Source: Candidatus Spongiisociaceae bacterium
GTDB taxonomy: Bacteria > Actinomycetota > Acidimicrobiia > Spongiisociales > Spongiisociaceae
Reading direction: 5' to 3'
DNA: 64,000 bases
Assembly: GCA_965202665.1 (NCBI GenBank)
Contig: OZ241841.1
Span: 96,001-160,000, forward strand
Shown here: one piece after another, positions 1-64,000 of the stretch
Layout: every line of letters starts with the position of its first letter
Position numbering within the stretch: the first letter of the stretch is position 1
Translations under genes and position numbers: made by a program
The notes under the pieces: generated by a model
Databases searched by the model: none
The model's input: the letters and a program-made list of their open reading frames with translations, nothing else
What the model was told of the DNA's origin: nothing

Positions 1-657
1 GGAGCCCCCCCCGGTCACTTCCGTTAGGAAAAAGTTGGTGCGCCGTTCGCGTCCGATGGTGGTGGGCGGGCCGTGACCGGGGAGCACCCGCGTCTCGTCG
101 TCCAAGGGGAGCACCTGCTCCGCCATGCTCCTCATCAGAGTCTGGTAGTCCCCTCCGGGCAGGTCGGTGCGTCCCACTGAACCTTGGAAGAGTTGGTCGC
201 CGGAGAAGAGGATTCCCTCGGATGGGATGCGGAAGCAACAGTGGCCCGGGGTGTGCCCGGGGGTGTGGAGGGTCTCCAATTGGATGCCCGCCAGCTCCAG
301 GACAAGTCCGTCTTTGAGGGGCTGGTAATGCTCGGGCGGGGCGTAGTCGCCCGGGGGGACCATTCCCAGCAGGGAGCGCAACTGGTCTTCGGGACGGGCG
401 GTGAGGAAGTCGTCGTCGGGGTGGATGTAGGCGGTGATGCCGCTGGAACGGGTCAGGGGCCCCGCCCCGCCCACATGATCCACATGGCCGTGGGTGACCA
501 GCAACGCCGCCGGAATCAGATTGTGGACGGCTAGCAACTCCAGTATGCCGCGCCCGTCGGGCGGGGCGTCGACCACCACCGCCGGGCCGCCCGCTTCTAG
601 GGCGACGACGTAGGTGTTGGTGGCGGCCAGCCAGAGTTCGCGTTGTTCGATCAGCAT
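1..657 (-). CDS. MBL-fold metallo-hydrolase (glyoxalase II/YcbL-like); 3' end runs off the window
   Basis: Hand translation of the minus strand from ATG 657: MLIEQRELWLAATNTY...THGHVDH...HTPGHTPG...FSGDQLF..SVGRTDLPGGD...VLPGHG. Not in the ORF track because it has no stop inside the window. Confidence 0.9.
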   Translation of the reverse strand, partial: MLIEQRELWLAATNTYVVALEAGGPAVVVDAPPDGRGILELLAVHNLIPAALLVTHGHVDHVGGAGPLTRSSGITAYIHPDDDFLTARPEDQLRSLLGMVPPGDYAPPEHYQPLKDGLVLELAGIQLETLHTPGHTPGHCCFRIPSEGILFSGDQLFQGSVGRTDLPGGDYQTLMRSMAEQVLPLDDETRVLPGHGPPTTIGRERRTNFFLTEVTGGGS

Positions 658-669
658 CACCGGTGGAGG

Positions 670-2064
670 TTAGCCGGAGGACGCGACAAAACCTTTCCCC
701 GGCGAGCCCTCCGCCCAGGCATCCCGCACTTGAAACCCCTCCGGCAGGGAGACGACCTTGCGCAGGGACCCGTCCTCCCCGTCGAGCAGGCTGATCGTCG
801 AGCCGTCCGCGTACAGCGCTTCGTCCTCCGCCGTCAACCACACCCGGTGGTTCCGTTGCGGGAAGTCGAATGGGATGATCCGGTCGTCGACGGTCGCTAT
901 ATGCTCCACCGTCCCCGATGTCACATGGACCCGGTACAGCGACCAGTAGTCACCCCGGTCCGGGAGGAATAAGGTGAGAAAAGCATCGGCGGCGTATATG
1001 GGCCCGTCGTGGAGGACGCGCGCCGATCTCCAATAGCCGACCCCCGGTTTTTCCACTGTGCGCAAATATTTTTTGGTTCTCATATCAGCCACAATTATTT
1101 CATTGATTTGATAGTCATATTCTTCGGGCCCCGCCTTGTATCCGGGACCGGTGAAATACAGCGGTATGGTTTCGTAATATGCTAACGCTATAAGCTCTTG
1201 ATCGTTTACCCCTACCACCTCCGGGCATATGGAAAGGTTGTATATGTTGCACCGAAGGAACCGTTTAGTAAGAACGCTCTCCAAAATAATTCTTTCGTTT
1301 TCCGACACCATTAGCAGCTTGTTTCCCACGACCGCCTCCACTCGGTATGGGTTCTCCAGTTGTTCCATGAAAAAGTTTCTGCCCGTACCGACCTCAAATC
1401 CATCAACCAACGTAGAATCCAAATCGCTGGGCCCGGAGCGCTGGATTATCCAAATTCGCTCTCCGTCCGCGCTAGCGACAGCATGCGGGTACTGCTGGTA
1501 TATCGGAAATGCGCTGGGCTCAGTATGGAAATCAGAAAAAAGATAGGCTAGACAGTCATATCCGGAAACGGCAATCACCTCGCCGTTGGGTGTGAAAGAT
1601 ATATCCTCCCGATAATATAGCGCATCAGAATAAAGAAAGGAAGGGTCATAAGCATACGTTGTGATCTTGAGCTCACTCAAGTCAACGACCATAATATCTG
1701 TCAGATATTCGTCAACCTCTATTGCCAATATTTTACCCGACAGCTGTGGTCCGTCCCATAGAAAGCGGCTCTCCGATACGCTAACGGGTAAGGTAACTGG
1801 CGGTTCATCATCGCATTGATCTTTCTGTAAATCAAAAACTGTGGTGGTAGTATTAACAACAGTCGTATCCGACGCTTCCATAAAACTCTGCTGGACAGGC
1901 TCCTCTATCAGCACAGCAGCAGACGTAGCGCCTGCATCGCATTTTGCGGGATCATCAAGATCACAGGTCGCCGCTTCAGGAGAGCCTCCCCAAATAACTA
2001 TCCCTAAGCAAATCAATATAAATGCCGAAAGAACCACGGAAAAAATACGATTCACAGCGACCAT
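670..2064 (-). CDS. Hypothetical exported/membrane-anchored protein, possibly beta-propeller-rich
   Basis: 464-aa ORF with an N-terminal hydrophobic helix, a Cys pair and a Thr-rich linker; fills the gap between rel and the MBL gene; mostly lower GC than its flanks. Confidence 0.7.
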   Translation of the reverse strand: MVAVNRIFSVVLSAFILICLGIVIWGGSPEAATCDLDDPAKCDAGATSAAVLIEEPVQQSFMEASDTTVVNTTTTVFDLQKDQCDDEPPVTLPVSVSESRFLWDGPQLSGKILAIEVDEYLTDIMVVDLSELKITTYAYDPSFLYSDALYYREDISFTPNGEVIAVSGYDCLAYLFSDFHTEPSAFPIYQQYPHAVASADGERIWIIQRSGPSDLDSTLVDGFEVGTGRNFFMEQLENPYRVEAVVGNKLLMVSENERIILESVLTKRFLRCNIYNLSICPEVVGVNDQELIALAYYETIPLYFTGPGYKAGPEEYDYQINEIIVADMRTKKYLRTVEKPGVGYWRSARVLHDGPIYAADAFLTLFLPDRGDYWSLYRVHVTSGTVEHIATVDDRIIPFDFPQRNHRVWLTAEDEALYADGSTISLLDGEDGSLRKVVSLPEGFQVRDAWAEGSPGKGFVASSG

Positions 2065-2079
2065 ACAAGAATCCCTGGG

Positions 2080-4269
2080 TTATGGGCCGGTGGTTCTTAA
2101 ACGGACCGCCTCGTAGACGCTGGCCACGTTGCGCATCTGGCGGAGAATTCCATCCACCTGTCCCGGGTCGGACAACTCCACCTCGTAACGCAACACCGCC
2201 ACCCGGTCCCGATCGGTGCGGGTGGAGGAAGCCACGATGTTCCCCCCCGCCTCGGAAATGACCTCGGTCACATTCGCCAACAGCTTGGGACGATCCAAAG
2301 CCTCCACCTGAAACCAGACCGTGAAACTACGCACCCAGTCCGGCACCCACGACACCTCGATCATCCGCTCCGGCCGCTCCCCCAGCCGCTCAATGTTGGC
2401 GCAGTCCGCCCGATGCACCGACACCCCCCGCCCCACCGTCACGAAGCCGGTTATGTCATCCCCCGGCACCGGCCCGCAACAACGGGCGATCCGCACCCAC
2501 ATATCATCGTAACCCTCCACGATCACCCCCTCCCCCGCGGGCCGCAAAGCGGGACGGGAGGGACGCCCCGCCGGTTCCAAATCCAAATCCTCCGGCCCCT
2601 CCGCCAACCGCCGCATGCGGGCGGCCACCGTCAGCGGCGACAAACCCCCGTCCCCCACCGCCACATGCATGGCGTCCGCATCGGCGTAACCCAACGCGGT
2701 AGCCGTCTCCGCCAGCAACCCGGTCCGCTCCCCGGCGGGGACTGCCACCCGCTCCCGGCGCAGGGCGTCCTTCACCCGCACCCGGCCCTCCTGCAGGGAA
2801 GTTTCCCGCCGGGTGCGGCTGAACCATTGCCGGATGCGGGAGCGGGCCCGGGAGGTGCGGACGAAGCCCAGCCAATCCCGGGTCGGCCCGTAGTCCTCCG
2901 CTTTGGTGGTGATGATCTCCACGATGTCCCCGGAGGACAGCTCAGTGGCCAGCGTGACCAGCCGCCCGTTCACTTTGGCCCCCGCGCACCGGTGCCCCAC
3001 CTCGGTGTGAATGGAATAGGCGAAGTCCACCGGGGTGGCGCCCCGGGGCAGGGTGCGCACCTCCCCCTGTGGGGTGAGCACGAACACCTCGTCCCGGTAC
3101 AAATCCAGTTTCAGGTTGTCCAGGAACTCCACCGGGTCGGGATGCTCCTCCCACACCTGCCTCATATCGGCGATCCACGGCAGTTTTTCGCTGTCCGCGC
3201 CCTGCTTGTAACGCCAATGGGCGGCGATTCCGAACTCGGCCCGGGCGTGCATCTCGTGGGTGCGGATTTGCGCCTCCAGGGGTTTCCCGTCCGGGCCGAC
3301 CACCGTGGTGTGCAGGCTCTGATACAGGTTGAATTTGGGCATGGCCACGTAGTCTTTGAACCGCCCCTGCACCGGGGCCCAGGCGGAGTGGATCAGCCCC
3401 AGGGCGGCGTAGCAGTCGGTAACCTCCCTCACCAGAATCCGCACCCCGATCAGGTCGTAAATGTCCTCGAAGCTGAGCCGGCTGTCCATCATTTTGCGGT
3501 AGATGGAATAGTGGTGCTTGGGGCGCCCGCTCAGCTCCGCCTCCACCCCGGCCGCCTCCAGCATCACCCTTATCTCCCCGATGACTTTTTCTATCACCGC
3601 CTCCCGTTCCGGGGCGCGGTGCGCGATCAGGTCGTCTATTTCCTGATAGCGGCCCGAATAGAGAATCTTGAAAGAACGGTTTTCCATCTCGTGCTTGATC
3701 TCTTGGAAACCGAGACGGTGGGCCAGCGGAGCCAAAATCTCCAAGGTTTCCCGGGCCTTCACCCGGCGCCGCTCCTCGGGGAGGGGATGTATGGTGCGCA
3801 GATTGTGCAGTCGGTCGGCCAGCTTGATGATCAGCACCCGCACGTCCTGGGCCATGGCCACCATCATCTTGCGCACCGTCTCCGCCTGCGCCTCCTCCCG
3901 GGACAGGTCGAATTTAACCCGGTCCAGTTTGGTCACCCCGTCGATGATGCGAGCCACGTTGGAGCCGAACTCCCGCTCGGCGTCCTCCACGGTGAAGTCG
4001 GTGTCCTCCACCGTGTCGTGCAACAGGGCGGCGGCGATGGATTCGGCGTCCAAGCCGTAGGCGGCCAACACCTGGGCCACCGCGATGGGGTGGGTGATGA
4101 ACGGATCGCCGGACAATCGGAACTGGCCGGCGTGGGTGCGCTGGGCTATGTCGTAGGCCCGCATCACCAGCTCCTCATCGGCGGACGGGAAATGGCGGCG
4201 CAGGTCGTTGAGGATGGGGGCTAGTTCGGAGCGGGCGGCGTCCAACCGGGCGGCGGCCGGCTCAGGCAT
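2080..4269 (-). CDS. rel: Bifunctional (p)ppGpp synthetase/hydrolase RelA/SpoT
   Basis: HD motif (ALLHDTVED), synthetase motifs (GRPKHHYS, YQSLHT, EAQIRT), TGS, ZFD (CCGPVPGD) and ACT domains; ATG 4269 overlaps the end of apt. Confidence 0.97.
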   Translation of the reverse strand: MPEPAAARLDAARSELAPILNDLRRHFPSADEELVMRAYDIAQRTHAGQFRLSGDPFITHPIAVAQVLAAYGLDAESIAAALLHDTVEDTDFTVEDAEREFGSNVARIIDGVTKLDRVKFDLSREEAQAETVRKMMVAMAQDVRVLIIKLADRLHNLRTIHPLPEERRRVKARETLEILAPLAHRLGFQEIKHEMENRSFKILYSGRYQEIDDLIAHRAPEREAVIEKVIGEIRVMLEAAGVEAELSGRPKHHYSIYRKMMDSRLSFEDIYDLIGVRILVREVTDCYAALGLIHSAWAPVQGRFKDYVAMPKFNLYQSLHTTVVGPDGKPLEAQIRTHEMHARAEFGIAAHWRYKQGADSEKLPWIADMRQVWEEHPDPVEFLDNLKLDLYRDEVFVLTPQGEVRTLPRGATPVDFAYSIHTEVGHRCAGAKVNGRLVTLATELSSGDIVEIITTKAEDYGPTRDWLGFVRTSRARSRIRQWFSRTRRETSLQEGRVRVKDALRRERVAVPAGERTGLLAETATALGYADADAMHVAVGDGGLSPLTVAARMRRLAEGPEDLDLEPAGRPSRPALRPAGEGVIVEGYDDMWVRIARCCGPVPGDDITGFVTVGRGVSVHRADCANIERLGERPERMIEVSWVPDWVRSFTVWFQVEALDRPKLLANVTEVISEAGGNIVASSTRTDRDRVAVLRYEVELSDPGQVDGILRQMRNVASVYEAVRLRTTGP

Positions 4270-4786
4270 AAGAGACGATGGTGTGAAATTCAATCCCCGG
4301 CAGGGCCTCCCTCCCGTTCAGAAACTCCAGCTCTATGAAAGCCCCCAGCCCGGCCACCTCCGCCCCGAAATGACGCACCAGCCGCGCCGCCGCCCCGGCT
4401 GTTCCCCCGGTGGCCACCACATCGTCCACGATCAGCACCCGCTCCCCGGGGTTGATGGCGTCGACGTGGGCTTGCAAAGCGTCGCTTCCGTACTCCAGCT
4501 GGTATTCCTCGGCGTGGACCCGGTAGGGAAGTTTGCCCGGTTTGCGGAACGGAGCGAAGCCCACTCCCAAAGCCAGGGCCACCGGGGTGGCCAGGGTGAA
4601 GCCGCGGGCTTCGATCCCCGCCACCCTGGTGACGCCCGCCCCCCGGAACGGTTCGGCGATCAGTTCCACCAGGGAAGCCAAAGCCCGGGGGTCGGCCAGC
4701 ACCGGGGTCACATCTTTGAACATGACGCCTTCCACCGGATAGTCGGGAACATCGCGCACCAAGGCGCGCAACTCGGACGGTCCCAT
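4262..4786 (-). CDS. apt: Adenine phosphoribosyltransferase
   Basis: VPDYP..GVMFKD, GIEARGF, RKPGKLP, VDDVVATGGT; secF-apt-rel synteny. Confidence 0.97.
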   Translation of the reverse strand: MGPSELRALVRDVPDYPVEGVMFKDVTPVLADPRALASLVELIAEPFRGAGVTRVAGIEARGFTLATPVALALGVGFAPFRKPGKLPYRVHAEEYQLEYGSDALQAHVDAINPGERVLIVDDVVATGGTAGAAARLVRHFGAEVAGLGAFIELEFLNGREALPGIEFHTIVSYA

Positions 4787-4874
4787 TGTCGTGCTCCTGA
4801 CTGTCGGCGGGCCCCATGGGATTGCGGGAACGGCTATTTTACCGAACCGGCGCCCACCCGGCCAAGAATTGGGG

Positions 4875-5900
4875 TCAGCGGCGGTCCCGGCTGCTCAACC
4901 GGCCCCCGCCCCCCGTCGCCGGACCGGGCCGGCCCGTAGGGCGGCGGGAGGCTTTGCGTTCGGTGCGGAAACGGCGGCGGCGCCACTCGTCCTCCCGCTC
5001 CTTCCACAAAGCCAACAGCGGAACGGCCACGAAGATGGAGGAGTAGGTCCCGGCGGCGATTCCCACGAACAGGGCCAAGGCGAACTCGCGCAAGGTGCCC
5101 GCCCCCAGCAGCAGCGACCCGATGAACAGCAACGATCCCACCGGCAACAGGCTGGTCAGGGAAGTGTTTATGGAACGCATCAGCACCTGGTTCATGGCGC
5201 GGTTGACCAGTTCGGTGTAGGTGCGCCGATGCTGATCTTCGGCTACGTTCTCCCGCACCTTGTCGTACACCACCACCGTGTCGTACAGGGAATAGCCGAG
5301 GATGGTCAGCACCGCCACCACCGTGGCCGGGGTGACCTCGAAGCCGAGCAGGGAATAGGCCCCGGCGGTGATGACCAGATCGTGCAAGAGGGCGGTGATG
5401 GCCCCCACCGCCATCTTCCATTCAAACCGGATGCTGATGAACACCACCACCACCGCCAGGAAAACCAGCAGGGCCTGCACCGCCCGGCGGGTGACCTGCC
5501 GCCCGAAGGTGGGCCCGACCGAATCGGCGTCGGTCAGTTCGATTTCGGTGCCGGTCGCCGCCACCAAATCCAGGACCATCCGCCGTTCGGCCTCCAGATC
5601 CAGCGACTCGGTCTGTACCCGCACCACGGCCCCGTCGTCGACGAGCTGGATGCGGGCCGTATCCCCCGCCGCGCCCAGGGCCGTCCGCACCGCCCCGATG
5701 TCCGCCCCGGCCGGGTTGGGGGAGGTGATGGAAATGCCGCCGGTGAAATCAATTCCCAGGTTCAGGTTGCGGACGGCCAGCGAACCGAGGCAGAGGAGCA
5801 AAGCCGCCGCCGACACTATGAACCAGCGCCGGTGGTTGCCCACCACGTCGAAGGCGGTCTCCCCCCGGTACAGGCGGCGTAACAGGGAACCCCGGCTCAT
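4875..5900 (-). CDS. secF: Protein translocase subunit SecF
   Basis: LNLGIDFTGG, GYSLYDTVVVYDKVRE, RSINTS; start placed at the ATGA overlap with the secD stop. Confidence 0.96.
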   Translation of the reverse strand: MSRGSLLRRLYRGETAFDVVGNHRRWFIVSAAALLLCLGSLAVRNLNLGIDFTGGISITSPNPAGADIGAVRTALGAAGDTARIQLVDDGAVVRVQTESLDLEAERRMVLDLVAATGTEIELTDADSVGPTFGRQVTRRAVQALLVFLAVVVVFISIRFEWKMAVGAITALLHDLVITAGAYSLLGFEVTPATVVAVLTILGYSLYDTVVVYDKVRENVAEDQHRRTYTELVNRAMNQVLMRSINTSLTSLLPVGSLLFIGSLLLGAGTLREFALALFVGIAAGTYSSIFVAVPLLALWKEREDEWRRRRFRTERKASRRPTGRPGPATGGGGRLSSRDRR

Positions 5901-7405
5901 GCGCCCCCCTCCCCCGCCGGTTTTCGGCCCCGCAGTCCGGCGGCCGTCCATTTGCCGAGGCGGCTGCGCACCAGAATTCCGCCCGCGTTGCGGGTGAAGA
6001 AGTAGAACACGATCACATCCAGGACGGTGGCTATTCCCAAAGCCTGGGCGAACCCCCGTACCGGCCCCACCGCCAAAATCCACAGCAACAGGGCCCCCAC
6101 GAACGACACGAAGTCGGCGGTGAGGATGGTGCGGAAGGCCCGGCGGTAGGCTTCGTTGGCCGCGTCCACCACCGTCCTCCCTTTGCGTATCTCCTCCCGC
6201 ACGCGTTCGAAGTAGACGATGTAGGAGTCGGCGGTGATGCCCACCGCCACGATCACCCCCGCCACCCCGGCCAAAGTAAGGGTGAGTCCTTGGATCACCC
6301 CCAGCAACCCGAACACCAAAACCAGCAAGGAGCCGAAGATCGTCAAACCGATTAAAGTCACCAGGCCCATCGCCCGGTAGTAGGCGATCAGGAAAATTAT
6401 GACCAAAATCAATCCGCCGATCCCGGCCGCCAGCCCGGCCCGCAAAGAATCATCCCCCAGGGTGGCCGACACTTTCTGCACCGCCGAGCGTTCGAAGGCC
6501 ACCGGCAACGACCCGTAGCGGAGCACGGTGGTCAGATCCCGGGCTTCCGCCTCGGAGTTTTCATCGTTGCCGAAGGTGATGATGGACGTGCCGCCGGTGA
6601 TGCCCTCCGAGGTCACGTCGTCGGCCATGGCGGGGGCGGAAACCACCGTCCCGTCCAAAACGATGGCCATCCGGCGCTGGGGGGTGCCGACCGCGTTCAG
6701 GGCCAGGCGGCCGGTGATGTCGGCGAACCTTTCGGCCCCCGCCGGGGTGAGGTTGAGTTGCACCACCCAGGTTCCCGGGGTGTACTGGCCGTAGATGGGC
6801 AGGGCCGATTCCACTTCGGCCCCGGTCAGGTCGGCCGGACCCACCTCGTAGACGGCCGCTATTCCCCCCTCTTCGTCCAGCTCGGGCAGAAAAGCCCGGG
6901 AGCTTTGGATGTCATCTTGCATGGTCAGGCCGAGGACGGGATCCACCCCCGGCGGGAAGACAAAGTCCTCCCCGGCCTCTTCGGCTTCGATCAGGATCGG
7001 GGAACGCTCATCCAAGGTGCAGGTGGAACCCCTGAAGGCGGCGCTGGAAACGGAGGCGGTGCAGTTTAGAACCTGGCGGAAGGAAAGAAGGCCGGTGCGG
7101 CCCACCGCGTCCAAGGCCCGCTCCTGGTCGGTCACCCCCGGCAACTGCACCAGCACCGACGTGCCGCCGGTGATGGAAATCTCCGGTTCCTGCACGTTGC
7201 CGAAGTCTTCGATGCGGTTGCGCATCACCTCCACCGCCTGCTCCACCACCTCGGGGTCGACGCCCTCCGGGGCTTCCAGGATGACCGAGGTCCCTCCTTG
7301 CAGGTCCAGTCCCAGACGAGGCGTCCAGCCGAGGAAAAAGGCGCCCGTCAAACCGCCCCAGGCCACTCCGGCCATCACCAGGACGGCCGTCCACCGACGC
7401 CACAT
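5897..7405 (-). CDS. secD: Protein translocase subunit SecD
   Basis: LGLDLQGG, LRYGSLP, SATLG, GITADSYIVYFERVREE. Confidence 0.97.
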   Translation of the reverse strand: MWRRWTAVLVMAGVAWGGLTGAFFLGWTPRLGLDLQGGTSVILEAPEGVDPEVVEQAVEVMRNRIEDFGNVQEPEISITGGTSVLVQLPGVTDQERALDAVGRTGLLSFRQVLNCTASVSSAAFRGSTCTLDERSPILIEAEEAGEDFVFPPGVDPVLGLTMQDDIQSSRAFLPELDEEGGIAAVYEVGPADLTGAEVESALPIYGQYTPGTWVVQLNLTPAGAERFADITGRLALNAVGTPQRRMAIVLDGTVVSAPAMADDVTSEGITGGTSIITFGNDENSEAEARDLTTVLRYGSLPVAFERSAVQKVSATLGDDSLRAGLAAGIGGLILVIIFLIAYYRAMGLVTLIGLTIFGSLLVLVFGLLGVIQGLTLTLAGVAGVIVAVGITADSYIVYFERVREEIRKGRTVVDAANEAYRRAFRTILTADFVSFVGALLLWILAVGPVRGFAQALGIATVLDVIVFYFFTRNAGGILVRSRLGKWTAAGLRGRKPAGEGGA

Positions 7406-7411
7406 GGAAGG

Positions 7412-7825
7412 TTAGTTCCCGCCTGTTCCCATAATGTCGGTGCCGGGATCGGAATTGGCGCTTCCGCCCACTTTGCCGGCGATGGCCGACCGGGACACCC
7501 GAATCCGGCCTTCTTCCATGGCCAGCACCAAATGGTCGTCGGCGATGCCCACCACCATCCCGAACAGGCCGCCGATGGTGCGCACGTTGTCGCCCACTTC
7601 CAGGCTGGCGTTCAATTCCTGTTGCTGACGGGTCCTCCTCCGTTGCGGCCGGATCATCAGGAAATAGATGATGGCCCCAAACAGGGCCAGGTAAATCAAT
7701 ATCCCGGGGCCCCCCAGGCCGCCGCCGCTGCTGCCTTCTCCGGCAGCTGTGCAACCGCCGGCCGCTAGGGCCAAGGCCAGCAGGGCCAACGGGCCGCCCC
7801 ATCCGTTTTTAGCTAACAATTTCAC
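7412..7825 (-). CDS. yajC: Preprotein translocase subunit YajC
   Basis: YFLMIRPQRRR...LEVGDNVRTIGGLFG; located between tgt and secD. Confidence 0.93.
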   Translation of the reverse strand: MKLLAKNGWGGPLALLALALAAGGCTAAGEGSSGGGLGGPGILIYLALFGAIIYFLMIRPQRRRTRQQQELNASLEVGDNVRTIGGLFGMVVGIADDHLVLAMEEGRIRVSRSAIAGKVGGSANSDPGTDIMGTGGN

Positions 7826-7931
7826 CGAGTTTCAACCTCTCGTCTATCCGACCGCCGGCGGCGGTTCGTCCAAGCGCGGCGCGCCCGCCCGGAGGTTGGC
7901 GCCGGGCAACGGACATTGCGCCGTCCCGATA

Positions 7932-9074
7932 TTAGCCGACTCCGATTTTAACGTGGGAATCCCCGTCCGGCGCCGGGGCCCGGCTTCTCACAACCTCCCG
8001 CCGGAACCGCTGAAAATCCCCCCGTTCGATGGCTTCCCGGGCATCGGCCAGCAACTTCTGGGTGACGGTGAGGTTGTGGACCGACAGCAACCGTTGCACG
8101 CCTGCTTCTTTAGTTGCCGTCAGATGGCGCAGGTAGGCGCGGGTATGAGTACGGCACACCGCGCAGGAGCATTCCCCGTCCAATGGACGTTCGTCGGCGG
8201 CGTAAGCGGCCCCCCGGATACCGTAGTCCCCCCGGCGGGTGATGACCTTGCCGTGGCGGGCCAGGCGGGTGGGCCACACGCAGTCGAACAGGTCCGCCCC
8301 CCGGGCGATGGAATCCAACATTCCCTCCAAGTCGCCCAAGCCCATCACGTAGCGCACCGCCCCGGCGGGCAGATGGGCCGCGGTCGCCTCCACCGCCCGG
8401 TTGCGCTCTTCGGCGGGCTCCCCCACCGACAGCCCTCCGATGCCGAATCCGTCCACCGGCAACTGGGCGGTGCGGCGGGCGCTCTCCGCCCGCAAATCGG
8501 GGTCGACTCCCCCTTGCACTATCCCGAACAGCGCCTGGTCGGGGCGGGTGCGGGCGGCCGTCGCCCGCTCCAGCCAGCGCAGGGTGCGCTCCATCGCTTC
8601 TTCCGCCTCCTCCCGGGGGGCGGGGAGGCCGATGCACACGTCCAGCGCCATGGCGATGTCGGGGCCGAGCTGTTCCTGGACGCGCACCGCATCCTCCGGG
8701 GTAAGCGTCACCGCCGACCCGTCGTAGACCGACCGGAACCGGGCGCCCTGTTCGTCGACTTCCGGATCCAGGGAAAAAATCTGGTAGCCGCCCGAGTCGG
8801 TGAGGATGGGGCCCTCCCAGGCGGTAAAGCGGTGCAGGCCGCCCATCCGCTCCACCAGTCCCGCCCCGGGCCGCAACATCAGGTGGTAGGTGTTGGACAA
8901 AATCATTTCCGCCCCGGTTTCCGCCAAGTCCCTGACGTCCAAGGTTTTGACCGCCGCCCGGGTGCCGACCGGCATAAAAGCGGGGGTTTCCACCGTTCCG
9001 TGCGGGGTGGTGATCCGTCCCCGGCGGGCCTCCCCGTCCGCGGCCAGAACCTGATAGGAAACGGGAGCGGCCAT
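7932..9074 (-). CDS. tgt: tRNA-guanine transglycosylase
   Basis: TPAFMPVGT, NTYHL, TDSGGYQ, GIVQGG, DCVWPTR, C-x-C-xx-C zinc site; ATG overlaps the queA TAA. Confidence 0.97.
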   Translation of the reverse strand: MAAPVSYQVLAADGEARRGRITTPHGTVETPAFMPVGTRAAVKTLDVRDLAETGAEMILSNTYHLMLRPGAGLVERMGGLHRFTAWEGPILTDSGGYQIFSLDPEVDEQGARFRSVYDGSAVTLTPEDAVRVQEQLGPDIAMALDVCIGLPAPREEAEEAMERTLRWLERATAARTRPDQALFGIVQGGVDPDLRAESARRTAQLPVDGFGIGGLSVGEPAEERNRAVEATAAHLPAGAVRYVMGLGDLEGMLDSIARGADLFDCVWPTRLARHGKVITRRGDYGIRGAAYAADERPLDGECSCAVCRTHTRAYLRHLTATKEAGVQRLLSVHNLTVTQKLLADAREAIERGDFQRFRREVVRSRAPAPDGDSHVKIGVG

Positions 9075-10090
9075 TACGAAGCCCCGGCCCGTTCCGCCAG
9101 CATGGCGTCGCCGAAAGACAGGAAGCGGTAACGGCGGTCCAGGGCGGCGCGATAGGCGGCCCGCCACCGCTCCCCCATGAAGGCGGCCACCAGCGCCAAC
9201 AGCGAGGAGCGGGGGATGTGGAAGTTGGTCATCATCAGGTCCACTGCCCGGAAACGGTAGCCGGGCGTGATGTACAAACTGGTGAAACCCCGGAAAGGGC
9301 GGCCCTCCCCCCCGGCGGCGGCCGTCTCCAGGGAACGCACCACGGTGGTGCCGATGGCGGCCACCCGGCCTCCGGCGGCCCGGCAGGAGGCCACCCGTTG
9401 GGCGGTAGCGGCCGGCACCTCCGCCCATTCCGAATGAATTTGGTGGTCCTCCAGGCGGGCGGCGGTGATGGGGCGAAAAGTGTCCAAACCCACCTGCAGT
9501 TCCACTTTCGCCACCCCTATCTCCCGCTCCCGCAAAGCGGCCAACAGGCCCTGCGTTAGGTGGAGGGCGGCGGTGGGGGCGGCCGCCGAACCGACCTTGC
9601 GGCCGAACACGGTCTGGTAGCGCTCCGGATCGTCCAGCGCGGCGCGGATGTAGGGGGGGAGGGGGATTTCCCCGGCGACGGCGATCGCCTCCTCCACGTC
9701 CCGCCCGCCCGCATCCAGCGTCACCTGCGCCCGGCCCTGCCGCGGTTCGTCTTCCAAACGGGCGGAAAGCGAACCGAATTCCAGGACGGTTCCCGACCGC
9801 AACCGCCGGGCGGGCCGGAGCAGCGCCTCCCATCTTTCCCCGATGCGGCCCAGCAGCAGCATTTCCACCGCCCCGCCGGTGCCCCGCCTCCGCCCCCGCA
9901 AGCGGGCGGCCCGCACCCGGGTTTCGTTGACCACCGCCAAGTCGCCCGGACGCAACAGGCGGGGCAGGTCCCGCACCGTCCAGTCGGACAGGTCGGATGT
10001 CCGCAACAGGCGGGCCGAGTCGCGCGGTTCCGCCGGATGCTGCGCCACCCGCTCCTCGGGCAACTGGTAGGCGAACTCCGCGGTCTCCAC
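9074..10090 (-). CDS. queA: S-adenosylmethionine:tRNA ribosyltransferase-isomerase
   Basis: PLPPYI, YQTVF, AAPTAALH, GTTVVRSLE, TNFHIPRS, YRFLSFGDAM. Confidence 0.97.
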   Translation of the reverse strand: METAEFAYQLPEERVAQHPAEPRDSARLLRTSDLSDWTVRDLPRLLRPGDLAVVNETRVRAARLRGRRRGTGGAVEMLLLGRIGERWEALLRPARRLRSGTVLEFGSLSARLEDEPRQGRAQVTLDAGGRDVEEAIAVAGEIPLPPYIRAALDDPERYQTVFGRKVGSAAAPTAALHLTQGLLAALREREIGVAKVELQVGLDTFRPITAARLEDHQIHSEWAEVPAATAQRVASCRAAGGRVAAIGTTVVRSLETAAAGGEGRPFRGFTSLYITPGYRFRAVDLMMTNFHIPRSSLLALVAAFMGERWRAAYRAALDRRYRFLSFGDAMLAERAGAS

Positions 10091-10125
10091 TCTCTTCGAT
10101 TGCGCTCAGTCGCCGGGGGGCAGGG

Positions 10126-11184
10126 TCATCGGCCCTGATCCGGGTCTTCGGCCAGGAGAGGGGACTGGTCGGCGTAACCGGCGGCGGGGGGGAGGGGTGC
10201 GCCCAGGTGATCGTAGGCCAGCGGAGTGGCGATCCGCCCGCGGGGGGTGCGCTGGATCAAACCCCGTTGCACCAGAAACGGCTCGTAGGCCCCTTCGATC
10301 GTCTCCGGCTCTTCGCTGACCGCGATGGACAAGGTGGACAGGCCCACCGGCCCGCCCCCGAATTTGAAAACGATGGACTCCATGATGGCCCGGTCCACCT
10401 TGTCCAAACCGAGGGAATCCACCTCCCAGACGGCCAGGGCGTCCAGGGCGGTCCGCTCGTCGACGACCCCCTCCGCCCGGGCGATGGCGAACTCCCCCAC
10501 CCGGCTCAGCAGGCGGTTGGCGATGCGGGGGGTGCCCCGGCTGCGGTCGGCGATCGCCTGCGACCCGCCGGGGGTGATGGGCATGCCGGTGATGCGGGCG
10601 GAGCGGGCCACGATCTTCTCCAAGTCCTCCGGGCTGTAATAGTCGAGGCGGTCCACCATCCCGAACCGGTCCCGGAGGGGGGCGGTCACCGTGCCCAAGC
10701 GGGTAGTGGCCCCCACCAATGTGAAACGGGGCAGGCCCAGGCGCAACGACTGGGCGGAGGGGCCTTTGCCCACCATGATATCCAGGGCGAAGTCCTCCAT
10801 CGCCGAATAGAGCACCTCCTCCACCACCCGCGGCAAGCGGTGAATCTCGTCTATGAACAGCACATCGCCTTCCTCCAGGCCGGACAGGATGGCGGCCAAG
10901 TCGCCCGCCCGCTCCACGGCCGGGCCGGAAGTGGAACGGAGGGTGGAACCCAACTCCCCGGACACGATGCGGGCCAGGGTGGTTTTGCCCAAGCCGGGCG
11001 GGCCGGACAGAAGCAGATGGTCCAGCGGCCTCCCCAGCTTGCCCGCCGCCTCGATGGAAATGCCCAGCCGTTCTTTGAGGGCCGTCTGCCCCACGAACTC
11101 GCCCAAGGTGCGGGGCCGCAGAGTGTCCTCCAGGACGACGTCGTCTTCTTTGGATTCGGTTGCCAGCAGGCCGTCCTCGCGCAT
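10126..11184 (-). CDS. ruvB: Holliday junction branch migration helicase RuvB
   Basis: LRPRTLGEFVGQ, GPPGLGKTT, DEIHRL, RGTPRIANRLL, RTPRGR. Confidence 0.98.
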   Translation of the reverse strand: MREDGLLATESKEDDVVLEDTLRPRTLGEFVGQTALKERLGISIEAAGKLGRPLDHLLLSGPPGLGKTTLARIVSGELGSTLRSTSGPAVERAGDLAAILSGLEEGDVLFIDEIHRLPRVVEEVLYSAMEDFALDIMVGKGPSAQSLRLGLPRFTLVGATTRLGTVTAPLRDRFGMVDRLDYYSPEDLEKIVARSARITGMPITPGGSQAIADRSRGTPRIANRLLSRVGEFAIARAEGVVDERTALDALAVWEVDSLGLDKVDRAIMESIVFKFGGGPVGLSTLSIAVSEEPETIEGAYEPFLVQRGLIQRTPRGRIATPLAYDHLGAPLPPAAGYADQSPLLAEDPDQGR

Positions 11185-11193
11185 AATGGCTCC

Positions 11194-11763
11194 TTACCGT
11201 CCGCCCAGCAGTCGCAGGGCTTGCCGGATTTGCCCCTCCACCGGCTCGTCCGGGGAAATATCCTCCAGCGCGGCTCGGATTTCCGACGGGGAGTATCCGA
11301 GGCCCTCCAGCGCTTCCCGCACCGGGGCCAGCCCGCTCCCGGCCCGGGCGGAGGTTTCCAACGCCCCCAGTTTGGGTTGCAACTCCAGGATAATCTTCTC
11401 CGCTTTGCGTTTGCCCACCCCCGGGGCGGCGGTCAGGGCGTCCCAGTCGTCGGTGGCCACCGCTCGGCGAATCTCCTCGGAGGTCAACGCCCCCAGCATT
11501 CCCATCGCCAGGGACGGGCCCACCCCGTTGCAACCCAGCAGCACCCGGAACAGATCGCGGGTCGGCTCCGCCTCGAACCCGTAGAGGGCGATTTTGTCCT
11601 CCCGCACCGCCATGTGGGTGTACATCTCCGCTTCCTCCCCCAAACCGGGAAGGGAGTCCAAGTGGCGGGGCGTCACCGCAATCTCATAGCCAACACCGCC
11701 CACCTCCAACAGCACGGCGACCGCGGCGCGGGACCCCAGCCTCCCCCGCAACTTTCCGATCAT
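11194..11763 (-). CDS. ruvA: Holliday junction DNA-binding protein RuvA
   Basis: MIGKLRG, GVGYEI, LYGF, GVGP, PGVGKRKAEKI; between ruvC and ruvB. Confidence 0.96.
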   Translation of the reverse strand: MIGKLRGRLGSRAAVAVLLEVGGVGYEIAVTPRHLDSLPGLGEEAEMYTHMAVREDKIALYGFEAEPTRDLFRVLLGCNGVGPSLAMGMLGALTSEEIRRAVATDDWDALTAAPGVGKRKAEKIILELQPKLGALETSARAGSGLAPVREALEGLGYSPSEIRAALEDISPDEPVEGQIRQALRLLGGR

Positions 11764-12269
11764 CTAGCGGCCTCCGCCATCACCAGCCGCCCCCACCGGC
11801 CCGCCGTATGCTGCAGATGGCACAGGGCCACCGCCAAGGCGTCTGCGGCGTCCGCCGGGCGGGGCGGGGCCGCCAGGCCCAGGCGGCGGGCCACCATTCG
11901 CTGCATCTGGGTTTTGTTAGCCGCCCCGTCCCCGGTCACCACCGCCTTGATGGCCGAAGGGGAATATTCGGCGGCGTCCACTCCGGCCGCGGCCGCGGCC
12001 AGCAGGGCCGTCCCCGCCGCCTGCACCACCCCGGTGGCGGTAGCCAAGTTGCGGTTGACGAACACCTGCTCCACGGCCATCACCTCCGGCCGCAACTCGG
12101 CCAAAAGGCCGGTCAGGTCGTTGTACAACTCCAGCAGGCGACGGGAAGTGGGCAGGGCCCGGTCGGTGCGGATAACCCCCGTCGCCACCGCCTCCACCTC
12201 GGTTCCCGCGGAACGCAAAGCCCCGAAGCCGGTGGCCGTCAATCCGGGATCTATACCGAGTACGAACAT
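11760..12269 (-). CDS. ruvC: Crossover junction endodeoxyribonuclease RuvC
   Basis: MFVLGIDPG, AVEQVF, PADAADALAVALCH; start at ATG 12269. Confidence 0.96.
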   Translation of the reverse strand: MFVLGIDPGLTATGFGALRSAGTEVEAVATGVIRTDRALPTSRRLLELYNDLTGLLAELRPEVMAVEQVFVNRNLATATGVVQAAGTALLAAAAAGVDAAEYSPSAIKAVVTGDGAANKTQMQRMVARRLGLAAPPRPADAADALAVALCHLQHTAGRWGRLVMAEAAR

Positions 12270-12277
12270 ATGTTCTA
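12262..12277. promoter_or_regulatory. LexA (SOS) box overlapping the ruvC start codon
   Basis: ACGAACATATGTTCTA fits the actinobacterial consensus TCGAAC-N4-GTTCGA. Confidence 0.8.
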
Positions 12278-12298
12278 TTTTACCCACCGCCGGCGACA
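12277..12298 (-). promoter_or_regulatory. PafBC/RecA-NDp-type promoter of ruvC
   Basis: Minus strand TGTCGC-cggcggtggg-TAAAAT fits TGTCRn-N10-TAnnnT; the -10 lies 7 nt upstream of the ATG. Confidence 0.7.
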
Positions 12299-12347
12299 AA
12301 ACCCGGTATTTGCCCAGTCAGGCCCGATTCACAAATCCTACTGCAAA

Positions 12348-12734
12348 TCACCCAGATAGGGAACCGGCGGCAACGACGGATCGTCGGCTGCTATCTCTCC
12401 ATCGTTCCGGATGCGGTACCCATCCGGCAAACAATCCAGAAATGAACCGCCTCGTCTCCAGTCCATCCAAACCGCCCTGTTGATGATGTATCCGGGCCGA
12501 CTCCACCGCATACGCTATTTCCTCCTCCGGCGTTAGCGCATCCGGCGACCCGGGCGGAACCCAGGACCACGATCCGACTACTTCTCCATCCTGATCGACG
12601 ACCTTGTCATCGCTCCGGTGGTAATAGCCCCGGGGCCGCTCCGCCCCAACGGCGCAATCACCGTCGTTCTCCGACTCCTCCCTAGTTACCCGCTCCGTCA
12701 ACGGATGCGGCTTAGAAGGAGGGTCGCTGCTCAC
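12348..12734 (-). CDS. Hypothetical protein
   Basis: ORF with a GTG start overlapping the stop of the upstream ORF (GTGA); shares two motifs with that ORF. Confidence 0.5.
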   Translation of the reverse strand: MSSDPPSKPHPLTERVTREESENDGDCAVGAERPRGYYHRSDDKVVDQDGEVVGSWSWVPPGSPDALTPEEEIAYAVESARIHHQQGGLDGLETRRFISGLFAGWVPHPERWRDSSRRSVVAAGSLSG

Positions 12735-13003
12735 GAATCCGGCTTGCACCGCCCCAGGTAGGGGACCAGCGGTAATGACGAATCGTCCCTCACTATTTCC
12801 CCATCTTGTGCGTGATATCCCTGGGGCAGGTTGTCCAAAATCCAGCGGACCCACTCGGCCAATTCCTGATCCATCTCCCCGGCATGCACCCGGTCGGAAA
12901 TGGCGATGTAGGCCGCCGCCTCCTCCGGCGTTAGAACATCGGGGGCCAGCTGATGCGGATATGCGATGGCGTCATCCAACGGCGTTACGGTTATATCATT
13001 CAT
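12731..13003 (-). CDS. Hypothetical protein
   Basis: 90-aa ORF preceded by an AAGGGAG RBS-like sequence; contains PDVLTPEEAAAY. Confidence 0.55.
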   Translation of the reverse strand: MNDITVTPLDDAIAYPHQLAPDVLTPEEAAAYIAISDRVHAGEMDQELAEWVRWILDNLPQGYHAQDGEIVRDDSSLPLVPYLGRCKPDS

Positions 13004-13065
13004 AATATCACGACTCTCCCTTATCCATCATTGCGTAGGACCAGCTGCGGGGCAGGTTAGGGGAC

Positions 13066-13284
13066 TCATATCGGCGCATCGGCGGGGTCATAATCCATGG
13101 GGCGGACCCGTTGGGCGCGCAGCCATTTCAGGACGAGGTCGCGGTGGAAGAGGCCCCGCCCATCCGCCTCGGCGTCCGCCAAATGCCCCTCCCCCGCCAG
13201 GCGGCGGGCCTCCTCGATGGAAATACCGAGGAGGTCCGCCACTCCGGGCAGGTCGAGGATAGGAGGGAACCGGGCATTTTTCAT
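13066..13284 (-). CDS. Excisionase/MerR-like helix-turn-helix DNA-binding protein (HTH_17-like)
   Basis: PPILDLPGVADLLGISIEEARRLAGEGHL...FHRDLVLKWL matches the Xis/BldC-like pattern; immediately downstream of the pilin. Confidence 0.7.
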   Translation of the reverse strand: MKNARFPPILDLPGVADLLGISIEEARRLAGEGHLADAEADGRGLFHRDLVLKWLRAQRVRPMDYDPADAPI

Positions 13285-13309
13285 TCCTACCCTCAAAAAC
13301 GGCGGGTTT

Positions 13310-13495
13310 TCAGAACCGCACCTTGTCCCGCAGCCAGCCGATAATGTCCGCCCCCAGGCTGTTGAACAGCGTCTGCAGGCCGAACACCACCATCACCCCC
13401 ACCGCAATCCAGGCGAAGATGGTGGAAGTCTCAGCCGCCCCCCGTTCGCTGCGCAATCGTTCCCACAGCGCGTGCAGAACCGCCATCATTTTCAT
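13310..13495 (-). CDS. Flp-type (type IVb/IVc) pilin
   Basis: Short basic leader ending RLRSERG followed by a hydrophobic helix; AAGGAG RBS; last structural gene of the tad cluster. Confidence 0.75.
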   Translation of the reverse strand: MKMMAVLHALWERLRSERGAAETSTIFAWIAVGVMVVFGLQTLFNSLGADIIGWLRDKVRF

Positions 13496-13556
13496 CGTCG
13501 TCTCCTTTGCTCTCGCTTGATTGAACGGGTTGTCCGTTACCGGCCGCAAGCACATG

Positions 13557-14510
13557 TCACCCTCCGAAGATGAGGGTCGGTATGGGCGCGGCCAGAAACA
13601 ACAGGGTCACCGGGGCCAGAACGACCACGATGGGAAACACCATCAGCAACCGGCGGCGGGCGGCGGCGCTGCGCAGGGAGTAACGGCGGGCGGCCCGCAG
13701 TTCCTTGGCCAAATCCAACAGCGCTCCGGACAGGTCCGCCCCCCGTTGATGGCAGGCGGCGATCACCCGGTAGGTGCGGGCCGCCTCCGGTTCGGGAGTC
13801 ATGCGGGCGGCCCGTTCGAAAGCCTCCCCGAACGACCATCCCCGCCGGTGCAGGGCCAGGGCATCGGCCATTTCCTCCGCCGCTTCCCCCGCCGCCCGCT
13901 CCGCCGCATAGCGAACCGCCTCCGCCGCCCCGCCCCCCACCCGGCTCCGCATGGCCGTCAACTGGTTGATGGTGTACAACTCGGAGCGAATGCGCTCCCG
14001 CCGCCTGCGCACCGCCTCCCGCACCCGGCTGCGTGCCAGGTACGCCCCGAGGGCCGCTCCGCATCCGGCGTACGTCAAAGCCCTGATCCCGGAACCGCCG
14101 GTGAACAGGGCGAAAACCCCCAAACCGGCCGCCAACCCGGCCGACCGGTACAAAGTTTGGATGCGGTAGGCCTGCACCCGGCTTCCCTCCGCCGTCTCCG
14201 GAAACAAACCGGAGCGGCGCAGGCGCAACTCCAACTGCGCCTCCGCCCCGGAGGGAATCAGCCGTCCCAGCCACCGCGCCGCCCCGGCCGCCATCGGAGC
14301 CAGCAAGCGGCGTATCACCCCCGGACCGAACCCCGCCCCGGCATGGGCCGGGCCCAGCGGGTCGGGGGGATGGCCCAAACCGGCCCGGGCCGAGGCCAGA
14401 TAGGGGCGTACCCGGGAGGCGAGACGACGCGGGGGGCGCACCGCCAACGCCGCTCCCGCAACCGCCGCCGTCGCCGAGGAGGCCAAAGCCAGCAATCGCA
14501 GGCCGTTCAC
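13557..14510 (-). CDS. tadC: Tad pilus assembly platform protein TadC (T2SS F family)
   Basis: TM segments plus a T2SS-F-like domain (RGADLSGALLDLAKELR); GTGA overlap with tadB. Confidence 0.85.
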   Translation of the reverse strand: MNGLRLLALASSATAAVAGAALAVRPPRRLASRVRPYLASARAGLGHPPDPLGPAHAGAGFGPGVIRRLLAPMAAGAARWLGRLIPSGAEAQLELRLRRSGLFPETAEGSRVQAYRIQTLYRSAGLAAGLGVFALFTGGSGIRALTYAGCGAALGAYLARSRVREAVRRRRERIRSELYTINQLTAMRSRVGGGAAEAVRYAAERAAGEAAEEMADALALHRRGWSFGEAFERAARMTPEPEAARTYRVIAACHQRGADLSGALLDLAKELRAARRYSLRSAAARRRLLMVFPIVVVLAPVTLLFLAAPIPTLIFGG

Positions 14511-15406
14511 GACCCGCCGCCCTCCGCCCCGGCGGGAGGGGGGCCGGTCAGAACCCGCCGTTCGGCCTGCGGGCGGGACAGGCGGCGGACGATCAGCCAA
14601 CCGGCCAGCGACCAGGCCGCCCCGCCCGCCGCCACCAGAAAGCCGGTTCCGGTCCGGTAGAAAGCCTGATACTGGCTGGACGAGGCGGAGACGAACAGCA
14701 AAATCGCCCATGGGACGAGGGCCACCACCCGGCTTTCCATACGCTGTTCGGCCCCGTCGGCCCGCACCTCGGCTTCCAGCCGCAGGTCCTCGGTTATTTC
14801 CGCCGCCAGATCCCGCAACACGGAGCCGATCAACCCCCCGCCGTGGTGATGGGCCAAAATCAGCACTTCCATCACCCGGTCGGAAATCGGATCCCCCAAC
14901 TCTTCTTTCACCACTTCCAAAGCGGCCGCCGCCCCCATCATCCGGGACAGCGTCCCGAAGCGGGCGAACCGGGCCCGCAGCGGCTCCGGCCCCTGCTCGG
15001 CCAACTCCGCCAAGCCGTTGACCAGGGTGGCCCCGGAGGAAACGGCCGCCGTCAGGTCGCGCAAAGCGTCCGGCCAGGCCTCCCGCACCTCCCGCAGCCG
15101 TTCCCGGCGGCGGCGGGAATAGTAGGCCCGGGGAAACCAGGCCGCCGCCAAGGCGGGGACCGCCGCCAGCCACCAAGCGCCGCTCACGGTCAGGGCGGCT
15201 GCGAAGACCGCCGCCCCCACCGCCAGCGACCCGGCCGCGAACTGGAAGGGGGTGAGGTCGCTGCCCGCCTGCGCCAGCCACAGCCGCCGGTCAGAGGCCG
15301 GCCGGGGCCGCATCGGGCGCAACCGCACCTTGGGCAGCCCGCCGAAGGCGGTCGCCGCCGCCAGGTAGGCGGTCAGTCCGCTCAGCAGGACGGCGGCCGC
15401 CTTCAT
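14507..15406 (-). CDS. tadB: Tad pilus assembly platform protein TadB (T2SS F family)
   Basis: WPDALRDLTAAVSSG, GGGLIGSVLRDL; ATGA overlap with tadA. Confidence 0.87.
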   Translation of the reverse strand: MKAAAVLLSGLTAYLAAATAFGGLPKVRLRPMRPRPASDRRLWLAQAGSDLTPFQFAAGSLAVGAAVFAAALTVSGAWWLAAVPALAAAWFPRAYYSRRRRERLREVREAWPDALRDLTAAVSSGATLVNGLAELAEQGPEPLRARFARFGTLSRMMGAAAALEVVKEELGDPISDRVMEVLILAHHHGGGLIGSVLRDLAAEITEDLRLEAEVRADGAEQRMESRVVALVPWAILLFVSASSSQYQAFYRTGTGFLVAAGGAAWSLAGWLIVRRLSRPQAERRVLTGPPPAGAEGGGS

Positions 15407-16701
15407 CGGCCGGGACTCCACTCTCCGGCCATCACCCGGGCCAGTCCCACTCCGGGCGGCAACCCCCCTTCCAGCCGGGCCGCGGTTTCCGGCGGTGGCA
15501 ACTCCCCGGTCCATTCCAAGGCGGAATCCGGCTTTCCCCGGACGAACAGGGGCGCCACCGCAAACCCTTCCCCGCCCGGGGCGGCGGCCAGGCTGATGAT
15601 TTCCTGCACCCGGCGTTCGGGCGCGTCCCCCATGGGGCCGTCCGCGGTTCGACGCGCCCACCGACGCAGGTGAACCGTGAAATCGATGGAATCCCCGAAC
15701 ACCCTGGTGACTATGGATTCGGTGATGTTCTCCCCGGCCATCATCGCCGCGTTGACCAAGGCGGTGAGGGCGCGGCTGGCCGAATCGGCGTGGATGGTGC
15801 AGGCGAAGCCGCATCCGGCGTTGACCGCCCGGGTCAGTTCGAAGGCCTCCGCTCCCCGCACCTCCCCCACGCAGATCAGGTCGGGCCGTTGCGCCAGCAC
15901 CACCTTCACCAGGTCGCGCAACGCGTAGCGCCGGGTTCCGTCCAAGGCGGGCGGGCTGGCCTCGTAGTAACTGCCGTGCGCCAACGGAACATGCACTTCC
16001 CGCACCTCTTCGCACACCCGCACGCACCGGTCGGGGGGCAGGGCCCGCAGGTAGGCGCTCAGCATGGTGGTTTTCCCCGCCCCGGGCGGCCCGCTGAAGA
16101 TGAGGGTGTTGACCGACTGGGCCGCCGTCCACAGAAACGCGGCCGCCGCCCCGGACAGGGCCCCCTTCCCGGCCAGAAAACCCAGGTCGTAGTCTTTGAC
16201 CACGTATTTGCGGATGGTGACCGACAGCCGGTCCGCCACCGGGGGAATGACGGCCGTCAGGCGGGCGGAGCCGTCCAGCACCCGGGCCTGTTCGATGGGG
16301 TTGGAAGTGTCCAAGCGGCGGTTGGTTCCGGCCAGGATGCGGGACACTATCTGCAGGTTCTCCTCCTCGGAGGTGGGGGCGTTCAGCGGTTGCAGGCGCC
16401 CCGCCCCATCCAGGTAGGACACCCTCTCCCCTTCTATGAAAATTTCTTCGATGTCGGTGCGTTCCAACAGGGGGGTGAGCGGGCCGTATCCGGCCAGGGA
16501 GTCGAGCAGCCGGCCGGCCAACCCCCGCGGATCCCGCAGCGGGCGGTTTCCGTCCCCGGCGAAGGCCCGCCGCTGATAGTCGTCCACCAGCCGCTCCACC
16601 TCGGCCCGCACCCGGGCCGGGTCGGCGGCCGGGTCCATCCCCATTTCCCCGATCCGCTCCGCCGCCCGTCGCCGCAACAGGTCATAGGCCCCCAGGTTCA
16701 T
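15403..16701 (-). CDS. tadA: Tad/CpaF pilus assembly ATPase
   Basis: GYGPLTPLL, SVTIRKY, GPPGAGKTT, RPDLICVGEVRGAEA, TIHA. Confidence 0.93.
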   Translation of the reverse strand: MNLGAYDLLRRRAAERIGEMGMDPAADPARVRAEVERLVDDYQRRAFAGDGNRPLRDPRGLAGRLLDSLAGYGPLTPLLERTDIEEIFIEGERVSYLDGAGRLQPLNAPTSEEENLQIVSRILAGTNRRLDTSNPIEQARVLDGSARLTAVIPPVADRLSVTIRKYVVKDYDLGFLAGKGALSGAAAAFLWTAAQSVNTLIFSGPPGAGKTTMLSAYLRALPPDRCVRVCEEVREVHVPLAHGSYYEASPPALDGTRRYALRDLVKVVLAQRPDLICVGEVRGAEAFELTRAVNAGCGFACTIHADSASRALTALVNAAMMAGENITESIVTRVFGDSIDFTVHLRRWARRTADGPMGDAPERRVQEIISLAAAPGGEGFAVAPLFVRGKPDSALEWTGELPPPETAARLEGGLPPGVGLARVMAGEWSPGR

Positions 16702-17840
16702 AGGCCGGCCTCGATCATCTTCTGCCCCAGGCGGTGCACCGTTTTGCGAAAGGGCCCCCGGGGCACCGGCGTCCCGTTCCAAGCGGACCGGGCCCGGGCC
16801 GGGTCGGCGGGGAGCCAGGTGATGGAGGCGGGCCGGAAAGTCCGAGTCAGCTCATCGCTCAGCTGGGTCCGTTCAAAGGCCCCCGCCGGGGCGTTCTCAA
16901 ACAGGACGTGCAATCGGCCGGAGGTGAGCCGTTGCGCCTGGGAAATCCAGGATATGGCCCGTGACAGACCCACAGGAGTGGGTTCCGCCAGCAGGGCCAC
17001 CTCCCCCGCCAAGCGCAGGAGGGATCGGCTCACCTCGAACCGGCCGTCTCGAGAACCCAACCGGGAAAGGTCCTCGATGTAGGGGGAGATCTTGACCACC
17101 ACCCGGCCGAACCGTTGAGCGGCGGCGGTCACCAAATCCGCGATGTCCTCGGAGCGGATGGTTTCCCACTCCGACGCCTCCGGGATTCCCGTCATCAGGG
17201 TCACCCCGTCCGGGCCGGACAGCATGGAATCGTCGATGCTTCCCCGCAGTTGCACAAGTGAATCAAGGGCGGTCAACAGGTTGGGAACGATGGGCATGGA
17301 CAGCCGTTGCGCCAGGCAGGGGGACACCGTGTCGGCGTCCAACACCAGCACCTTCCAAACGGAGGCGAACGTCCCGCCCAAGGCCAGCGCCACATCCCCC
17401 GCCAGGTCCCCGCCCGCCACCGCCGTCACGCCGGGCGGGGAGGGGGTCATGATCTCCGGCGGGGCCGGGGCGGACTCGGTCCTGCGGGGCGAGACCAGCA
17501 ACGCCAGTTCCAACAGCGCGTTGGGACCGGCGTCGGCCTTCGCCACCGCGTCCACTTCGGCCACCGTTAGCCGCTCCCGCGCCGTTTCGCCGTGTTCCCC
17601 GTCGTATACGCCCACCACCCGCCGGCCCTGCTGGTGAATCTTTTCCACCAGCCGCGGGCTGAAGTAGCTGGTGATGTCGTCGATTATCAACACGTCGTAG
17701 TCCTGTTGGAGGGCGTCCTCCCCGGTGAGGGCCGTCCCTCCCAGGCGGGCGCCCCCGTAGTCGATGAGATGCCGGATCAGCTCCGCCGACCAGCCCCGCT
17801 GGGAGACGGTCACCGCAATCACGGTCTCGCCGTCCGTCAT
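16698..17840 (-). CDS. CpaE/TadZ-like receiver + MinD-like protein with a degenerate P-loop
   Basis: Receiver-like N-terminus (DVLIIDD), LVLDAD, AEPTPVGLSR; positioned between cpaB and tadA. Confidence 0.75.
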   Translation of the reverse strand: MTDGETVIAVTVSQRGWSAELIRHLIDYGGARLGGTALTGEDALQQDYDVLIIDDITSYFSPRLVEKIHQQGRRVVGVYDGEHGETARERLTVAEVDAVAKADAGPNALLELALLVSPRRTESAPAPPEIMTPSPPGVTAVAGGDLAGDVALALGGTFASVWKVLVLDADTVSPCLAQRLSMPIVPNLLTALDSLVQLRGSIDDSMLSGPDGVTLMTGIPEASEWETIRSEDIADLVTAAAQRFGRVVVKISPYIEDLSRLGSRDGRFEVSRSLLRLAGEVALLAEPTPVGLSRAISWISQAQRLTSGRLHVLFENAPAGAFERTQLSDELTRTFRPASITWLPADPARARSAWNGTPVPRGPFRKTVHRLGQKMIEAGL

Positions 17841-18592
17841 CTCCCCTCCTCCCCGTCGGAACCCTCCGCCTCCCATCCGGGATCGCCCGGCGCCGGGGGA
17901 GGGCGGAAGGTGAGTTCCTCCACCGGCGGGGCCCCGGTGGAGCGGACCAGAAAAACCTCGCCCGCCGCCAAAGCCGTAGCCACCGACAAGGCGTCGGTCC
18001 CGTCCACCGCCACGATCACGTTCAATTCGCCGCTTCCCAACCCTCCGCCCTCCTCCGCGATGGACAGCACTTCCACCCCCAACGCCGCGAACCGCCCCCC
18101 GCCCCGCTCCGCCGCCACCACATCCACCCGGTCGCCTGGCCGCAGGTCGGCCGCCACCGCCCGCCCGGGCGGAACGGGTATGCTCATCGCCCTTCCCGGG
18201 GCGGGGACTTGGGGGCGGAAGTCATCGGGAAACAGGGGAGCGCCGGCCTCCACATCGCGAATGAGGGCCGTATCCACCAGCCCGGCGGCCGCCTCGGGGG
18301 TGAGCGCCCGCCGGGACAAAGGACCGCCGGCTGCGATGCGGACTTGGTCCAAGTCCCGTTCCGCCAGCCGGGCCCCGGCCGGGAGGGAGCGGGCGGCCAC
18401 CGCCGCCGGAACGGTCTCGTCTTGGCCGCGCAGTATCAGCAAATTGAGCAACAAGGCGGACAACCCGGCCGCGATCATCACCATATGGCCGGCCGACAGC
18501 CGGGCGAAGAGCCGTCGTTGGGGAAAGGAGCCGGACCGACCTTCGCCGGTCCGCTCGGGGCCGCCGCCCTGGTTCATCGTTTTATCGCGCAT
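17837..18592 (-). CDS. SAF-domain Flp pilus assembly protein (CpaB/RcpC-like)
   Basis: TM helix, VAARSLPAGARL, RAMSIPV, LRPGDRVDVV; exact start uncertain (18604/18592/18577). Confidence 0.85.
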   Translation of the reverse strand: MRDKTMNQGGGPERTGEGRSGSFPQRRLFARLSAGHMVMIAAGLSALLLNLLILRGQDETVPAAVAARSLPAGARLAERDLDQVRIAAGGPLSRRALTPEAAAGLVDTALIRDVEAGAPLFPDDFRPQVPAPGRAMSIPVPPGRAVAADLRPGDRVDVVAAERGGGRFAALGVEVLSIAEEGGGLGSGELNVIVAVDGTDALSVATALAAGEVFLVRSTGAPPVEELTFRPPPAPGDPGWEAEGSDGEEGR

Positions 18593-19005
18593 CGCCCGCA
18601 ACATAAACCCCTCCCTCCCCGCCGGGTTCAGTAGTTGGGCTGGGATAGTTATGTTGCTTTTGGTTTGTTTGGTTGGAAATAATCTCCGGTTTGCTCAAAC
18701 AACGGGATGCCAAATTGGAAATATTTGGGAGAAAAACTGGAAAAAATATCCAATATTGTTCGACCAAGTATCCTTTTGCCCCAAATCTCCGGTCGTAACA
18801 AGGAAACCGAGGCAATTATTGAGGAAATGTTTCGCGTTCTCCCCGACTTTTATTTTTGCCAAAATTTCCCAAGCGGGGGCTCTCCTAACCGTCGTAAAAA
18901 ACGGCTTAGTAAAATCATCGGAAAAACGCGGCTACGGCAAAAAACCTCCTCGGATTTAGGCCCACTCCCCCCATCCGAAGAGTCGCTCAGGCAGGGCGAT
19001 GCGTA

Positions 19006-19935
19006 TCAGCCGCCGCCGGAGCCGCCTTGTCTCGCAAAGCTTCGGGAGACGGTCAGATGGGCGTGGAGGACCGCCCACCAGACGCTGACCGCGCCCAGCA
19101 CGTGCAACCCCACCAGAACCTCCGGCACGTCGGTGAAATATTGGACGTAGCCGATGAAGCCCTGCCCGGCTATAACCCCCAGCAGCACGTAAACGGGGCG
19201 CCGGGTTTCCCGGGAGACCCCGGCGCGGGCGAGCATCCACAGGACGGCCAGCGTCATCAGGCAAAAAGCGATGACGCTCAAAGAATGAATGCGGGCCACG
19301 TTGGAAATATCGAAGCCGAGCCGCCGGGCGTGTTCGTCCCCGCCGTGCGGCCCGGAACCGGTAACCAGGGTTCCGTTCACCAAAACCCATCCCGCCGCAA
19401 CGCTGGTCGCCCACAGCATGGCCCGCACCCCCCGCCCCCCGCCGGACGGGATCGTCTCTCGCGGCCCATCGTCCGCATAGCCGGGGCCGGCCCGATGATG
19501 GAGCACCACCGCGTTCCACAACAGGACCATGGACAGCAGAAAATGGGCGATCACCGCCACCGGGGCCAAATCGGAGGTAACCACCCAGCGCCCCAGCACT
19601 ACCTGCGCTGCCACCCCCGCCACCAAGCCCAGCGACCACCATGCCAAGTCCGGACGGCGGGGCCGGCGCCGCCATGAACCCAGCACCGCCAAAACCACCG
19701 CTATCGACACCAGTCCGGTCACCAGCCGATTGCCGAACTCGATTACCGCGTGGTATTCCCAGGGCGGGACGATGCGCTGGTCGGCGCAGGTCGGCCAATC
19801 GGGGCATCCCAATCCCGACCCGGTGAGCCGCACCGCCGCCCCGCTGAGCACGATGGCCCCCAACGCGACGATCGTCCAGAAAGTGATGCGACGGTAGGCC
19901 GCCGCCGAAATTTGAAATTTCACTGGCGGAAACAT
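19006..19935 (-). CDS. ctaA: Heme A synthase (COX15/CtaA family)
   Basis: VRLTGSGLGCPDWPTC, IEFGNRL, AHFLLS, GTLVTGSGPHGGD, GLHVLGA; start either ATG 19935 or GTG 19923. Confidence 0.93.
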   Translation of the reverse strand: MFPPVKFQISAAAYRRITFWTIVALGAIVLSGAAVRLTGSGLGCPDWPTCADQRIVPPWEYHAVIEFGNRLVTGLVSIAVVLAVLGSWRRRPRRPDLAWWSLGLVAGVAAQVVLGRWVVTSDLAPVAVIAHFLLSMVLLWNAVVLHHRAGPGYADDGPRETIPSGGGRGVRAMLWATSVAAGWVLVNGTLVTGSGPHGGDEHARRLGFDISNVARIHSLSVIAFCLMTLAVLWMLARAGVSRETRRPVYVLLGVIAGQGFIGYVQYFTDVPEVLVGLHVLGAVSVWWAVLHAHLTVSRSFARQGGSGGG

Positions 19936-19942
19936 AATAACA

Positions 19943-20872
19943 TTGGCCTCCGTGACCTCCGCCCTAGCCAACCCAACGCCCGCCCCGACGCGCTCCTCCG
20001 CCGCCCGCCGCGCCGCGGCGTGGGCCGCTCTCACCAAACCGCGCATCGTCGGGTTGCTGGTCGTCACCACCGTTCCGTCGATGATTTTGGCCTACGGCGG
20101 ACTCCCTCCCCTGGGGCTGACGGCGGCCGCCGTCGCCGGAGGGGCGCTGTCGGCGATGGGCGCCAACGCCGCCAACATGGTGCTGGACCGCGACATCGAT
20201 CGGATAATGCTCCGCACCCGGGGACGCCCCCTGCCGGCGGGCCGGATCACCCCCCGGGCCGCCGCCCTGCTGGCGGGCGGGTTGCAAATCGCGGCCGCCG
20301 CCGTTCTGATCCTATGGGTGAATGCGCTGAGCGCGGCCCTTACTTTGGCTGCCGCCGCCTTCTACATTTTGGTTTACACCCTGTGGTTGAAGCGCCGCTC
20401 CCCTTCCAACATCGTCATCGGAGGAGCAGCCGGGGCGGTTCCCCCGTTGGTGGGATGGGCGGCGGTGACGGGCGGCTTGGGCTGGGAGCCCGTTTTGCTG
20501 TTCGCCATCGTGTTCTTCTGGACCCCGCCGCATTTTTGGGCGTTGGCGGTGCGTTACCGGGAGGATTACCGGGCGGCCGGGGTTCCCATGTTGCCCGCGG
20601 TGGCCGCTTTGCCTTTGGTGGCTAATCGGATTCTGGCCTATTCCCTCATCGTGGTGGCGCTCAGCCTGGAGTTTGCGCCGGCGGCGGGGATGGGATTGCC
20701 CTATGCGACGGCGGCGGTCGGGCTGGGGGCGGTTTTCCTGGCCCGCGCCCTCGCCTTGCGCCGCGCGCCGGACGCCGCCCGGGCCCGCCGCCTGTTCTCT
20801 TTTTCCATACTTTATTTGGCGGGGTTGTTCGGGGCGGTGGCGGCGGATGCGCTGTGGGCGTCGGTTCGGTAG
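19943..20872 (+). CDS. ctaB: Protoheme IX farnesyltransferase (heme O synthase)
   Basis: LTKPRI, DRDIDRIMLRTRGRP, YTLWLKR, NIVIGG, FFWTPPHFWALA; start may be GTG 19952. Confidence 0.96.
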   Translation: MASVTSALANPTPAPTRSSAARRAAAWAALTKPRIVGLLVVTTVPSMILAYGGLPPLGLTAAAVAGGALSAMGANAANMVLDRDIDRIMLRTRGRPLPAGRITPRAAALLAGGLQIAAAAVLILWVNALSAALTLAAAAFYILVYTLWLKRRSPSNIVIGGAAGAVPPLVGWAAVTGGLGWEPVLLFAIVFFWTPPHFWALAVRYREDYRAAGVPMLPAVAALPLVANRILAYSLIVVALSLEFAPAAGMGLPYATAAVGLGAVFLARALALRRAPDAARARRLFSFSILYLAGLFGAVAADALWASVR

Positions 20873-20897
20873 CCGCCGTCCAGCGCGACCTTGCTGT

Positions 20898-21458
20898 TTA
20901 TCGGAGGGCGCCGTCCGCCGGGCGGGGGCGGATAACGCAGGCGACGGACCGGAGGGGAATCAAGATTTGGCCGCGGGGGGATTCCAGCGCCAGATGGTCG
21001 CGCGCCGCCGTCTCCAGCCTGCCCTGAAAGCGGTTGGCGCTGTCCCGTCCGACCACCTCCACGTTCTCCCCGTAAATCTGCATTTCCGCCAAGCGGGCCG
21101 CGAAAGATTCGGCCTCCATGGGAAGGGAACGGGCCGGGGAGGCGGCGGGGCGGATGATAAGGGCGTCCACGTTGGGAAGGCACACTTCCAGTCCGCCCCG
21201 GACGGTCTGCAAACTCAGCAGATCGCGGCGGGCGTACAACGCCGTCCCCTCCGCCTCGAAGTCCCCCGCCCGCACCTCCACCAGACAGCCGTACTGCGCC
21301 GCCTCCCACGCCGCGTCCGCTAAGCGCCGTCGGCGGGCGGCCAGGACCGCCGCCTGCTGTTCGGCCTTCTCCGACTCGCGGCGCGCCCGGGAGTCCATCC
21401 AGCGGCGCAAATCCGGATCTAAAACATCGTCGTTTTGACGTCGTTCGGAAACTGGCAT
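20898..21458 (-). CDS. Conserved actinobacterial hypothetical protein with two Sm/LSm-like beta repeats
   Basis: Helical N-terminus followed by two similar units (VEVRAG..EGTALYARRDLLSL..VCLPNVDAL / VEVVGR..QGRLETAARDHLAL..IPLRSVACV). Confidence 0.65.
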   Translation of the reverse strand: MPVSERRQNDDVLDPDLRRWMDSRARRESEKAEQQAAVLAARRRRLADAAWEAAQYGCLVEVRAGDFEAEGTALYARRDLLSLQTVRGGLEVCLPNVDALIIRPAASPARSLPMEAESFAARLAEMQIYGENVEVVGRDSANRFQGRLETAARDHLALESPRGQILIPLRSVACVIRPRPADGALR

Positions 21459-21540
21459 GGGACGATTGTAAAACGGACTGAAAATAATGCGGTCGCCCGG
21501 GCGAGGGCCGCCCGGAGCGCGGGCTCGGCGACGGGCCGGG

Positions 21541-21615
21541 TGGTGGGCGCTACTGGGATCGAACCAGTGACCTCTGCCGTGTGAAGGCAGCGCTCTCCCG
21601 CTGAGCTAAGCGCCC
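21541..21615 (-). tRNA. tRNA-Val(CAC)
   Basis: Reverse complement GGGCGCTTAGCTCAGCGGGAGAGCGCTGCCTT-CAC-ACGGCAGAGGTCACTGGTTCGATCCCAGTAGCGCCCACCA; folds as a cloverleaf, CCA encoded. Confidence 0.97.
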
Positions 21616-21770
21616 TCGCTCCGCCCTAAACAATAGCGGACCCGTTGCCGGAGCGGGAACCGTCGCCCAAAATTCTCGCTCTAAACATCATACACCGCCG
21701 TCTGAGCGCGCGGTGGAAACCGACGACCTTTCCGCGCCGCTCCTAAACCCCGACGCCTACAATCGGAAAC

Positions 21771-22484
21771 ATGAACATCTACGGACGTCCTATCCGCCGC
21801 CTCTTCCAACGGGCGGTCGAACGGGCTATATCCGAGTTGCCGCCGGAAGTCGCCCGGCGACTTGAGAACATGGCGGTGGTGATTGAAGACAAACCGGACC
21901 CCGAAGACGACCCATGCGGACAATGCCTACTCTGGTTGCATCACGGCCCCCCAAAGAAGAAACGCGGTTTTGACCGCACCGGGGACCGCATCTCCATATA
22001 CATCAGCAGCCACCTCGCCCTGCAACTCGACGACCCGGAACTAAAAGACCAAATCCGGCACACCGTCCTCCGCGAAATAGGGGATCATCTAGGCGCAGGC
22101 GAGGAACGCCGGCCGAAAAGATACGGACGTTCCATCCGTCGCCTCTTCCAGCAAACGGTGGACCGGGCGATGTCCGAAATACCGCCGGACATCGCCCGCA
22201 AAATAGACAACCTGCTGGTGTTAGTGGAGGACCGGCCCGAACCCGAAGACGACCCGTGCGGACAATGCCTGTTTGGGTTGTTTCAAGGAATCCCCAAGAC
22301 GGAACGGGGGCTTGACTACGCGGGGGCCATGCCCGACCGCATCTCAATCTATATCAGCAGCCACCTCGCCCTGCAACTGGACGACGCGGAACTAAAAGAC
22401 GAAATCCGGCGCACCGTCCTCCACGAAGTCGGCCATCATCTAGGGTTCGACGACCACCGACTAGAAGAACTGGGGTGGGGTTGA
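21771..22484 (+). CDS. Tandem two-domain Zincin_1-family metallopeptidase-like protein
   Basis: Two ~110-aa repeats; the C-terminal copy has TVLHEVGHHLG (HExxH), the N-terminal copy has TVLREIGDHLG. Confidence 0.85.
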   Translation: MNIYGRPIRRLFQRAVERAISELPPEVARRLENMAVVIEDKPDPEDDPCGQCLLWLHHGPPKKKRGFDRTGDRISIYISSHLALQLDDPELKDQIRHTVLREIGDHLGAGEERRPKRYGRSIRRLFQQTVDRAMSEIPPDIARKIDNLLVLVEDRPEPEDDPCGQCLFGLFQGIPKTERGLDYAGAMPDRISIYISSHLALQLDDAELKDEIRRTVLHEVGHHLGFDDHRLEELGWG

Positions 22485-22494
22485 AAGGCTTTGT

Positions 22495-22890
22495 TCAGTT
22501 GCGACTAGTGCGGGATATGCCAGCCCGGCCGAGCACATCCGGGGCGACTCCGGCCGCTCTCCACGCGCTGTAACCAATTCCCTTGCGCTCGGAGTAAGCG
22601 GACGCCACGGCCACGAAGTTGGACTCCAACTGTTCCATGTCGACCGTCTCGGCGGCCGTATTCAGCCGGTCCAGAAGGTCGAACTTCTTCTGGGTGAGAT
22701 CCAACTTCTTGAGGGAGTTGGTCTCAGTCTCCAAGGCCGCCTCGGTGCGCTCCAAGCGCTGGCGCAGGCTGGCCTCATTGCCAGGGCTCCGGGGTGAGCT
22801 GGAGGTGAGGGCGTCCAAATAAGCCTTCACGGCCCGGGACTCTTTCCTGCCCTGCACAATGGCGTCACGGTGCTGTTCGCTGATCGGCAT
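22495..22890 (-). CDS. Conserved hypothetical coiled-coil protein
   Basis: 131-aa ORF (GRKESRAVKAYLDAL...YSERKGIGYSAWRAAGV..VLGRAGI) with an AAGGAAG RBS; resembles a family I recall from Acidimicrobiia. Confidence 0.75.
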   Translation of the reverse strand: MPISEQHRDAIVQGRKESRAVKAYLDALTSSSPRSPGNEASLRQRLERTEAALETETNSLKKLDLTQKKFDLLDRLNTAAETVDMEQLESNFVAVASAYSERKGIGYSAWRAAGVAPDVLGRAGISRTSRN

Positions 22891-23075
22891 TGCCGTATCT
22901 TCCTTTCATAGCGGATATTGCTGACCGCATTTTACACTCCCGTTTAAATAAAGCAAACCGAAAAATCGGAATGGGGAAACAGCGGAGAATAACACCGCCC
23001 GAGACGGCCCTTTCCGGTGGGAAAACCGCCGGGAAAGAACAGAAAAACCCAACTCGGACAGCGGGGAACAATCGG

Positions 23076-23150
23076 TGGTGGGCGCTACAGGATTTGAACC
23101 TGTGACCTCTTCCGCGTCAAGGAAGCGCTCTTCCCCTGAGCTAAGCGCCC
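23076..23150 (-). tRNA. tRNA-Val(GAC)
   Basis: GGGCGCTTAGCTCAGGGGAAGAGCGCTTCCTT-GAC-GCGGAAGAGGTCACAGGTTCAAATCCTGTAGCGCCCACCA. Confidence 0.97.
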
Positions 23151-23165
23151 GTATTTCCCCAGCCG

Positions 23166-23236
23166 AGGCGACGACCGGAATCGAACCGGTGTACCAGCTT
23201 TTGCAGAGCTGTGCCTAACCACTCGGCCACGTCGCC
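23166..23236 (-). tRNA. tRNA-Cys(GCA), CCA not encoded
   Basis: GGCGACGTGGCCGAGTGGTTAGGCACAGCTCT-GCA-AAAGCTGGTACACCGGTTCGATTCCGGTCGTCGCCT. Confidence 0.96.
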
Positions 23237-23238
23237 CT

Positions 23239-23314
23239 TGGAGCGGAAGACGGGATTCGAACCCGCGACCTCAACCTTGGCAAGGTTGCGCTCTACCAAC
23301 TGAGCTACTTCCGC
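23239..23314 (-). tRNA. tRNA-Gly(GCC)
   Basis: GCGGAAGTAGCTCAGTTGGTAGAGCGCAACCTT-GCC-AAGGTTGAGGTCGCGGGTTCGAATCCCGTCTTCCGCTCCA; part of the usual actinobacterial Gly-Cys-Val cluster. Confidence 0.97.
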
Positions 23315-23395
23315 ATTCAGCAACCGTCCAGCGGGGAAACAGTATAGCGACATTTTCAGTGTAGCGGGCGCGGAGGCGGACGCAACCAGGACCGC

Positions 23396-23827
23396 CTACC
23401 GCCCCGTGGAACCGAACCCGCCGTTCCCCCGCTCCGCCTCCCCCAACTCTTCTACTTCAATCACCTCCAGGGTGGTGGCCACCGCCAGCACCACCAGCTG
23501 GGCGATGCGATCTCCCCGCGCCACCGCGTACCGGTCCCGGCCGTGGTTGACCAAAATCACCTTCACCTCCCCCCGGTACCCGGAGTCGATCACCCCGGGG
23601 GAGTTGACCACCCCGATCCCGTACCGGGCGGCCAGCCCGCTGCGGGGAACCACCAGCCCGGCGTAGCCTTCGGGGACGGCCACCGCCACCCCGGTGCCCA
23701 CCACCGCCCGCTCCCCGGACTCGATCACCGTCTTAGCACTGGCGTACAGGTCCAAACCAGCGTCCCCGGGATGGGCCCGTCGCGGCGTGGGTAGTTGCCG
23801 ATCTGATTTCAGGATGCTAATCTGCAT
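23396..23827 (-). CDS. dut: dUTP diphosphatase
   Basis: AGLDL, PRSGLA, GVIDSGYRGE, RIAQL, RGNGGFGSTG; start at ATG 23827. Confidence 0.97.
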   Translation of the reverse strand: MQISILKSDRQLPTPRRAHPGDAGLDLYASAKTVIESGERAVVGTGVAVAVPEGYAGLVVPRSGLAARYGIGVVNSPGVIDSGYRGEVKVILVNHGRDRYAVARGDRIAQLVVLAVATTLEVIEVEELGEAERGNGGFGSTGR

Positions 23828-23913
23828 TGCTTCTATTACTAGCAAGCGACAGATCGGTAGAGCCGGTTGTCCGAAAAAAAAATTTAAGGCGGGGCTCTTG
23901 AGCCGGGCGGAGT

Positions 23914-25608
23914 ATGGCCGAAGGAGCTTTCCCCATCCCCCGAACCGAAACTTCGTCTCCGACATCCGCCGACCCCTCTGTCCCCCCCACCGGCAACACG
24001 GCCTTCGACAACGGATCCGGCAATGGAAAAGGCCGGCATCGGGCGTCCCGTTCTTGGACTCGCCACCACCCCCGGCACGCCCCGGACAAACGCAACGCGG
24101 TGGATTTCTTCCTCCCCTCCTGGCTCATGTCCCCCCGCCTGCCCGATGACCGCCCGACCGGCCCCGCCGCCAACGGAGACCCCGCCCCCGCAAAGATAAA
24201 AAAACCCCCGGCTTCAGCCAACGGAAAAAATACCGCAGGCCAGGATTCCGGAAACCGGGATACCGGCAGCTGGCCGGACCCGGCCCCCGCCCCGGACGGC
24301 CAACTGCCGCTAAACGCAACCGTCCCATCCGACCCCAACGGCGGCAAGCCCGCCCGCCGTCGGACCCCCCGACATAAGCATCCCTCCCCCAACGGAGCGG
24401 GCTCCCGCAACGGCAAAGGCGGCGCCCCCTCCTCCCGCAACGGGGCGAACGGCCGCCGAGCCCCCGCCCCAGCGGCGGTCTACGTCGACCACAGCGACCT
24501 GCTGCCCACCGCCCATCCCGCCGACGGGGGGATGCTGGCCACCCTGCTCGGCTTCGACGAACACCCGGCCCGCTTCGTCACCGCGGTGGGGGAAAACGGA
24601 TGGGAAAACCCGACCGCCCCCCAGTCGGCCTGGGACCTGTTGCCCTCCCTGGACGATGTGGCGCCCGACCAGGAGGCGCCGACCGGCCGGGACGGCAACA
24701 CCGGGGACGCCGTCAAACGACTGTGGGACGCCACCGAACAGATGGATCTCAGCCCCCGACGGAACCCCGACCATCTGCAACCGGTCGACCATCTGAACCG
24801 GAGGCGTATGCGCTGGCCGCTCATACTGGGGGTGCTGGTCATCCTCGCCGGAGGGGTTTTCGTGGGACGGGAACTGACCAGCCGCTCCACCCAGGCCGTT
24901 GCGGCCCGCCAAGCGGAACACGTCGCCGCCGCCGAAAAACTGGACTCCACCCTGCAGCCGTTGGAGTTGCGTTTGGCTTCCATCACCGCCCAGGGGGGGC
25001 TGGATGAAGCCGTCCTGTCCGGGTTGGCCGGCGAACTGGGGCGGCTGGACGGAGCGGCCCGCCAAACTTTGGCCTTGGCCGGCCAGGCCCTGCCCGACTC
25101 TCCTCTGCTGGGATCCTCGGCCCCCGCGGAAGAGTTAACCGCCGAGCAGGAAACTCTGGGGCGGGTCTCCACCCGGGCCCTGATCGTGGAACAGCGGCTG
25201 GCGGCAATGGTGGCCTACGCGCAACCTTACAGCCGGGCCTTCAACCTGCCGGCGATGCCGGAGCGGGCCGCCTCCTCCGCGGAGCTGGACGCCATCACCG
25301 GCGACCTCAACAGAGCCATCGTCGAATCCCGGGACGTCTTGGACGACCTGCCCGACAACCCCGACTTCACCGCCCATCGAAAGGATGCGCTGTCTTATAT
25401 GGCGCTGCTGGAAAACGGGCAAAGCGACTATGTGACCGCACTGCGCTCCGGAGACGAGGCGGGGGCGGGGGCCGCCGCCCGCAACATCGAACAACTGACC
25501 ATCACCCTCGACCAGTCGCTGGCCTGGCAACGGGGGCCGGTGCTGGAATGGGCGCAAGGGGAAATAGGCGACTTGCGCTCCCAGCTCCGTCTAACCGCCG
25601 CTGAATAA
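23914..25608 (+). CDS. Hypothetical single-pass membrane protein (disordered N-terminus, helical C-terminal domain)
   Basis: 564-aa ORF; Pro/Asn-Gly-rich N-terminus, one TM segment (WPLILGVLVILAGGVFV), Ala/Leu-rich helical C-terminus. Confidence 0.75.
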   Translation: MAEGAFPIPRTETSSPTSADPSVPPTGNTAFDNGSGNGKGRHRASRSWTRHHPRHAPDKRNAVDFFLPSWLMSPRLPDDRPTGPAANGDPAPAKIKKPPASANGKNTAGQDSGNRDTGSWPDPAPAPDGQLPLNATVPSDPNGGKPARRRTPRHKHPSPNGAGSRNGKGGAPSSRNGANGRRAPAPAAVYVDHSDLLPTAHPADGGMLATLLGFDEHPARFVTAVGENGWENPTAPQSAWDLLPSLDDVAPDQEAPTGRDGNTGDAVKRLWDATEQMDLSPRRNPDHLQPVDHLNRRRMRWPLILGVLVILAGGVFVGRELTSRSTQAVAARQAEHVAAAEKLDSTLQPLELRLASITAQGGLDEAVLSGLAGELGRLDGAARQTLALAGQALPDSPLLGSSAPAEELTAEQETLGRVSTRALIVEQRLAAMVAYAQPYSRAFNLPAMPERAASSAELDAITGDLNRAIVESRDVLDDLPDNPDFTAHRKDALSYMALLENGQSDYVTALRSGDEAGAGAAARNIEQLTITLDQSLAWQRGPVLEWAQGEIGDLRSQLRLTAAE

Positions 25609-25733
25609 TCCGCCCCGGCGGTTAGCCGAACCCCGGCGGCCCATTGTCCCCCGACGGCCGCGATACGCAGACGGCCGGGGAGAACCGACGATTGTTTAGT
25701 GAACAACCAACCCGCTCATCGCCGTCTCCGCGG

Positions 25734-26177
25734 TCATTGTTCACCCGCTTCATCCGCCGATTCGCCCGCGCCGTCCGACCAGGGAAACTCCCCGCCGAAT
25801 TCGCGGCCGACCATCTGATAGAATGCAGCGGTGGTTTCAGCGCTGGCCGTTATCTGGGTTATCACCGTCAGGTGCTGTTCGCTATAGGTCGCGATAACGG
25901 ATAACGCCAAATTGACCGGCTCCGGGATGGTGACGTCGTCCGATGCCCGAACAGCAGCCATCGCCGCGTTCACTCGCTTATTCGCCCGCCGGAGCCGCTT
26001 ATCCATCTTCCGGAATCGGCGCGCCGCTTCAGCAATATCGTCAACCAAATCGGCGCCTTCGGACAGTATCCCTGACTGCTCCCATGACCGCCGGCCCTCA
26101 TACAAGACGCCGTACGTATGACACCAGGCGGCTATTAGTTCAGCGACCAGCGGGTCCAACGGGTCAAACTCATTCAC
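25734..26177 (-). CDS. Hypothetical protein
   Basis: 147-aa helical ORF with protein-like composition; GTG start coupled to an upstream small ORF. Confidence 0.6.
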   Translation of the reverse strand: MNEFDPLDPLVAELIAAWCHTYGVLYEGRRSWEQSGILSEGADLVDDIAEAARRFRKMDKRLRRANKRVNAAMAAVRASDDVTIPEPVNLALSVIATYSEQHLTVITQITASAETTAAFYQMVGREFGGEFPWSDGAGESADEAGEQ

Positions 26178-26299
26178 CAGGTCCGCCCATCATCATCGCC
26201 CCCCGTCGGGGGAATCGGAGCGGCCCAGTCGCCGTTACCTAACGGTTCGTATTGCCGGCCGGTGACCTCCCGCCGCCCCGTCGCTTTCTCGTCCGTCAT
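26174..26299 (-). CDS. Candidate 41-aa small ORF
   Basis: MTDEKATGRREVTGRQYEPLGNGDWAAPIPPTGGDDDGRTW*; GGAAGGA RBS-like sequence; GTGA overlap with the next ORF. Confidence 0.4.
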   Translation of the reverse strand: MTDEKATGRREVTGRQYEPLGNGDWAAPIPPTGGDDDGRTW

Positions 26300-26364
26300 C
26301 GTTATCCGTTCCTTCCGATTTCCAAAACGGCCAACCCCGAACCGCCGCTGTCAATCTCATCTAT

Positions 26365-26410
26365 GCACCCGCCCAACTAAGAATAACCGCACCCGCCCCA
26401 CTAAGAATAA
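26365..26410. repeat. 22-bp tandem duplication (24-bp period)
   Basis: GCACCCGCCCAACTAAGAATAA (26365-26386) and GCACCCGCCCCACTAAGAATAA (26389-26410), one mismatch. Confidence 0.9.
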
Positions 26411-26439
26411 TTCGACCCGGCCCGGCGGGGGGAGCCCGG

Positions 26440-26898
26440 TCACCCGCCGCGCACCGGGACGACGATTCGCTGGCCGGCCCGCAGGTTGGAGCCGGTCATG
26501 CCGTTGGCCTCCCGGATGTCCGCCGTCAGTGCGCGCAGGTCGCTCCCGCGGTCGGCGTATTCGGAGGCGATGGACCACAACGTGTCGGAGGGGGCCACCA
26601 CATGGGCGACGACGGTCGGCTCCGGCTCGTCGGCCCCCGCCCCCGCCTTCGCCGCCGCCAGCAGAGCCAGCAGGGCCAGCATCGCCGCCACCGCGCACGC
26701 CACCGCCCGCAGCCGCGCCGCCCGGCGTCCCCGGCGGGGCGCGCCCTTCGGCGAAGCGGGGCGGCGAGCCGGACGGACCGCCCGCACCGTCGGAACCGGG
26801 CCCAGCCGGTCGGCGGCGGTTTCCACCCGGCCCCGGACCCGACCCGGGTCATACCCCGCCCGGTAGGCCGCCGCGGAGGATCTGATCGAATTGTCCAT
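26440..26898 (-). CDS. LysM-domain SOS cell-division inhibitor (ChiZ/YneA-like)
   Basis: TM helix plus LysM (HVVAPSDTLWSIA...IREANG..LRAGQRIVVP); divergent from lexA. Confidence 0.88.
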   Translation of the reverse strand: MDNSIRSSAAAYRAGYDPGRVRGRVETAADRLGPVPTVRAVRPARRPASPKGAPRRGRRAARLRAVACAVAAMLALLALLAAAKAGAGADEPEPTVVAHVVAPSDTLWSIASEYADRGSDLRALTADIREANGMTGSNLRAGQRIVVPVRGG

Positions 26899-26945
26899 AA
26901 TGTTTTCCCTTCCTCTCTGCTTGTCGATCCTCTCTCCGCCCGTGG

Positions 26946-27021
26946 AGGAACATATGTTCGATTAGTTACATCCTCAGTATTACCGAACGCGTGTTCGGTG
27001 TCAAATCGAACATATGTTTGT
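26946..27021. promoter_or_regulatory. Three LexA boxes in the lysM-lexA divergent region
   Basis: AGGAACATATGTTCGA (26946-26961), CCGAACGCGTGTTCGG (26983-26998), TCGAACATATGTTTGT (27006-27021); the middle box lies just downstream of a minus-strand TTGACA (27004-26999). Confidence 0.9.
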
Positions 27022-27046
27022 AATCCGTTTAGGCGGCTGATAGAAT
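27018..27046 (+). promoter_or_regulatory. Sigma70-type lexA promoter
   Basis: TTGTAA-17 nt-TAGAAT with a TGn extension; the -35 is overlapped by SOS box 3. Confidence 0.7.
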
Positions 27047-27075
27047 GGGGACGACCCGAAACAGAAGGGAGCGCG

Positions 27076-27774
27076 ATGGAGCGCGGTAAAACGGCCAGCG
27101 GGGGCGGAATGTCCGGACGGGGCGGGCTCAGCCGCCGCCAGACGCAGGTGCTGGAACTGATCAGGGAAACGGTGGCCGAACGGGGATACCCGCCCACGGT
27201 GCGGGAGATCGGGGAGGAGCTGGGGTTGCGTTCCCCTTCCACCGTGCACAGCCACCTGTCGGCGCTGGAACGGGCGGGGGCCATCCGGCGGGACTCGACC
27301 AAACCGCGGGCCATCGCCGTGCTGGTAGGCGACGGACAGGGGGCCGGGGCGGAGCGGTCCGAACCGGGGCGGGAAGTGCCGCTGGTGGGACGGATCGCGG
27401 CCGGGGGTCCCATCTTGGCCGAAGAAAACCTGGAGGAGGTGATGACCCTGCCCGAGTCCCTAGTCGGATCGGGCGAACTGTTCATGCTGGAGGTGCGGGG
27501 CGACTCCATGATCGGAGCGGGCATCCTGGACGGGGATCTGGTGGTGGTGCGCAGCCAACCCGATGTGGAGGATGGGGACATCGCCGCTTTTCTGGTGGAC
27601 GGCGAAGAAGCGACCGTGAAAAGGCTGGAGCGCCGGGACGGACGGGTCATCCTGCATTCGGAGAACCCGGACTACCCGCCAATGGAATTCACCGACGGAG
27701 TGGAATCCCTAGGGCGGGTGGTAACCGTCCTACGCACCCTCCGCCCCAGCCGCACCCATCGCCGCGCCCTATAG
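27076..27774 (+). CDS. lexA: SOS repressor LexA
   Basis: GYPPTVREIG, SPSTVHSHL, GRIAAG cleavage site, VRGDSM, ATVKR. Confidence 0.97.
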   Translation: MERGKTASGGGMSGRGGLSRRQTQVLELIRETVAERGYPPTVREIGEELGLRSPSTVHSHLSALERAGAIRRDSTKPRAIAVLVGDGQGAGAERSEPGREVPLVGRIAAGGPILAEENLEEVMTLPESLVGSGELFMLEVRGDSMIGAGILDGDLVVVRSQPDVEDGDIAAFLVDGEEATVKRLERRDGRVILHSENPDYPPMEFTDGVESLGRVVTVLRTLRPSRTHRRAL

Positions 27775-27801
27775 ACCTAAAGGTCCGTATAGAGAGTAGA
27801 A

Positions 27802-28080
27802 ATGTTTCCCATGAAGTACGGATACGTTCTGGAACCGGGCCAGCGGGGGCGGTGGTTCGCTTACGTGCCGGATCTTCCCGGATGCACCGCCGCCGGCAAG
27901 ACGGTGGAGAAGGCCGTCCGCAACATTGCCGGAGCGGTCCAGGTCTACATCGAGGCTCTGCGAGAAACCGGAGAACCGGTCCCGTCGCCCAGCCCGATGA
28001 TCGAGGCCTACCCGGAAACGGAACCCGGTTATCGGGTAGTCCAACCCGGGGATGCGACGTATCCTCCGTCTACTGGTTAA
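27802..28080 (+). CDS. hicB: HicB-family antitoxin (no adjacent hicA)
   Basis: WFAYVPDLPGCTAAGKTVEKAVRNI..A...YIE.L...GEPVP. Confidence 0.88.
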   Translation: MFPMKYGYVLEPGQRGRWFAYVPDLPGCTAAGKTVEKAVRNIAGAVQVYIEALRETGEPVPSPSPMIEAYPETEPGYRVVQPGDATYPPSTG

Positions 28081-28231
28081 TCGGGTCTTTGCGTTTTGTG
28101 GTGGGGATAGGGGCTGTTGAGGGCGGTCGGTTTGCCCGGTGTGCGGGGCGGGTTGCCAGCGGGTACGGGGATATCGGCCGTAACGGGTACGGGATCTTCC
28201 GACCCGAGAACGGGAGACTGTGCTGACTAGG

Positions 28232-28605
28232 TGTACAAGGCCGGTAGGTTGGTTACAGTCTGGAGGTTGGTGGTTTGCCTCCGAGGCTGTAGTGGGGCCG
28301 GTAGTTGTGGTAGTAGTGGAGCCAGTGGCGGAGGGCTTGGTTTCGGGTTTGGTTGTCGGGCCAGGGTTGGGAGTTGGCCCATTTGGGTTTGAGGGTTTGG
28401 TTGTATCGTTCCACTTTGCCGTTCTGCTGGGGATGATACGGTTTGATCGTGATATGACGGATGCCGTGTTGGGCGAGCAGGGAAGCGAACGCTCGGCTGC
28501 GGGTGTAGCTGCGGTGGTTATTGGTCATGATCTCCGCGATGTGGGTGACGCCCAGTTGGTGGAAGTGGTGTATGGCGCGGGCGGTGAACGTCCTGGCCAA
28601 GTACA
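28232..28605 (-). mobile_element. Internally deleted IS481-family element (374 bp) with both ends intact
   Basis: TGT...ACA ends; imperfect inverted repeats TGTACAAGGCCGGTAGGTT / TGTACTTGGCCAGGACGTT; flanks ACTAGG and GCTAGG (IS481 targets NCTAGN); encodes only the transposase C-terminus (PYHPQQNGKVERYNQTL, RPHYSLGG). Confidence 0.85.
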
Positions 28606-28781
28606 GCTAGGGTGCGACGGGGTGCCTGTTCCTGTCCAGGCAGGCCACGGCGGCCTGTCAGCTCTTGTCCTGATCTGGTCTGCGGCAAGAACCTGCCTGC
28701 GGACCATCCAGGCCTGTCTGGTGGCCTGTTCTGCCATCAGGAACGGCCCCTGCTCTCCCTGGTCTGGTTCGGGGTCAGGGG

Positions 28782-28970
28782 TCAGGACTGCCTTTTTGTG
28801 ATTTCCAGGCTTGCCTGACCACTGGTCATCCTGCTGGATTTCCGTCTGCTGACCCCTAATGTTTCCAGCAGTGCTATCTGCTTGTCTGTAGCAGGCAGGT
28901 TCATCCTGGTTTTGGCCTGCCTGCCGTGGATAGCCTTGTACACTTTCTTGACCTGCCTTTTTTTGCCCAT
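28782..28970 (-). CDS. Small basic hypothetical protein in CpG-depleted DNA
   Basis: MGKKRQVKKVYK...PATDKQIALLETLGV...MTSGQASLEI; arginines mostly encoded by AGG/AGA, unlike host genes. Confidence 0.45.
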   Translation of the reverse strand: MGKKRQVKKVYKAIHGRQAKTRMNLPATDKQIALLETLGVSRRKSSRMTSGQASLEITKRQS

Positions 28971-29220
28971 GTCTGTGTCCTGTCCTGTCTGCTCTGCTCT
29001 AATGGTTATGGAATGTCCAGAGCAAGGCACAATACCCTGCCTGGACACAGAGGGGGCAGAACCAGGGATGGTCTGCCCGTTTCCAGGATAGCGAGTTCCA
29101 GATATTCCATTATTACAACCCGCAATGATGGACGGCAGGTTTCTGCCATCGTTCCAGACAGGCCTGAAATGTTCTGCCTGGAAATCCTGATATGTCAGAG
29201 CAGACAGGTTCTACTACCGA

Positions 29221-29994
29221 TTAATCCATCGCTATCGTTCCTCGGAACGCTGTTCGGGCGGGGCCGGTTAACCAGGCCCGTCCCTCTATTAGTTCCACCC
29301 GCAACGGGCCGCCCGGCAGTCGCACCGTGGCCATCGGATCGGCCAGTCCGCGGCTGACGGCGACGGCTACCGCGGCGGCGGCTCCGGTGCCGCACGCCCG
29401 GGTCTCCCCCGCTCCCCGCTCCCACACCCGCAACCGCAGTCCCGCGCCGTCCGGGTCGGGGGCTGCGAACCCGACGTTGACCCGGTCGGGGAAAGCCGGG
29501 TGGGTTTCCACCCGGGGGCCCACCTCCCCCACCGGGGCCCGTTCCGGGTCGTCCACCAGGGTCACCGCATGCGGGTTGCCCACCGACGCCAAAATGAACT
29601 CCCGCCCGTCGATGGTGATTTCGCCTTCCACCGCATACTCCCCCAACTCCACCCGGCACACCTCCGGACGTTCCGGGTCCGGGATTTGCGCCCGCCGCTC
29701 CCCCATCGGGGTTTCCACGATGAAATCGGCGCCCCCGGTCCATCCCCGCTGGTAGCCGTAGCGGGCTACGCAACGCAGGCCGTTGCCGCACATCTCGGCC
29801 GGCGACCCGTCGGCGTTCCAGTAGTCCATGCGCAGGGCGGCCGGCGGGCGGGAGGCGGGCCCCGCCAGCAGCACCCCGTCCGCCCCCACCCCGGTGCGGC
29901 GGTCGCACAGGCGGCGGATGGTCTCCCGGTCGGGGGGTTCCCCTTCCAGCACCACGAAATCGTTGCCGAGTCCCTCCATCTTCAGGAAATCCAC
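29221..29994 (-). CDS. dapF: Diaminopimelate epimerase
   Basis: KMEGLGNDF, NADGSPAEMCGNG, SVGNPH, VWERGAGETRACGTG. Confidence 0.96.
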   Translation of the reverse strand: MDFLKMEGLGNDFVVLEGEPPDRETIRRLCDRRTGVGADGVLLAGPASRPPAALRMDYWNADGSPAEMCGNGLRCVARYGYQRGWTGGADFIVETPMGERRAQIPDPERPEVCRVELGEYAVEGEITIDGREFILASVGNPHAVTLVDDPERAPVGEVGPRVETHPAFPDRVNVGFAAPDPDGAGLRLRVWERGAGETRACGTGAAAAVAVAVSRGLADPMATVRLPGGPLRVELIEGRAWLTGPARTAFRGTIAMD

Positions 29995-30896
29995 TGCGCC
30001 TCCGTTTCTTCTATCAACCGGCGGACGGACCGGCACATTCCGCCGACATCCTCCTCCCAGGGAAGCCATCGGATGCGGGGGTCGCGGCGGAAGAAGGTGC
30101 GCTGGCGGCGAGCCAAACCCATTGTGGCCGAAAGGGCCCGCTGTTGCCCTTCCCGTAACGGGATTTCCCCCCGCACCACCGGCAGGAGTTGTTTGTAGCC
30201 GACCGCCTGGGAGGCGTTGCGGCCCATCTTTCCGTCCAGGCCGGCCACTTCCTCCAGCAGTCCGGCCCGCAACATCCGCTCCAAGCGGGACTCCGCCCGC
30301 CCGGCCAGGGCCGGGCCGGGATCCAACCCCAGGGTCAGCAACGGGGCTCCACCCTGATAGTCCCGCACCTGCCGGGCGCTTTTCAGCCGGACGCGGCGGG
30401 AAGGAGGCGGGCCGCCCATTTTGACCACCTCCAAAGCGCGGCGCACCCGGCGGGGATTGGCCATGTCCAGATGCCGGGGCGCCTCCGGGTCGGCGGCCAG
30501 CAGTTCGGCCCGCGCCCGGTCGTCGGACAGTTCGTCCACCCGCCGTCTGATCTCCGGGTCGCCGGGGGGGAATTCCAGCGGGTCCGCCAAAGCCCGGAAG
30601 TAAAGCCCCGACCCCCCGGCCAAAATGAGACGCGCCCCCCGGCGTTGCGCATCCGCCATCACCCGCCTTCCCGCGGCTTGAAATTCGGCGACCGTGTAAT
30701 CCGTCTCCGGGGAGGCCAAATCCAGCAAATGATGGGGGATGCGGGCTTGATCGGCGGGGGCGGGTTTGGCGGTGCCGATGTCCATCCCCCGGTACACCTG
30801 CATGGAATCAACCGAGGCTATTTCCGCCCCGTATGCCTCCGCCAAACAGAGGGCCAGGTCGCTTTTGCCGGAGGCGGTGAGGCCGAGCAGGGCCAC
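29982..30896 (-). CDS. miaA: tRNA dimethylallyltransferase
   Basis: GLTASGKS, DSMQVYRGMDIGTAKP, GGSGLY, QAVGYKQ; start approximate (GTG 30896). Confidence 0.95.
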   Translation of the reverse strand: MALLGLTASGKSDLALCLAEAYGAEIASVDSMQVYRGMDIGTAKPAPADQARIPHHLLDLASPETDYTVAEFQAAGRRVMADAQRRGARLILAGGSGLYFRALADPLEFPPGDPEIRRRVDELSDDRARAELLAADPEAPRHLDMANPRRVRRALEVVKMGGPPPSRRVRLKSARQVRDYQGGAPLLTLGLDPGPALAGRAESRLERMLRAGLLEEVAGLDGKMGRNASQAVGYKQLLPVVRGEIPLREGQQRALSATMGLARRQRTFFRRDPRIRWLPWEEDVGGMCRSVRRLIEETEAQWIS

Positions 30897-30904
30897 TGCC
30901 GGAA

Positions 30905-32311
30905 TCAGACGGGAATCCCCATCAGGTAATGCCGGGCGGCCCCCACGATGTCCACTTCCAGCAACGTGCCGGGAGGGTACCGGCCCGGCACATGGGTGAC
31001 CGTGTTGCCCCGGGTGCGGGTGGCGGCCGTGTCCGGGTCTTTGCGGGAGGGGCCTTCCGCCATCACCTCCAAGCGGCTTCCCACCCGGCGGCGGTTGTTC
31101 TCCTCCCCGATGGCGGCCTGCATTTCGGTGAGGCGGGCGAACCGCTCTTTGGCCGCGGCGGACGGGACGAACCGGTCGCCCATCTGCGCCGCCCGGGTGC
31201 CGGGGCGGGCCGAAAACAGGAACATGTAGGCGTGGTCGAAGCGGGCGGTTTCCACTACGCGCAGGGTGCGTTGAAAGTCCTCCTCCGTTTCGCCCGGGAA
31301 GCCGACGATGATGTCGGTGGAAACCGTCAGGCCGTCCACCGCCTCCCGGGCCATCTCCAGCCGTTTCAGGAACTTGTCGGCCGTGTATCCGCGGTGCATG
31401 GCGGCCAGGATGCGGTCCGAACCGGACTGGAGCGGGAAATGGAGCTGCTCGCACACCGCCGGGGTTTCGGCCATCGCCTCCGCCACCTCCGGGCGGAAGT
31501 CGTTGGGGTGGGGGCTGGTGAAGCGGATGCGTTTGATGCCCTCCACTTCCCCCACCCGGCGCAACAGGTCGGCGAAGATGGGGCGGCGGCGCCCGTCGAT
31601 GGCCAGGTCCCGCCCGTAAGTGTTGACGTTTTGGCCGAGCAACGTCACCTCCGCCGTCCCGTCCGCGGCCAGTTGTTCCACCTCCCGGATTACGTCCCCC
31701 GGACGGCGGCTGATTTCCGGCCCCCGCACCGCGGGCACGATGCAGAAGGTGCATGTGTTGTTGCATCCGACCTGGATGGTCACCCAGGCGGAATGGGCGG
31801 ATTCCCGGCGGACGGGCAGGTCGGAGGGCATGGCGGCCAGCTGGTCGGCGATTTCGGTTACCGGCCCCCATTCTTCGGCCTGGTCCAGCAGGTGCAGCAC
31901 CCGGTCCAGGTTGTGGGTGCCCAGCACCACGTCCACCCACGGGGCCCGCTCCCGCACCAGCTCCCGGTCTTTTTGGGCGGCGCACCCGCCCACGATCAGC
32001 ATCCGGCCCGGGTCGGCCTCTTTCAAAGGCTTCAGTTGGCCCAGGTTGCCGTACAGCCGGTTGTCGGCGTTTTCCCGGATGGTGCAGGTGTTGATGAAAA
32101 TCACATCCGCCGTTTCCATCCGGTCGGCGGGGGTCATGCCGTCCGATTCGAACAGGCCCGCCACCCGTTCGCTGTCATGCTCGTTCATCTGGCAGCCGAA
32201 GGTGCGCAGGAAGTAGCGGCGCCCGGTGCGGGTGGGCGGGCGGGATTCGGCCCGTTCCGCGGCGGCGGGGGCCGGTCGGCGGCGGGGTTCGTCTAGAAAA
32301 ACGGTGGTCAT
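30905..32311 (-). CDS. miaB: tRNA 2-methylthio-N6-isopentenyladenosine synthase MiaB
   Basis: TFGCQMNEHDSE, GCNNTCTFC, FTSPHP, TRAM domain. Confidence 0.97.
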   Translation of the reverse strand: MTTVFLDEPRRRPAPAAAERAESRPPTRTGRRYFLRTFGCQMNEHDSERVAGLFESDGMTPADRMETADVIFINTCTIRENADNRLYGNLGQLKPLKEADPGRMLIVGGCAAQKDRELVRERAPWVDVVLGTHNLDRVLHLLDQAEEWGPVTEIADQLAAMPSDLPVRRESAHSAWVTIQVGCNNTCTFCIVPAVRGPEISRRPGDVIREVEQLAADGTAEVTLLGQNVNTYGRDLAIDGRRRPIFADLLRRVGEVEGIKRIRFTSPHPNDFRPEVAEAMAETPAVCEQLHFPLQSGSDRILAAMHRGYTADKFLKRLEMAREAVDGLTVSTDIIVGFPGETEEDFQRTLRVVETARFDHAYMFLFSARPGTRAAQMGDRFVPSAAAKERFARLTEMQAAIGEENNRRRVGSRLEVMAEGPSRKDPDTAATRTRGNTVTHVPGRYPPGTLLEVDIVGAARHYLMGIPV

Positions 32312-32327
32312 CGGCGGCGTTTCCTCG

Positions 32328-33857
32328 CTAACGGGCGTAGTCGGTGACACGCACTTCCCGAATCACCGTCACCTGAATGTGATTGGAGTAGCGCAGGTCG
32401 TTTTCCATGCGGCGGGCCACCGAATGGGCCAGGTGGGCGGCGGCCAAGTCGTCCACCTCCCCCGGGTCCACCACTATCCTAACCTCCCGGCCGGCCTGCA
32501 TGGCGTACACTTGCTCCACCCCGCTGAACTCCCGCACCAGCGACTCTATTCTTTCCAGGCGGCGCATATAGGATTGCGCGGTGTTGTTGCGGGCCCCCGG
32601 ACGGGATGCGGACACGGTGTCGGCCGTCTGTACGATGATGGACAGCAAAGTTCGGGGCTCCACTTCGTTGTGGTGGGCTTCTATCCCGTGCACCACCGCC
32701 GGGTCCTCCCCGAAGCGGCGGGCTATCTCGGCTCCGATCAGCGCGTGGGAACCCTGCACTTCGTGGGTGACCGCCTTGCCGATGTCGTGCAAGAAGGCGG
32801 ACCTTTTCACATCGGCCGGGTCGATGCCCAGTTCGGCGGCCAGCATTCCGGCCAGGTGGGCGGATTCGATCAGATGGTTGAGCACGTTCTGCCCGTACGA
32901 GGTGCGGTATTTGAGGCGGCCCAGCAGGGTGATCAGTTCGGGGTGTATTTGGGAGGCCCCCGCTTCCAGCACCGCCCACTCCCCGGCGTCCCGCACCGAC
33001 TGCTCCACTTCCGTCTGGGCTTTCTCGTAGGACTCTTCGATGGAGGCGGGGTGGATTCGCCCGTCGGCCACCAGGTTCTCCAAAGCGAGGCGGGCGATTT
33101 CCCGGCGGACGGGATCGAAGGAGCTGACCATCACCATTTCCGGCGTGTCGTCCACCACCAAGTTGACCCCGGTTACCGACTCGAACGCCCGGATGTTGCG
33201 GCCTTCCCGGCCAATGATGCGGCCTTTCAGTTCATCGTTGGGCAAGGACACGGCGGAAACGGTGGTTTCGGCGGTGACCGGGGCGGCCAAGCGTTCGATG
33301 GCGGTGGTGAGTATGCGACGGGCCCGGCGGTCGGCTTCCTCCCGCACCCGCAGTTCGGTTTCCCGGACCATCAACATCCCCTCCCGGCGGGTTTCTTCCT
33401 TGATTTGCTTGAGCAGTTCCTCTTTGGCGGCGGCGGCGTCCATGAGGGAAATCCGCTCCAGGCGGGCCCGGGCGTCGTGGCCTATCCGTTCCGCTTCCGA
33501 ACGCAGGTCGTTCGCTTCGGCTTCCCGGCGGGCCGCCATCTGCTCCCGCAAAGCCAGGTTGGAGGCCCGTTGCTCCAGGGTCTGCTCCCGTTGCGCCAAC
33601 CGGTCCTCGGAGGACGCCAACTCCATCCGCCGCTGATCCATCTCCGTCTGTCCCCGCTCCAGGTACTCGTCCACCCGGGCCCGCCCCTCGTCCTCGGCGC
33701 GGTCCATCAAACGTTGCGCCCGCCGCCGGGCCGCCGCCCCCGGATCCTCCAGCACGTTCCTCCGCACGCGCCGCGCCGCCGCCAGCGCCCAAAGCGACAA
33801 CCCCAGTATCGCCCCGCACGCCCCGACCGCAATCACCGACGTAAGACTGACTTCCAT
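32328..33857 (-). CDS. rny: Ribonuclease Y
   Basis: N-terminal TM, coiled coil, KH domain (KGRIIGREGRNIR), HD domain (LHDIGKA), SRPGAR. Confidence 0.97.
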   Translation of the reverse strand: MEVSLTSVIAVGACGAILGLSLWALAAARRVRRNVLEDPGAAARRRAQRLMDRAEDEGRARVDEYLERGQTEMDQRRMELASSEDRLAQREQTLEQRASNLALREQMAARREAEANDLRSEAERIGHDARARLERISLMDAAAAKEELLKQIKEETRREGMLMVRETELRVREEADRRARRILTTAIERLAAPVTAETTVSAVSLPNDELKGRIIGREGRNIRAFESVTGVNLVVDDTPEMVMVSSFDPVRREIARLALENLVADGRIHPASIEESYEKAQTEVEQSVRDAGEWAVLEAGASQIHPELITLLGRLKYRTSYGQNVLNHLIESAHLAGMLAAELGIDPADVKRSAFLHDIGKAVTHEVQGSHALIGAEIARRFGEDPAVVHGIEAHHNEVEPRTLLSIIVQTADTVSASRPGARNNTAQSYMRRLERIESLVREFSGVEQVYAMQAGREVRIVVDPGEVDDLAAAHLAHSVARRMENDLRYSNHIQVTVIREVRVTDYAR

Positions 33858-33964
33858 TACCTTCCCAAGTTTGGTCACCGCCCCGGCCCTCCGACCAAAG
33901 CACCCCCATCCTAACAAAACCCATTACCAAATTGAAACCGCCTTAGGATAAGGAAAGGAACCAG

Positions 33965-34993
33965 CTAATCCTCCGACCAGGAGAAAGGCAAAGAAGGAGA
34001 CATTTCCGTTACGTTACCAAAACATAGTCCACTCTCAATCTGCGGAGGTGGACTTCTATCAAAAAGTTCGTATCTTACGGTAGGGTGGGGAGGTTTTATG
34101 TCAGGGATGCCTATACCTTCCAAAGTATCCTGGCCTTTATTTGCCTGACGTATTATGTTAGCTTTAGCCTGCATCATAGGAATAATATTCCTAGAATAAG
34201 ATTCATATATGTATTCCATAATAAGATCACCGACGGGGTGGTCTGTTGCAAAAATTAATGTATAAATTGGTATATTGTTATCTCTTATCCCTAGCGCATG
34301 TGTTTTCTTATATTGCAATATTGTCTCTAGCCTTTTTCGATATAATTTGATCAATTCTTTTCTCATATTACTTGCATCCAAAAGGCCACTACGACGACGC
34401 TGATATATTGAAACCCAGTCCTCTGTCCCGTATACGCTATTTACTAAATCAATACTACTCTTTCCTTTCGCAACTTCAGCACCTATAACACGAAGCAGTG
34501 CTGGTTCAGGAAATAGTATGAATAACTCAATTTTAGGCTTACCTCTATCTTTCCATTTAGCTAATTTCTCCAAAGTTGCCCATTTAACTTGAAGTCCACA
34601 AGGATCAAGAAAAGCAATTGTAGGTGCTGATCTGTTCTTTATATACTCTAAACCCATATCAATTGTATTATTACAGTCTCCAGGCAACACCTTCCAATCG
34701 CGAACATTGTGAGATACGCTCGTCTGAATTGATGATCTCAGGACTTCCGCTTTATCTCGCTTTTCGAATAATGCTACACGCGTGAAAGTCGGCTCGACAT
34801 TAAAAGCGATCTGCGGCGAGCCGGGGAAGTATCCTTCCTCGTCACGCCTTTTATTACGATATGACCCAGCAAACAGATCAAGATATATCCTATCGCGGGC
34901 ACTTTTGCTAGCAATTGCAAATGGCCTTAGGTAATCCCATAGAATATCTATCTTGGTCTCTGACCACCAAGACCAATCTCTTTGCTCTGGCAT
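33965..34993 (-). CDS. tcmP: Three-Cys-motif partner protein (TcmP family, SAM-methyltransferase-like fold)
   Basis: WSETKIDIL..YL, YLDLFAGS, GSPQIA, GDCN, AFLDP.G.QV.W..L, YTLIFAT; AT-rich; adjacent to DUF5131. Confidence 0.85.
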   Translation of the reverse strand: MPEQRDWSWWSETKIDILWDYLRPFAIASKSARDRIYLDLFAGSYRNKRRDEEGYFPGSPQIAFNVEPTFTRVALFEKRDKAEVLRSSIQTSVSHNVRDWKVLPGDCNNTIDMGLEYIKNRSAPTIAFLDPCGLQVKWATLEKLAKWKDRGKPKIELFILFPEPALLRVIGAEVAKGKSSIDLVNSVYGTEDWVSIYQRRRSGLLDASNMRKELIKLYRKRLETILQYKKTHALGIRDNNIPIYTLIFATDHPVGDLIMEYIYESYSRNIIPMMQAKANIIRQANKGQDTLEGIGIPDIKPPHPTVRYELFDRSPPPQIESGLCFGNVTEMSPSLPFSWSED

Positions 34994-34999
34994 ATATCG

Positions 35000-35746
35000 T
35001 CACAACTTCCTTGCCGGTGGCATTTCGTTGTGGGTTTGGCCTTGGAGGGTGCGGCCGCCGGATTTGGGGGTGCGGCCGCCCCATTGTTTAAAGAAAAAGG
35101 GGACTTGGGCGGTATCGCACTGGTCGCGTAGGTCAGTAGCCCACTCTCCTTGCATGGGGCGGGCGCCGGGGCCGCTCTCCCCGCCTACGATCATCCAGTG
35201 GATGCCGTCTAGGTCAAGATTGGGTAGCGGTCCCAGCAACGGTTCGGCGCTTATGAACCTTACGGCCGCGTCCACTGTCCGCAGGTGGTCGATTCTGAAT
35301 TTGTAGCGGGCGGTTTCCACGCTCACGCCCATCCACAGGTTGGGCGGCCACGCCAGTTTCTGACCGAACCGGGCCAGGCGTTGGGAACGTTTGGTTAGCA
35401 ACTGGTACTGATGTTGCGGCGTGTCGGCTATCACCTCGAACACCCGGCGTATGTAATCGTCGGGCACGTCCTTGTGGAACAGATCGCTCATGGAGTCCAC
35501 GAAGATGGTGCGGGGCTTGCGCCAGGAACGGGGAATATCCAATGCGTCGGGATGCAATGTCATTCCAAAACCGGGTCCGCTGGTGCGGGGGTCGCCGTCG
35601 TTACGATACTTTGCCACCCCCATCGCTTGCAATCGCTTGGCCAATGTGAGGGCGTAGCAGTTGTCGCATCCCGGCGAGGTGCGGTCGCAACCGGTGGTCG
35701 GATTCCACGTTGCTTCCGTCCATTCTATGGCGCTCCTGTCAGACAT
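35000..35746 (-). CDS. DUF5131 / phage Gp37-Gp68 family radical-SAM-like protein
   Basis: IEWTEATWNPTTGCDRTSPGCDNCYA (Cx6Cx2C), FVDSMSDLFH, LLTKR, SAEPLLG, VGGESG, FFFKQWGG. Confidence 0.93.
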   Translation of the reverse strand: MSDRSAIEWTEATWNPTTGCDRTSPGCDNCYALTLAKRLQAMGVAKYRNDGDPRTSGPGFGMTLHPDALDIPRSWRKPRTIFVDSMSDLFHKDVPDDYIRRVFEVIADTPQHQYQLLTKRSQRLARFGQKLAWPPNLWMGVSVETARYKFRIDHLRTVDAAVRFISAEPLLGPLPNLDLDGIHWMIVGGESGPGARPMQGEWATDLRDQCDTAQVPFFFKQWGGRTPKSGGRTLQGQTHNEMPPARKL

Positions 35747-36413
35747 TTTTCCCACTCCGCGCCCGCCCGCCATTAACTTCCAGGCCCCAGGCGCGCCAGC
35801 CTTCGACCTGTTGCCGGGCGAACAGCTCGATCTTCTTCTGTGCGGGAAACATTTGTTCGATGCGTTTGCGCACCTCGGCGGGTTTCTCCGAATGGGCGCC
35901 CCGTTTGTATCTCAAAAACTGGCGCACGTTGCGCGCCCCGCGCGGACTGGGAATTTTGCCGCGTTTGAAAACCAGGCACATCTCGCACTGGCTCATCGTG
36001 TAGAAGCCGGGGTTCACCCGTATCTTGTCCCACACGAATGCCACCGTCGCCCACGCAAAGCCCCATGTTTTGCCCAGGTCTATAGCCTGATCCAGGTGCG
36101 GGTTGGTGGCCCACATGAACAGCAGGCAGTCGTCCGCCGCGATGTCGGGCACGGCTAGGCCCTTCAAGTGGTCCAGCGTAACGGTCGGGTAGTGCCGCAT
36201 CGCTCCGCCCGTGTCCCGGTTGCCCGCTCCGGCATGTTGCAGTTGCCCTTTGTAATCCCAAGGCGGGTCGGCGTAGATGATGTCAAACTGGTCTTGCGGG
36301 AGAGCGGGGAAGCCGCCGGTGTCTCCGTTCCATATCTGGTCGAACTCGGCGCGGGTCAGTTGCCCGGGCTCCGCCTCCGTCGGCTGCAACGCCCCTTTAC
36401 CCGTGATGGTCAT
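35739..36413 (-). CDS. MT-A70 family amino-methyltransferase
   Basis: IIYADPPW, HYPTV, LFMWATNPHL, FVWDK, HSEKP, KIELFAR, WGLE. Confidence 0.92.
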   Translation of the reverse strand: MTITGKGALQPTEAEPGQLTRAEFDQIWNGDTGGFPALPQDQFDIIYADPPWDYKGQLQHAGAGNRDTGGAMRHYPTVTLDHLKGLAVPDIAADDCLLFMWATNPHLDQAIDLGKTWGFAWATVAFVWDKIRVNPGFYTMSQCEMCLVFKRGKIPSPRGARNVRQFLRYKRGAHSEKPAEVRKRIEQMFPAQKKIELFARQQVEGWRAWGLEVNGGRARSGKNV

Positions 36414-36500
36414 TTTGTCCCTCCGCTTTCGTCCGGGGCGCATCCGGCGTCGCCCCGGACGAAAGTCAGCATATATCCTCGGCTTGCCGCCAACCGGGGG

Positions 36501-37547
36501 TCAGGCGGGGGTTGGGGCGGGAGCTTCGGTTTGGGTTTGGTCTGTTTCGGGGGCGGGTTCGGGCGGGGGGTTGACCGAAGCCAGGACTTGGGCTTGGAGT
36601 TGCATGGCCACCTCCGGGTTCTCCCGCAGGAAAGCCTTGGCCTTCTCCCGGCCCTGACCCAACTGGTCGCCGTCGAAGGTGTACCAGGCGCCGCTTTTCT
36701 TCACGATGCCCTCCGCCACCGCCACATCCAGCAGGCTCCCCTCCCAGGAAATGCCTTTCCCGAACATGATGTCGAACTCAGCCACCCGAAACGGAGGGGC
36801 CACCTTGTTTTTCACCACCCGCGCCCGCACCCGGTTGCCGATCTGAACGCCCCCGTCCTTGATCGCCTCAATCCGCCGCACGTCGATCCGCACGCTGGAA
36901 TAAAACTTCAACGCCCGCCCACCCGGCGTCACCTCCGGCGATCCGTACACCACCCCAATCTTCTCCCTAAGCTGATTGATAAACACCGCCGTGGTGGACG
37001 ACCGGTTTATTCCCGCCGTCAACTTCCGCAACGCCTGCGACATCAACCGAGCCTGCAAACCCACATGGGTGTCGCCCATCTCCCCCTCAATCTCCGCCCG
37101 CGGCACCAACGCCGCCACCGAATCCACCACCACCACATCCAAGGCGTTGGAGCGCACCAGAATATCGGCTATCTCCAAAGCCTGCTCCCCGGTGTCCGGT
37201 TGCGACAGCAGCAGCTCGTCGGTGTCCACCCCCAATGCCTGCGCGTACACCGGATCCAACGCGTGTTCGGCGTCCACGAAAGCCGCCAACCCCCCGTTGC
37301 GTTGCGCCTCCGCCACCACATGCAAAGCCAACGTGGTCTTCCCGCTCGACTCAGGGCCGTACACCTCCACCACCCGCCCCCGGGGCACCCCCCCGATGCC
37401 CAAGGCGATATCCAAGGCCAAAGCCCCGGTGGAGATGTGCTCCACCCTCAAGTGGGTCCCCTCGCCCAACTTCATGATCGCCCCCTTGCCGAACTGCCGC
37501 TCAATCTGCGACATCGCCCCATCCAAAGCCTGACTCTTTTCCTTCAT
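36501..37547 (-). CDS. recA: Recombinase RecA
   Basis: [46 protein letters not shown]. Confidence 0.99.
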
Positions 37548-37643
37548 CGTACCATCTCCTTCAGTCTCCACGACGCAACCTGCGCCCACTCCGCCCGGAA
37601 CCAAACCCCGGCCCCGGTCGGCGTTTTCTCGCCTGTGGAGCAC

Positions 37644-37665
37644 AAGGTACGGACTGCCTGTGACA
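37644..37665 (-). promoter_or_regulatory. Proximal PafBC/RecA-NDp-type recA promoter
   Basis: Minus strand TGTCAC-aggcagtccg-TACCTT fits TGTCRn-N10-TAnnnT. Confidence 0.7.
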
Positions 37666-37837
37666 AAAACGGGGGAGGGCCGTTTCCCGACCCGTGCCCG
37701 CTTTGCTTACTCTCCTTCCTTCCGCCCGTCGGCAGGCCGCACCCGCCTTAAATTACACGGATGTTTTCAACATCCCCGGCAATTCGTCCTCGCGCCCTTC
37801 GGCGACGTGAAACCAATATGCCAAATTTCCGCGGCGA

Positions 37838-37866
37838 ATACTACCCGAACGTATGTTCGGTTACAA
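37838..37866 (-). promoter_or_regulatory. Distal LexA-repressed recA promoter
   Basis: Minus strand TTGTAA-17 nt-TAGTAT with SOS box CCGAACGTATGTTCGG (37845-37860) in the spacer. Confidence 0.85.
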
Positions 37867-37980
37867 GGATTTCGGTTCAGATGATGGCCTGGAAGGAGGC
37901 AAGGCCTTTGCCCGTATCCCGGAAACCTTTGTGGGGCAAGGGAATTCGTCGAGGAGGGGCGGTGCGGAACCCAGCGCGGA

Positions 37981-38580
37981 TTAGAGGGGGAAAGTTTCCA
38001 AAATTTCGTATCGGGCCGGTTTTCCGCCCAGGAAACTGCGGTACAGCGCCATCTCCCTCACCGTCATTTTGACGCCCAACCGGGCCTTGGCCGAGCCGGC
38101 TGGTTCGTCCCGGCCGACTGCGCCGGCCGCTCGCAGATCGGCGGGGGGGCGAATGCGGGCCAAAGTTACGTGCGGATGGAAGGGGCGTTCCTCCGGCGGG
38201 AGCCCGGCCGCCCGCGCCGCCTCCTCCGCTATCGCCGCCAACCGCTCCAAACCTTCCCGCCCTTCCTCCGCTCCCAGCCAGGCGACGGTCGCCCGGGACG
38301 GTTTCGGAAACGCCCCCAGCCCGCCCAACCTCGCGCTGAAAGGCGCGGGCTTTCCCGCCCGGTCCAAGGCGGCCAGCAGCCGCTCCGCAACCGGCCGCTC
38401 CACCTCCCCCGCGAAGCGCAGGGTGATATGGAAGTTTCCGACCGGAACCGGGCGGGCCGGGCCCGGCGAGGAGGAGGCGCCCGTCGGCAAACCCAGGCCG
38501 GAGCGCCATCGGTCGACGGCCATCTGAATCTCGTCGGGGACGGGGACGGCTGCGAACACCCGCAACCGGCCCTCACTCAT
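37981..38580 (-). CDS. thpR: RNA 2',3'-cyclic phosphodiesterase (2H family)
   Basis: Two HxT motifs (FHITLRF, FHPHVTLAR); cinA-thpR-recA synteny. Confidence 0.92.
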   Translation of the reverse strand: MSEGRLRVFAAVPVPDEIQMAVDRWRSGLGLPTGASSSPGPARPVPVGNFHITLRFAGEVERPVAERLLAALDRAGKPAPFSARLGGLGAFPKPSRATVAWLGAEEGREGLERLAAIAEEAARAAGLPPEERPFHPHVTLARIRPPADLRAAGAVGRDEPAGSAKARLGVKMTVREMALYRSFLGGKPARYEILETFPL

Positions 38581-39826
38581 CGGGCTTCCACCATTCCCCG
38601 ATCAGGGCCAGCCGCATCAACTGCAGGACGGCGGTGGCGGCGTAGGCCCGCACCCGTTCCCGGTCGCCGGGCAGTCGCAAAACCTTGGCGCGGACGTCCT
38701 GGGGGGTGCGCACCGCGACCACCACCGTCCCCGGCGGATGCTGCAGCGGCTCCGGGCCGGCCGAACCGGTCACCGCCGCCGCCGCGTCCGCCCCCAGCGC
38801 GCGGGCGGCCCCCTCCGCCATGGCCCGGGCGGTTTCCGGACTGACCGCCCCGTGCTCTTCCAGAACGGCGGGCGGTACACCCAACATCCCGATTTTCACC
38901 TGCGGGTGATAGGCGGCCACCCCGCCTCGGAACACCGCCGACGAACCGGGCGGTGCGCTCAACCGGGCGGCCACCATCCCCGAAGTCACCGACTCCGCCA
39001 CCCCGATCGTCCATCCCCGGCGGGCCGCCTCCTCCAAGATGATCCCTTCGATGGTCTGCTCGTCGGCGGCGAACACGGAGTTTCCCAGCCGGCGCCGCAC
39101 TTCGGCCTCCACCGGGGCGATCATCGCCCGGGCCCGCTCCTCGTCGGGGGCTTTGGCGGAAATGCGCACTTTCACCTCCCCGGCGGAGGCCAGATAGGCC
39201 AGGGACGGGTTGGCCCCCTCGTGGTAGATGTCGTCCAGGATTTCCGCCACCGCCGACTCGCCCCTCCCCCAGGTGCGCAACATGCGGCTCACCAGCGCCC
39301 CGCTCTCCCCCGACTCCGCGGCCAGGACGCCGACCGCGCCGTCCTCGAACATGCGGCGCATTTCGGCGGGCACTCCGGGCAGGGCGATGATCAGGATCCC
39401 CTCATGGCGGACCACCAAACCGGGGGCGGTGCCCCGGGAGTTGGGCAGCAGTTGCGCCCCCGCGGGATGTTCCGCCTGGCGGAGATTGTTGTCCGGGAAG
39501 GGACGCCCCAGTTTCCGCCAGCGGGCCGCCATTTCATCGGCGTATTCCCGGTTGTAAACCATTTCCAGTCCGGCGGCGGCGCAGATGGCCTCCCTGGTGG
39601 CGTCGTCGGGGGTGGGGCCCAGGCCGCCGGTGATCAGCACCGCGTCCGCCCGGGCGGCGGCGGCGCGGATGGCGTCCGTCATCCGTTGGTGGTTGTCGCC
39701 CACCGCCGTCTGATAGTGGGCGTCGTAGCCCAGCTCGGCCAGCCGGTCCCCCAGGTAGGCGCAGTTGGTGTTGACGGTCTGGCCCAGTAGCAGTTCGGTT
39801 CCCACCGCCACGATTTCCACGATCAT
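38573..39826 (-). CDS. cinA: Competence/damage-inducible protein CinA (NMN deamidase)
   Basis: VGTELLLG, TGGLGPT.DD.T, LPGVPAEM, AESVTSG, VTGSAGP. Confidence 0.95.
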   Translation of the reverse strand: MIVEIVAVGTELLLGQTVNTNCAYLGDRLAELGYDAHYQTAVGDNHQRMTDAIRAAAARADAVLITGGLGPTPDDATREAICAAAGLEMVYNREYADEMAARWRKLGRPFPDNNLRQAEHPAGAQLLPNSRGTAPGLVVRHEGILIIALPGVPAEMRRMFEDGAVGVLAAESGESGALVSRMLRTWGRGESAVAEILDDIYHEGANPSLAYLASAGEVKVRISAKAPDEERARAMIAPVEAEVRRRLGNSVFAADEQTIEGIILEEAARRGWTIGVAESVTSGMVAARLSAPPGSSAVFRGGVAAYHPQVKIGMLGVPPAVLEEHGAVSPETARAMAEGAARALGADAAAAVTGSAGPEPLQHPPGTVVVAVRTPQDVRAKVLRLPGDRERVRAYAATAVLQLMRLALIGEWWKPDE

Positions 39827-41238
39827 CAGGATCCTCCGCTCGCTTGGAAGGCGGGGGGCGGGGCGGCGGCTTGGATGACCGACAGCGTCCGGGCCGCCTG
39901 GTCGGTTTCGTAGGAGCCGGTGATTTCCGCCCGCACCCACTCCCCCGGCCGCCCCTCGTCCAGGCAAATCAGGCCGTCTATGTCGGGGGCCTGCCGGTGC
40001 GAGCGCCCCACCGGAACGCCGTCTTCCACCTGATCCACCAGCACCTCGTGTATTTCCCCCACCGCGGCCGCGTTGCGGTCGGCGGTGATGCGGTCTTGGA
40101 CGGCGGACAGTTCCCGGATGCGGGCCGCCGTCTCCTCCGGCTCCGCCCGGCCTTCCATTTCCACGGCGTCGGTGCCCGGTTCGGGGGAATAAGGGAAAAA
40201 CCCGGCCCAGTCCAACCGGGCTTCGGCCAGGAACCCGGCCAACTCGTCCACTTCGGCGGCGGTTTCCCCCGGATAGCCGACGATGAAGGAGGAACGCAGG
40301 GCGGCGGCGGGGGCGGCTTCCCGGATGCGCCCGATCAGTTTGAGGTGGCTGTAGGGGCTCCCCGGCCGGCGCATGGTCCGCAACAGGCGGCGGGAGGCGT
40401 GCTGCAGACTCAAATCGAAGTAGGGGGCGATGACCGGGTTGGCGGCCATCTCTTCGATGAGGGCGGGGCGGATTTCGGTCGGATACAGGTAGAGGAGGCG
40501 CAGGCGGCGCAGGCCGTCGACGTCGCTTATGAAACGGAGCAGGTCGACGATGGTATGGCCGGGCCGGGAGGCGGCGGTCAGATCCCGCCCGTAGGCGGCC
40601 AAATCTTGGGCGACCAGCACGATCTCCGACGCTCCCCCCTCCCCCAGGGAGGCGATTTCCCGGCGGATGTCGATGGGGCGGCGGGAACGTTGCGGGCCGC
40701 GGATGAGGGGGATGGCGCAGAAGGCGCAGGTTTTGTCGCACCCTTCGGCTATTTTCACGTAGGCGTAGGGCAAGGAGGGGGCGGGGCGGTTGGTCATTTC
40801 CAAAATGTCCATTTGCGGGCGGCGGGGGCCGAGGCGCACCGGCTCCCAGCCGGTCAGGCCGTCCAGCAGGCCGACCAGTTCCCCGTAGCGGTCCAGGCCG
40901 ACCACCGCGTCCGCCTCTTCGCGCAGGGCCTCCGTCAGTTCGGCCCCGAACCGCTGCGCCATGCATCCCATGACCACCAGGCGGGCCGAGTCGGTTTTGG
41001 CGGCGTGGGCGTCCAGAATGGTTTCCACCGATTCCCGCCGGGCGTCTTCTATGAAGGCGCAGGTGTTGATCATCACCACATCGGCGGTTTCCAGGTCGGC
41101 CCCGGCCCGGTAGCCGGCTTGGGCGAGCGCGGCGGCCACCTTGTCGGAGTCCACCTGGTTTTTGGGGCATCCCAGGGTGGTGATGTGCACGCGGGGGGCG
41201 AGGTCGGATTCGGCGGCGGCCGGGACGGGGAAGGGCAT
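39826..41238 (-). CDS. rimO: Ribosomal protein S12 methylthiotransferase
   Basis: LGCPKNQVDS, EGCDKTCAFC, LYLYP, APDIDG. Confidence 0.96.
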   Translation of the reverse strand: MPFPVPAAAESDLAPRVHITTLGCPKNQVDSDKVAAALAQAGYRAGADLETADVVMINTCAFIEDARRESVETILDAHAAKTDSARLVVMGCMAQRFGAELTEALREEADAVVGLDRYGELVGLLDGLTGWEPVRLGPRRPQMDILEMTNRPAPSLPYAYVKIAEGCDKTCAFCAIPLIRGPQRSRRPIDIRREIASLGEGGASEIVLVAQDLAAYGRDLTAASRPGHTIVDLLRFISDVDGLRRLRLLYLYPTEIRPALIEEMAANPVIAPYFDLSLQHASRRLLRTMRRPGSPYSHLKLIGRIREAAPAAALRSSFIVGYPGETAAEVDELAGFLAEARLDWAGFFPYSPEPGTDAVEMEGRAEPEETAARIRELSAVQDRITADRNAAAVGEIHEVLVDQVEDGVPVGRSHRQAPDIDGLICLDEGRPGEWVRAEITGSYETDQAARTLSVIQAAAPPPAFQASGGS

Positions 41239-41303
41239 GCCGGCCAGTCTAAATAGTTCAGCGGGGAATGCGGGGGCGGCGGCGGCGGCGGCGGCCGTCT
41301 CCC

Positions 41304-42362
41304 TTAAATCTCGGAGAAGAAATAGCGGCGGATGACGTCCAGGCGGTGGTCGAATCCGTCGGGGTGCAGATACCAGAGGGTGGCGGCCACGGTGGACAGC
41401 ATCGGGTTGCCGTCCTGGGGGGTGAAGCAGAATCCGACCACCCGCCGCCCGTCGCGCACCGCCAGGGTTTCCACCGGCACCACCGTCTGGCTGAGAATGC
41501 GCCCGTAGTAGCCGTGGTCGCGCCCGAAGGAGAAGATGCGCCCCGCGGAACGTTTGTAGGTGAGCGCCACCCGGGGATTGGCGGCCAGTTTGTCAACGGC
41601 CCGCTCAACGGTTACGTCGTGGTCCAGCCGGATGTCGAAGTGGAGGGTGTGCATGTATTGGCTGTTTATTTTGAGAGCGGAGGAAAACAGGTCCAGGTCG
41701 TGGCCGAGCGTCTGAAAAAGATGATGGGCGTCGCGGGCGTGATGGGTGCCGAAGCGCTCCTCTTTGTGGGTTTCCACGGTGGGGCCGGGCACGAACCCCC
41801 TGTCCTGGCTGATGTCGTTGGCCCGCCTGATGCACAGGAAGGAGCCGTTGACGATGCGGGAGGAGCCGTCCGGGTCGAAACCGAGGGTTTTGAGGAGAAC
41901 GGCGATGTTGTGCGTGTTGCAGGACACGATGTGGATGAAGCGGTCCCGGTCGCGGTCCAGGGCTTGGTCGTTTATGCCCCGGGCGTACATTTTGCCGAAA
42001 CCGAATTCGGAGCCCTGGGCGAGGAAGCCCGCCACCTGGGGGGCGTTCACATAGTGGAGGGCCTTGTTTTCGTTGCCGGAGGGAGTGCAGTCGACGACCA
42101 CCGAGGCCCGCTCCAGGGCTTCCCGGGAGTCGTATTTGGGAGCGTGCCCCAGTTCCTCGAACCCCGCCCACCGGTCGGCGTCCACCGCCAGACGCGCCCC
42201 CCGTTGCACCAGGTCGTTGACCTTCCCCCGCTCGTCCAAAAGCGGCGTGCGCTTGTGAAAGGTAACCTCGTCGATCCCGAACGTCCGGTGGTGATCCGCC
42301 AGCAACCCGATCAGCGGCTCCCCGATGGTCCCGGTCCCGACAATGTGAACAATGTTTCCCAT
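41304..42362 (-). CDS. Archaeal-type (class II) glyceraldehyde-3-phosphate dehydrogenase-like protein
   Basis: VGTGTIG Rossmann start, VVDCTP, QGSE, IVSCNTH (catalytic Cys), RRAND, THHARD, YMH: the motif order of class II GAPDH. Confidence 0.75.
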   Translation of the reverse strand: MGNIVHIVGTGTIGEPLIGLLADHHRTFGIDEVTFHKRTPLLDERGKVNDLVQRGARLAVDADRWAGFEELGHAPKYDSREALERASVVVDCTPSGNENKALHYVNAPQVAGFLAQGSEFGFGKMYARGINDQALDRDRDRFIHIVSCNTHNIAVLLKTLGFDPDGSSRIVNGSFLCIRRANDISQDRGFVPGPTVETHKEERFGTHHARDAHHLFQTLGHDLDLFSSALKINSQYMHTLHFDIRLDHDVTVERAVDKLAANPRVALTYKRSAGRIFSFGRDHGYYGRILSQTVVPVETLAVRDGRRVVGFCFTPQDGNPMLSTVAATLWYLHPDGFDHRLDVIRRYFFSEI

Positions 42363-42501
42363 AGCCCTCCTCCGCCCCCATCCTACCCTCCCCCGCCCGA
42401 CTCGCGCGGCACCGTCCGATTAGCGTTACCCCGCTGGGCTTGGTAACCTGTAGCTTGGAGGGCTCACGACGGGCACCGGGAGGCAGAAAGGGAGGCACGC
42501 G

Positions 42502-43719
42502 ATGGATGGCAAAAGGTTCATCCGAACCATCCGCTTGGAGAACATCCTTTCCTACGGTCCGGACAGGACCGAGTTAGAACTGCAACCGTTGAATGTACTG
42601 ATTGGCCCCAACGCCTCCGGCAAATCCAATCTGATCGAGGCTCTGTCGCTACTTGAATCCGCTCCTGGCAATCTGCAAAGGCCCATAGAAATGGGAGGTG
42701 GTATTAGAGAATGGTTATGGAAAGGACAGGACGATTTACCTATTGCTACGATAGAAGTTACCGTAGAACATCCCAACCAACTTTCGGATATTCGATATAA
42801 ACTATCATTTTCAGAGACAAATCTGGGAGGTTTTAAATTGCAAGACGAAACAATAGAAGGAACAAAAAACAAAAATAAAAACGGAGAACCACCCTTTTAT
42901 TATCAATACAATGAAGGCAAATCAGTGCTTTATTCTAAAGATATTTCAAAAAAATCAAAATGGAAGCAAAGGAGTTTGGAAATAGATTTAAGTTTCGAAC
43001 AATCCATTCTATCTCAGTTTCGTGACCCGGTGGTGTTTCCAGAGCTTGATTACTTGAGTGATCAATTTAAAAGTATATGGTTTTACCGTGAATGGGACCT
43101 TGGACACTATAAACCACCCCGTATCCCTCTACCAATTGATTTTCCCGTATCCTATCTATTCGAAGATGCTTCTAATCTTAGTTTAGTTTTAAGTACTCTA
43201 TTAAAAAACCCTGAACTAAAAGAAAAAATTATTAATTATATGAAGATTTTTTATCCAAATAGCACCGATATCGGTTTTGAAGTAAAAAGTGGAGGTGTTC
43301 TCATGCACTTACATGAACGAGGTCTGAGACATCGAGTTCCGGCGACTAGATTATCAGATGGAACTCTACGCTTTCTCTGCTTACTAACTATCTTATTGCA
43401 TCCTGATCCACCATCCATAATCTGTATAGAAGAACCAGAAGGCGGCTTACATCCGGATATTATTCCGGAAGTAGGAAAACTGCTAGTTGATGCATCATCT
43501 CGTAGTCAGATTATTGTTACCACTCATTCCGATATTCTAGTTGATGCCTTATCCGATTTTCCAGAATCGATTATCGTCTGCGAAAAACCCGAAATATCTA
43601 CTCAATTGCAACGATTAGATCGAGAAGAAATCGAAAAGTGGCTCAGCGCATACCGTGGAAAAGAAAACCAACTTGGAACAATGTGGACAAATGGAGAAAT
43701 AGGGGGAAACCGATGGTAA
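42502..43719 (+). CDS. ABC/AAA_21-type ATPase
   Basis: NVLIGPNASGKSN Walker A, LSDGTLR signature, IEEPEGGLHP Walker B/D-loop, QIIVTTHS; AT-rich. Confidence 0.92.
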   Translation: MDGKRFIRTIRLENILSYGPDRTELELQPLNVLIGPNASGKSNLIEALSLLESAPGNLQRPIEMGGGIREWLWKGQDDLPIATIEVTVEHPNQLSDIRYKLSFSETNLGGFKLQDETIEGTKNKNKNGEPPFYYQYNEGKSVLYSKDISKKSKWKQRSLEIDLSFEQSILSQFRDPVVFPELDYLSDQFKSIWFYREWDLGHYKPPRIPLPIDFPVSYLFEDASNLSLVLSTLLKNPELKEKIINYMKIFYPNSTDIGFEVKSGGVLMHLHERGLRHRVPATRLSDGTLRFLCLLTILLHPDPPSIICIEEPEGGLHPDIIPEVGKLLVDASSRSQIIVTTHSDILVDALSDFPESIIVCEKPEISTQLQRLDREEIEKWLSAYRGKENQLGTMWTNGEIGGNRW

Positions 43720-44312
43720 ATCGAATTATATGTATCGAGGGTGGAGGCCAGGGTAAGGGAGCGAGCATCGCTCACCGTAAAGGCTTTGTATCTTTTGTAA
43801 AGAGGGCTGGTTTGCAAGGAAAAATGCCCAAAATTGTACTCTGTGGTAGTCGCTACAAAGCGTACAGTAAGTTCAAAAAGGAGAGTGAGTATAGTCAAGA
43901 TGTTATACTCCTCGTTGATGCTGAGGCAACAGTTGCTACTAACCAACCGTGGGAACACCTTAAGAAAGAAGATGGGTGGGAACGCCCTGATGGTACTACC
44001 GACGAGCAATGTCATCTTATGGTTCAAATTATGGAATCCTGGTTTCTGGCGGACAAGCAAGCACTAGCAAAATATTACGGACGCCAGTTTAATAGGAGTG
44101 CACTTCCAAAAAATCAAAATATTGAAGAAATTTCTAAAGTAGATGTAGAAGAAGGATTAAAGCAAGCAACTAAAAAAACTCAAAAAGGTGAATACAGTAA
44201 GGGATCACACAGTTTTAAGATTTTAGCACTATTAGATCCTGAAAAAGTACGAAAGGCCTCCCCATATGCAGACCGCTTTATCAAAACATTGTTAGGGCAA
44301 AGCAATGCCTGA
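43713..44312 (+). CDS. DUF4276-family (TOPRIM-like) protein
   Basis: [39 protein letters not shown]; overlaps both the ATPase stop and the hsdM start. Confidence 0.82.
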
Positions 44313-45884
44313 TAGCGGAGCTACTATCGGGTATGAGGCTGAGCTTTGGGATATGGCGAACAGTCTGCGAGGGAGTATAGATGCCGCTGAGTATAAGCAT
44401 GTGGTGCTGGGATTGATTTTTCTCAAGTATGTGTCGGACGCATTTGAGGAACTACGCAAACAGTTGCTAAAGGAGCCCGAGGCGGACCCAGAAGATCCGG
44501 AAGAATACATCGCTCAGCGGGTGTTCTGGGTGTCGCCTGCGGCACGATGGGAACTTTTACAGGGCGAGGCCAAACAATCTGACATCGGCCAGCTGGTGGA
44601 TAGAGCGATGGATGCCATCGAACGGTACAACCCCGCTCTCAAAGGCGTACTACCCAAGGAATATGCTCGGCAATCCCTAGAACCAAAAAGTCTTGGCCAG
44701 CTGATTGACATGATTAGCAACATCAAAGTGGGAGATAAAGAATCCCGTTCCAAAGACGTACTAGGCCGCATTTACGAGTACTTTCTGTCACAATTTGCCG
44801 GGGCTGAAGGCAAAAAAGGTGGCGAGTTCTACACCCCGCGTTGTGTGGTGAAACTGCTAGTGGAAATGATCGAACCCTACCAAGGCCAAGTGTATGATCC
44901 CTGTTGCGGCTCCTCAGGTATGTTCGTGCAATCAAAAGAATTTATTGAAGCACATGCTACTGGCAACGGGAACGGTGGTTTCCAAACTCAGCACCTGACA
45001 CTCCAATCTATGGGCAAGAATCCAACTATACCACCTGGAGAATGGCCAAAATGAATCTGGCGATTAGAGGCATCGACTCTTCTCAAATCTTTCATGGAAA
45101 TACTTTTCACGACGATAAACACCCAGACCTAAAAGCCGATTATATACTTGCCAACCCTCCATTCAATATCTCTGAGTGGGGTGGTAAAAGTTTAAAGGAT
45201 GATCCACGCTGGAAATTCGCCCCCCCCCCCCCTAAAAATGCGAATTTTGCTTGGGTCCAACACATTATACACCATCTCAGCCCAAACGGCGTAGCCGGAT
45301 TTGTTCTCGCTAATGGATCAATGACATCTCGACAAAATAACGAGGGGGAAATCCGAAAAAAGATAATAGAAGAAAGATTAGTTGATTGTATGGTTGCTCT
45401 CCCAGGGCAACTTTTTTATTCCACTCAAATTCCGGCTTGCCTTTGGTTTATTGCACGCAACAGGGCAAATGGAAAATTCAGAAATAGAATAAACGAGATA
45501 TTATTTATCAGTGCTAGCAAAATGGGACAAATGGTTAGCCGAACTCATCGAGAACTAACAAACGAAGAAATAAAACAAATAGCAAAGACATATCATGCTT
45601 GGCGTGGAGAAAATTATATAGATGAATATAATGATATACCAGGATTTTGCAAGAGTGCTACCATAGAAGAGGTACGTCAATACGATTATATGCTAACCCC
45701 TGGCAGGTATGTTGGAGTAGAGTTACAAAGAGAAGATGATGAAATCTTTGAAGACAAAATGTCGCGATTATCAACACAGTGGTTTCAATCTAGTAGAGAG
45801 GCGAAGGAGATAGACCAACTTATATCATCCAATCTGGGAAAACTAGGTTTTACTTCTAGACAGGAAAATGAGGATCCGCTATGA
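44305..45884 (+). pseudogene. hsdM: Type I R-M methyltransferase HsdM, split by a frameshift (ORFs 44305-45054 and 45042-45884)
   Basis: [19 protein letters not shown] and [10 protein letters not shown] in the first frame; [17 protein letters not shown] and LTPGRY in the -1 frame; shift between ~44975 and 45006. Confidence 0.85.
45220..45232. repeat. C13 homopolymer tract inside hsdM
   Basis: ttcg-CCCCCCCCCCCCC-taaaaat, in frame as A-P-P-P-P, within otherwise AT-rich DNA. Confidence 0.9.
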
Positions 45885-47206
45885 TAAACGAAAATTGGAT
45901 AAAGACCACTTTAGGCGAATGCGCGATTATAAACGAACGCACATATCGTCCAAGCGAGCAATGGCCGTTTGTCAACTACCTTGAGACTGGTCAAATAACC
46001 GATAATAGAATTTCTGGTATCCACCATTTTGATGCCAGCAAAGACAAAATACCATCCCGTGCTCGCCGAAAAGTACGGCCGGGCGATATCGTTTATTCCA
46101 CGGTCATAGCAAATAAAAATAATTTCGGCATCATCAAAAAGGTATTTGACAACTTCTTAGTTTCCACTGCTTTTGCCGTAATACGCGGAAAGCCATACAT
46201 AGCAGACACACCATATATTTACTATTATATTACTCAAAAAAATATAAGAAATTACTTTCATACGTTAGCCCAGCAAAGCTCGTCAGTAATACCTGCATTA
46301 CAAATTAGAGACCTTGAGGAACTGCAAATACCACTGCCCCCAATCGAACAACAACAATCTATCATTCATATTCTGGAAACTTTTGACAACAAAATACACT
46401 TGAATCAGCAAATGAACAGAACTTTGGAGGAGATATCTAGGGCATTGTTTAAATCGTGGTTTGTTGATTTTGATCCAGTTCGGGCTAAAATGGACGGTAG
46501 CTGGCAACCCGACCAATCACTCCCCGGTTTACCCGCAGAACTCTACGATCTCTTCCCCGATCGCCTTTTACCCTCTAAACTGGGTGAGCAACCAGAGGGA
46601 TGGGATATAGTAACAATAGGAGATATATCAACCATTGTCGGCGGTGCTACACCCAGTACTAGCCAACACATTTTTTGGGAAGACGGCCACCATCCCTGGG
46701 TCACCCCCAAAGATGTCTCTGCGCTTTCTACTCCAGTTCTCCTGACAACCTCTCGTAAAATAACTGATGCTGGATTAGAATGTATAAGTTCAGGACTTTT
46801 ACCTCAAGGTACAGTACTAATGTCTTCGAGAGCTCCAATAGGATATTTAGCTATAACTGAAATACCTTTAGCTATCAATCAAGGATTCATTGCCATATTA
46901 CCTAACAAAAATATATCAAACTTATTTTTTCTTTACTGGTGTGAATATAATATATCGCATATAATTAATTATGCCAACGGTTCTACGTTTCTTGAAATAA
47001 ATAAGAGAAATTTTAGGAACATTAATCTATCATTACCTATACGACCTATCTTAAAAATTTACGATGAAATAGTAAGAAATTTATATGAACAAATGAAGTC
47101 AAATGAAATAGAAAATATACTCCTCGTAAACATGCGCGATGCTCTTTTGCCGAAATTGTTGTCGGGGGAAATTCGGGTTGAGGATTTGGAAGGGGTTTTG
47201 GGATGA
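45881..47206 (+). CDS. hsdS: Type I R-M specificity subunit
   Basis: Two TRDs and conserved regions ([33 protein letters not shown]); ATGA overlaps at both ends. Confidence 0.95.
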
Positions 47207-50200
47207 CGTCTTTAGGTATTGACGAATCGGTGGTTCAGCAACAGGCTTTGGAACTGCTGGAGGGTCTGGGATGGGATATCGGGGGGGCTTTGCCTGGGCC
47301 GGACAGCCTCTATTCGGAGCGGAGCGGGTACGATCAGGTGGTGTTGGAAGGCCGGTTGCGACAGGCTATCGCCCGACTCAACCCGGACTTGCCGGCGGCG
47401 GCGCGAGAGGATGCCCTGCGCCGTGTAACCCGGCCGGAAGGGTCGTCTTTGGAACACCGTAACCGTCATTTTCATCAGATGTTGGTCAACGGCGTTACGG
47501 TGGAATACCGCTCCTCCGACGATGGCATTCGGGGGGCGCAGGCCCGAATCATCGACTTCGGCCGTCCGGAAAACAACGACTGGCTGGCGTTCTCCGAATT
47601 CATCGTCCGGGAAGGAAACCATCAGCGGCGGGCTGACATCGTCCTGTTCGTCAACGGCCTGCCGCTGGGCGTCGTCGAATTCAAAAATCCGTTGGACGAG
47701 GACGCCACCATCTGGACCGCTTGGAGCCAACTCCAAACCTACAAAAACGAACTTCCCGCCCTGTTCTCCATGAACGAGCTGTTGATCCTGTCCGACGGGC
47801 TGGAGGCGCGGGTGGGGACGCTCACCTCCGGGCGGGAATGGTTCAAACCGTGGCGCATCTTCCCCGACCCTGAATCCGATGACCGCTCCGGCCCATCGCA
47901 CGGGTTGCAACTGGAAACGATGTTCGACGGCGTCCTCCACCACGACCGGTTCCTGTCCCTGATACGCGATTTCATCGTCTTCGAAGGCCGGGAAGGCGAA
48001 CGCCCGGTCAAGAAAATGGCCGGATACCACCAGTTCCACGCGGTGCGGACGGCGGTGGAGGAAACCCGGCGGGCCGCCCTGATGCGGGACGCTCCCCCGC
48101 CCGAACCGGATCGGAAGCCGGGCGGCGAACCGGGCGACCGGCGCATCGGAGTGGTGTGGCACACCCAGGGAGCGGGCAAAAGCCTGACCATGCTCTTCTA
48201 CGCCGGGCGGATCATCCGCGAACCGGACATGGGCAACCCGACCATCGTCGTCCTGAGCGACCGCAACGACTTGGACGACCAGCTGTTCGGCGTCTTCGCC
48301 CGATGCCAAGAATTGCTCCGCCAGCCGCCCGCCCAAGCCGAAAGCCGAGCCGACCTGCGCCGCAAACTGGAGGTGGAAGCGGGCGGGGTGGTGTTCACCA
48401 CCATCCAGAAATTTTTCCCCGATGAGAAAGGCGACCGGCATCCGATCCTGTCGGAGCGGCGCAACATCGTGGTCATCGCCGACGAAGCCCACCGCAGCCA
48501 ATACGATTTCATCGACGGCTACGCCCGCCATATGCGCGACGCCCTCCCGCATGCTTCCTTCGTCGGCTTCACCGGAACGCCCGTCGAGAAACAGGACGCC
48601 AACACCCGGGCCGTGTTCGGCGACTACATCAGCATCTACGACATCAAACGTTCCGTGGACGACCGGGCCACCGTCCCAATTTTCTACGAAAGCCGCCTGG
48701 CCTGTCTGTCCCTGGATGAAGAACATAGGCCGGTCATCGACGAAACCTTTGAGGAGGTGACCGAAGGGGAGGAAACGGAACGGAAGGACAAACTGAAACA
48801 CAAGTGGGCGCAACTGGAGGCGGTGGTCGGGGCTGAAGAGCGGTTGCGGGCGGTGGCCGAAGACATCGTCGTCCATTTTGAGAACCGGCTGGAAGCCTTG
48901 GACGGCAAAGCGATGGTGGTGTGCATGAGCAGGCGCATCTGCGTCGACCTGTTCCGGGAAATCACGCGCCTCCGGCCCGACTGGGGCGATCCCGCCGACG
49001 ACCGGGGGCGGATAAAAATCGTGATGACCGGGGCCGCTTCCGACCCGGCCGACTGGCAACGGCACATCCGCAACAAAACCCGCCGGGAGGCTTTGGCCAA
49101 CCGTTTCCGAGACCCGGACGACCCGTTGCGGATGGTTCTGGTGCGGGATATGTGGCTGACCGGGTTCGACGCCCCCAGCTTGCACACCATGTATTTGGAC
49201 AAGCCGATGCGGGGGCACGGGCTGATGCAGGCCATCGCCCGGGTCAACCGGGTTTTTAAAGACAAACCGGGCGGGCTGGTCGTGGACTATCTGGGCATAG
49301 CGCATGAACTGAAAGAGGCGTTGGCCGTCTACTCCGACAGCGGCGGGCGGGGCGATGTGGCGCCGGACCAGAAACAGGCCCGGGATCTCCTGCAAGAAAA
49401 ATACGAGGTGTGCCTTGGGCTGTTCCACGGGTTCGACTGGTCGGGTTGGACTGAGGGGGGCAACATGGAGCGGTTGCGGATATTGCCGGCCGCTTTTGAG
49501 CACATCTTGGCGCAACCGGACGGCAAAGACCGGTTCGTGCGAGCGGTGCGGGAAACATCGCAGGCTTTCGCCCTGGCCGTGCCCCATCCTTACACGGCGG
49601 AAATACGGGACGACGTAGCGTTTTTCCAGGCGGTGCGGGCCAGCCTGATGAAACGCACCGCGAGCGAAGGCAAGCCGGAGGAAACCTTGGATCAGGCGGT
49701 GCGGCAAATACTGTCCCTGGCGGTGGTGTCGGAAGGCGTGATGGACGTGTTCGCCGCCGCTGGCTTGGACAAACCCGACATTTCGGTCCTCTCCGATGAG
49801 TTCCTAGCCGAAGTGCGGGACATGCCCCGCCGCCACCTGGCCGTGGAAGCGTTGCAACGTCTGCTGAGGGGGGAGGTGCGAAACCGGCGGGGCCGGAACG
49901 TGGTGCAAGGGGAAATGTTCTCGCAAATGTTGGAGGACGCCATCCGCCGCTACCAGAACCGTTCCATAGAAGCGGCGCAGGTGATCGAGGAACTGATCGA
50001 ACTAGCCCGGGAAATGCGGGCCGCCAACGAACGGGGCGAGCAACTGGGGCTGAGCGAAGAAGAGACGGCCTTCTACGACGCGTTGGAAACCAACGACAGC
50101 GCGGTGCAGGTGATGGGGGACGCGGTGCTGTGCCAAATAGCACGGGAACTGGTGGAAACGGTGCGCGCCAACGCCAAAATCGACTGGACCCGCCGGGAGG

Positions 50201-50334
50201 ATGTCCGCGCCCAACTGCGGGTGGCCGTCAAACGACTGCTCCGCAGACATGGCTACCCGCCTGACAAGCAGGAGAAGGCCACCAACACCGTAATCAAGCA
50301 AGCGGAAGCCCTAACCACCACCTGGCTCACCTAA
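47203..50334 (+). CDS. hsdR: Type I R-M restriction subunit
   Basis: [17 protein letters not shown] nuclease motif, [35 protein letters not shown]. Confidence 0.97.
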
Positions 50335-50391
50335 CCCCGCCCGTATGCTACACTATGCCTTCTAGGCTATACGCTTACCTAGAAAGGAAGA

Positions 50392-51012
50392 GTGCCAATG
50401 TTGCCTCCCAACCCGAATGAGATCTTTGGAACCAAAGATGTTATTCAGGAACTGAAAACGAAACTCATCAACGAGTTACGCAAGGTTCGCAATCCTGTCA
50501 GCTTCAACAGTGTTGATTCCTACGTAAAGGAGTTTTCAGTAGAGATTCCCGTCTTAAGGAAACATCAAACAAAGATTGGGGTTGATAAAGCATTCCCTGC
50601 TGGGGCTGAATATTTTAGTAGAAATTGTAGTCCATATACTATGATACCCGGAAAAGAGTTCATTCTCGTTATACCTTTTATAGGAGATGCTAGAGTGTTT
50701 TATCATATGCCTTCCTCCTGGCTTGTCTCTGGTCGACAAGAAGGAGATATAGAAAATAATAGATTGGTTATAAAGTTCGGGGTATTGACTTATGGGCTGG
50801 CAAATCCTAAAAAAGATATTCCAAATAATGTCAATAAACGGAGGCAAGATATTATAGATCGTATTGAAAGGTGGTACGAGTTAGTTAAAAAAGATTTTAT
50901 TAACTGGAACAACAACTTGAATAGTTTTGTTGAATCTCAGATTGTTGCGAGAAAGAAAGAAATTGAAATAGAGGCCGAAATAAATATAGCTATCAATAAT
51001 AGTTTAGATTGA
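50392..51012 (+). CDS. Hypothetical AT-rich protein downstream of hsdR
   Basis: 206-aa ORF with an AAAGGAAG RBS; beta-rich middle (IPFIGDARVF..PS) and coiled-coil C-terminus. Confidence 0.7.
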   Translation: MPMLPPNPNEIFGTKDVIQELKTKLINELRKVRNPVSFNSVDSYVKEFSVEIPVLRKHQTKIGVDKAFPAGAEYFSRNCSPYTMIPGKEFILVIPFIGDARVFYHMPSSWLVSGRQEGDIENNRLVIKFGVLTYGLANPKKDIPNNVNKRRQDIIDRIERWYELVKKDFINWNNNLNSFVESQIVARKKEIEIEAEINIAINNSLD

Positions 51013-51132
51013 GCATTGCCCCTAAATTGTTTTGTCGAGGCTCTCCCTGTTCGGCCCGGGGATAGCGTCAAGGTGACGGCGGAGATGCCAGCCGGGTGCT
51101 ACCGGGAAACTGATAGGCTGAAAAAAGGGAGG

Positions 51133-51354
51133 CTACCGAATAGCGGAGGTCAGGTTAATCTCCTCCTCGGTTACTTCGTGTAGAGAAACCGCGCTGGCGG
51201 GGTCCTCTATCCGAACTTCGAGCCTGTAACCCAGCGTCTGCGCCAACAGGTCTATCTTCACATCCGTTACTGTTGAGACTTCGTGCCCCGGGTGGTCTAT
51301 AAACCATTCCTTAGCAGCCCAGACGCGTTCGACCACCAATGTTTCTTCGGTCAT
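51133..51354 (-). CDS. Hypothetical protein
   Basis: 73-aa ORF; GGAGG RBS and ATGA coupling with the upstream ORF. Confidence 0.5.
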   Translation of the reverse strand: MTEETLVVERVWAAKEWFIDHPGHEVSTVTDVKIDLLAQTLGYRLEVRIEDPASAVSLHEVTEEEINLTSAIR

Positions 51355-51929
51355 TTGTCTGTCCCTCCTTCGTTGTTCTTATTCGCCTGTTGAATTTTGA
51401 GTTTGACAAGAGTCTTGATGTCCCTGATTAGATAATTGAGGGCGGGTTTGTTTCCCTCCACAAAAGGGTCTAACCCGGTCTTCTGATGGTAGGAAGTGCC
51501 TACTAGGCTCGTCGCCGACAAAATAAACGATGCCTCCTTTTTGAGCCATAGTCTCCGCCAGGAGATGTGGCAAGTGATTGGGGGAAGAAACCCGCGTTCG
51601 GTGTCGGCTGCCATGAATGCTGTGGTGATGTGGTAGGTGCGCTTTGTCTGGGAGGTGAAGATGGCAGGATGAGACTCTACATTCTCCTCCACGTATAATA
51701 CGTGAGCATCCCATCTTTCCCATTCCTCCGGGTTTGTTTTGGAGAATGAAACCCGAACATCTTTGCAGGGACGAAAACCCTCTTGGTGCACCCGGCAAAC
51801 CATCGCCGTCCCCTCAATCTCTAAAAAGGCAACCATGCGAGGGAGGCCTTTGCCGGACAGCCAGGCTACTCCAAGCGCGCCTCCCGCGCCGACCACGGCG
51901 GGAAGCAACAACTCTAATATCACCGCCAT
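51351..51929 (-). CDS. Hypothetical protein with an N-terminal membrane anchor
   Basis: 192 aa; AAGGAGG RBS; hydrophobic N-terminus then a beta-rich domain. Confidence 0.6.
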   Translation of the reverse strand: MAVILELLLPAVVGAGGALGVAWLSGKGLPRMVAFLEIEGTAMVCRVHQEGFRPCKDVRVSFSKTNPEEWERWDAHVLYVEENVESHPAIFTSQTKRTYHITTAFMAADTERGFLPPITCHISWRRLWLKKEASFILSATSLVGTSYHQKTGLDPFVEGNKPALNYLIRDIKTLVKLKIQQANKNNEGGTDK

Positions 51930-52206
51930 ATTAGCCTCCTTGTTTCGGGGACATTAGATTGCCGTTCGACTCCGGTCAGCATAGCGGTATTCCCTTTTGC
52001 CCGGTGTTTGGCGGGCTGGCCGACCGCATACGGGGTGCGGGGGAGCAGGGTGTTCCCCAACAGGCAGGAATGAAGCCCTGTGCTATCAGGGTCCGTTTCA
52101 TCGTTGCTTCCCCTCCTCGGCTCCCCCGCGGAGGAACATTGCGTGGGACACATCCTTTCATTTCCTCGCCACCGCCGCGGCGGACGCCAGGTCGGCGGCC
52201 AACCCA

Positions 52207-52661
52207 TAATGTGGGTGATGCTTTTTTGGTGGAAGTTGTTGAGGGCGCGGGCGGTGAACGCGGCGACGGTGGTTCCTTTCTCGTCCGGCAACGGTTCGGA
52301 GTAGGCAAGGCGGGTGTAGTCGTCCACTATAGAGTGCACAAAGGTCCATCCCGCTCCCCGGCGGGAGCGTTGCCCCGGCCGCGTATCTTCCATCCCCGCC
52401 GGGGGGGTATGGAAGCAAGATTCTTAACGTCCATATGCAGCAACTCCCCCATCCTGTCCCGTTCATACCGTATCACCCTCTCAGGGCGGGTTTTGAGAGG
52501 CTCGCCGGTCGAACGGGCCGCATCCCCAAAGACACGGCACCCCATGACGGCGGAGGATGCGGCTGATCGTCCGCTCCGGCACCCCCGTAAACACCGACAA
52601 CCGACCCGGCCCCGCCCACAACGCCCGCCGCACCCGCAACACCTGTTCCTCCACCGCCGGG
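52207..52661 (-). mobile_element. IS481-family transposase relic (frameshifted central fragment)
   Basis: RTISRILRRHG, RYERDRMGELLHMDVK, FVHSIVDDYTRLAYSE and FTARALNNF spread over different frames; no IS ends recognised. Confidence 0.85.
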
Positions 52662-52715
52662 CTGATGGTACGTATGGCACCCTGCCAGATTCCCAGTCGT
52701 TGGCGTGATTGGTGC

Positions 52716-52922
52716 CTAAAGATCAGATTCTTTGATCCCCGCCAATTTCATTATATGTCTCTGCAGACCTGGTTTCAGATCGCGATTTCCGTGTACGGGA
52801 ACAGATATGTTCACCTTCGTCTTCGGCTCATAATACACATAATGACTGCCTCTTATGTTTTTCAGGATGCAACCGTGCTCGTCGAGAACCTTGCACATCC
52901 TTTTTCCGCTTATGATTTTCAA
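52716..52922 (-). CDS. hicA: HicA-family mRNA interferase toxin
   Basis: IRGSHY, VPVHGNRDLKPG..RHIMKLAG. Confidence 0.92.
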   Translation of the reverse strand: MKIISGKRMCKVLDEHGCILKNIRGSHYVYYEPKTKVNISVPVHGNRDLKPGLQRHIMKLAGIKESDL

Positions 52923-53143
52923 ACTGCGACCTCCACTTTGCTACCTAGCCCAGGGGTGAACTCCGCGACCTGCTCTTGCTTGTCATCCATTTGGACAGCT
53001 ACGCTGAGTACCGCTATAATAGCTTCTTTTATGTTGTAAATCATTTCTTCCAGGGTGTCGCCTTGCGAGCAGCAACCGGGCAGATCGGGCACCTCCGCCC
53101 AGAACCCGCCGTCTTCCTCGTGTATGATGACGGTAAATTTCAT
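52919..53143 (-). CDS. hicB: HicB-family antitoxin (short form, hicBA order)
   Basis: FWAEVPDLPGCCSQGDTLEE...NIKEAI; ATGA overlap with hicA. Confidence 0.92.
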   Translation of the reverse strand: MKFTVIIHEEDGGFWAEVPDLPGCCSQGDTLEEMIYNIKEAIIAVLSVAVQMDDKQEQVAEFTPGLGSKVEVAV

Positions 53144-53203
53144 CCCTGTGCTTCCCTTTCCTTGGGTATTTCTCGACTATATTAGCATACGCGGAGGGTT
53201 GGG

Positions 53204-55906
53204 TTAGGCGGGGGCGGGGGTTTCTAGGTCTTCAGCCGTCATTAGGACTTCTCGGGCTTTGGAGCCTTCGGAGGGGCCCACTACGCCCTGTTGCTCAAGG
53301 ATGTCCATTACCCGTCCCGCACGGGCGAAGCCGATGCGCAGTTTGCGTTGCAACATGGACGTGGAGCCTAGTTGCGAGCGCACCACCAGCTCGGTGGCCT
53401 GCTTCACCAACGCCGCCTCTTCGTCGTCTATTTCTTCGGCGGCGGCGGCCGCGGCCTCCTCTTTGGCGGCCGTCACCTCCTCGGAAATCTTCTTGTAGTC
53501 CGCCTCCCGCTGTTCGGCCGACCACTTCACCACCGCCCGCACCTCGTCTTCCCCCACCCACGCCCCCTGCACCCGTTGCGGACGCGGCTCGCGGGCGGTA
53601 ACCAGCAGCATGTCCCCCATTCCCACCAGTTTGTCCGCCCCCACCGAATCGATGATCACCCGGGAGTCGGTCTGGGAAGCCACCGCAAAAGCCATACGGC
53701 TGGGCACGTTGGCTTTGATGACCCCGGTGATCACGTTCACCGACGGGCGCTGCGTGGCGATCACCAAATGAATCCCCACCGCCCGGGCCATCTGGGCGAT
53801 GCGGACGATGGCGCTCTCCACCTCCCGCCCGGCCACCATCATCAGATCGTTCAACTCGTCGATCAGCACCACCAGATAGGGGAACCGGTCAAACCCTTCC
53901 TCCGGCAACTCTTTTTTGTCGAACTTGTCCTGGTAGCCGATGATGTCCCGCACCCCCGCCTCGGCCAGCAGGTCGTAGCGCCGGTCCATCTCCGCCACCG
54001 CCCACTGCAAAGCCTCCACCGCCTTCTTCGGACTGGTTATCACCTTCGTCAGCAGATGGGGCACCCCGTTGTACTGCCCCAGCTCCACCCGCTTCGGATC
54101 CACCATTATCAGCCGCATGTCATCGGGGCGGGTGCGCACCAGCAACGACGTGACAATGGAATTGATGCAGGACGATTTGCCCGCCCCGGTCGCCCCGGCG
54201 ATCAGCACATGGGGCAGCTCGGACAGGTTGGCCAGCACCGGCTTCCCCGAAATGTCCTCCCCCAGGCCGACCGTCAGCGGATGGGTGAGGGCCTTGGCTT
54301 CTTTGGAGGCCAGCACATCGCCCAAAGTGACCAGGCGGCGGTCCGGGTTGGGCACTTCCACCCCGATGGCCGACCGGCCGGGAATGGGGGCCAGCATCCG
54401 CACGTCCGGCGTGGCCATGGCGTAGGCGATGTCCCCGGACAGGTTGGTCACCCGCGACACTTTCACCCCCGGGGCCAACTCGATCTCATAGCGGGTGACG
54501 GTCGGGCCGGCCACCACGTTGGTCAGCCGGGCGTCCACCTGATGCTGGCGCAAAGTGTTCTCCAACTGCCGGGCGGTCTGTTCCAGCATATTGCGGTCCG
54601 GGCCCCCGCCCGACGCCCCCCGATTCAGCATTTTCAACGGAGGCAACCGGTACCCTTTGGAGGATTTGGCGACGGCGGGTTTGGGAGCGGGAGCAGCCTC
54701 GCCGCTAGTCTCACCCTTAACTTGACCGTTAGGCGAGGGGGGCTTTGGTGAGTTCGCCGCCGCTTGTGCGGCAACGGTAACTGCGGAATCCTGGGCCGGA
54801 GGGGCCTTGGCCTGTCCGTTGGCGGCGGGATGCCCGGCATGCCCGGCTTGATAACCTTGAAGCGGAGGTTGAGGGCGGGCCGCCTGGGGGGGATGCGCCC
54901 GGGCGGCCGGGGCCGGGGGACGCTGACGGTAACGGGCCGGGTTGGGACGCAGCCGCTGACGGAAGGCCTCCCGGCTTTGCCCCAAACGTTTGAACATGTA
55001 GGAGGTCAACTCCACCGCCGCCCTCACCACCTGTCCCAGGGAGGTGCGGCACACCACCAGCACCCCGGTCATCGTCAAAGCGGTGATCACCAAAAAAGCC
55101 CCCCAAAAGCCCATCAGGCGGTGCAGCGGGAAAGCGAGCAAGGCCCCGAGGGCCCCGCCCCTTTCCCGCACCGCCTCTATGTTCCCCGCTAAAGCCACGT
55201 TGCCGGTCATTAGATGAAAGAGCGCCAACGAGCCGACCAAAGTCAACAGCACGCCGAAAAATACCCGGCGATACTGATCTCGAAAGCGCCCCAGCAGCAA
55301 CACGACTCCCAAACCGACTAAAACGGCCGGGGAGACATATACCCAAACACCCGCCAGGAAGCGGAATGTAGACAACATCCATGCGCCCAAAGGGCCCGCC
55401 TTCCCCCAAAACGACAGAAAAGCCAGCAGGCCGGATACTATCAAGGCCAGGCTCATCACGTCCCGGGGTTGGCGGACTAAACCAAAGCGAATACGGTCCC
55501 GCATCGCCCGCCACAAGGAGGGGCGGGCATCCCGGGCCGAAGCGGCCCCGCCGGAGCGGGAAGTTTCCGACCGGTTGCGGGAAGGGGAAGAGGGGGAATC
55601 TTTACGGGAACCGGTCGAACGGGCAGCGGCGCGGCCGGGGGCCGCTCCGCTGCGGGATGCGGACGACCGGGCGGAGGGGTTGCGGGAAGCAGAGGAACGA
55701 GCGGAAGCGGCGCGGTTGCGGGAAGCCTTAGAACTAGCGGAACTGCGGGAACGGGAAGAAGCGGCCGTACGCGACCGGCCCGCGCCGGACGGCGGAGAAC
55801 GCCGCGCGGCGGTTTTGGCGCCCGCCCGGGCGCCCGGTTTTTTAGCAGTTGTCTGGGACACCCGTCTCCGCCCCGCGCCCTTACGGGTAGGTGTCGTCTT
55901 GGGCAT
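53204..55906 (-). CDS. ftsK: DNA translocase FtsK
   Basis: N-terminal TMs, GATGAGKS, DPKRVEL, ATQRPS, gamma domain (STSMLQRKLRIGFARAGR). Confidence 0.97.
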   Translation of the reverse strand: MPKTTPTRKGAGRRRVSQTTAKKPGARAGAKTAARRSPPSGAGRSRTAASSRSRSSASSKASRNRAASARSSASRNPSARSSASRSGAAPGRAAARSTGSRKDSPSSPSRNRSETSRSGGAASARDARPSLWRAMRDRIRFGLVRQPRDVMSLALIVSGLLAFLSFWGKAGPLGAWMLSTFRFLAGVWVYVSPAVLVGLGVVLLLGRFRDQYRRVFFGVLLTLVGSLALFHLMTGNVALAGNIEAVRERGGALGALLAFPLHRLMGFWGAFLVITALTMTGVLVVCRTSLGQVVRAAVELTSYMFKRLGQSREAFRQRLRPNPARYRQRPPAPAARAHPPQAARPQPPLQGYQAGHAGHPAANGQAKAPPAQDSAVTVAAQAAANSPKPPSPNGQVKGETSGEAAPAPKPAVAKSSKGYRLPPLKMLNRGASGGGPDRNMLEQTARQLENTLRQHQVDARLTNVVAGPTVTRYEIELAPGVKVSRVTNLSGDIAYAMATPDVRMLAPIPGRSAIGVEVPNPDRRLVTLGDVLASKEAKALTHPLTVGLGEDISGKPVLANLSELPHVLIAGATGAGKSSCINSIVTSLLVRTRPDDMRLIMVDPKRVELGQYNGVPHLLTKVITSPKKAVEALQWAVAEMDRRYDLLAEAGVRDIIGYQDKFDKKELPEEGFDRFPYLVVLIDELNDLMMVAGREVESAIVRIAQMARAVGIHLVIATQRPSVNVITGVIKANVPSRMAFAVASQTDSRVIIDSVGADKLVGMGDMLLVTAREPRPQRVQGAWVGEDEVRAVVKWSAEQREADYKKISEEVTAAKEEAAAAAAEEIDDEEAALVKQATELVVRSQLGSTSMLQRKLRIGFARAGRVMDILEQQGVVGPSEGSKAREVLMTAEDLETPAPA

Positions 55907-55959
55907 GCGCGGGCCAGTATAACACCTGCTTGGGACAACGCAAAGCATTATCCCGGGGA

Positions 55960-57603
55960 TTACACCTCCTGCGCTACGGCCACCACCTCCGGGCGGCGCC
56001 CGGTTTCCGACTTGATCGCCTTGCGCACCGCCCTTTTCACGGCCGCCTCCAAACCCTCCGGCCCCCCCTCCGCGTAATCGTCGGCGAAGGCGTCCGCCGC
56101 CGCCGCGGCCGCCTCAGAGGCCAGCGCCAGCACCGCCCCGTCCTCGTCGGCGAACCCGCGGCTGACCAAGCGCGGCCTGCCCGCCAACCGGCCGGTGTCG
56201 TAATCCACCGCCACCGCCGCCACCACCGCCCCATCGTCGCTCAGCCGCCCCCGCTCGGCCAGCAACTCCTCCCGCACGTCCCCCACCCCGGAGCCGTCCA
56301 CGTACACCAGGCCGGCGTCCAAAGTCCCCCGTTCCGCCACGGTGCGGTCGCCGTCGATCACCACCGCGTCCCCGTCCTCCAACACCAGCACCTCCGGCGT
56401 CCCCATCGCCTCCCCCAGCCCGGCGTGGGCCCGCAGATGCCGGAACTCCCCGTGCACCGGCACCAACGTTTGCGGGCGAACCACGTTCAGCAAAATCTTC
56501 AACTCTTCGGCCGCGGCGTGCCCGGACACATGCACATGGGCGTTGCGTCCGTGGAAAACCCGCGCCCCTCTCCGCATCAGGTCGGAGATGACCCGGGAAG
56601 TGGAGGTTTCGTTGCCGGGAATGGGGGTGGCGGAGATGATCACGGTGTCGGTCGGGTCGATGTCCACCCAGCGGTGGCGGCCGGCGGCCATCTTCGTCAA
56701 AGCGGAAAAAGGCTCCCCCTGGGAACCGGTGGTGACGATCAGCGCCCGGTGCGGGGGCAGTTCCAACGCTTCGTCCACCGCAACCACCCTGCCTTCGGGC
56801 AGATCCAGCGCCCCCAGCTCCCCGGCGATGCGCACGTTGCGCTCCATGGACCTCCCCAGAAAAGCCAGATAACGGTCGTCTTCCAAACCGGCGTCGGCGA
56901 TTTGCTGCACGCGATGCAGGTGGCTGGCGAAACAGGTGGCGATCACCCGCCCCGGGGCCTCCCGGATGAGGCTCCGCATGGAAGCCGCCAGCGTCCGCTC
57001 CGAAGGAACCACCCCTTCCCGTTCGGCGTTGGTGGAGTCGGACAGGAGCAACCGCACCCCCATCTCCCCCAGCCGGGCGAAGGCGGGCAGGTCGGTGGGG
57101 CGGGAGTCGATGGGGGTGGGATCCAGTTTGAAATCCCCGGTGTGCACCACCAGCCCCTCCGGCGTGTCGAAAGCCACCCCGCACCCTTCCGGCACCGAAT
57201 GGGAAACCGGGATCATCATAAACCGAAACGGGCCCTCCTCCACCCAGTCCCCGGCGGGGGTCACCCGGAAATCCTTCGGCGCCCCCAGCTCCTCCACCCG
57301 CCCGGCGGCGATGGCCAGGGCCAGTTCCGTTCCGTAGACCGGCACGTTGCATTCCCGCAGAAAATACCCCAGCCCGCCCATGTGGTCTTCGTGGGCGTGG
57401 GTGAGGATGACGCACCGCACGTCGTCGCCCCGTTGCTCCAGCAGCCCCCGCCAGTCGGGCAACACCAAATCCACCCCCCACATGTCCTCTTCGGGAAACA
57501 TCAGGCCGCAGTCGATCATGGCGATGCGGCCTTCCACTTCCAAGAAGGCGCAGTTGCGCCCCACTTCGCCGAGGCCGCCCAGGAAACCGACCCGAATGCT
57601 CAC
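55960..57603 (-). CDS. rnj: Ribonuclease J
   Basis: GGLGEVGRN, THAHEDH, HTGDFK, TGSQGEP, HVSGH, PVHGE. Confidence 0.97.
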   Translation of the reverse strand: MSIRVGFLGGLGEVGRNCAFLEVEGRIAMIDCGLMFPEEDMWGVDLVLPDWRGLLEQRGDDVRCVILTHAHEDHMGGLGYFLRECNVPVYGTELALAIAAGRVEELGAPKDFRVTPAGDWVEEGPFRFMMIPVSHSVPEGCGVAFDTPEGLVVHTGDFKLDPTPIDSRPTDLPAFARLGEMGVRLLLSDSTNAEREGVVPSERTLAASMRSLIREAPGRVIATCFASHLHRVQQIADAGLEDDRYLAFLGRSMERNVRIAGELGALDLPEGRVVAVDEALELPPHRALIVTTGSQGEPFSALTKMAAGRHRWVDIDPTDTVIISATPIPGNETSTSRVISDLMRRGARVFHGRNAHVHVSGHAAAEELKILLNVVRPQTLVPVHGEFRHLRAHAGLGEAMGTPEVLVLEDGDAVVIDGDRTVAERGTLDAGLVYVDGSGVGDVREELLAERGRLSDDGAVVAAVAVDYDTGRLAGRPRLVSRGFADEDGAVLALASEAAAAAADAFADDYAEGGPEGLEAAVKRAVRKAIKSETGRRPEVVAVAQEV

Positions 57604-58484
57604 AGGGCCTGCGCCAACCCCACCGCCGCCGTCACCGACTCGCGGGTGGATTCAAGGGCGGCCGCCAGCGGGAGGCGGGGGTCTCCCACCGGCTCCCACA
57701 GCGCGCTCAGCCCGGCCCGGGTCGGCATCGGATTGGGTTCTATGAAACACGCTTCGAAAAGGGGCATCAGGCCGTTGTGCAACCGTTCCGCCTCCGCCCG
57801 GTCGCCGGCCAGAAACGCCTCCACCATGGCTTTGATCTGGCGGCCCGCGAAGTGGGAGGCCACTGAAATCACCCCCGCCGCCCCCGCTTCCATCAGGGGG
57901 AGGGTGACCGAATCGGTGCCGGAGTAGATGGCGACCTCGTCGGGCATCGCCGCCCGGCTTTCCTCGGTGAACCGCACGTCCTCCACTGCGTCTTTGACGG
58001 CCGCCACTTGGGGATGGCGGGCGATTTCGGCCAAGGTTTCCACTTCTATCAGGCGGGCGGCGCGCCCCGGAATGTTGTAGACGATGAGCGGCAGGTCGGT
58101 GGCTTCGGCCACCGCGTGGAAATGGGCGGCCAAACCCCGTTGCGGGGGGCGGGAATAGTAGGGGGTGACGGCCATTATCCCATCCGCTCCGGCGTCGGCC
58201 GCCCGCCGCGACATTTCCACCGAATGGGCGGTGTCGTAGGTTCCGGTTCCTGCCACCACCGCCGCCCGCGCCCCCACCGCCTCCGCCACCGTGGAATACA
58301 AGGCCAGTTTTTCGGCGTCGGACAGGGTGGGCGACTCGCCGGTGGTGCCGCTGACCACCAGGCCGTCGGAACCGTTGTCCACCAGGTAGCGGGCCAGGCG
58401 GGCGGTGCGCTCGTAGTCGACTGAACCGTCGGGGGCGAAGGGGGTGATCATGGCGGTCAGCATCGAACCGAAGGGGCTGGTCAT
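57600..58484 (-). CDS. dapA: 4-hydroxy-tetrahydrodipicolinate synthase
   Basis: TAMITPF, GTTGESPTL, PYYSRP, YNIPGR, AVKDA. Confidence 0.97.
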   Translation of the reverse strand: MTSPFGSMLTAMITPFAPDGSVDYERTARLARYLVDNGSDGLVVSGTTGESPTLSDAEKLALYSTVAEAVGARAAVVAGTGTYDTAHSVEMSRRAADAGADGIMAVTPYYSRPPQRGLAAHFHAVAEATDLPLIVYNIPGRAARLIEVETLAEIARHPQVAAVKDAVEDVRFTEESRAAMPDEVAIYSGTDSVTLPLMEAGAAGVISVASHFAGRQIKAMVEAFLAGDRAEAERLHNGLMPLFEACFIEPNPMPTRAGLSALWEPVGDPRLPLAAALESTRESVTAAVGLAQAL

Positions 58485-58569
58485 ATTACGCTTCCTCCCC
58501 GAAGCCGCCGGGCGCCCGCGGGCGCGGGCCGCCTCCAATCTACCAGCCGGGCGAACCGCCGCCGGGGCA

Positions 58570-59079
58570 CTACTGCCCGGCCCGGCCGGCGGCCGCCAGC
58601 AACGGCCGGGGGGTGACGTACATTTCCAACTCGGCCGTCCCCCAGGCCGCCTCGGCCAGGGAGGAGCCGGGCGTCGCCAGGCAGGCCAGGGCGGCGGTGG
58701 GCATTCCCAGCATCCCCCCGGTGAGACGGCTGGCCGTCAGCGACATGGCCGGGTTGTGACCCACCACCAGCAACCGCTCCGCCTCTCCCTCCTCCCGCGC
58801 CATGGCCAGGACGTCCTCCGGTCCCGCCCCGTACAGTTCGGGAACCTCCCGGATTTCCGCCTCCCATTGGCCGGCGGCGGCGGCCAGGCGGACCGTGTTC
58901 GCCGCCCGCGTCGCGTTGGAGGACAGAATCAGATCGGGGATCAGGCCGTGCGCGGCGACGAAGCTCCCGATGGCCTGCGCGGAACGCACCCCCCGCCGGT
59001 TGAGGGGGCGGTCGCGGTCGCTGCCGTATTCGGCGTCCCAGTCCGATTTGGCGTGGCGGAGCAACATCAGGTTGGCCAT
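58570..59079 (-). CDS. sixA: SixA-family phosphohistidine phosphatase
   Basis: LLRHAKSDW, RPLNRRG, SNATRA, VGHNP. Confidence 0.88.
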   Translation of the reverse strand: MANLMLLRHAKSDWDAEYGSDRDRPLNRRGVRSAQAIGSFVAAHGLIPDLILSSNATRAANTVRLAAAAGQWEAEIREVPELYGAGPEDVLAMAREEGEAERLLVVGHNPAMSLTASRLTGGMLGMPTAALACLATPGSSLAEAAWGTAELEMYVTPRPLLAAAGRAGQ

Positions 59080-59127
59080 GCTATGACAATAGCCCGCCCG
59101 GACGGCCGGAAGCTGGAACCGCCCGGT

Positions 59128-59655
59128 TCACCGCGCGGTGCGGTCCGCCGGCACCAGGCGCAGACCGGCCGACGGGGAGCGGGGCAGGCACCCCAGCCGG
59201 GGGGCGGGATCCACGTACGTCCCGTTGATGCGCACCGAAAAATGGAGGGTGGGATAGGGCAGGCCGGAATGCGAACGTCCGTCCGCCTCGCCCAGGGGCT
59301 GGCCGCGGGCCACCCGTTGCCCTTTAGCCACCTGCGACCGGGCCAGGTAGGAGTAACTGGTTTTCAACCCGCCTCCATGGTCCACGGTGACGGTGCGGTT
59401 GCCGGCCACCGTCCCGGAGAAGGAGACCACTCCCCCGGCCGCGGCCCGCACCGGTTCGTCGCCGACGGCCGCCAGGTCCAGGCCCCAATGTCCTCCGTAG
59501 CCGGGCCCCGGCTGGTAGCCGGCGGTTTCCTCCCCAGAAACCGGCTTCTCCAAACCCACGCAGGAAGTTCCCCCGCCGGCTCCCCCGGCTCCGTCCGCCC
59601 CCGCCCACATCCCGGCCAAGAGCGCCGCCATCCCCAATGCCAACATACGTCGCAT
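59128..59655 (-). CDS. M23-family metallopeptidase (secreted)
   Basis: Signal peptide, GHWGLDL, VRAAAGG.V, TVDHG, LHFSVR. Confidence 0.88.
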   Translation of the reverse strand: MRRMLALGMAALLAGMWAGADGAGGAGGGTSCVGLEKPVSGEETAGYQPGPGYGGHWGLDLAAVGDEPVRAAAGGVVSFSGTVAGNRTVTVDHGGGLKTSYSYLARSQVAKGQRVARGQPLGEADGRSHSGLPYPTLHFSVRINGTYVDPAPRLGCLPRSPSAGLRLVPADRTAR

Positions 59656-59807
59656 AGTCTTTCCTCCCACCCCCGTCATTCTCCTAACATACCCGGTCTC
59701 CCGCCGCTTCACAAGGGGGTCTTATCCGCCGAATCTTTCTTACTAGGAGGACTAGGAGACAGGCGGCCAAGGGCGGGAAGCAGGTTCAGGCCAACGGGAT
59801 CAGGCCG

Positions 59808-60245
59808 CTCAAGCCGACCAAAAAACCTATATTCGAACTTCGCGTTCTAAGAAAACTTTTCGCGTTCTCAAAAATTGGGGGGGCCCCGCCCGCCCCCCGC
59901 CCTCCCGCCCCTAACGTACGGTGGTTTTTCGAGAAATTCAAGGGGGCCGATAGAGATATTTTTCGCGTTCCGGGGGCTGGCTAACTGGTCAGCGGGTACG
60001 CATTTTCGAAGTGGCGGCTGAAGGCCGGGCAGTTCCGATCAAAATGTTGCCACGCCCCTCAGGCCGGCCAAAAAACCTATATTCGGACTTCGCGTTCTAA
60101 GAAAACTTTTCGCGTTCTCAAAAATTGGGGGGCCCGCCCGCCCCCCGCCCTCCCGCCCCTAACGTACGGTGGTTTTTCGAGAAATTCAAGGGGGCCGATA
60201 GAGATATTTTTCGCGTTCCGGGGACTGGCTAACTGGTCGGCGGGT
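59808..60245. repeat. Two ~190-bp intergenic direct repeats separated by a 60-bp spacer
   Basis: Copies at 59808-59997 and 60058-60245; they differ by about five A/G substitutions and by homopolymer lengths (G7C4 vs G6C3). Confidence 0.93.
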
Positions 60246-60279
60246 TTTTTTGGGGGGATCTAACGGGTTGGCGTTTCGG

Positions 60280-61719
60280 CTAACTTCGCGGCGGGGCGGC
60301 TGGGGTCGGGGGCGGGGTTCGGCGGGGGGCGCCCGCCATTTCTATGAAATCGCGTAGTTGGCGCAGGTTGCGCACCTCGTAGGTTCCGTCGCAGTGGTTG
60401 GCGTAGGTTTCCATTACCGAATCTCCGGTATTCCAGTAGGCGCGCGGCTCCGGGTTCAGCCAATACAGGGCCCGGGCCCGTTCCCTTATTTGGCCTAAGG
60501 TTTCCGCTCGGGGGCGGCGGTAGTTGTTGCGGGCGTCGCCGGTGATGATGACCGTGGTGCGGGAAGTTAGGTCGTCCCCGTAGCGGTCGCGGAACATTTC
60601 CAGTGAATTTCCGTAGTCGGAATGTCCGTCCAGCCATACCACTTCCGTTTCGGCGGTCACCGCCCGCAACGCAGTTTCGAAGTCCGCTCCTTGGGTGAAG
60701 AAGCGGGTGGCTTCGTCTAGGGCGTCCACGAACACGAAAGAGCGCAACCGGCTGAACTGGCCGGACATGGCGTATACGAACTGGAGGGTGAAACGGGAGA
60801 AGGTGGCCATGGAGCCGCTCATGTCGCACAGCAGCATTATTTCCGGACGGGAAACGAACGGGTTGCGGAAAACCGGATCGATGGGGGTTCCGCCCGTTGC
60901 GAGAGAGCGGCGCATGGTGCGGCGGAAATCCAGCCGTCCGGTTCGCAACCGTTTGCGGCGGGAGGCTAGGCGGGAGGCCAGTTTGCGGGTTAGCGGATAC
61001 ACCGCCGACTCGATGCGGGCCAAATCCACCCGGGTGGCGTGCATCAGGTCCAAATCTTCCGCTAAGGGGACGCGCAAGGTGCGGGCCACCGCCTCCCGTC
61101 CCCGGTCGGCCACCAATCTCCTCCGGATCTCGGCCCGCACCTCCTCCCGGAACCGTTCCAGACGGGCCTCCAACTCGTCGCGGCGCACCGCCCCGTCCAA
61201 ACCCCGCCCCTCCCAGCTGGCCGCCATCTCCTCCAGCAACTCGTCCACCGACAGGCGGCGCAACGTGCGGTACAAATAGTAGGCCCCGCCCACCGGACGC
61301 CCCCGTTCCATCCCCGCCAAGCCGTCCACCGCCATCCGGGCCAGGCGGCGCATCGCCTCCCCGTCCCCCCCGGCCAGGGCGGCGGCCAGCATTTCCCGCA
61401 ACCTGTCCGCCGCCTCCCCCTCCCCTCCCCCCCCTCTCCCCTGTCCGGGCGGGAGCCGGGGGGAAACCCCTTCCGGGGGCGGGTCGTCGGCCGGCGGGCG
61501 GGGGCGGTCGAAGGCGAAAAACACTTCGAAGGCCGTGTCGAAGGCCGGCTGGTGGCCGGCGTTTTTGACCAGGGTGGCCGCCAAGGCCGATTTGAAGGCG
61601 GAGCGGTCGGACAGGTCGATGGCCGACAGGGCCCGCAAGGCGTCGATCGACTCCACCATGGAAGCGGGCACCCCCGCCTCCCGCAGTTCGCGGATGAAAC
61701 CGGTCAGGACCTCCAGCAT
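60280..61719 (-). CDS. VWA-domain protein (CoxE-like)
   Basis: RLDFRRTMRRSL, CDMSGSM MIDAS motif, HSDYG, GDARNN, WLNPEP. Confidence 0.9.
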   Translation of the reverse strand: MLEVLTGFIRELREAGVPASMVESIDALRALSAIDLSDRSAFKSALAATLVKNAGHQPAFDTAFEVFFAFDRPRPPADDPPPEGVSPRLPPGQGRGGGGEGEAADRLREMLAAALAGGDGEAMRRLARMAVDGLAGMERGRPVGGAYYLYRTLRRLSVDELLEEMAASWEGRGLDGAVRRDELEARLERFREEVRAEIRRRLVADRGREAVARTLRVPLAEDLDLMHATRVDLARIESAVYPLTRKLASRLASRRKRLRTGRLDFRRTMRRSLATGGTPIDPVFRNPFVSRPEIMLLCDMSGSMATFSRFTLQFVYAMSGQFSRLRSFVFVDALDEATRFFTQGADFETALRAVTAETEVVWLDGHSDYGNSLEMFRDRYGDDLTSRTTVIITGDARNNYRRPRAETLGQIRERARALYWLNPEPRAYWNTGDSVMETYANHCDGTYEVRNLRQLRDFIEMAGAPRRTPPPTPAAPPRS

Positions 61720-61720
61720 C

Positions 61721-62644
61721 TCATCGGGCGGGAGGCGGGTCGTCCCCCGCCGCTGGCTCCAAATCTGCCAACTCCCGTCCGGCCGCTTCGATGTCGGTCT
61801 GATGTTTCAGGGCGACGTGCAGGGTGGAGCGGGCCGTTTCGGCGTCCAGGCGGGAGGCCCCCAGAGTGAGGAGGGTGCGGGCCCAGTCGATGGATTCGCT
61901 CACCGAAGGGGCTTTCTTCAACGGCATGTCCCGCAAGCGGCGGACGATGCGGGCCAGGCGGTCGGCCAGTTCGGCGGGCAACCCGGGCACCCGGCTGAGC
62001 AGGATTTCCCGTTCCCGTTCCACCTGCGGGTAGTCCAGATGCAGGAACAGGCAACGGCGTTTCAGGGCCTCCGACAACTCGCGGGTGTTGTTGGAGGTGA
62101 GAACCACCAGCGGGTGGGACTGCGCCTGCAAGGTGCCCAGCTCGGGTATGGACACCTGAAAGTCGGATAAAACCTCCAACAGCAGGGCTTCGGTTTCCAC
62201 CTCCACCCGGTCCACTTCGTCGATCAGCAACGCCGCCGGCTGCGCGGAGCGGATGGCTTCCAGCAGGGGCCGTTCCAGCAGAAAACCGGAGGTGAAAATG
62301 TCGGCTTCCAGGCTTTCCCATCCGGCGTCGCGGTCGGCCTGGATGCGCAACAGCTGCTTTTTGTAGTTCCATTCGTAGAGGGCTTTGGACTCGTCCAAAC
62401 CTTCGTAGCACTGCAGGCGGATCAGCCTTCGCCCCAGGGCGGCGGCCAGCGACTTGGCCAATTCGGTTTTTCCGGAACCGGCCGGGCCCTCCACCAGCAG
62501 GGGCTTGCCCAGCCGTTCGGCCAGAAAGGCGACGTTGCTGATATGTTCGTCGGCCAGGTAGCCGACTTTTTGCAGGGCGTCCCCCACCGCGGCGGGGGAA
62601 GCGAAATTTGCCAACTTGACTCCCGGGATCGTTTCCGGGCGCAA
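61721..62644 (-). CDS. MoxR-family AAA+ ATPase (CoxD-like)
   Basis: EGPAGSGKTE, RLQCYEGLD, LIDEVDR, LSEALKRRC. Confidence 0.93.
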   Translation of the reverse strand: MRPETIPGVKLANFASPAAVGDALQKVGYLADEHISNVAFLAERLGKPLLVEGPAGSGKTELAKSLAAALGRRLIRLQCYEGLDESKALYEWNYKKQLLRIQADRDAGWESLEADIFTSGFLLERPLLEAIRSAQPAALLIDEVDRVEVETEALLLEVLSDFQVSIPELGTLQAQSHPLVVLTSNNTRELSEALKRRCLFLHLDYPQVEREREILLSRVPGLPAELADRLARIVRRLRDMPLKKAPSVSESIDWARTLLTLGASRLDAETARSTLHVALKHQTDIEAAGRELADLEPAAGDDPPPAR

Positions 62645-62646
62645 TG

Positions 62647-63153
62647 CTACCCGCCGGTCAGGGCCGCCACCATCCGCCGGGAACGTTCCGGTATCGGCTC
62701 ATCGGGAAAAACGGCTTGGACGGCTTCCATAACCCGGCGGGCGGTGGTGAAACCGAGTATTCCCAGCAGGGTTTTCACGTCTTCCGCGTCGGCGCGGCGG
62801 GCGGACATGACTTTCATGGCCAGCATCCGCTCCGGGGAGGCGGCGGCCACCCACAGGGACGAATGGTCGAACACCACCCTCTCCCTCGCGTCCCCGCCCC
62901 GGGTAATGCAGGAGGAGGCCCGCTCGTTCAACCAGGAGTCGGGCAATCCCCGGCGTCGGGCGACTTCCCGCACCGCCTCGGTCAACTCGGCGCACCCCCC
63001 GGCGGCCGGCTCGTCAAGGGGCGTGTGCCGGTCGCGGTCGTAGGCCAGGGCCATGGCCGCCCCGCCCACGATGTAGACGCGGGCGCTCACCCGCCGCCTA
63101 GACAAAATCTCGGCCACTTCCGTAAAACAGGCCTGCGTCTCTCCCCGGTTCAT
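62647..63153 (-). CDS. DUF6036-like nucleotidyltransferase, catalytic motif apparently degenerate
   Basis: VYIVGGAAMALAYD, GLPDSWLNE, LAMKVMSAR..DAED; ATG overlaps the partner's stop. Confidence 0.75.
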   Translation of the reverse strand: MNRGETQACFTEVAEILSRRRVSARVYIVGGAAMALAYDRDRHTPLDEPAAGGCAELTEAVREVARRRGLPDSWLNERASSCITRGGDARERVVFDHSSLWVAAASPERMLAMKVMSARRADAEDVKTLLGILGFTTARRVMEAVQAVFPDEPIPERSRRMVAALTGG

Positions 63154-63542
63154 CACACCACTTTCAGTTCCCGTTCGGCCAGCAACGTGCCGTGGGCTTC
63201 GAAAGCGGCCGGGGAATGAACCCGGTCCTCCATGCGGAAGAAAGTCCATTCCGGGGGGAGGATGAACCAGAAACCGTCCAGGTAACGTCCCGGTTGGAAC
63301 ACCCAGTCGGGGGCGCGCAACCGGTCGTGATAGCAACGGTATTCGGCGTAGGCGGCCAAAAAGGCGTCCCAGGGCGGGGTGACCGGGCCCGGTTCTTCGG
63401 CTATCAACGACAACCTTTCCCGAAGGGGGGTGTCCTCCCAGCGCAGGCCGAACTCGTGGGCTATCAGGCGCAGGCGATGCAGATCGTCCGTTTCCCTCAA
63501 CAACGGGACGTAGGCGGCCAAAGTGGGCGGAAACATGGTCAT
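63153..63542 (-). CDS. Partner protein of the DUF6036 nucleotidyltransferase (putative antitoxin/effector)
   Basis: EEP....WDAFLAAYAEY....P.WV....LDGFWF....SPAAFEAHG, a pattern I recall from genes adjacent to DUF6036. Confidence 0.65.
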   Translation of the reverse strand: MTMFPPTLAAYVPLLRETDDLHRLRLIAHEFGLRWEDTPLRERLSLIAEEPGPVTPPWDAFLAAYAEYRCYHDRLRAPDWVFQPGRYLDGFWFILPPEWTFFRMEDRVHSPAAFEAHGTLLAERELKVV

Positions 63543-63681
63543 CCCGCCCCGTATGCTACCCGTCCCCGGCCCGGCTCCCGCCCGCCCGTCGGAGGGCGGC
63601 GGGGCGGGCAAATCTTTCGCCGGGGGGCGATAGGGCACTAACCTTATATTCGTACAAGCTAGCGGGGGTTTACGCAACCTT

Positions 63682-64000
63682 ATGCGCATAATTATTGTCG
63701 GCGCGGGCGCGGTCGGGACTTTCCTGGCCGAACGTCTGGCGGGCGAAGGCCAGGACGTGGTTGTCATCGAAACCAACGACCGCCGCGTTGATGAGATACG
63801 GGAACGGCTGGACGCGCTGGTGATAACCGGCAACGGGGCCAGCTCCTCCGTTCTCACCGAAGCCGGAGCGGAGCGCAGCGACCTGTTGCTGGCCGTCTCC
63901 GCCAACGACGGGGCCAACCTGCTGGCCTGCCACGCCGCCAAAACCTTGGGGGTGAAACGCACCGTGGCCCGGGTGCAGGACCCCGACTTGCAGGAGGGCA
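63682..64000 (+). CDS. trkA: Trk system potassium uptake NAD-binding protein TrkA; 3' end runs off the window
   Basis: Hand translation MRIIIVGAGAVGTFLAERLAGEGQDVVVIE...GNGASSSVL..AGAERSDLLLAVS..DGANLLAC...TVARV. Confidence 0.9.
   Translation, partial: MRIIIVGAGAVGTFLAERLAGEGQDVVVIETNDRRVDEIRERLDALVITGNGASSSVLTEAGAERSDLLLAVSANDGANLLACHAAKTLGVKRTVARVQDPDLQEG

Follow-up and report, generated by a model that had tools for sequence, protein, structure and literature searches.

A variable slot between recA and rny very probably holds two independent units, a predicted orphan MunI-type methylase and a candidate defence pair, DUF5131–TcmP

TcmP and DUF5131 proteins are catalogued together in PADLOC as candidate anti-phage systems PDC-M41 and PDC-M30. 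PDCs are predictions: in the accessible sections of the source preprint, 145 were predicted, seven other systems were confirmed, and M41 and M30 are not named (bioRxiv 10.1101/2024.01.29.577857). We found no published anti-phage test of a TcmP–DUF5131 pair in the literature, where the term 'TcmP' mostly retrieves unrelated papers, and the pair is absent from the accessible sections of 10.64898/2026.10.19.760177 and PMC10853773. Among the closest known counterparts of the single proteins, RlmJ methylates rRNA and is inactive on single-stranded DNA; its K18 and D164 are essential, and its active site is like that of DNA m6A methylases (PMC3814359). DUF5131 and spore photoproduct lyase (SPL) form neighbouring RadicalSAM.org subgroups, megaclusters 5-2 and 5-3, according to the accessible part of PMC9477430, and a C140S mutant of SPL makes base adducts (PMC3467042). 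M.MunI is grouped with the MT-A70 clade in the part of PMC4738411 that was accessible.

Here we analyse a locus at which relatives of these proteins stand side by side, within a window of 64,000 nt (the whole stretch of DNA that was analysed) from a Candidatus Spongiisociaceae bacterium. All genes lie on the minus strand in the order recA, MT-A70, DUF5131, tcmP, rny and miaB. The features are:

36501..37547, minus strand: recA (PF00154, 460 bits), upstream flank of the variable slot
35739..36413, minus strand: predicted MunI-type MT-A70 methylase, 224 aa, DPPW at 49–52 (PF05063; PADLOC type II MTase)
35000..35746, minus strand: DUF5131 (phage Gp37/Gp68), 248 aa, C20-x6-C27-x2-C30 (PF07505; PADLOC PDC-M41B/M30B)
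33965..34993, minus strand: tcmP, 342 aa (TIGR04474; PADLOC PDC-M41A)
32328..33917, minus strand: rny (RNase Y; PF12072, KH and HD domains; start codon uncertain), downstream flank
33938..35767, no strand assigned: exchangeable block of DUF5131 and tcmP, 1830 nt; 654 other bases instead in close strains
36426..36465, minus strand: G+C-rich hairpin lacking a U tract, with a stem of about 15 bp, located after recA and before the ribosome-binding site of the methylase gene
37847..37858, no strand assigned: putative LexA/SOS-type palindrome GAAC-N4-GTTC, roughly 300 nt before the start codon of recA

Several observations of an earlier, sequence-only reading hold on recomputation. The three co-oriented genes behind recA are tightly spaced, with a gap of 87 nt between recA and the MT-A70 gene, 8 nt shared by the MT-A70 and DUF5131 reading frames (ATGTCTGA) and a gap of 6 nt between DUF5131 and tcmP. 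HMM scores place all three families above the curated cut-offs (PF05063, 74.7 bits against 23.9; PF07505, 333.5 against 28.9; TIGR04474, 158.7 against 53), and the cassette indeed contains no nuclease. The AT-richness of tcmP is equally real: its G+C content is 0.40 (GC3 0.34), as opposed to 0.61 for DUF5131, 0.62 for MT-A70, 0.64 for recA and 0.64 for the genome. The tcmP shortfall of 0.21 ranks in the top 3 among 98 DUF5131/TcmP loci, whose median is 0.04. The adjacent DUF5131 and TcmP genes match the PADLOC models PDC-M41B (363.5 bits, E 1.1e-109) and PDC-M41A (98.9 bits, E 1.2e-28), and PDC-M30 likewise consists of TcmP and DUF5131. The possible anti-phage role suggested earlier has a counterpart in a catalogued candidate. 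The order seen here, DUF5131 then TcmP, occurs in 26 of the 98 loci.

Starting from the recA side, the methylase matches the PADLOC type II MTase model with 196.7 bits and, aligned to solved MT-A70 chains, has an intact motif IV, DPPW. A gene or remnant of R.MunI (PF11407) lies beside 27 of the 80 loci of its closest relatives, and 16 of 18 neighbours tested exceed the Pfam PF11407 cut-off. The nuclease-linked relatives are scattered through a tree that contains the window methylase, a quick tree with many open forks from which we derive no donor. R.MunI gave no match in a six-frame HMM search of the genome (94% complete) with two positive controls; a PF11407 search of the genome was blank, with no positive control that matched. 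By sequence, then, the methylase is a predicted MunI-type N6-adenine DNA methyltransferase, an orphan whose cognate nuclease was not found in the genome, and we infer a type II system that has lost its nuclease and has this protein as M subunit. The enzyme has probably kept its ability to place m6A in a short palindrome, which for MunI is CAATTG. That hexamer is only mildly under-represented (observed/expected 0.72, 14th of 64 palindromes).

Does the arrangement of three genes recur? Our surveys covered the best 80 of 83, 80 of 595 and 80 of 591 matches per scan, with two identical sequences (L123 and L126) counted once. DUF5131 adjoins MT-A70 in 1 of the 80 best MT-A70 loci, that of a sister species (G001), in which DUF5131 is intact and TcmP was not found in the genome. 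MT-A70 is present in none of the 160 best DUF5131 loci, and an additional 15 more remote MT-A70 loci among relatives lack both partners over a distance of 1.5 kb. TcmP accompanies DUF5131 in 93 of the 160 (63 of 80 metagenome loci, 30 of 80 viral loci); 50 of the 80 best viral DUF5131 loci have no TcmP, and therefore DUF5131 can occur alone and in phages. A second DUF5131 of the same genome, with two TcmP genes, sits at a tRNA-Met without MT-A70, and elsewhere the pair is found at tRNAs amid restriction–modification (R-M) and mobility genes. The recurrent neighbours of DUF5131 are DNA methylases (N6/N4 type, HsdM, C5), integrases and recombinases. Two apparent further cases were rejected: at locus L077 the pair sits at a tRNA-Asn, 3.5 kb from a methylase that follows a dnaN-like gene, and in viral locus L296 the weak MT-A70 match (E 2.6e-5) near DUF5131 is an N6/N4 methylase by Pfam.

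The slot also varies between close strains. In two runs from two studies (X4 and X12), a joint from 33937 to 35768 replaces DUF5131 and tcmP with 654 other bases, such that the methylase is connected to rny without the pair; the strain joints were taken at a likeness of 82–85, at which other organisms are possible, and the methylase side is only about 89% identical. By size, the 654-nt insert would fit an R.MunI-like gene of 170–180 aa; of 120 among the 245 R.MunI-like proteins, none has a longest contig of matching length. The single multi-step, three-gene pathway proposed by the sequence-only reading is not supported by these results, with a triad that fails to recur and a methylase that close strains hold without the pair; co-occurrence of MT-A70 with DUF5131 or TcmP is rare, an outcome that the reading had named as speaking against itself.

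The predicted model of DUF5131 (pLDDT 93.9) has as its closest structure spore photoproduct lyase (SplB, PDB 4FHC; Z 14.1, rmsd 2.9, 196 aligned), followed by viperin (Z 11.2), a nucleotide-modifying enzyme. The top structural matches are radical-SAM enzymes, and the cluster motif is a variant, CX6CX2C, with C20 conserved in 134 of 135 sequences and C27 and C30 in all 135. Judged from the model, DUF5131 has a radical-SAM fold, a partial TIM barrel bearing the three cluster cysteines, as its earlier description as radical-SAM-like had anticipated. A single-sequence PDB search and a DUF5131 profile search returned nothing, and the Pfam SPL family gave no match in DUF5131 at E 0.1. An invariant serine, S85, falls at the position of the SPL hydrogen-donor cysteine (C140) in an alignment made by eye only, using the motif encoded by primers of the SPL paper; hhalign of DUF5131 to an SPL-like protein left the S85 region unaligned.

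For TcmP, the closest structure to the predicted model (pLDDT 88.9) is RlmJ (Z 17.4, as opposed to 14.3 for the next family; rmsd 2.8, 219 aligned), a ranking based on Foldseek and re-examination of its top 1000 chains. RlmJ is also the top sequence-profile match (E 1e-5). These matches bear out the SAM-methyltransferase fold assigned earlier, a fold that is read here from the model. D130 aligns with the catalytic D164 of RlmJ, and K14 appears equivalent to motif X K18, given its position in the N-terminal helix; K14 is conserved in 114 of 115 TcmPs, and D39 and D130 in all 115. Motif IV is DPCG in the window protein and mostly DPFG or DPYG in the family, with DPP(Y/F) in 0 of 115; methyl transfer by TcmP is therefore not assured. 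A wHTH domain is present in 21 of the 115 TcmPs, and a search for the C-terminal form (GMT-wHTH) in the window TcmP gave no match. PF04378 likewise gave no match in the window protein and weak ones in 2 of 115 TcmPs, and a single-sequence PDB search was empty. In an Atlas look-up, a TcmP homologue (P0014) retrieved TcmP clusters together with one cluster, at 0.81, in which RsmJ/RlmJ make up 10%; we note this as a lead only.

TcmP changes far faster than its partner. Across 31 pairs of loci with DUF5131 at least 80% identical, TcmP identity ranges from 17 to 97%, with a median of 27% where the DUF5131 pairs are 80–90% identical; in one pair, DUF5131 is 94% and TcmP 23% identical. Among close strains, tcmP alleles are 83–89% identical in alignable patches, compared with 98–99% in rny and DUF5131. 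The idea that TcmP is a swappable component is borne out, as far as exchangeability goes, by these divergent TcmPs beside highly similar DUF5131 proteins and by the strain alleles.

Placement behind recA stands, and the label of 'recX position' given to it is nominal: a search of 29 family genomes for RecX (PF02631) gave no match, with the positive control matching in 8 of 14, so a displacement of recX by the cassette has no support and was rejected. Of the other family genomes that are informative, 22 in number, just 2 have rny directly behind recA. The palindrome GAAC-N4-GTTC, which we take to be a LexA/SOS-type box, occurs 4 times in the window against 1.19 expected, a number that none of 100 shuffles attained. 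Each of the 26 first-copy recA loci in the family has such a box next to it, and the second recA copy of this genome (98% amino-acid identity), at another site, has none. Any damage link is predicted to be a property of the location, through this box of recA. The hairpin between recA and the methylase folds with a z of −2.97, equalled by 1 of 200 shuffles, and its stem is retained in the sister species with an altered loop; it is possibly a terminator or attenuator, and a scan for U-tract terminators between the two genes found none. The sequence-only reading had overlooked the hairpin, the LexA-type box and the additional recA copy. A promoter scan returned 2 sites against 2.0 expected.

We conclude with good confidence that a variable slot lies between recA and rny and that it holds two independent, separately acquired units and not one pathway. 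Our explanation as a whole, an orphan MunI-type methylase next to a nuclease-free DNA-modifying defence pair with predicted chemistry, is probable at a more modest level. Within it, the pair likely alters DNA as a predicted nuclease-free anti-phage defence module, and the chemistry that we propose for it is tentative. TcmP would hold SAM together with a flipped-out base in a pocket of the RlmJ/Dam type (Lys14, Asp130). The probable reaction is methylation of an exocyclic amine, with adenine N6 as the likeliest acceptor; the variable surface of TcmP would set the target sites, such that swapping TcmP would change the target. DUF5131 would use a [4Fe-4S] cluster on CX6CX2C for SAM cleavage and for hydrogen abstraction from the base held by TcmP or from a neighbouring one. 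Since a serine replaces the hydrogen-donor cysteine of SPL (in the alignment by eye), the base radical would be coupled, giving a hypermodification or adduct, and not repaired. SOS read-through from recA is possible and would be incidental to the insertion site. A fuller scenario is unlikely as a whole: as a retargetable system, an exchangeable RlmJ-like TcmP marks a base at selected sites, the SPL-like enzyme, devoid of the hydrogen-donor cysteine, hypermodifies it or makes a lethal adduct on invading DNA, the pair has replaced a restriction nuclease behind the MunI methylase in an SOS-inducible slot, and strains of one species alternate between a nuclease allele and several TcmP alleles.

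The three genes could instead form one pathway, in which, for example, m6A made by MT-A70 is converted further by the radical-SAM enzyme. The overlap of 8 nt and the gap of 6 nt speak for it, as do the methylase–DUF5131 adjacency of the TcmP-less sister species and the other DNA methylases (N6/N4, HsdM, C5) that recur near DUF5131 loci. Local co-expression is indeed likely because of the tight translational coupling and the adjacency kept in the sister species. Against a common pathway stand that adjacency in 0 of 160 best DUF5131 and 1 of 80 best MT-A70 loci, the pairing of the methylase clade with R.MunI in 27 of 80 best loci and the close strains with the methylase alone, and we regard it as very improbable. 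It is also improbable, if to a lesser degree, that DUF5131–TcmP is an SOS-linked module of damage reversal or tolerance that is damage-induced behind recA. Such a role would suit SPL as the nearest fold of DUF5131, the LexA-type box at recA and the SplB-like radical-SAM enzymes described in SOS neighbourhoods in the accessible part of PMC3765255. The pair, however, lies within 1.5 kb downstream of recA in none of 22 other informative family loci and elsewhere at tRNAs, R-M and mobility genes; recA and the slot have a strong hairpin between them, and rapid TcmP exchange suits an arms race better than repair.

The remaining alternative leaves no mark on DNA: the pair would act on RNA or free nucleotides, or TcmP would be a variable phage sensor that triggers a toxic radical-SAM effector in abortive infection. 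RlmJ is an rRNA enzyme, motif IV of TcmP deviates from DPPY, viperin is the second fold match of DUF5131, and a precedent exists in Ophion, a radical-SAM anti-phage system thought, from the accessible part of its preprint, to work via nucleotides (bioRxiv 10.1101/2025.09.30.679545); the hypervariability of TcmP is equally compatible with a sensor and with a specificity subunit. In contrast, SAM-binding and catalytic positions are near-invariant over 115 very divergent TcmPs, 21 of which carry a wHTH domain, and an intact DUF5131 persists in the TcmP-less sister species, which argues that DUF5131 is not toxic alone. We consider this reading rather unlikely and prefer a pair that modifies DNA.

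The triad itself is a local juxtaposition without wider significance; the pair is a widespread module, catalogued solely as a prediction. If a radical-made DNA mark with a swappable targeting subunit proves true, it would be a new nuclease-free defence chemistry and possibly a retargetable tool for DNA modification. The locus offers natural test material: tcmP alleles that diverge next to near-identical DUF5131 genes, and strains that share the methylase but differ in whether the pair follows it.

Compared with described systems, the locus differs from PDC-M41 and PDC-M30 in that the pair occupies the recA–rny interval, behind a putative orphan methylase of the MunI type. With MunI-type R-M it shares a methylase that is a circularly permuted MT-A70 protein with DPPW, whereas a nuclease gene was found neither in the locus nor in the genome, an orphan state common to about 50 of the 80 closest relatives. 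DUF5131 is 13% identical to SPL and about 90 residues shorter, and has CX6CX2C in place of CX3CX2C. TcmP has the YxDxxAG, GSP, acidic motif II, GD and DP motifs in common with RlmJ, the 23S rRNA m6A2030 methyltransferase, at 16% identity and with DPxG instead of DPPY as motif IV. As opposed to RlmJ, a housekeeping enzyme, TcmP is mobile, hypervariable and paired with a predicted radical-SAM enzyme.

The slot between recA and rny holds three genes, and the reading frames, strand, 87-nt gap behind recA, 8-nt overlap, 6-nt gap and GC contrast of the sequence-only reading were all reproduced.

36501-37547, minus strand: recA
35739-36413, minus strand: MT-A70 methylase
35000-35746, minus strand: DUF5131 gene
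33965-34993, minus strand: tcmP
32328-33917, minus strand: rny

The family assignments held in an HMM check, with curated cut-offs passed by MT-A70 (PF05063), DUF5131 (PF07505) and TcmP (TIGR04474). Against PADLOC models, TcmP matches the phage-defence candidate PDC-M41A and DUF5131 matches PDC-M41B/M30B; the model matched by the methylase is a type II methyltransferase. The host genome (G000) is 2.77 Mb with 64% GC, and several sequencing runs containing part of the window are labelled sponge metagenome. Elsewhere in the window, 5 kb upstream of recA, a further segment of low GC starts with an AT-rich AAA_21/AbiEii-type ATPase gene (PF13304, 42502-43719), and a short reading frame at 28253-28600, downstream of dapF, is integrase-core-like (IS481/IS3-type by eye).

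The proposal that the three genes form one unit was not borne out by neighbourhood surveys from both sides, nor by strain contigs. Among the best 80 of 83 confirmed GTDB methylase loci, DUF5131 adjoins the methylase at one, which lacks TcmP, belongs to the sister species and carries the nearest relative of the window methylase (L059); at one further locus a DUF5131-TcmP pair lies 3.5 kb off, at a tRNA. Neither DUF5131 nor TcmP turned up within 1.5 kb of 15 further, more distant MT-A70 loci taken from relatives. Seen from DUF5131 (best 80 of 595 metagenome and best 80 of 591 viral loci), TcmP is present at 63/80 and 30/80, respectively, or 34/41 and 24/63 where both flanks reach at least 1 kb, and MT-A70 at none of either 80; one weak MT-A70 match in a six-frame rescan is an N6/N4 methylase according to Pfam. 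In 61 related genomes with 24 full-length DUF5131 loci, the methylase adjoins DUF5131 only in the host genome and its sister, and the second DUF5131 of the host lies at tRNA-Met with two TcmP genes and without MT-A70. The reading of the three as a unit fails, and the pair is independent of the methylase.

The AT-rich tRNA-Met island around that second DUF5131 (L010:2735-8973; G000:C1 about 2138700-2145000) contains an HD-domain gene and a frame of 546 aa in which an unknown N-terminal part is fused to a TcmP-wHTH. It also carries another TcmP-wHTH and the DUF5131, which is convergent and common to the two TcmP paralogues.

The methylase is an ordinary orphan, probably a type II enzyme that writes m6A. 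Across the best 80 of 83 methylase loci, the commonest neighbour is a nuclease of 170-200 aa, and of 18 such neighbours tested, 16 score above the Pfam cut-off for RestrictionMunI. A profile built from these nucleases finds a MunI-type gene or remnant at 27/80 loci, 19 in frames of at least 170 aa (2 probably damaged, 2 identical) and 8 as fragments; all six frames of the host genome yielded none, with two positive controls detected. The circularly permuted MT-A70 clade described in PMC4738411 includes M.MunI. Methylases 57-80% identical occur in Chloroflexota, Alphaproteobacteria, Acidimicrobiia, Gemmatimonadota and Poribacteria records (L059-L122), mostly orphaned or beside a decayed nuclease and fixed among lineage-specific housekeeping genes; at one locus (L116) a single frame holds both methylase and nuclease-like sequence. 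The 6-mer palindromes rarest against expectation in the host, CTCGAG (0.37), CACGTG (0.39) and ATCGAT (0.49), point to other restriction systems.

What this locus usefully adds is strain-level exchange of the pair. In contigs of X4 and X12, runs from two studies, taken at a likeness floor of 82-85, a range open to foreign contigs, the 1830-nt DUF5131-tcmP block (33938-35767) is missing, and 654 other bases connect the rny side at 33937 with the methylase end at 35768. X12 differs from the window at 9 of 438 bases on the rny side and 31 of 278 on the methylase side, and the rny-side identity points to a close strain as the source. X4 holds this allele alongside DUF5131-tcmP alleles. By its size, the insert could, at a guess, encode a MunI-type nuclease, whose gene takes up about 510-540 nt.

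TcmP itself turns over. In close strains (X10, X11, X4), rny and DUF5131 are 98-99% identical, and tcmP is alignable in patches alone, at 83-89%; the stretch of residues about 173-222 is different and 6 codons shorter. DUF5131 and TcmP identities correlate weakly over 96 loci (Spearman 0.19, pairs not independent). In 31 locus pairs with DUF5131 at least 80% identical, TcmP identity spans 17-97%; its median in the 80-90% band is 27%, and one pair has 94% for DUF5131 vs 23% for TcmP. The two genes occur in four arrangements (52, 26, 18 and 2 of 98 loci), and conservation among eight close TcmP homologues is highest in the motif regions. Locus pairs and strain alleles thus support the earlier suggestion of a swappable TcmP, for a target selector or a sensor alike.

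The TcmP model (pLDDT 88.9) has RlmJ as its first Foldseek match, and VIA-align on Foldseek's top 1000 gives Z 17.4, rmsd 2.8 and 219 aligned residues, with Trm1 next at 14.3; a 115-sequence TcmP alignment also finds RlmJ in the PDB (E 1e-5). In this family, with a mean column identity of 14%, K14 (114/115), D39 (115/115), an acidic residue at 77 (114/115) and D130 (115/115) are conserved. RlmJ D164 aligns with D130, and K14 is by position the probable counterpart of RlmJ K18, both RlmJ residues being reported as essential in a site resembling DNA m6A methylases, although RlmJ was inactive on single-stranded DNA (PMC3814359). Motif IV is DPCG in the window copy and DPP(Y/F) in 0/115 members, so TcmP is not an RlmJ member and at most works like RlmJ. 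A GMT-wHTH domain is present in 21/115 TcmPs and absent from the window copy.

For DUF5131 (pLDDT 93.9), the best match among 48,161 chains is spore photoproduct lyase (SPL; Z 14.1, rmsd 2.9, 196 aligned; viperin 11.2), in line with its placement beside SPL by RadicalSAM.org (PMC9477430). The three cysteines are retained in 134-135 of 135 sequences. By eye, IFVD-S85-MSD lies opposite SPL FEAA-C140-TSD (read from the paper's primers), unconfirmed by profile comparison. In SPL, C140 reportedly supplies the hydrogen with which repair concludes, and in the C140S mutant a base radical remains and forms adducts (PMC3467042); a Ser-for-Cys equivalence of S85 and C140 is a lead.

No RecX (PF02631) turned up in 29 genomes of the host family (control detected in 8/14), so the cassette does not visibly replace it. 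In 22 informative other family genomes, rny follows recA in two, and none of the three genes lies within 1.5 kb behind recA; in the sister species rny is located elsewhere. Most family genomes have behind recA a gene with an Arg/Gly-rich N-terminus. A GAAC-N4-GTTC palindrome, the SOS-box consensus, stands about 300 nt upstream of the window recA, and one also lies by 26/26 first-copy recA loci of the family. Read-through from recA into the slot is possible, though a strong hairpin in the recA-methylase gap, with its stem conserved, may damp it. Three further GAAC-N4-GTTC palindromes in the window (12264-12275, 26948-26959 and 26985-26996, the last two 37 nt apart) likely mark other LexA-controlled promoters. 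Of the 26 family genomes in which recA was matched, the host alone carries a second recA (G000:C1:1276073-1277112; L009:10073-11113). The two copies differ at 39 of 1020 nucleotides, with nearly every change synonymous, and their proteins are 98% identical. The second copy lacks an SOS-type box within 1.5 kb; its neighbours are HipA-like genes and a gene for DUF3151, in the vicinity of dnaJ-grpE-dnaK.

We suggest that TcmP selects a DNA base and probably amino-methylates it, and that DUF5131 would make a 5'-deoxyadenosyl radical converting that base to a hypermodified form or adduct, presumably for defence. Genes for DNA methylases, HsdM, integrases and recombinases abound around the pair. A single pathway through all three enzymes is highly improbable beside the surveys. 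We consider SOS-linked repair very unlikely. That the pair acts on RNA or nucleotides, or works as sensor and effector, is unlikely. Base selection by TcmP followed by radical chemistry is the reading we prefer.

A TcmP gene, SMa2243, is reported as up-regulated along with the hna defence gene (PMC12445080). Searches of openly accessible literature, with few subscription papers covered, yielded no functional study of the pair. The pair corresponds to NCBIfam TcmP plus Pfam DUF5131 and to PADLOC PDC-M41/M30; the PADLOC preprint describes 145 predicted candidates, with M41 and M30 unnamed in its main text (10.1101/2024.01.29.577857). DUF5131-TcmP here is a further example of a candidate catalogued as a prediction, adjoining an ordinary orphan methylase.

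Follow-up and report, generated by a model that had tools for sequence, protein, structure and literature searches.

The ABC ATPase and DUF4276 genes that head a type I restriction–modification (R-M) operon in the window, by which we mean the whole 64,000-nucleotide stretch of DNA analysed here, correspond in their profile matches to HEC-01, a catalogued candidate anti-phage pair and not a new system, and the intact cassette may well represent a self-contained backup defence that is independent of Hsd and resides in an hsd cargo slot. A PADLOC scan with 5027 models returned 15 matches at E<=0.01 in the seven ORFs of 42502-51012, and HEC-01A and HEC-01B were by far the best among all models. 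The OLD-type ABC ATPase (42502..43719, plus strand, 405 aa) matches HEC-01A (PDLC04177) over its full length with 508 bits and Pfam AAA_21 with an E-value of 4.9e-38, and the TOPRIM-like predicted nuclease (43713..44312, plus strand, 199 aa) matches HEC-01B (PDLC04201) over its full length with 261 bits and Pfam DUF4276 with an E-value of 4.6e-23. HEC-01, the “Hma-embedded candidate 01” of PADLOC-DB 2.0 (bioRxiv 10.1101/2024.01.29.577857), likewise consists of two genes, one for an ABC ATPase, the other for a TOPRIM protein, and tends to embed in other defence operons; its name refers to the embedding in Hma, whereas the pair of the window heads a type I hsd operon. In the one published phage test, a HEC-01 representative, possibly of another clade, conferred no protection on an R-M-deleted E. 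coli host against any of the phages used. HEC-01 is widespread, the DUF4276 protein of the window matching 1921 clusters at 50% identity, yet its published activity test was negative. The sequence-only reading had treated the pair as uncatalogued, which is superseded by the PADLOC match and by the previously published assignment of DUF4276 to the TOPRIM proteins and its homology with Mad4. A weak search of viral contigs with a single 7-residue pattern gave seven pattern matches, none of which was confirmed, and no RNA holder was among those listed.

The two genes, which are adjacent and overlap, are intact in their conserved residues. The Walker A (G35-S42), signature (R283-G287) and Walker B (E310-E313) motifs and H342 of the ATPase are intact, and the motif columns are invariant across 39 homologues. 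The DUF4276 protein contains the motifs IEGGG, LLVDAE and MESWFLAD, as had been noted from the sequence, and an acidic cluster forming the presumed metal site (E9, D69-x-E71, E108, D114, plus K163), with E9, G10, D69, E108 and D114 invariant in 40/40 aligned homologues. Its structure was modelled from a 40-row alignment with a pLDDT of 93.9, the single-sequence model (pLDDT 39) being unusable. The top four structural matches of this model, namely 6nk8 (Z 9.7, rmsd 3.9, 169 aligned), PARIS AriB 8v46 (Z 8.6), 6p74 (Z 8.1) and GajA (Z 7.2), are all OLD-family TOPRIM nucleases, and the protein accordingly models as an OLD-type TOPRIM fold and is a predicted nuclease. Foldseek against the PDB gave no match at E<=0.001, with OLD and AriB chains top-ranked, and DUF4276 had no match when the PDB was searched with its sequence profile; MAD3-MAD4 entries were absent from the PDB search results. 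The predicted complex of two ATPase and one DUF4276 chains scored 0.00 with unfolded controls, which counts neither for nor against a complex. The proposed pairing of an ABC ATPase with a TOPRIM protein is borne out by the AAA_21 match, the intact motifs and the OLD-family structural matches.

The genes for ATPase, DUF4276, HsdM, HsdS and HsdR (42502-50334) each overlap their neighbour according to the ORF coordinates. The ATG of the DUF4276 gene at 43713 overlaps the ATPase end by 7 nt, hsdM starts at 44305 with an 8-nt overlap, and hsdS and hsdR start in ATGA overlaps with the preceding gene. Co-transcription is predicted solely from these overlaps; no sigma-70-like plus-strand site upstream of the ATPase was among those listed by the promoter scan. 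The overlaps of the postulated five-gene coupled operon therefore stand, but hsdM is no single cistron, because it is split by a frameshift. On the plus strand follow hsdS (45881..47206), which encodes two target-recognition domains (two Methylase_S stretches), and hsdR (47203..50334), an open frame of the HindI-like subfamily (T1RH-like_C) identified by Pfam and by TIGR00348 with 568 bits, above the cut-off. The AT-rich ORF after hsdR (50392..51012, plus strand, GC 0.37) has a partial PDC-S54 match (PDLC05036, E 4e-18) that spans profile positions 43-195 of 410, and by this match it is a predicted further cargo of the island. The operon is flanked by housekeeping genes, and a second type I system is present elsewhere in the genome. 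The GC content of hsdR (0.63) is host-like (genome 0.64), and the other genes are AT-richer as had been stated: 0.40 for the ATPase, 0.41 for DUF4276, 0.51 and 0.40 for the 5' and 3' parts of hsdM and 0.39 for hsdS. The modular exchange deduced from this pattern is corroborated by a same-genus genome that harbors at the same site an ATPase allele of 47% identity, a different hsdS 5' half and an hsdR of 82% identity.

The hsdM gene is split by a 1-nt frameshift near 44990, after which the 5' part runs out of frame and stops. The 5' part (44305..45054, plus strand, 249 aa) contains HsdM_N, the SAM-binding motif I and N6_Mtase positions 2-76, and the 3' part (45042..45884, plus strand, 280 aa) the catalytic NPPF motif and N6_Mtase positions 92-310 (E 1.1e-70). 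A productive split HsdM is unlikely, because N6_Mtase positions 77-91 are predicted in neither ORF. The break is common to the contigs of the runs X1 (depth 153), X2 (54) and X3 (3.9), while one extra base near 44990 keeps hsdM in frame in the X4 contig (depth 8.4). The HindI-like type I system of the window has open hsdS and hsdR genes and no intact hsdM. Sequencing error is a less likely cause, since the site lies outside any long homopolymer and two studies yielded contigs with the break; X1 and X2 come from one study and the same sample, possibly the assembly's own source, and X3 from the other study is the run of depth 3.9, which limits this argument. Given the intact X4 allele, the break may be recent. 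The X4 hsdS differs from that of the window at a cluster of at least 16 sites in 46093-46198. A C13 homopolymer within hsdM (45220..45232, plus strand), which is in frame at 13, is likely a slipped-strand ON/OFF switch. It is C13 in X1 and C14 in X2, from the same sample, and in X3, it is absent at the matching position in 6/6 aligned homologues, and it belongs to a class of 75 C/G runs of at least 11 across the genome, in which only one run has a length of 9 and no run a length of 10. The HEC-01 pair is unchanged around the in-frame and out-of-frame hsdM of these natural strains, and genome G009 likewise has an intact pair beside an hsdM with two breaks.

The distribution of HEC-01 shows that its link to R-M is real but loose. 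The ATPase is located directly upstream in 43 of the 44 DUF4276 homologue loci, and a Pfam scan of these loci documented that neighbours with a match are mostly housekeeping genes. Two pairs adjoin a BREX-type DUF6079 gene, and others adjoin methyltransferase, JAB, Fic or Schlafen genes. Among 69 non-redundant homologous pairs whose flanks extend for 3 kb or more, nine have hsdM or hsdR within 3 kb and 60 do not, and the second G004 copy (L061), which is nearest to the window pair on two trees, is free of hsd genes for 5.4 kb around it. Within the host family, a HEC-01A-like ATPase is present in 8/12 loci of the HindI-like hsd subfamily versus 0/26 other type I loci (Fisher 1e-5, a value that is overstated because related loci are not independent), which agrees with the anticipated enrichment of the pair next to type I hsd genes. 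The eight ATPase-bearing loci comprise two ATPase clades and two slots; four of the 12 subfamily loci are devoid of the ATPase, and DUF4276 is lost in three more. In three further phyla (L002, L003, L120 and L154) the pair is likewise found with this hsd subfamily, and the cassette is located before hsdM, between hsdM and hsdS, or after hsdR. G004 and G009 keep the arrangement of the window at 51-53% protein identity and harbor two HEC-01 copies each. In G001 DUF4276 is gone, the signature, Walker B and H-loop residues of the ATPase are lost and hsdM is out of frame. The occurrence of HEC-01 is patchy (8/28 family genomes versus 1/300 class-wide), and the starred branches of the tree force at least three changes of the hsd-linked label, so that recruitment or loss must have been repeated. 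No report of a preference of HEC-01 for an hsd subfamily was found in the openly accessible literature covered; the linkage of HEC-01 with hsd may already be described by Krishnan (2020).

The best reading is that the hsd operon represents a preferred cargo slot and not a subunit relationship. By analogy with MAD3-MAD4, PARIS and OLD, the TOPRIM subunit would be bound and controlled by an ATPase dimer, in a 2:2 assembly in the case of MAD3-MAD4. The pair would be switched on by a product of a phage or plasmid, for which an anti-restriction protein is the most plausible candidate, and arrest of the cell would follow from nucleic acid cleavage at the metal-dependent TOPRIM site. Cleavage of dsDNA, known from MAD4, would be more likely than the tRNA cleavage of AriB. 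Its place in the operon would provide the pair with co-expression and co-transfer with the restriction system, which the host likely turns off by slippage. This self-contained reading is supported by the tight ATPase–DUF4276 linkage, the predominance of pairs away from hsdM and hsdR, the variable slot and the intact pairs beside the frameshifted hsdM of the window and G009, and also by G001, where the loss of DUF4276 is accompanied by degraded ATPase motifs. Against it stand the negative phage test of the sole tested HEC-01 representative, a subfamily preference that exceeds the expectation for a generic hotspot and the presence of the pair in the same hsd subfamily of three further phyla, and the possibly recent origin of the hsdM break weakens the corresponding argument. 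The reading also agrees with MAD3-MAD4, a 2:2 Mg/Mn-dependent DNase that is toxic only on joint expression (PMC13662399), and with the role of backup effectors that has been ascribed to OLD-ABC/TOPRIM modules of BREX loci (PMC12839542). PARIS (AriA/AriB; PMC11464382) also combines an ABC ATPase with a separate TOPRIM protein, but its effector AriB is a DUF4435 protein of about 305 aa. The pair of the window, whose effector matches DUF4276 as its only Pfam family, has neither a Pfam match to DUF4435 nor an AriB match among the 15 PADLOC matches, which upholds the claim of a different TOPRIM family; the AriA match of the ATPase, at 133 bits, has the same span and score as its generic AAA_21 match.

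A closer functional tie with R-M is conceivable, although we regard it as unlikely, if the ATPase–TOPRIM complex acted only together with HsdM2S of the HindI-like subfamily, as an additional nuclease for DNA that is unmethylated or mimic-blocked. The MADS system (PMC13662399; bioRxiv 10.1101/2023.03.30.534895) provides the model, since it contains an ABC ATPase and a separate DUF4276-related TOPRIM protein of similar size (about 50 and 25 kDa), encoded in one operon with HsdM-like and HsdS-like genes. The bias of 8/12 versus 0/26 loci, the repeated recruitment or loss, the homology of DUF4276 with Mad4 and the R-M-deleted test host all speak for such an accessory arm. Defence by MADS needs mad3 and mad4, and losing mad5 by itself kills the cells unless mad2 or mad3 is missing too; the tolerated loss of hsdM is therefore compatible with this scenario. 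However, most pairs are located away from hsd genes, a third of the subfamily loci manage without the ATPase, the operon position is not fixed, the MAD3 equivalog scores 85.6 bits versus a cut-off of 420 and there is no mad4 model match. The published MADS model moreover regards mad6, mad7 and mad8 as mandatory; they are matched by 0/7 ORFs in 42502-51012, and the window instead has a normal hsdR. It is equally doubtful that HEC-01 is an R-M-dependent second nuclease, repeatedly recruited to the HindI-like subfamily to cover against anti-restriction proteins or hsdM OFF phases, and that the published screen was negative only since the host lacked R-M. If true, HEC-01 would represent a bridge between ordinary type I systems and MADS. 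The preference for one hsd subfamily, now measured, points to R-M in the test host as the missing control. Somewhat less probable is that the pair is not anti-phage at all and represents a cassette of the selfish or addiction type, or a plasmid-only defence, which has collected at tolerant sites, hsd operons among them. The negative screen, the patchy spread, the duplicate copies in G004 and G009 and the repeated loss of the nuclease gene fit this view, but the characterised ABC-TOPRIM relatives in the cited literature (OLD, Gabija, PARIS, HEC-04, MADS3-4) are defence modules and copies occur within BREX-like and R-M loci.

The sequence-only reading had envisaged a possible guard of restriction, and in a stronger form of this idea the pair would be masked by the intact Hsd complex and unleashed as a nuclease upon Hsd inhibition or loss, a scenario that we consider very improbable. 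PrrC is a single protein with a HEPN RNase. The predicted translational coupling into hsdM, the arrangement kept in G004 and G009 despite their divergence, and G001, which has an out-of-frame hsdM and has lost the nuclease gene, are compatible with a guard, and a precedent exists in EcoprrI, whose type I R-M operon likewise encodes an ABC-ATPase-based cargo, PrrC, which is activated upon inhibition of its Hsd complex (PMC12707154). In contrast, the window pair consists of two proteins whose homologues mostly occur without hsd genes, and it remains intact where hsdM is out of frame (the window, X1-X3, G009) and where hsdM carries a variable tract, so that location in an intact type I system is not obligate; the intact pairs beside a broken hsdM are therefore evidence against a guard of the PrrC type, although the second type I system of the genome might mask the pair in trans. 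RloA/RloB, as in Campylobacter, is another ABC-ATPase-based cargo of type I loci. Guard models are constrained by the natural strains, in which the pair stays the same whether hsdM is in frame or not.

The ABC ATPase gene (42502–43719) and the DUF4276 gene (43713–44312) stand at the head of a type I restriction-modification (R-M) operon that continues with hsdM (start at 44305, split by a frameshift), hsdS (45881–47206) and hsdR (47203–50334). The overlap of each gene with its neighbours, as described in the sequence-only reading, is borne out by the ORF coordinates, and so is the contrast between AT-rich genes and a host-like hsdR. The GC content is 0.39–0.41 in the ATPase gene, the DUF4276 gene, the 3' part of hsdM and hsdS, 0.51 in the 5' part of hsdM and 0.63 in hsdR (genome: 0.64). 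The island is bounded by a housekeeping gene (41304–42362) and ftsK, which flank a variable stretch in relatives too.

The two proteins belong to the Pfam families AAA_21 and DUF4276, and the proposed PADLOC check identified both over their full length as HEC-01A (ATPase, 508 bits) and HEC-01B (DUF4276, 261 bits). Competing PADLOC scores are far lower (AriA 133, AbiLi 87, mad3 70 bits), and the NCBIfam MAD3 model gives the ATPase 86 versus a cut-off of 420. The pair is a member of HEC-01 and stands outside the PARIS, MADS and PrrC types; its proposed working is similar in outline to PARIS and MAD3–MAD4. All ABC motifs are kept across 39 aligned ATPases, and the three DUF4276 motifs noticed earlier (IEGGG, LLVDAE, MESWFLAD) are present, with acidic residues that are invariant in 40 aligned homologues. 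The top four matches of the DUF4276 structure model (pLDDT 93.9) among 48,161 chains are BpOLD, AriB, TsOLD and GajA, all of them TOPRIM defence nucleases with moderate Z values (9.7 to 7.2). The TOPRIM assignment, for which modelling had been named as a possible refutation, is thus upheld as a predicted fold.

DUF4276 as a TOPRIM family is already in print: the Menshen paper assigns it there and calls Mad4 its homologue, and Payne et al. (bioRxiv 10.1101/2024.01.29.577857) define HEC-01 as ABC ATPase plus TOPRIM. The ABC-TOPRIM systems in the PARIS paper (PMC11464382) include MADS3-4 and AbiL. According to PMC13662399, MAD3–MAD4 forms a 2:2 complex, plasmid DNA is nicked and linearised, and toxicity requires the expression of both proteins. 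In the HEC-01 pair, an ATPase dimer would hold and control the TOPRIM subunit, an invader product might serve as the trigger, and nucleic acid cleavage by the triggered pair would lead to cell arrest. In the same preprint by Payne et al., the HEC-01 representative tested failed to protect E. coli MG1655 dRM, an R-M-deleted host.

Among the genome loci, 43 of 44 have the ATPase immediately 5' of DUF4276. Loci from genomes, metagenomes and sampled genomes were pooled and scanned with profiles made here from hsdM, hsdS and hsdR sequences; 107 adjacent pairs were reduced to 97 by 95% identity collapse and to the 69 whose flanks each reach 3 kb or more, a count that leaves out pairs with broken or cut genes (including the hsd-linked L002), distant DUF4276 clades and short-flank loci. 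An hsdM or hsdR gene is located within 3 kb of the pair in 9/69 loci, and in 5/59 outside the host family. The supposed enrichment near R-M genes holds against an assumed background of 2% (binomial 1e-5 and 0.008, respectively, values that treat related loci as independent), but most pairs by far reside elsewhere. Of the matches among the 234 adjacent ORFs of the first 44 loci, most are to housekeeping genes, and BREX-type, MTase, JAB, Fic and Schlafen genes account for some of the others. In two trees, the second covering 42 of 97 rows, the window pair falls into a starred six-member family clade with four hsd-linked members, and its sister L061 is stand-alone. Linkage to the window's HindI-like hsd subfamily requires five changes on the trees, at least three of them forced by starred branches.

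The hsd-side survey of 29 genomes of the host family covered the best 38 of 75 HSDR_N matches, 12 of which belong to the window's subfamily. A HEC-01A-like ATPase is present in 8 of these 12 loci, five of the eight with a DUF4276 partner, and in none of the 26 others, at least five of which are cut by contig ends; the profile used here misses more remote ATPases, Menshen NsnB among them. The window's ATPase clade precedes hsdM in four genomes (G000, the window's own, G001, G004, G009), and a second clade sits between hsdS and hsdR in four others (G008, G012, G015, G020). The pair also occurs in this hsd subfamily in Nitrospirales (L002, L003, there alongside Menshen-like genes), G775 and G1653. 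This preference is the only result beyond the HEC-01 catalogue entry, and it may go back to two or three recruitments that were then inherited together or transferred as a block.

The depiction of hsdM as one intact cistron does not hold, as a 1-nt frameshift near 44990, common to the contigs of sequencing runs X1, X2 and X3, splits the gene; on the X4 contig (labelled sponge metagenome) hsdM is in frame at ~44990. HsdM is required for modification and restriction alike, and the restriction system as assembled is therefore most likely inactive, with the pair intact. A C13 run inside hsdM is without counterpart at that position in all six aligned homologues; its length is C13 in X1 and C14 in X2 (same sample) and X3, a difference that may stem from homopolymer error. 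Since the run is homologue-absent and varies among contigs, hsdM seems to be built for switching off. Phase-variable type I methyltransferases are known.

A PrrC-type guard is expected to be unleashed on Hsd failure, according to PMC12707154. The earlier proposal that the pair guards this R-M system, masked in the PrrC manner, is highly improbable, given an intact pair beside a broken hsdM in the window and in G009, where two intact pairs surround an hsdM with two breaks, and given that hsdM seems built to switch off. G001, which has lost DUF4276 and carries a decaying ATPase, points the opposite way, as expected for a costly nuclease. An Hsd-dependent arm of the MADS kind would be compatible with the tolerated hsdM loss: in MADS, losing mad5 kills the cell except where mad2 or mad3 is missing as well, and by this analogy a methylase-dependent arm would likewise tolerate hsdM loss; we still regard it as unlikely. 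A non-defensive or addiction cassette is slightly less likely again. We lean slightly towards an autonomous cassette, a backup that rides as cargo in the hsd operon, is co-expressed with it and would act in defence; the pair occurs independently of this location, although the subfamily preference counts against the autonomous reading. The pair is ordinary as a system and of modest use: the preference and the natural ON/OFF alleles of hsdM set up a clean test of HEC-01, a so far unexplained candidate.

Further C/G runs accompany type I loci. G001 has an independent G11 run ~70 nt beyond the C13 position that puts hsdM out of frame, and the C/G runs of the window's genome fall into two length classes (96 runs of 8 and 75 of at least 11, against one of 9 and none of 10). 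In its second type I system (L066:8409, L066:9046), a C12 run directly preceded by a C11 run separates hsdS into two ORFs, which makes this likely a second phase-variable R-M system. Relatives' type I loci (L175, L177, L178, L184, L185, L056) harbor C/G runs of 10–15 inside or directly 3' of hsdM, and in L185 and L056 the gene breaks in two at this run; control of type I R-M by slippage may be common to the family. Outside the window, 24 sites of G000:C1 (e.g. 7174, 486774–514331, 1013917–1028638) share a promoter-like motif in which the 15–17-nt spacer from TTGACA to a -10-like hexamer contains a G11–13 run, likely a family of slippage-switched promoters.

Several minor observations concern related loci and the surroundings. 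In the Nitrospirales loci L002 and L003 (7060–18100), hsdM and hsdS are separated by HEC-01 and a GmrSD_N gene. L002 continues with an AAA_15 gene and an NsnC match, which gives a Menshen-like set; its DUF4276 has an internal stop. The window's genome encodes two more HEC-01A-like ATPases away from hsd (L067:5020–6887, L068:5106–6263), one with a 203-aa partner lacking a family match. In G009, a second ATPase-DUF4276 pair (L058:4347–6592) lies directly 3' of hsdR, followed by tiny hsdM and hsdR relics, apparently the sole survivor of a collapsed second island. Relative to the window, the strain contigs X8 and X4 show densely clustered differences at 45509–45936 (hsdM 3' end) and 46093–46198 (hsdS 5' domain), likely the result of allele exchange within the population. 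An IS-like repeat on the island's right border (52200–52670) has at least eight further genome copies with 83–86% identity. Another AT-rich dip (~33500–35500, GC 0.40) adjoins an ORF at 35739–36443, which we take from its DPPW motif to be an MT-A70-like methyltransferase.
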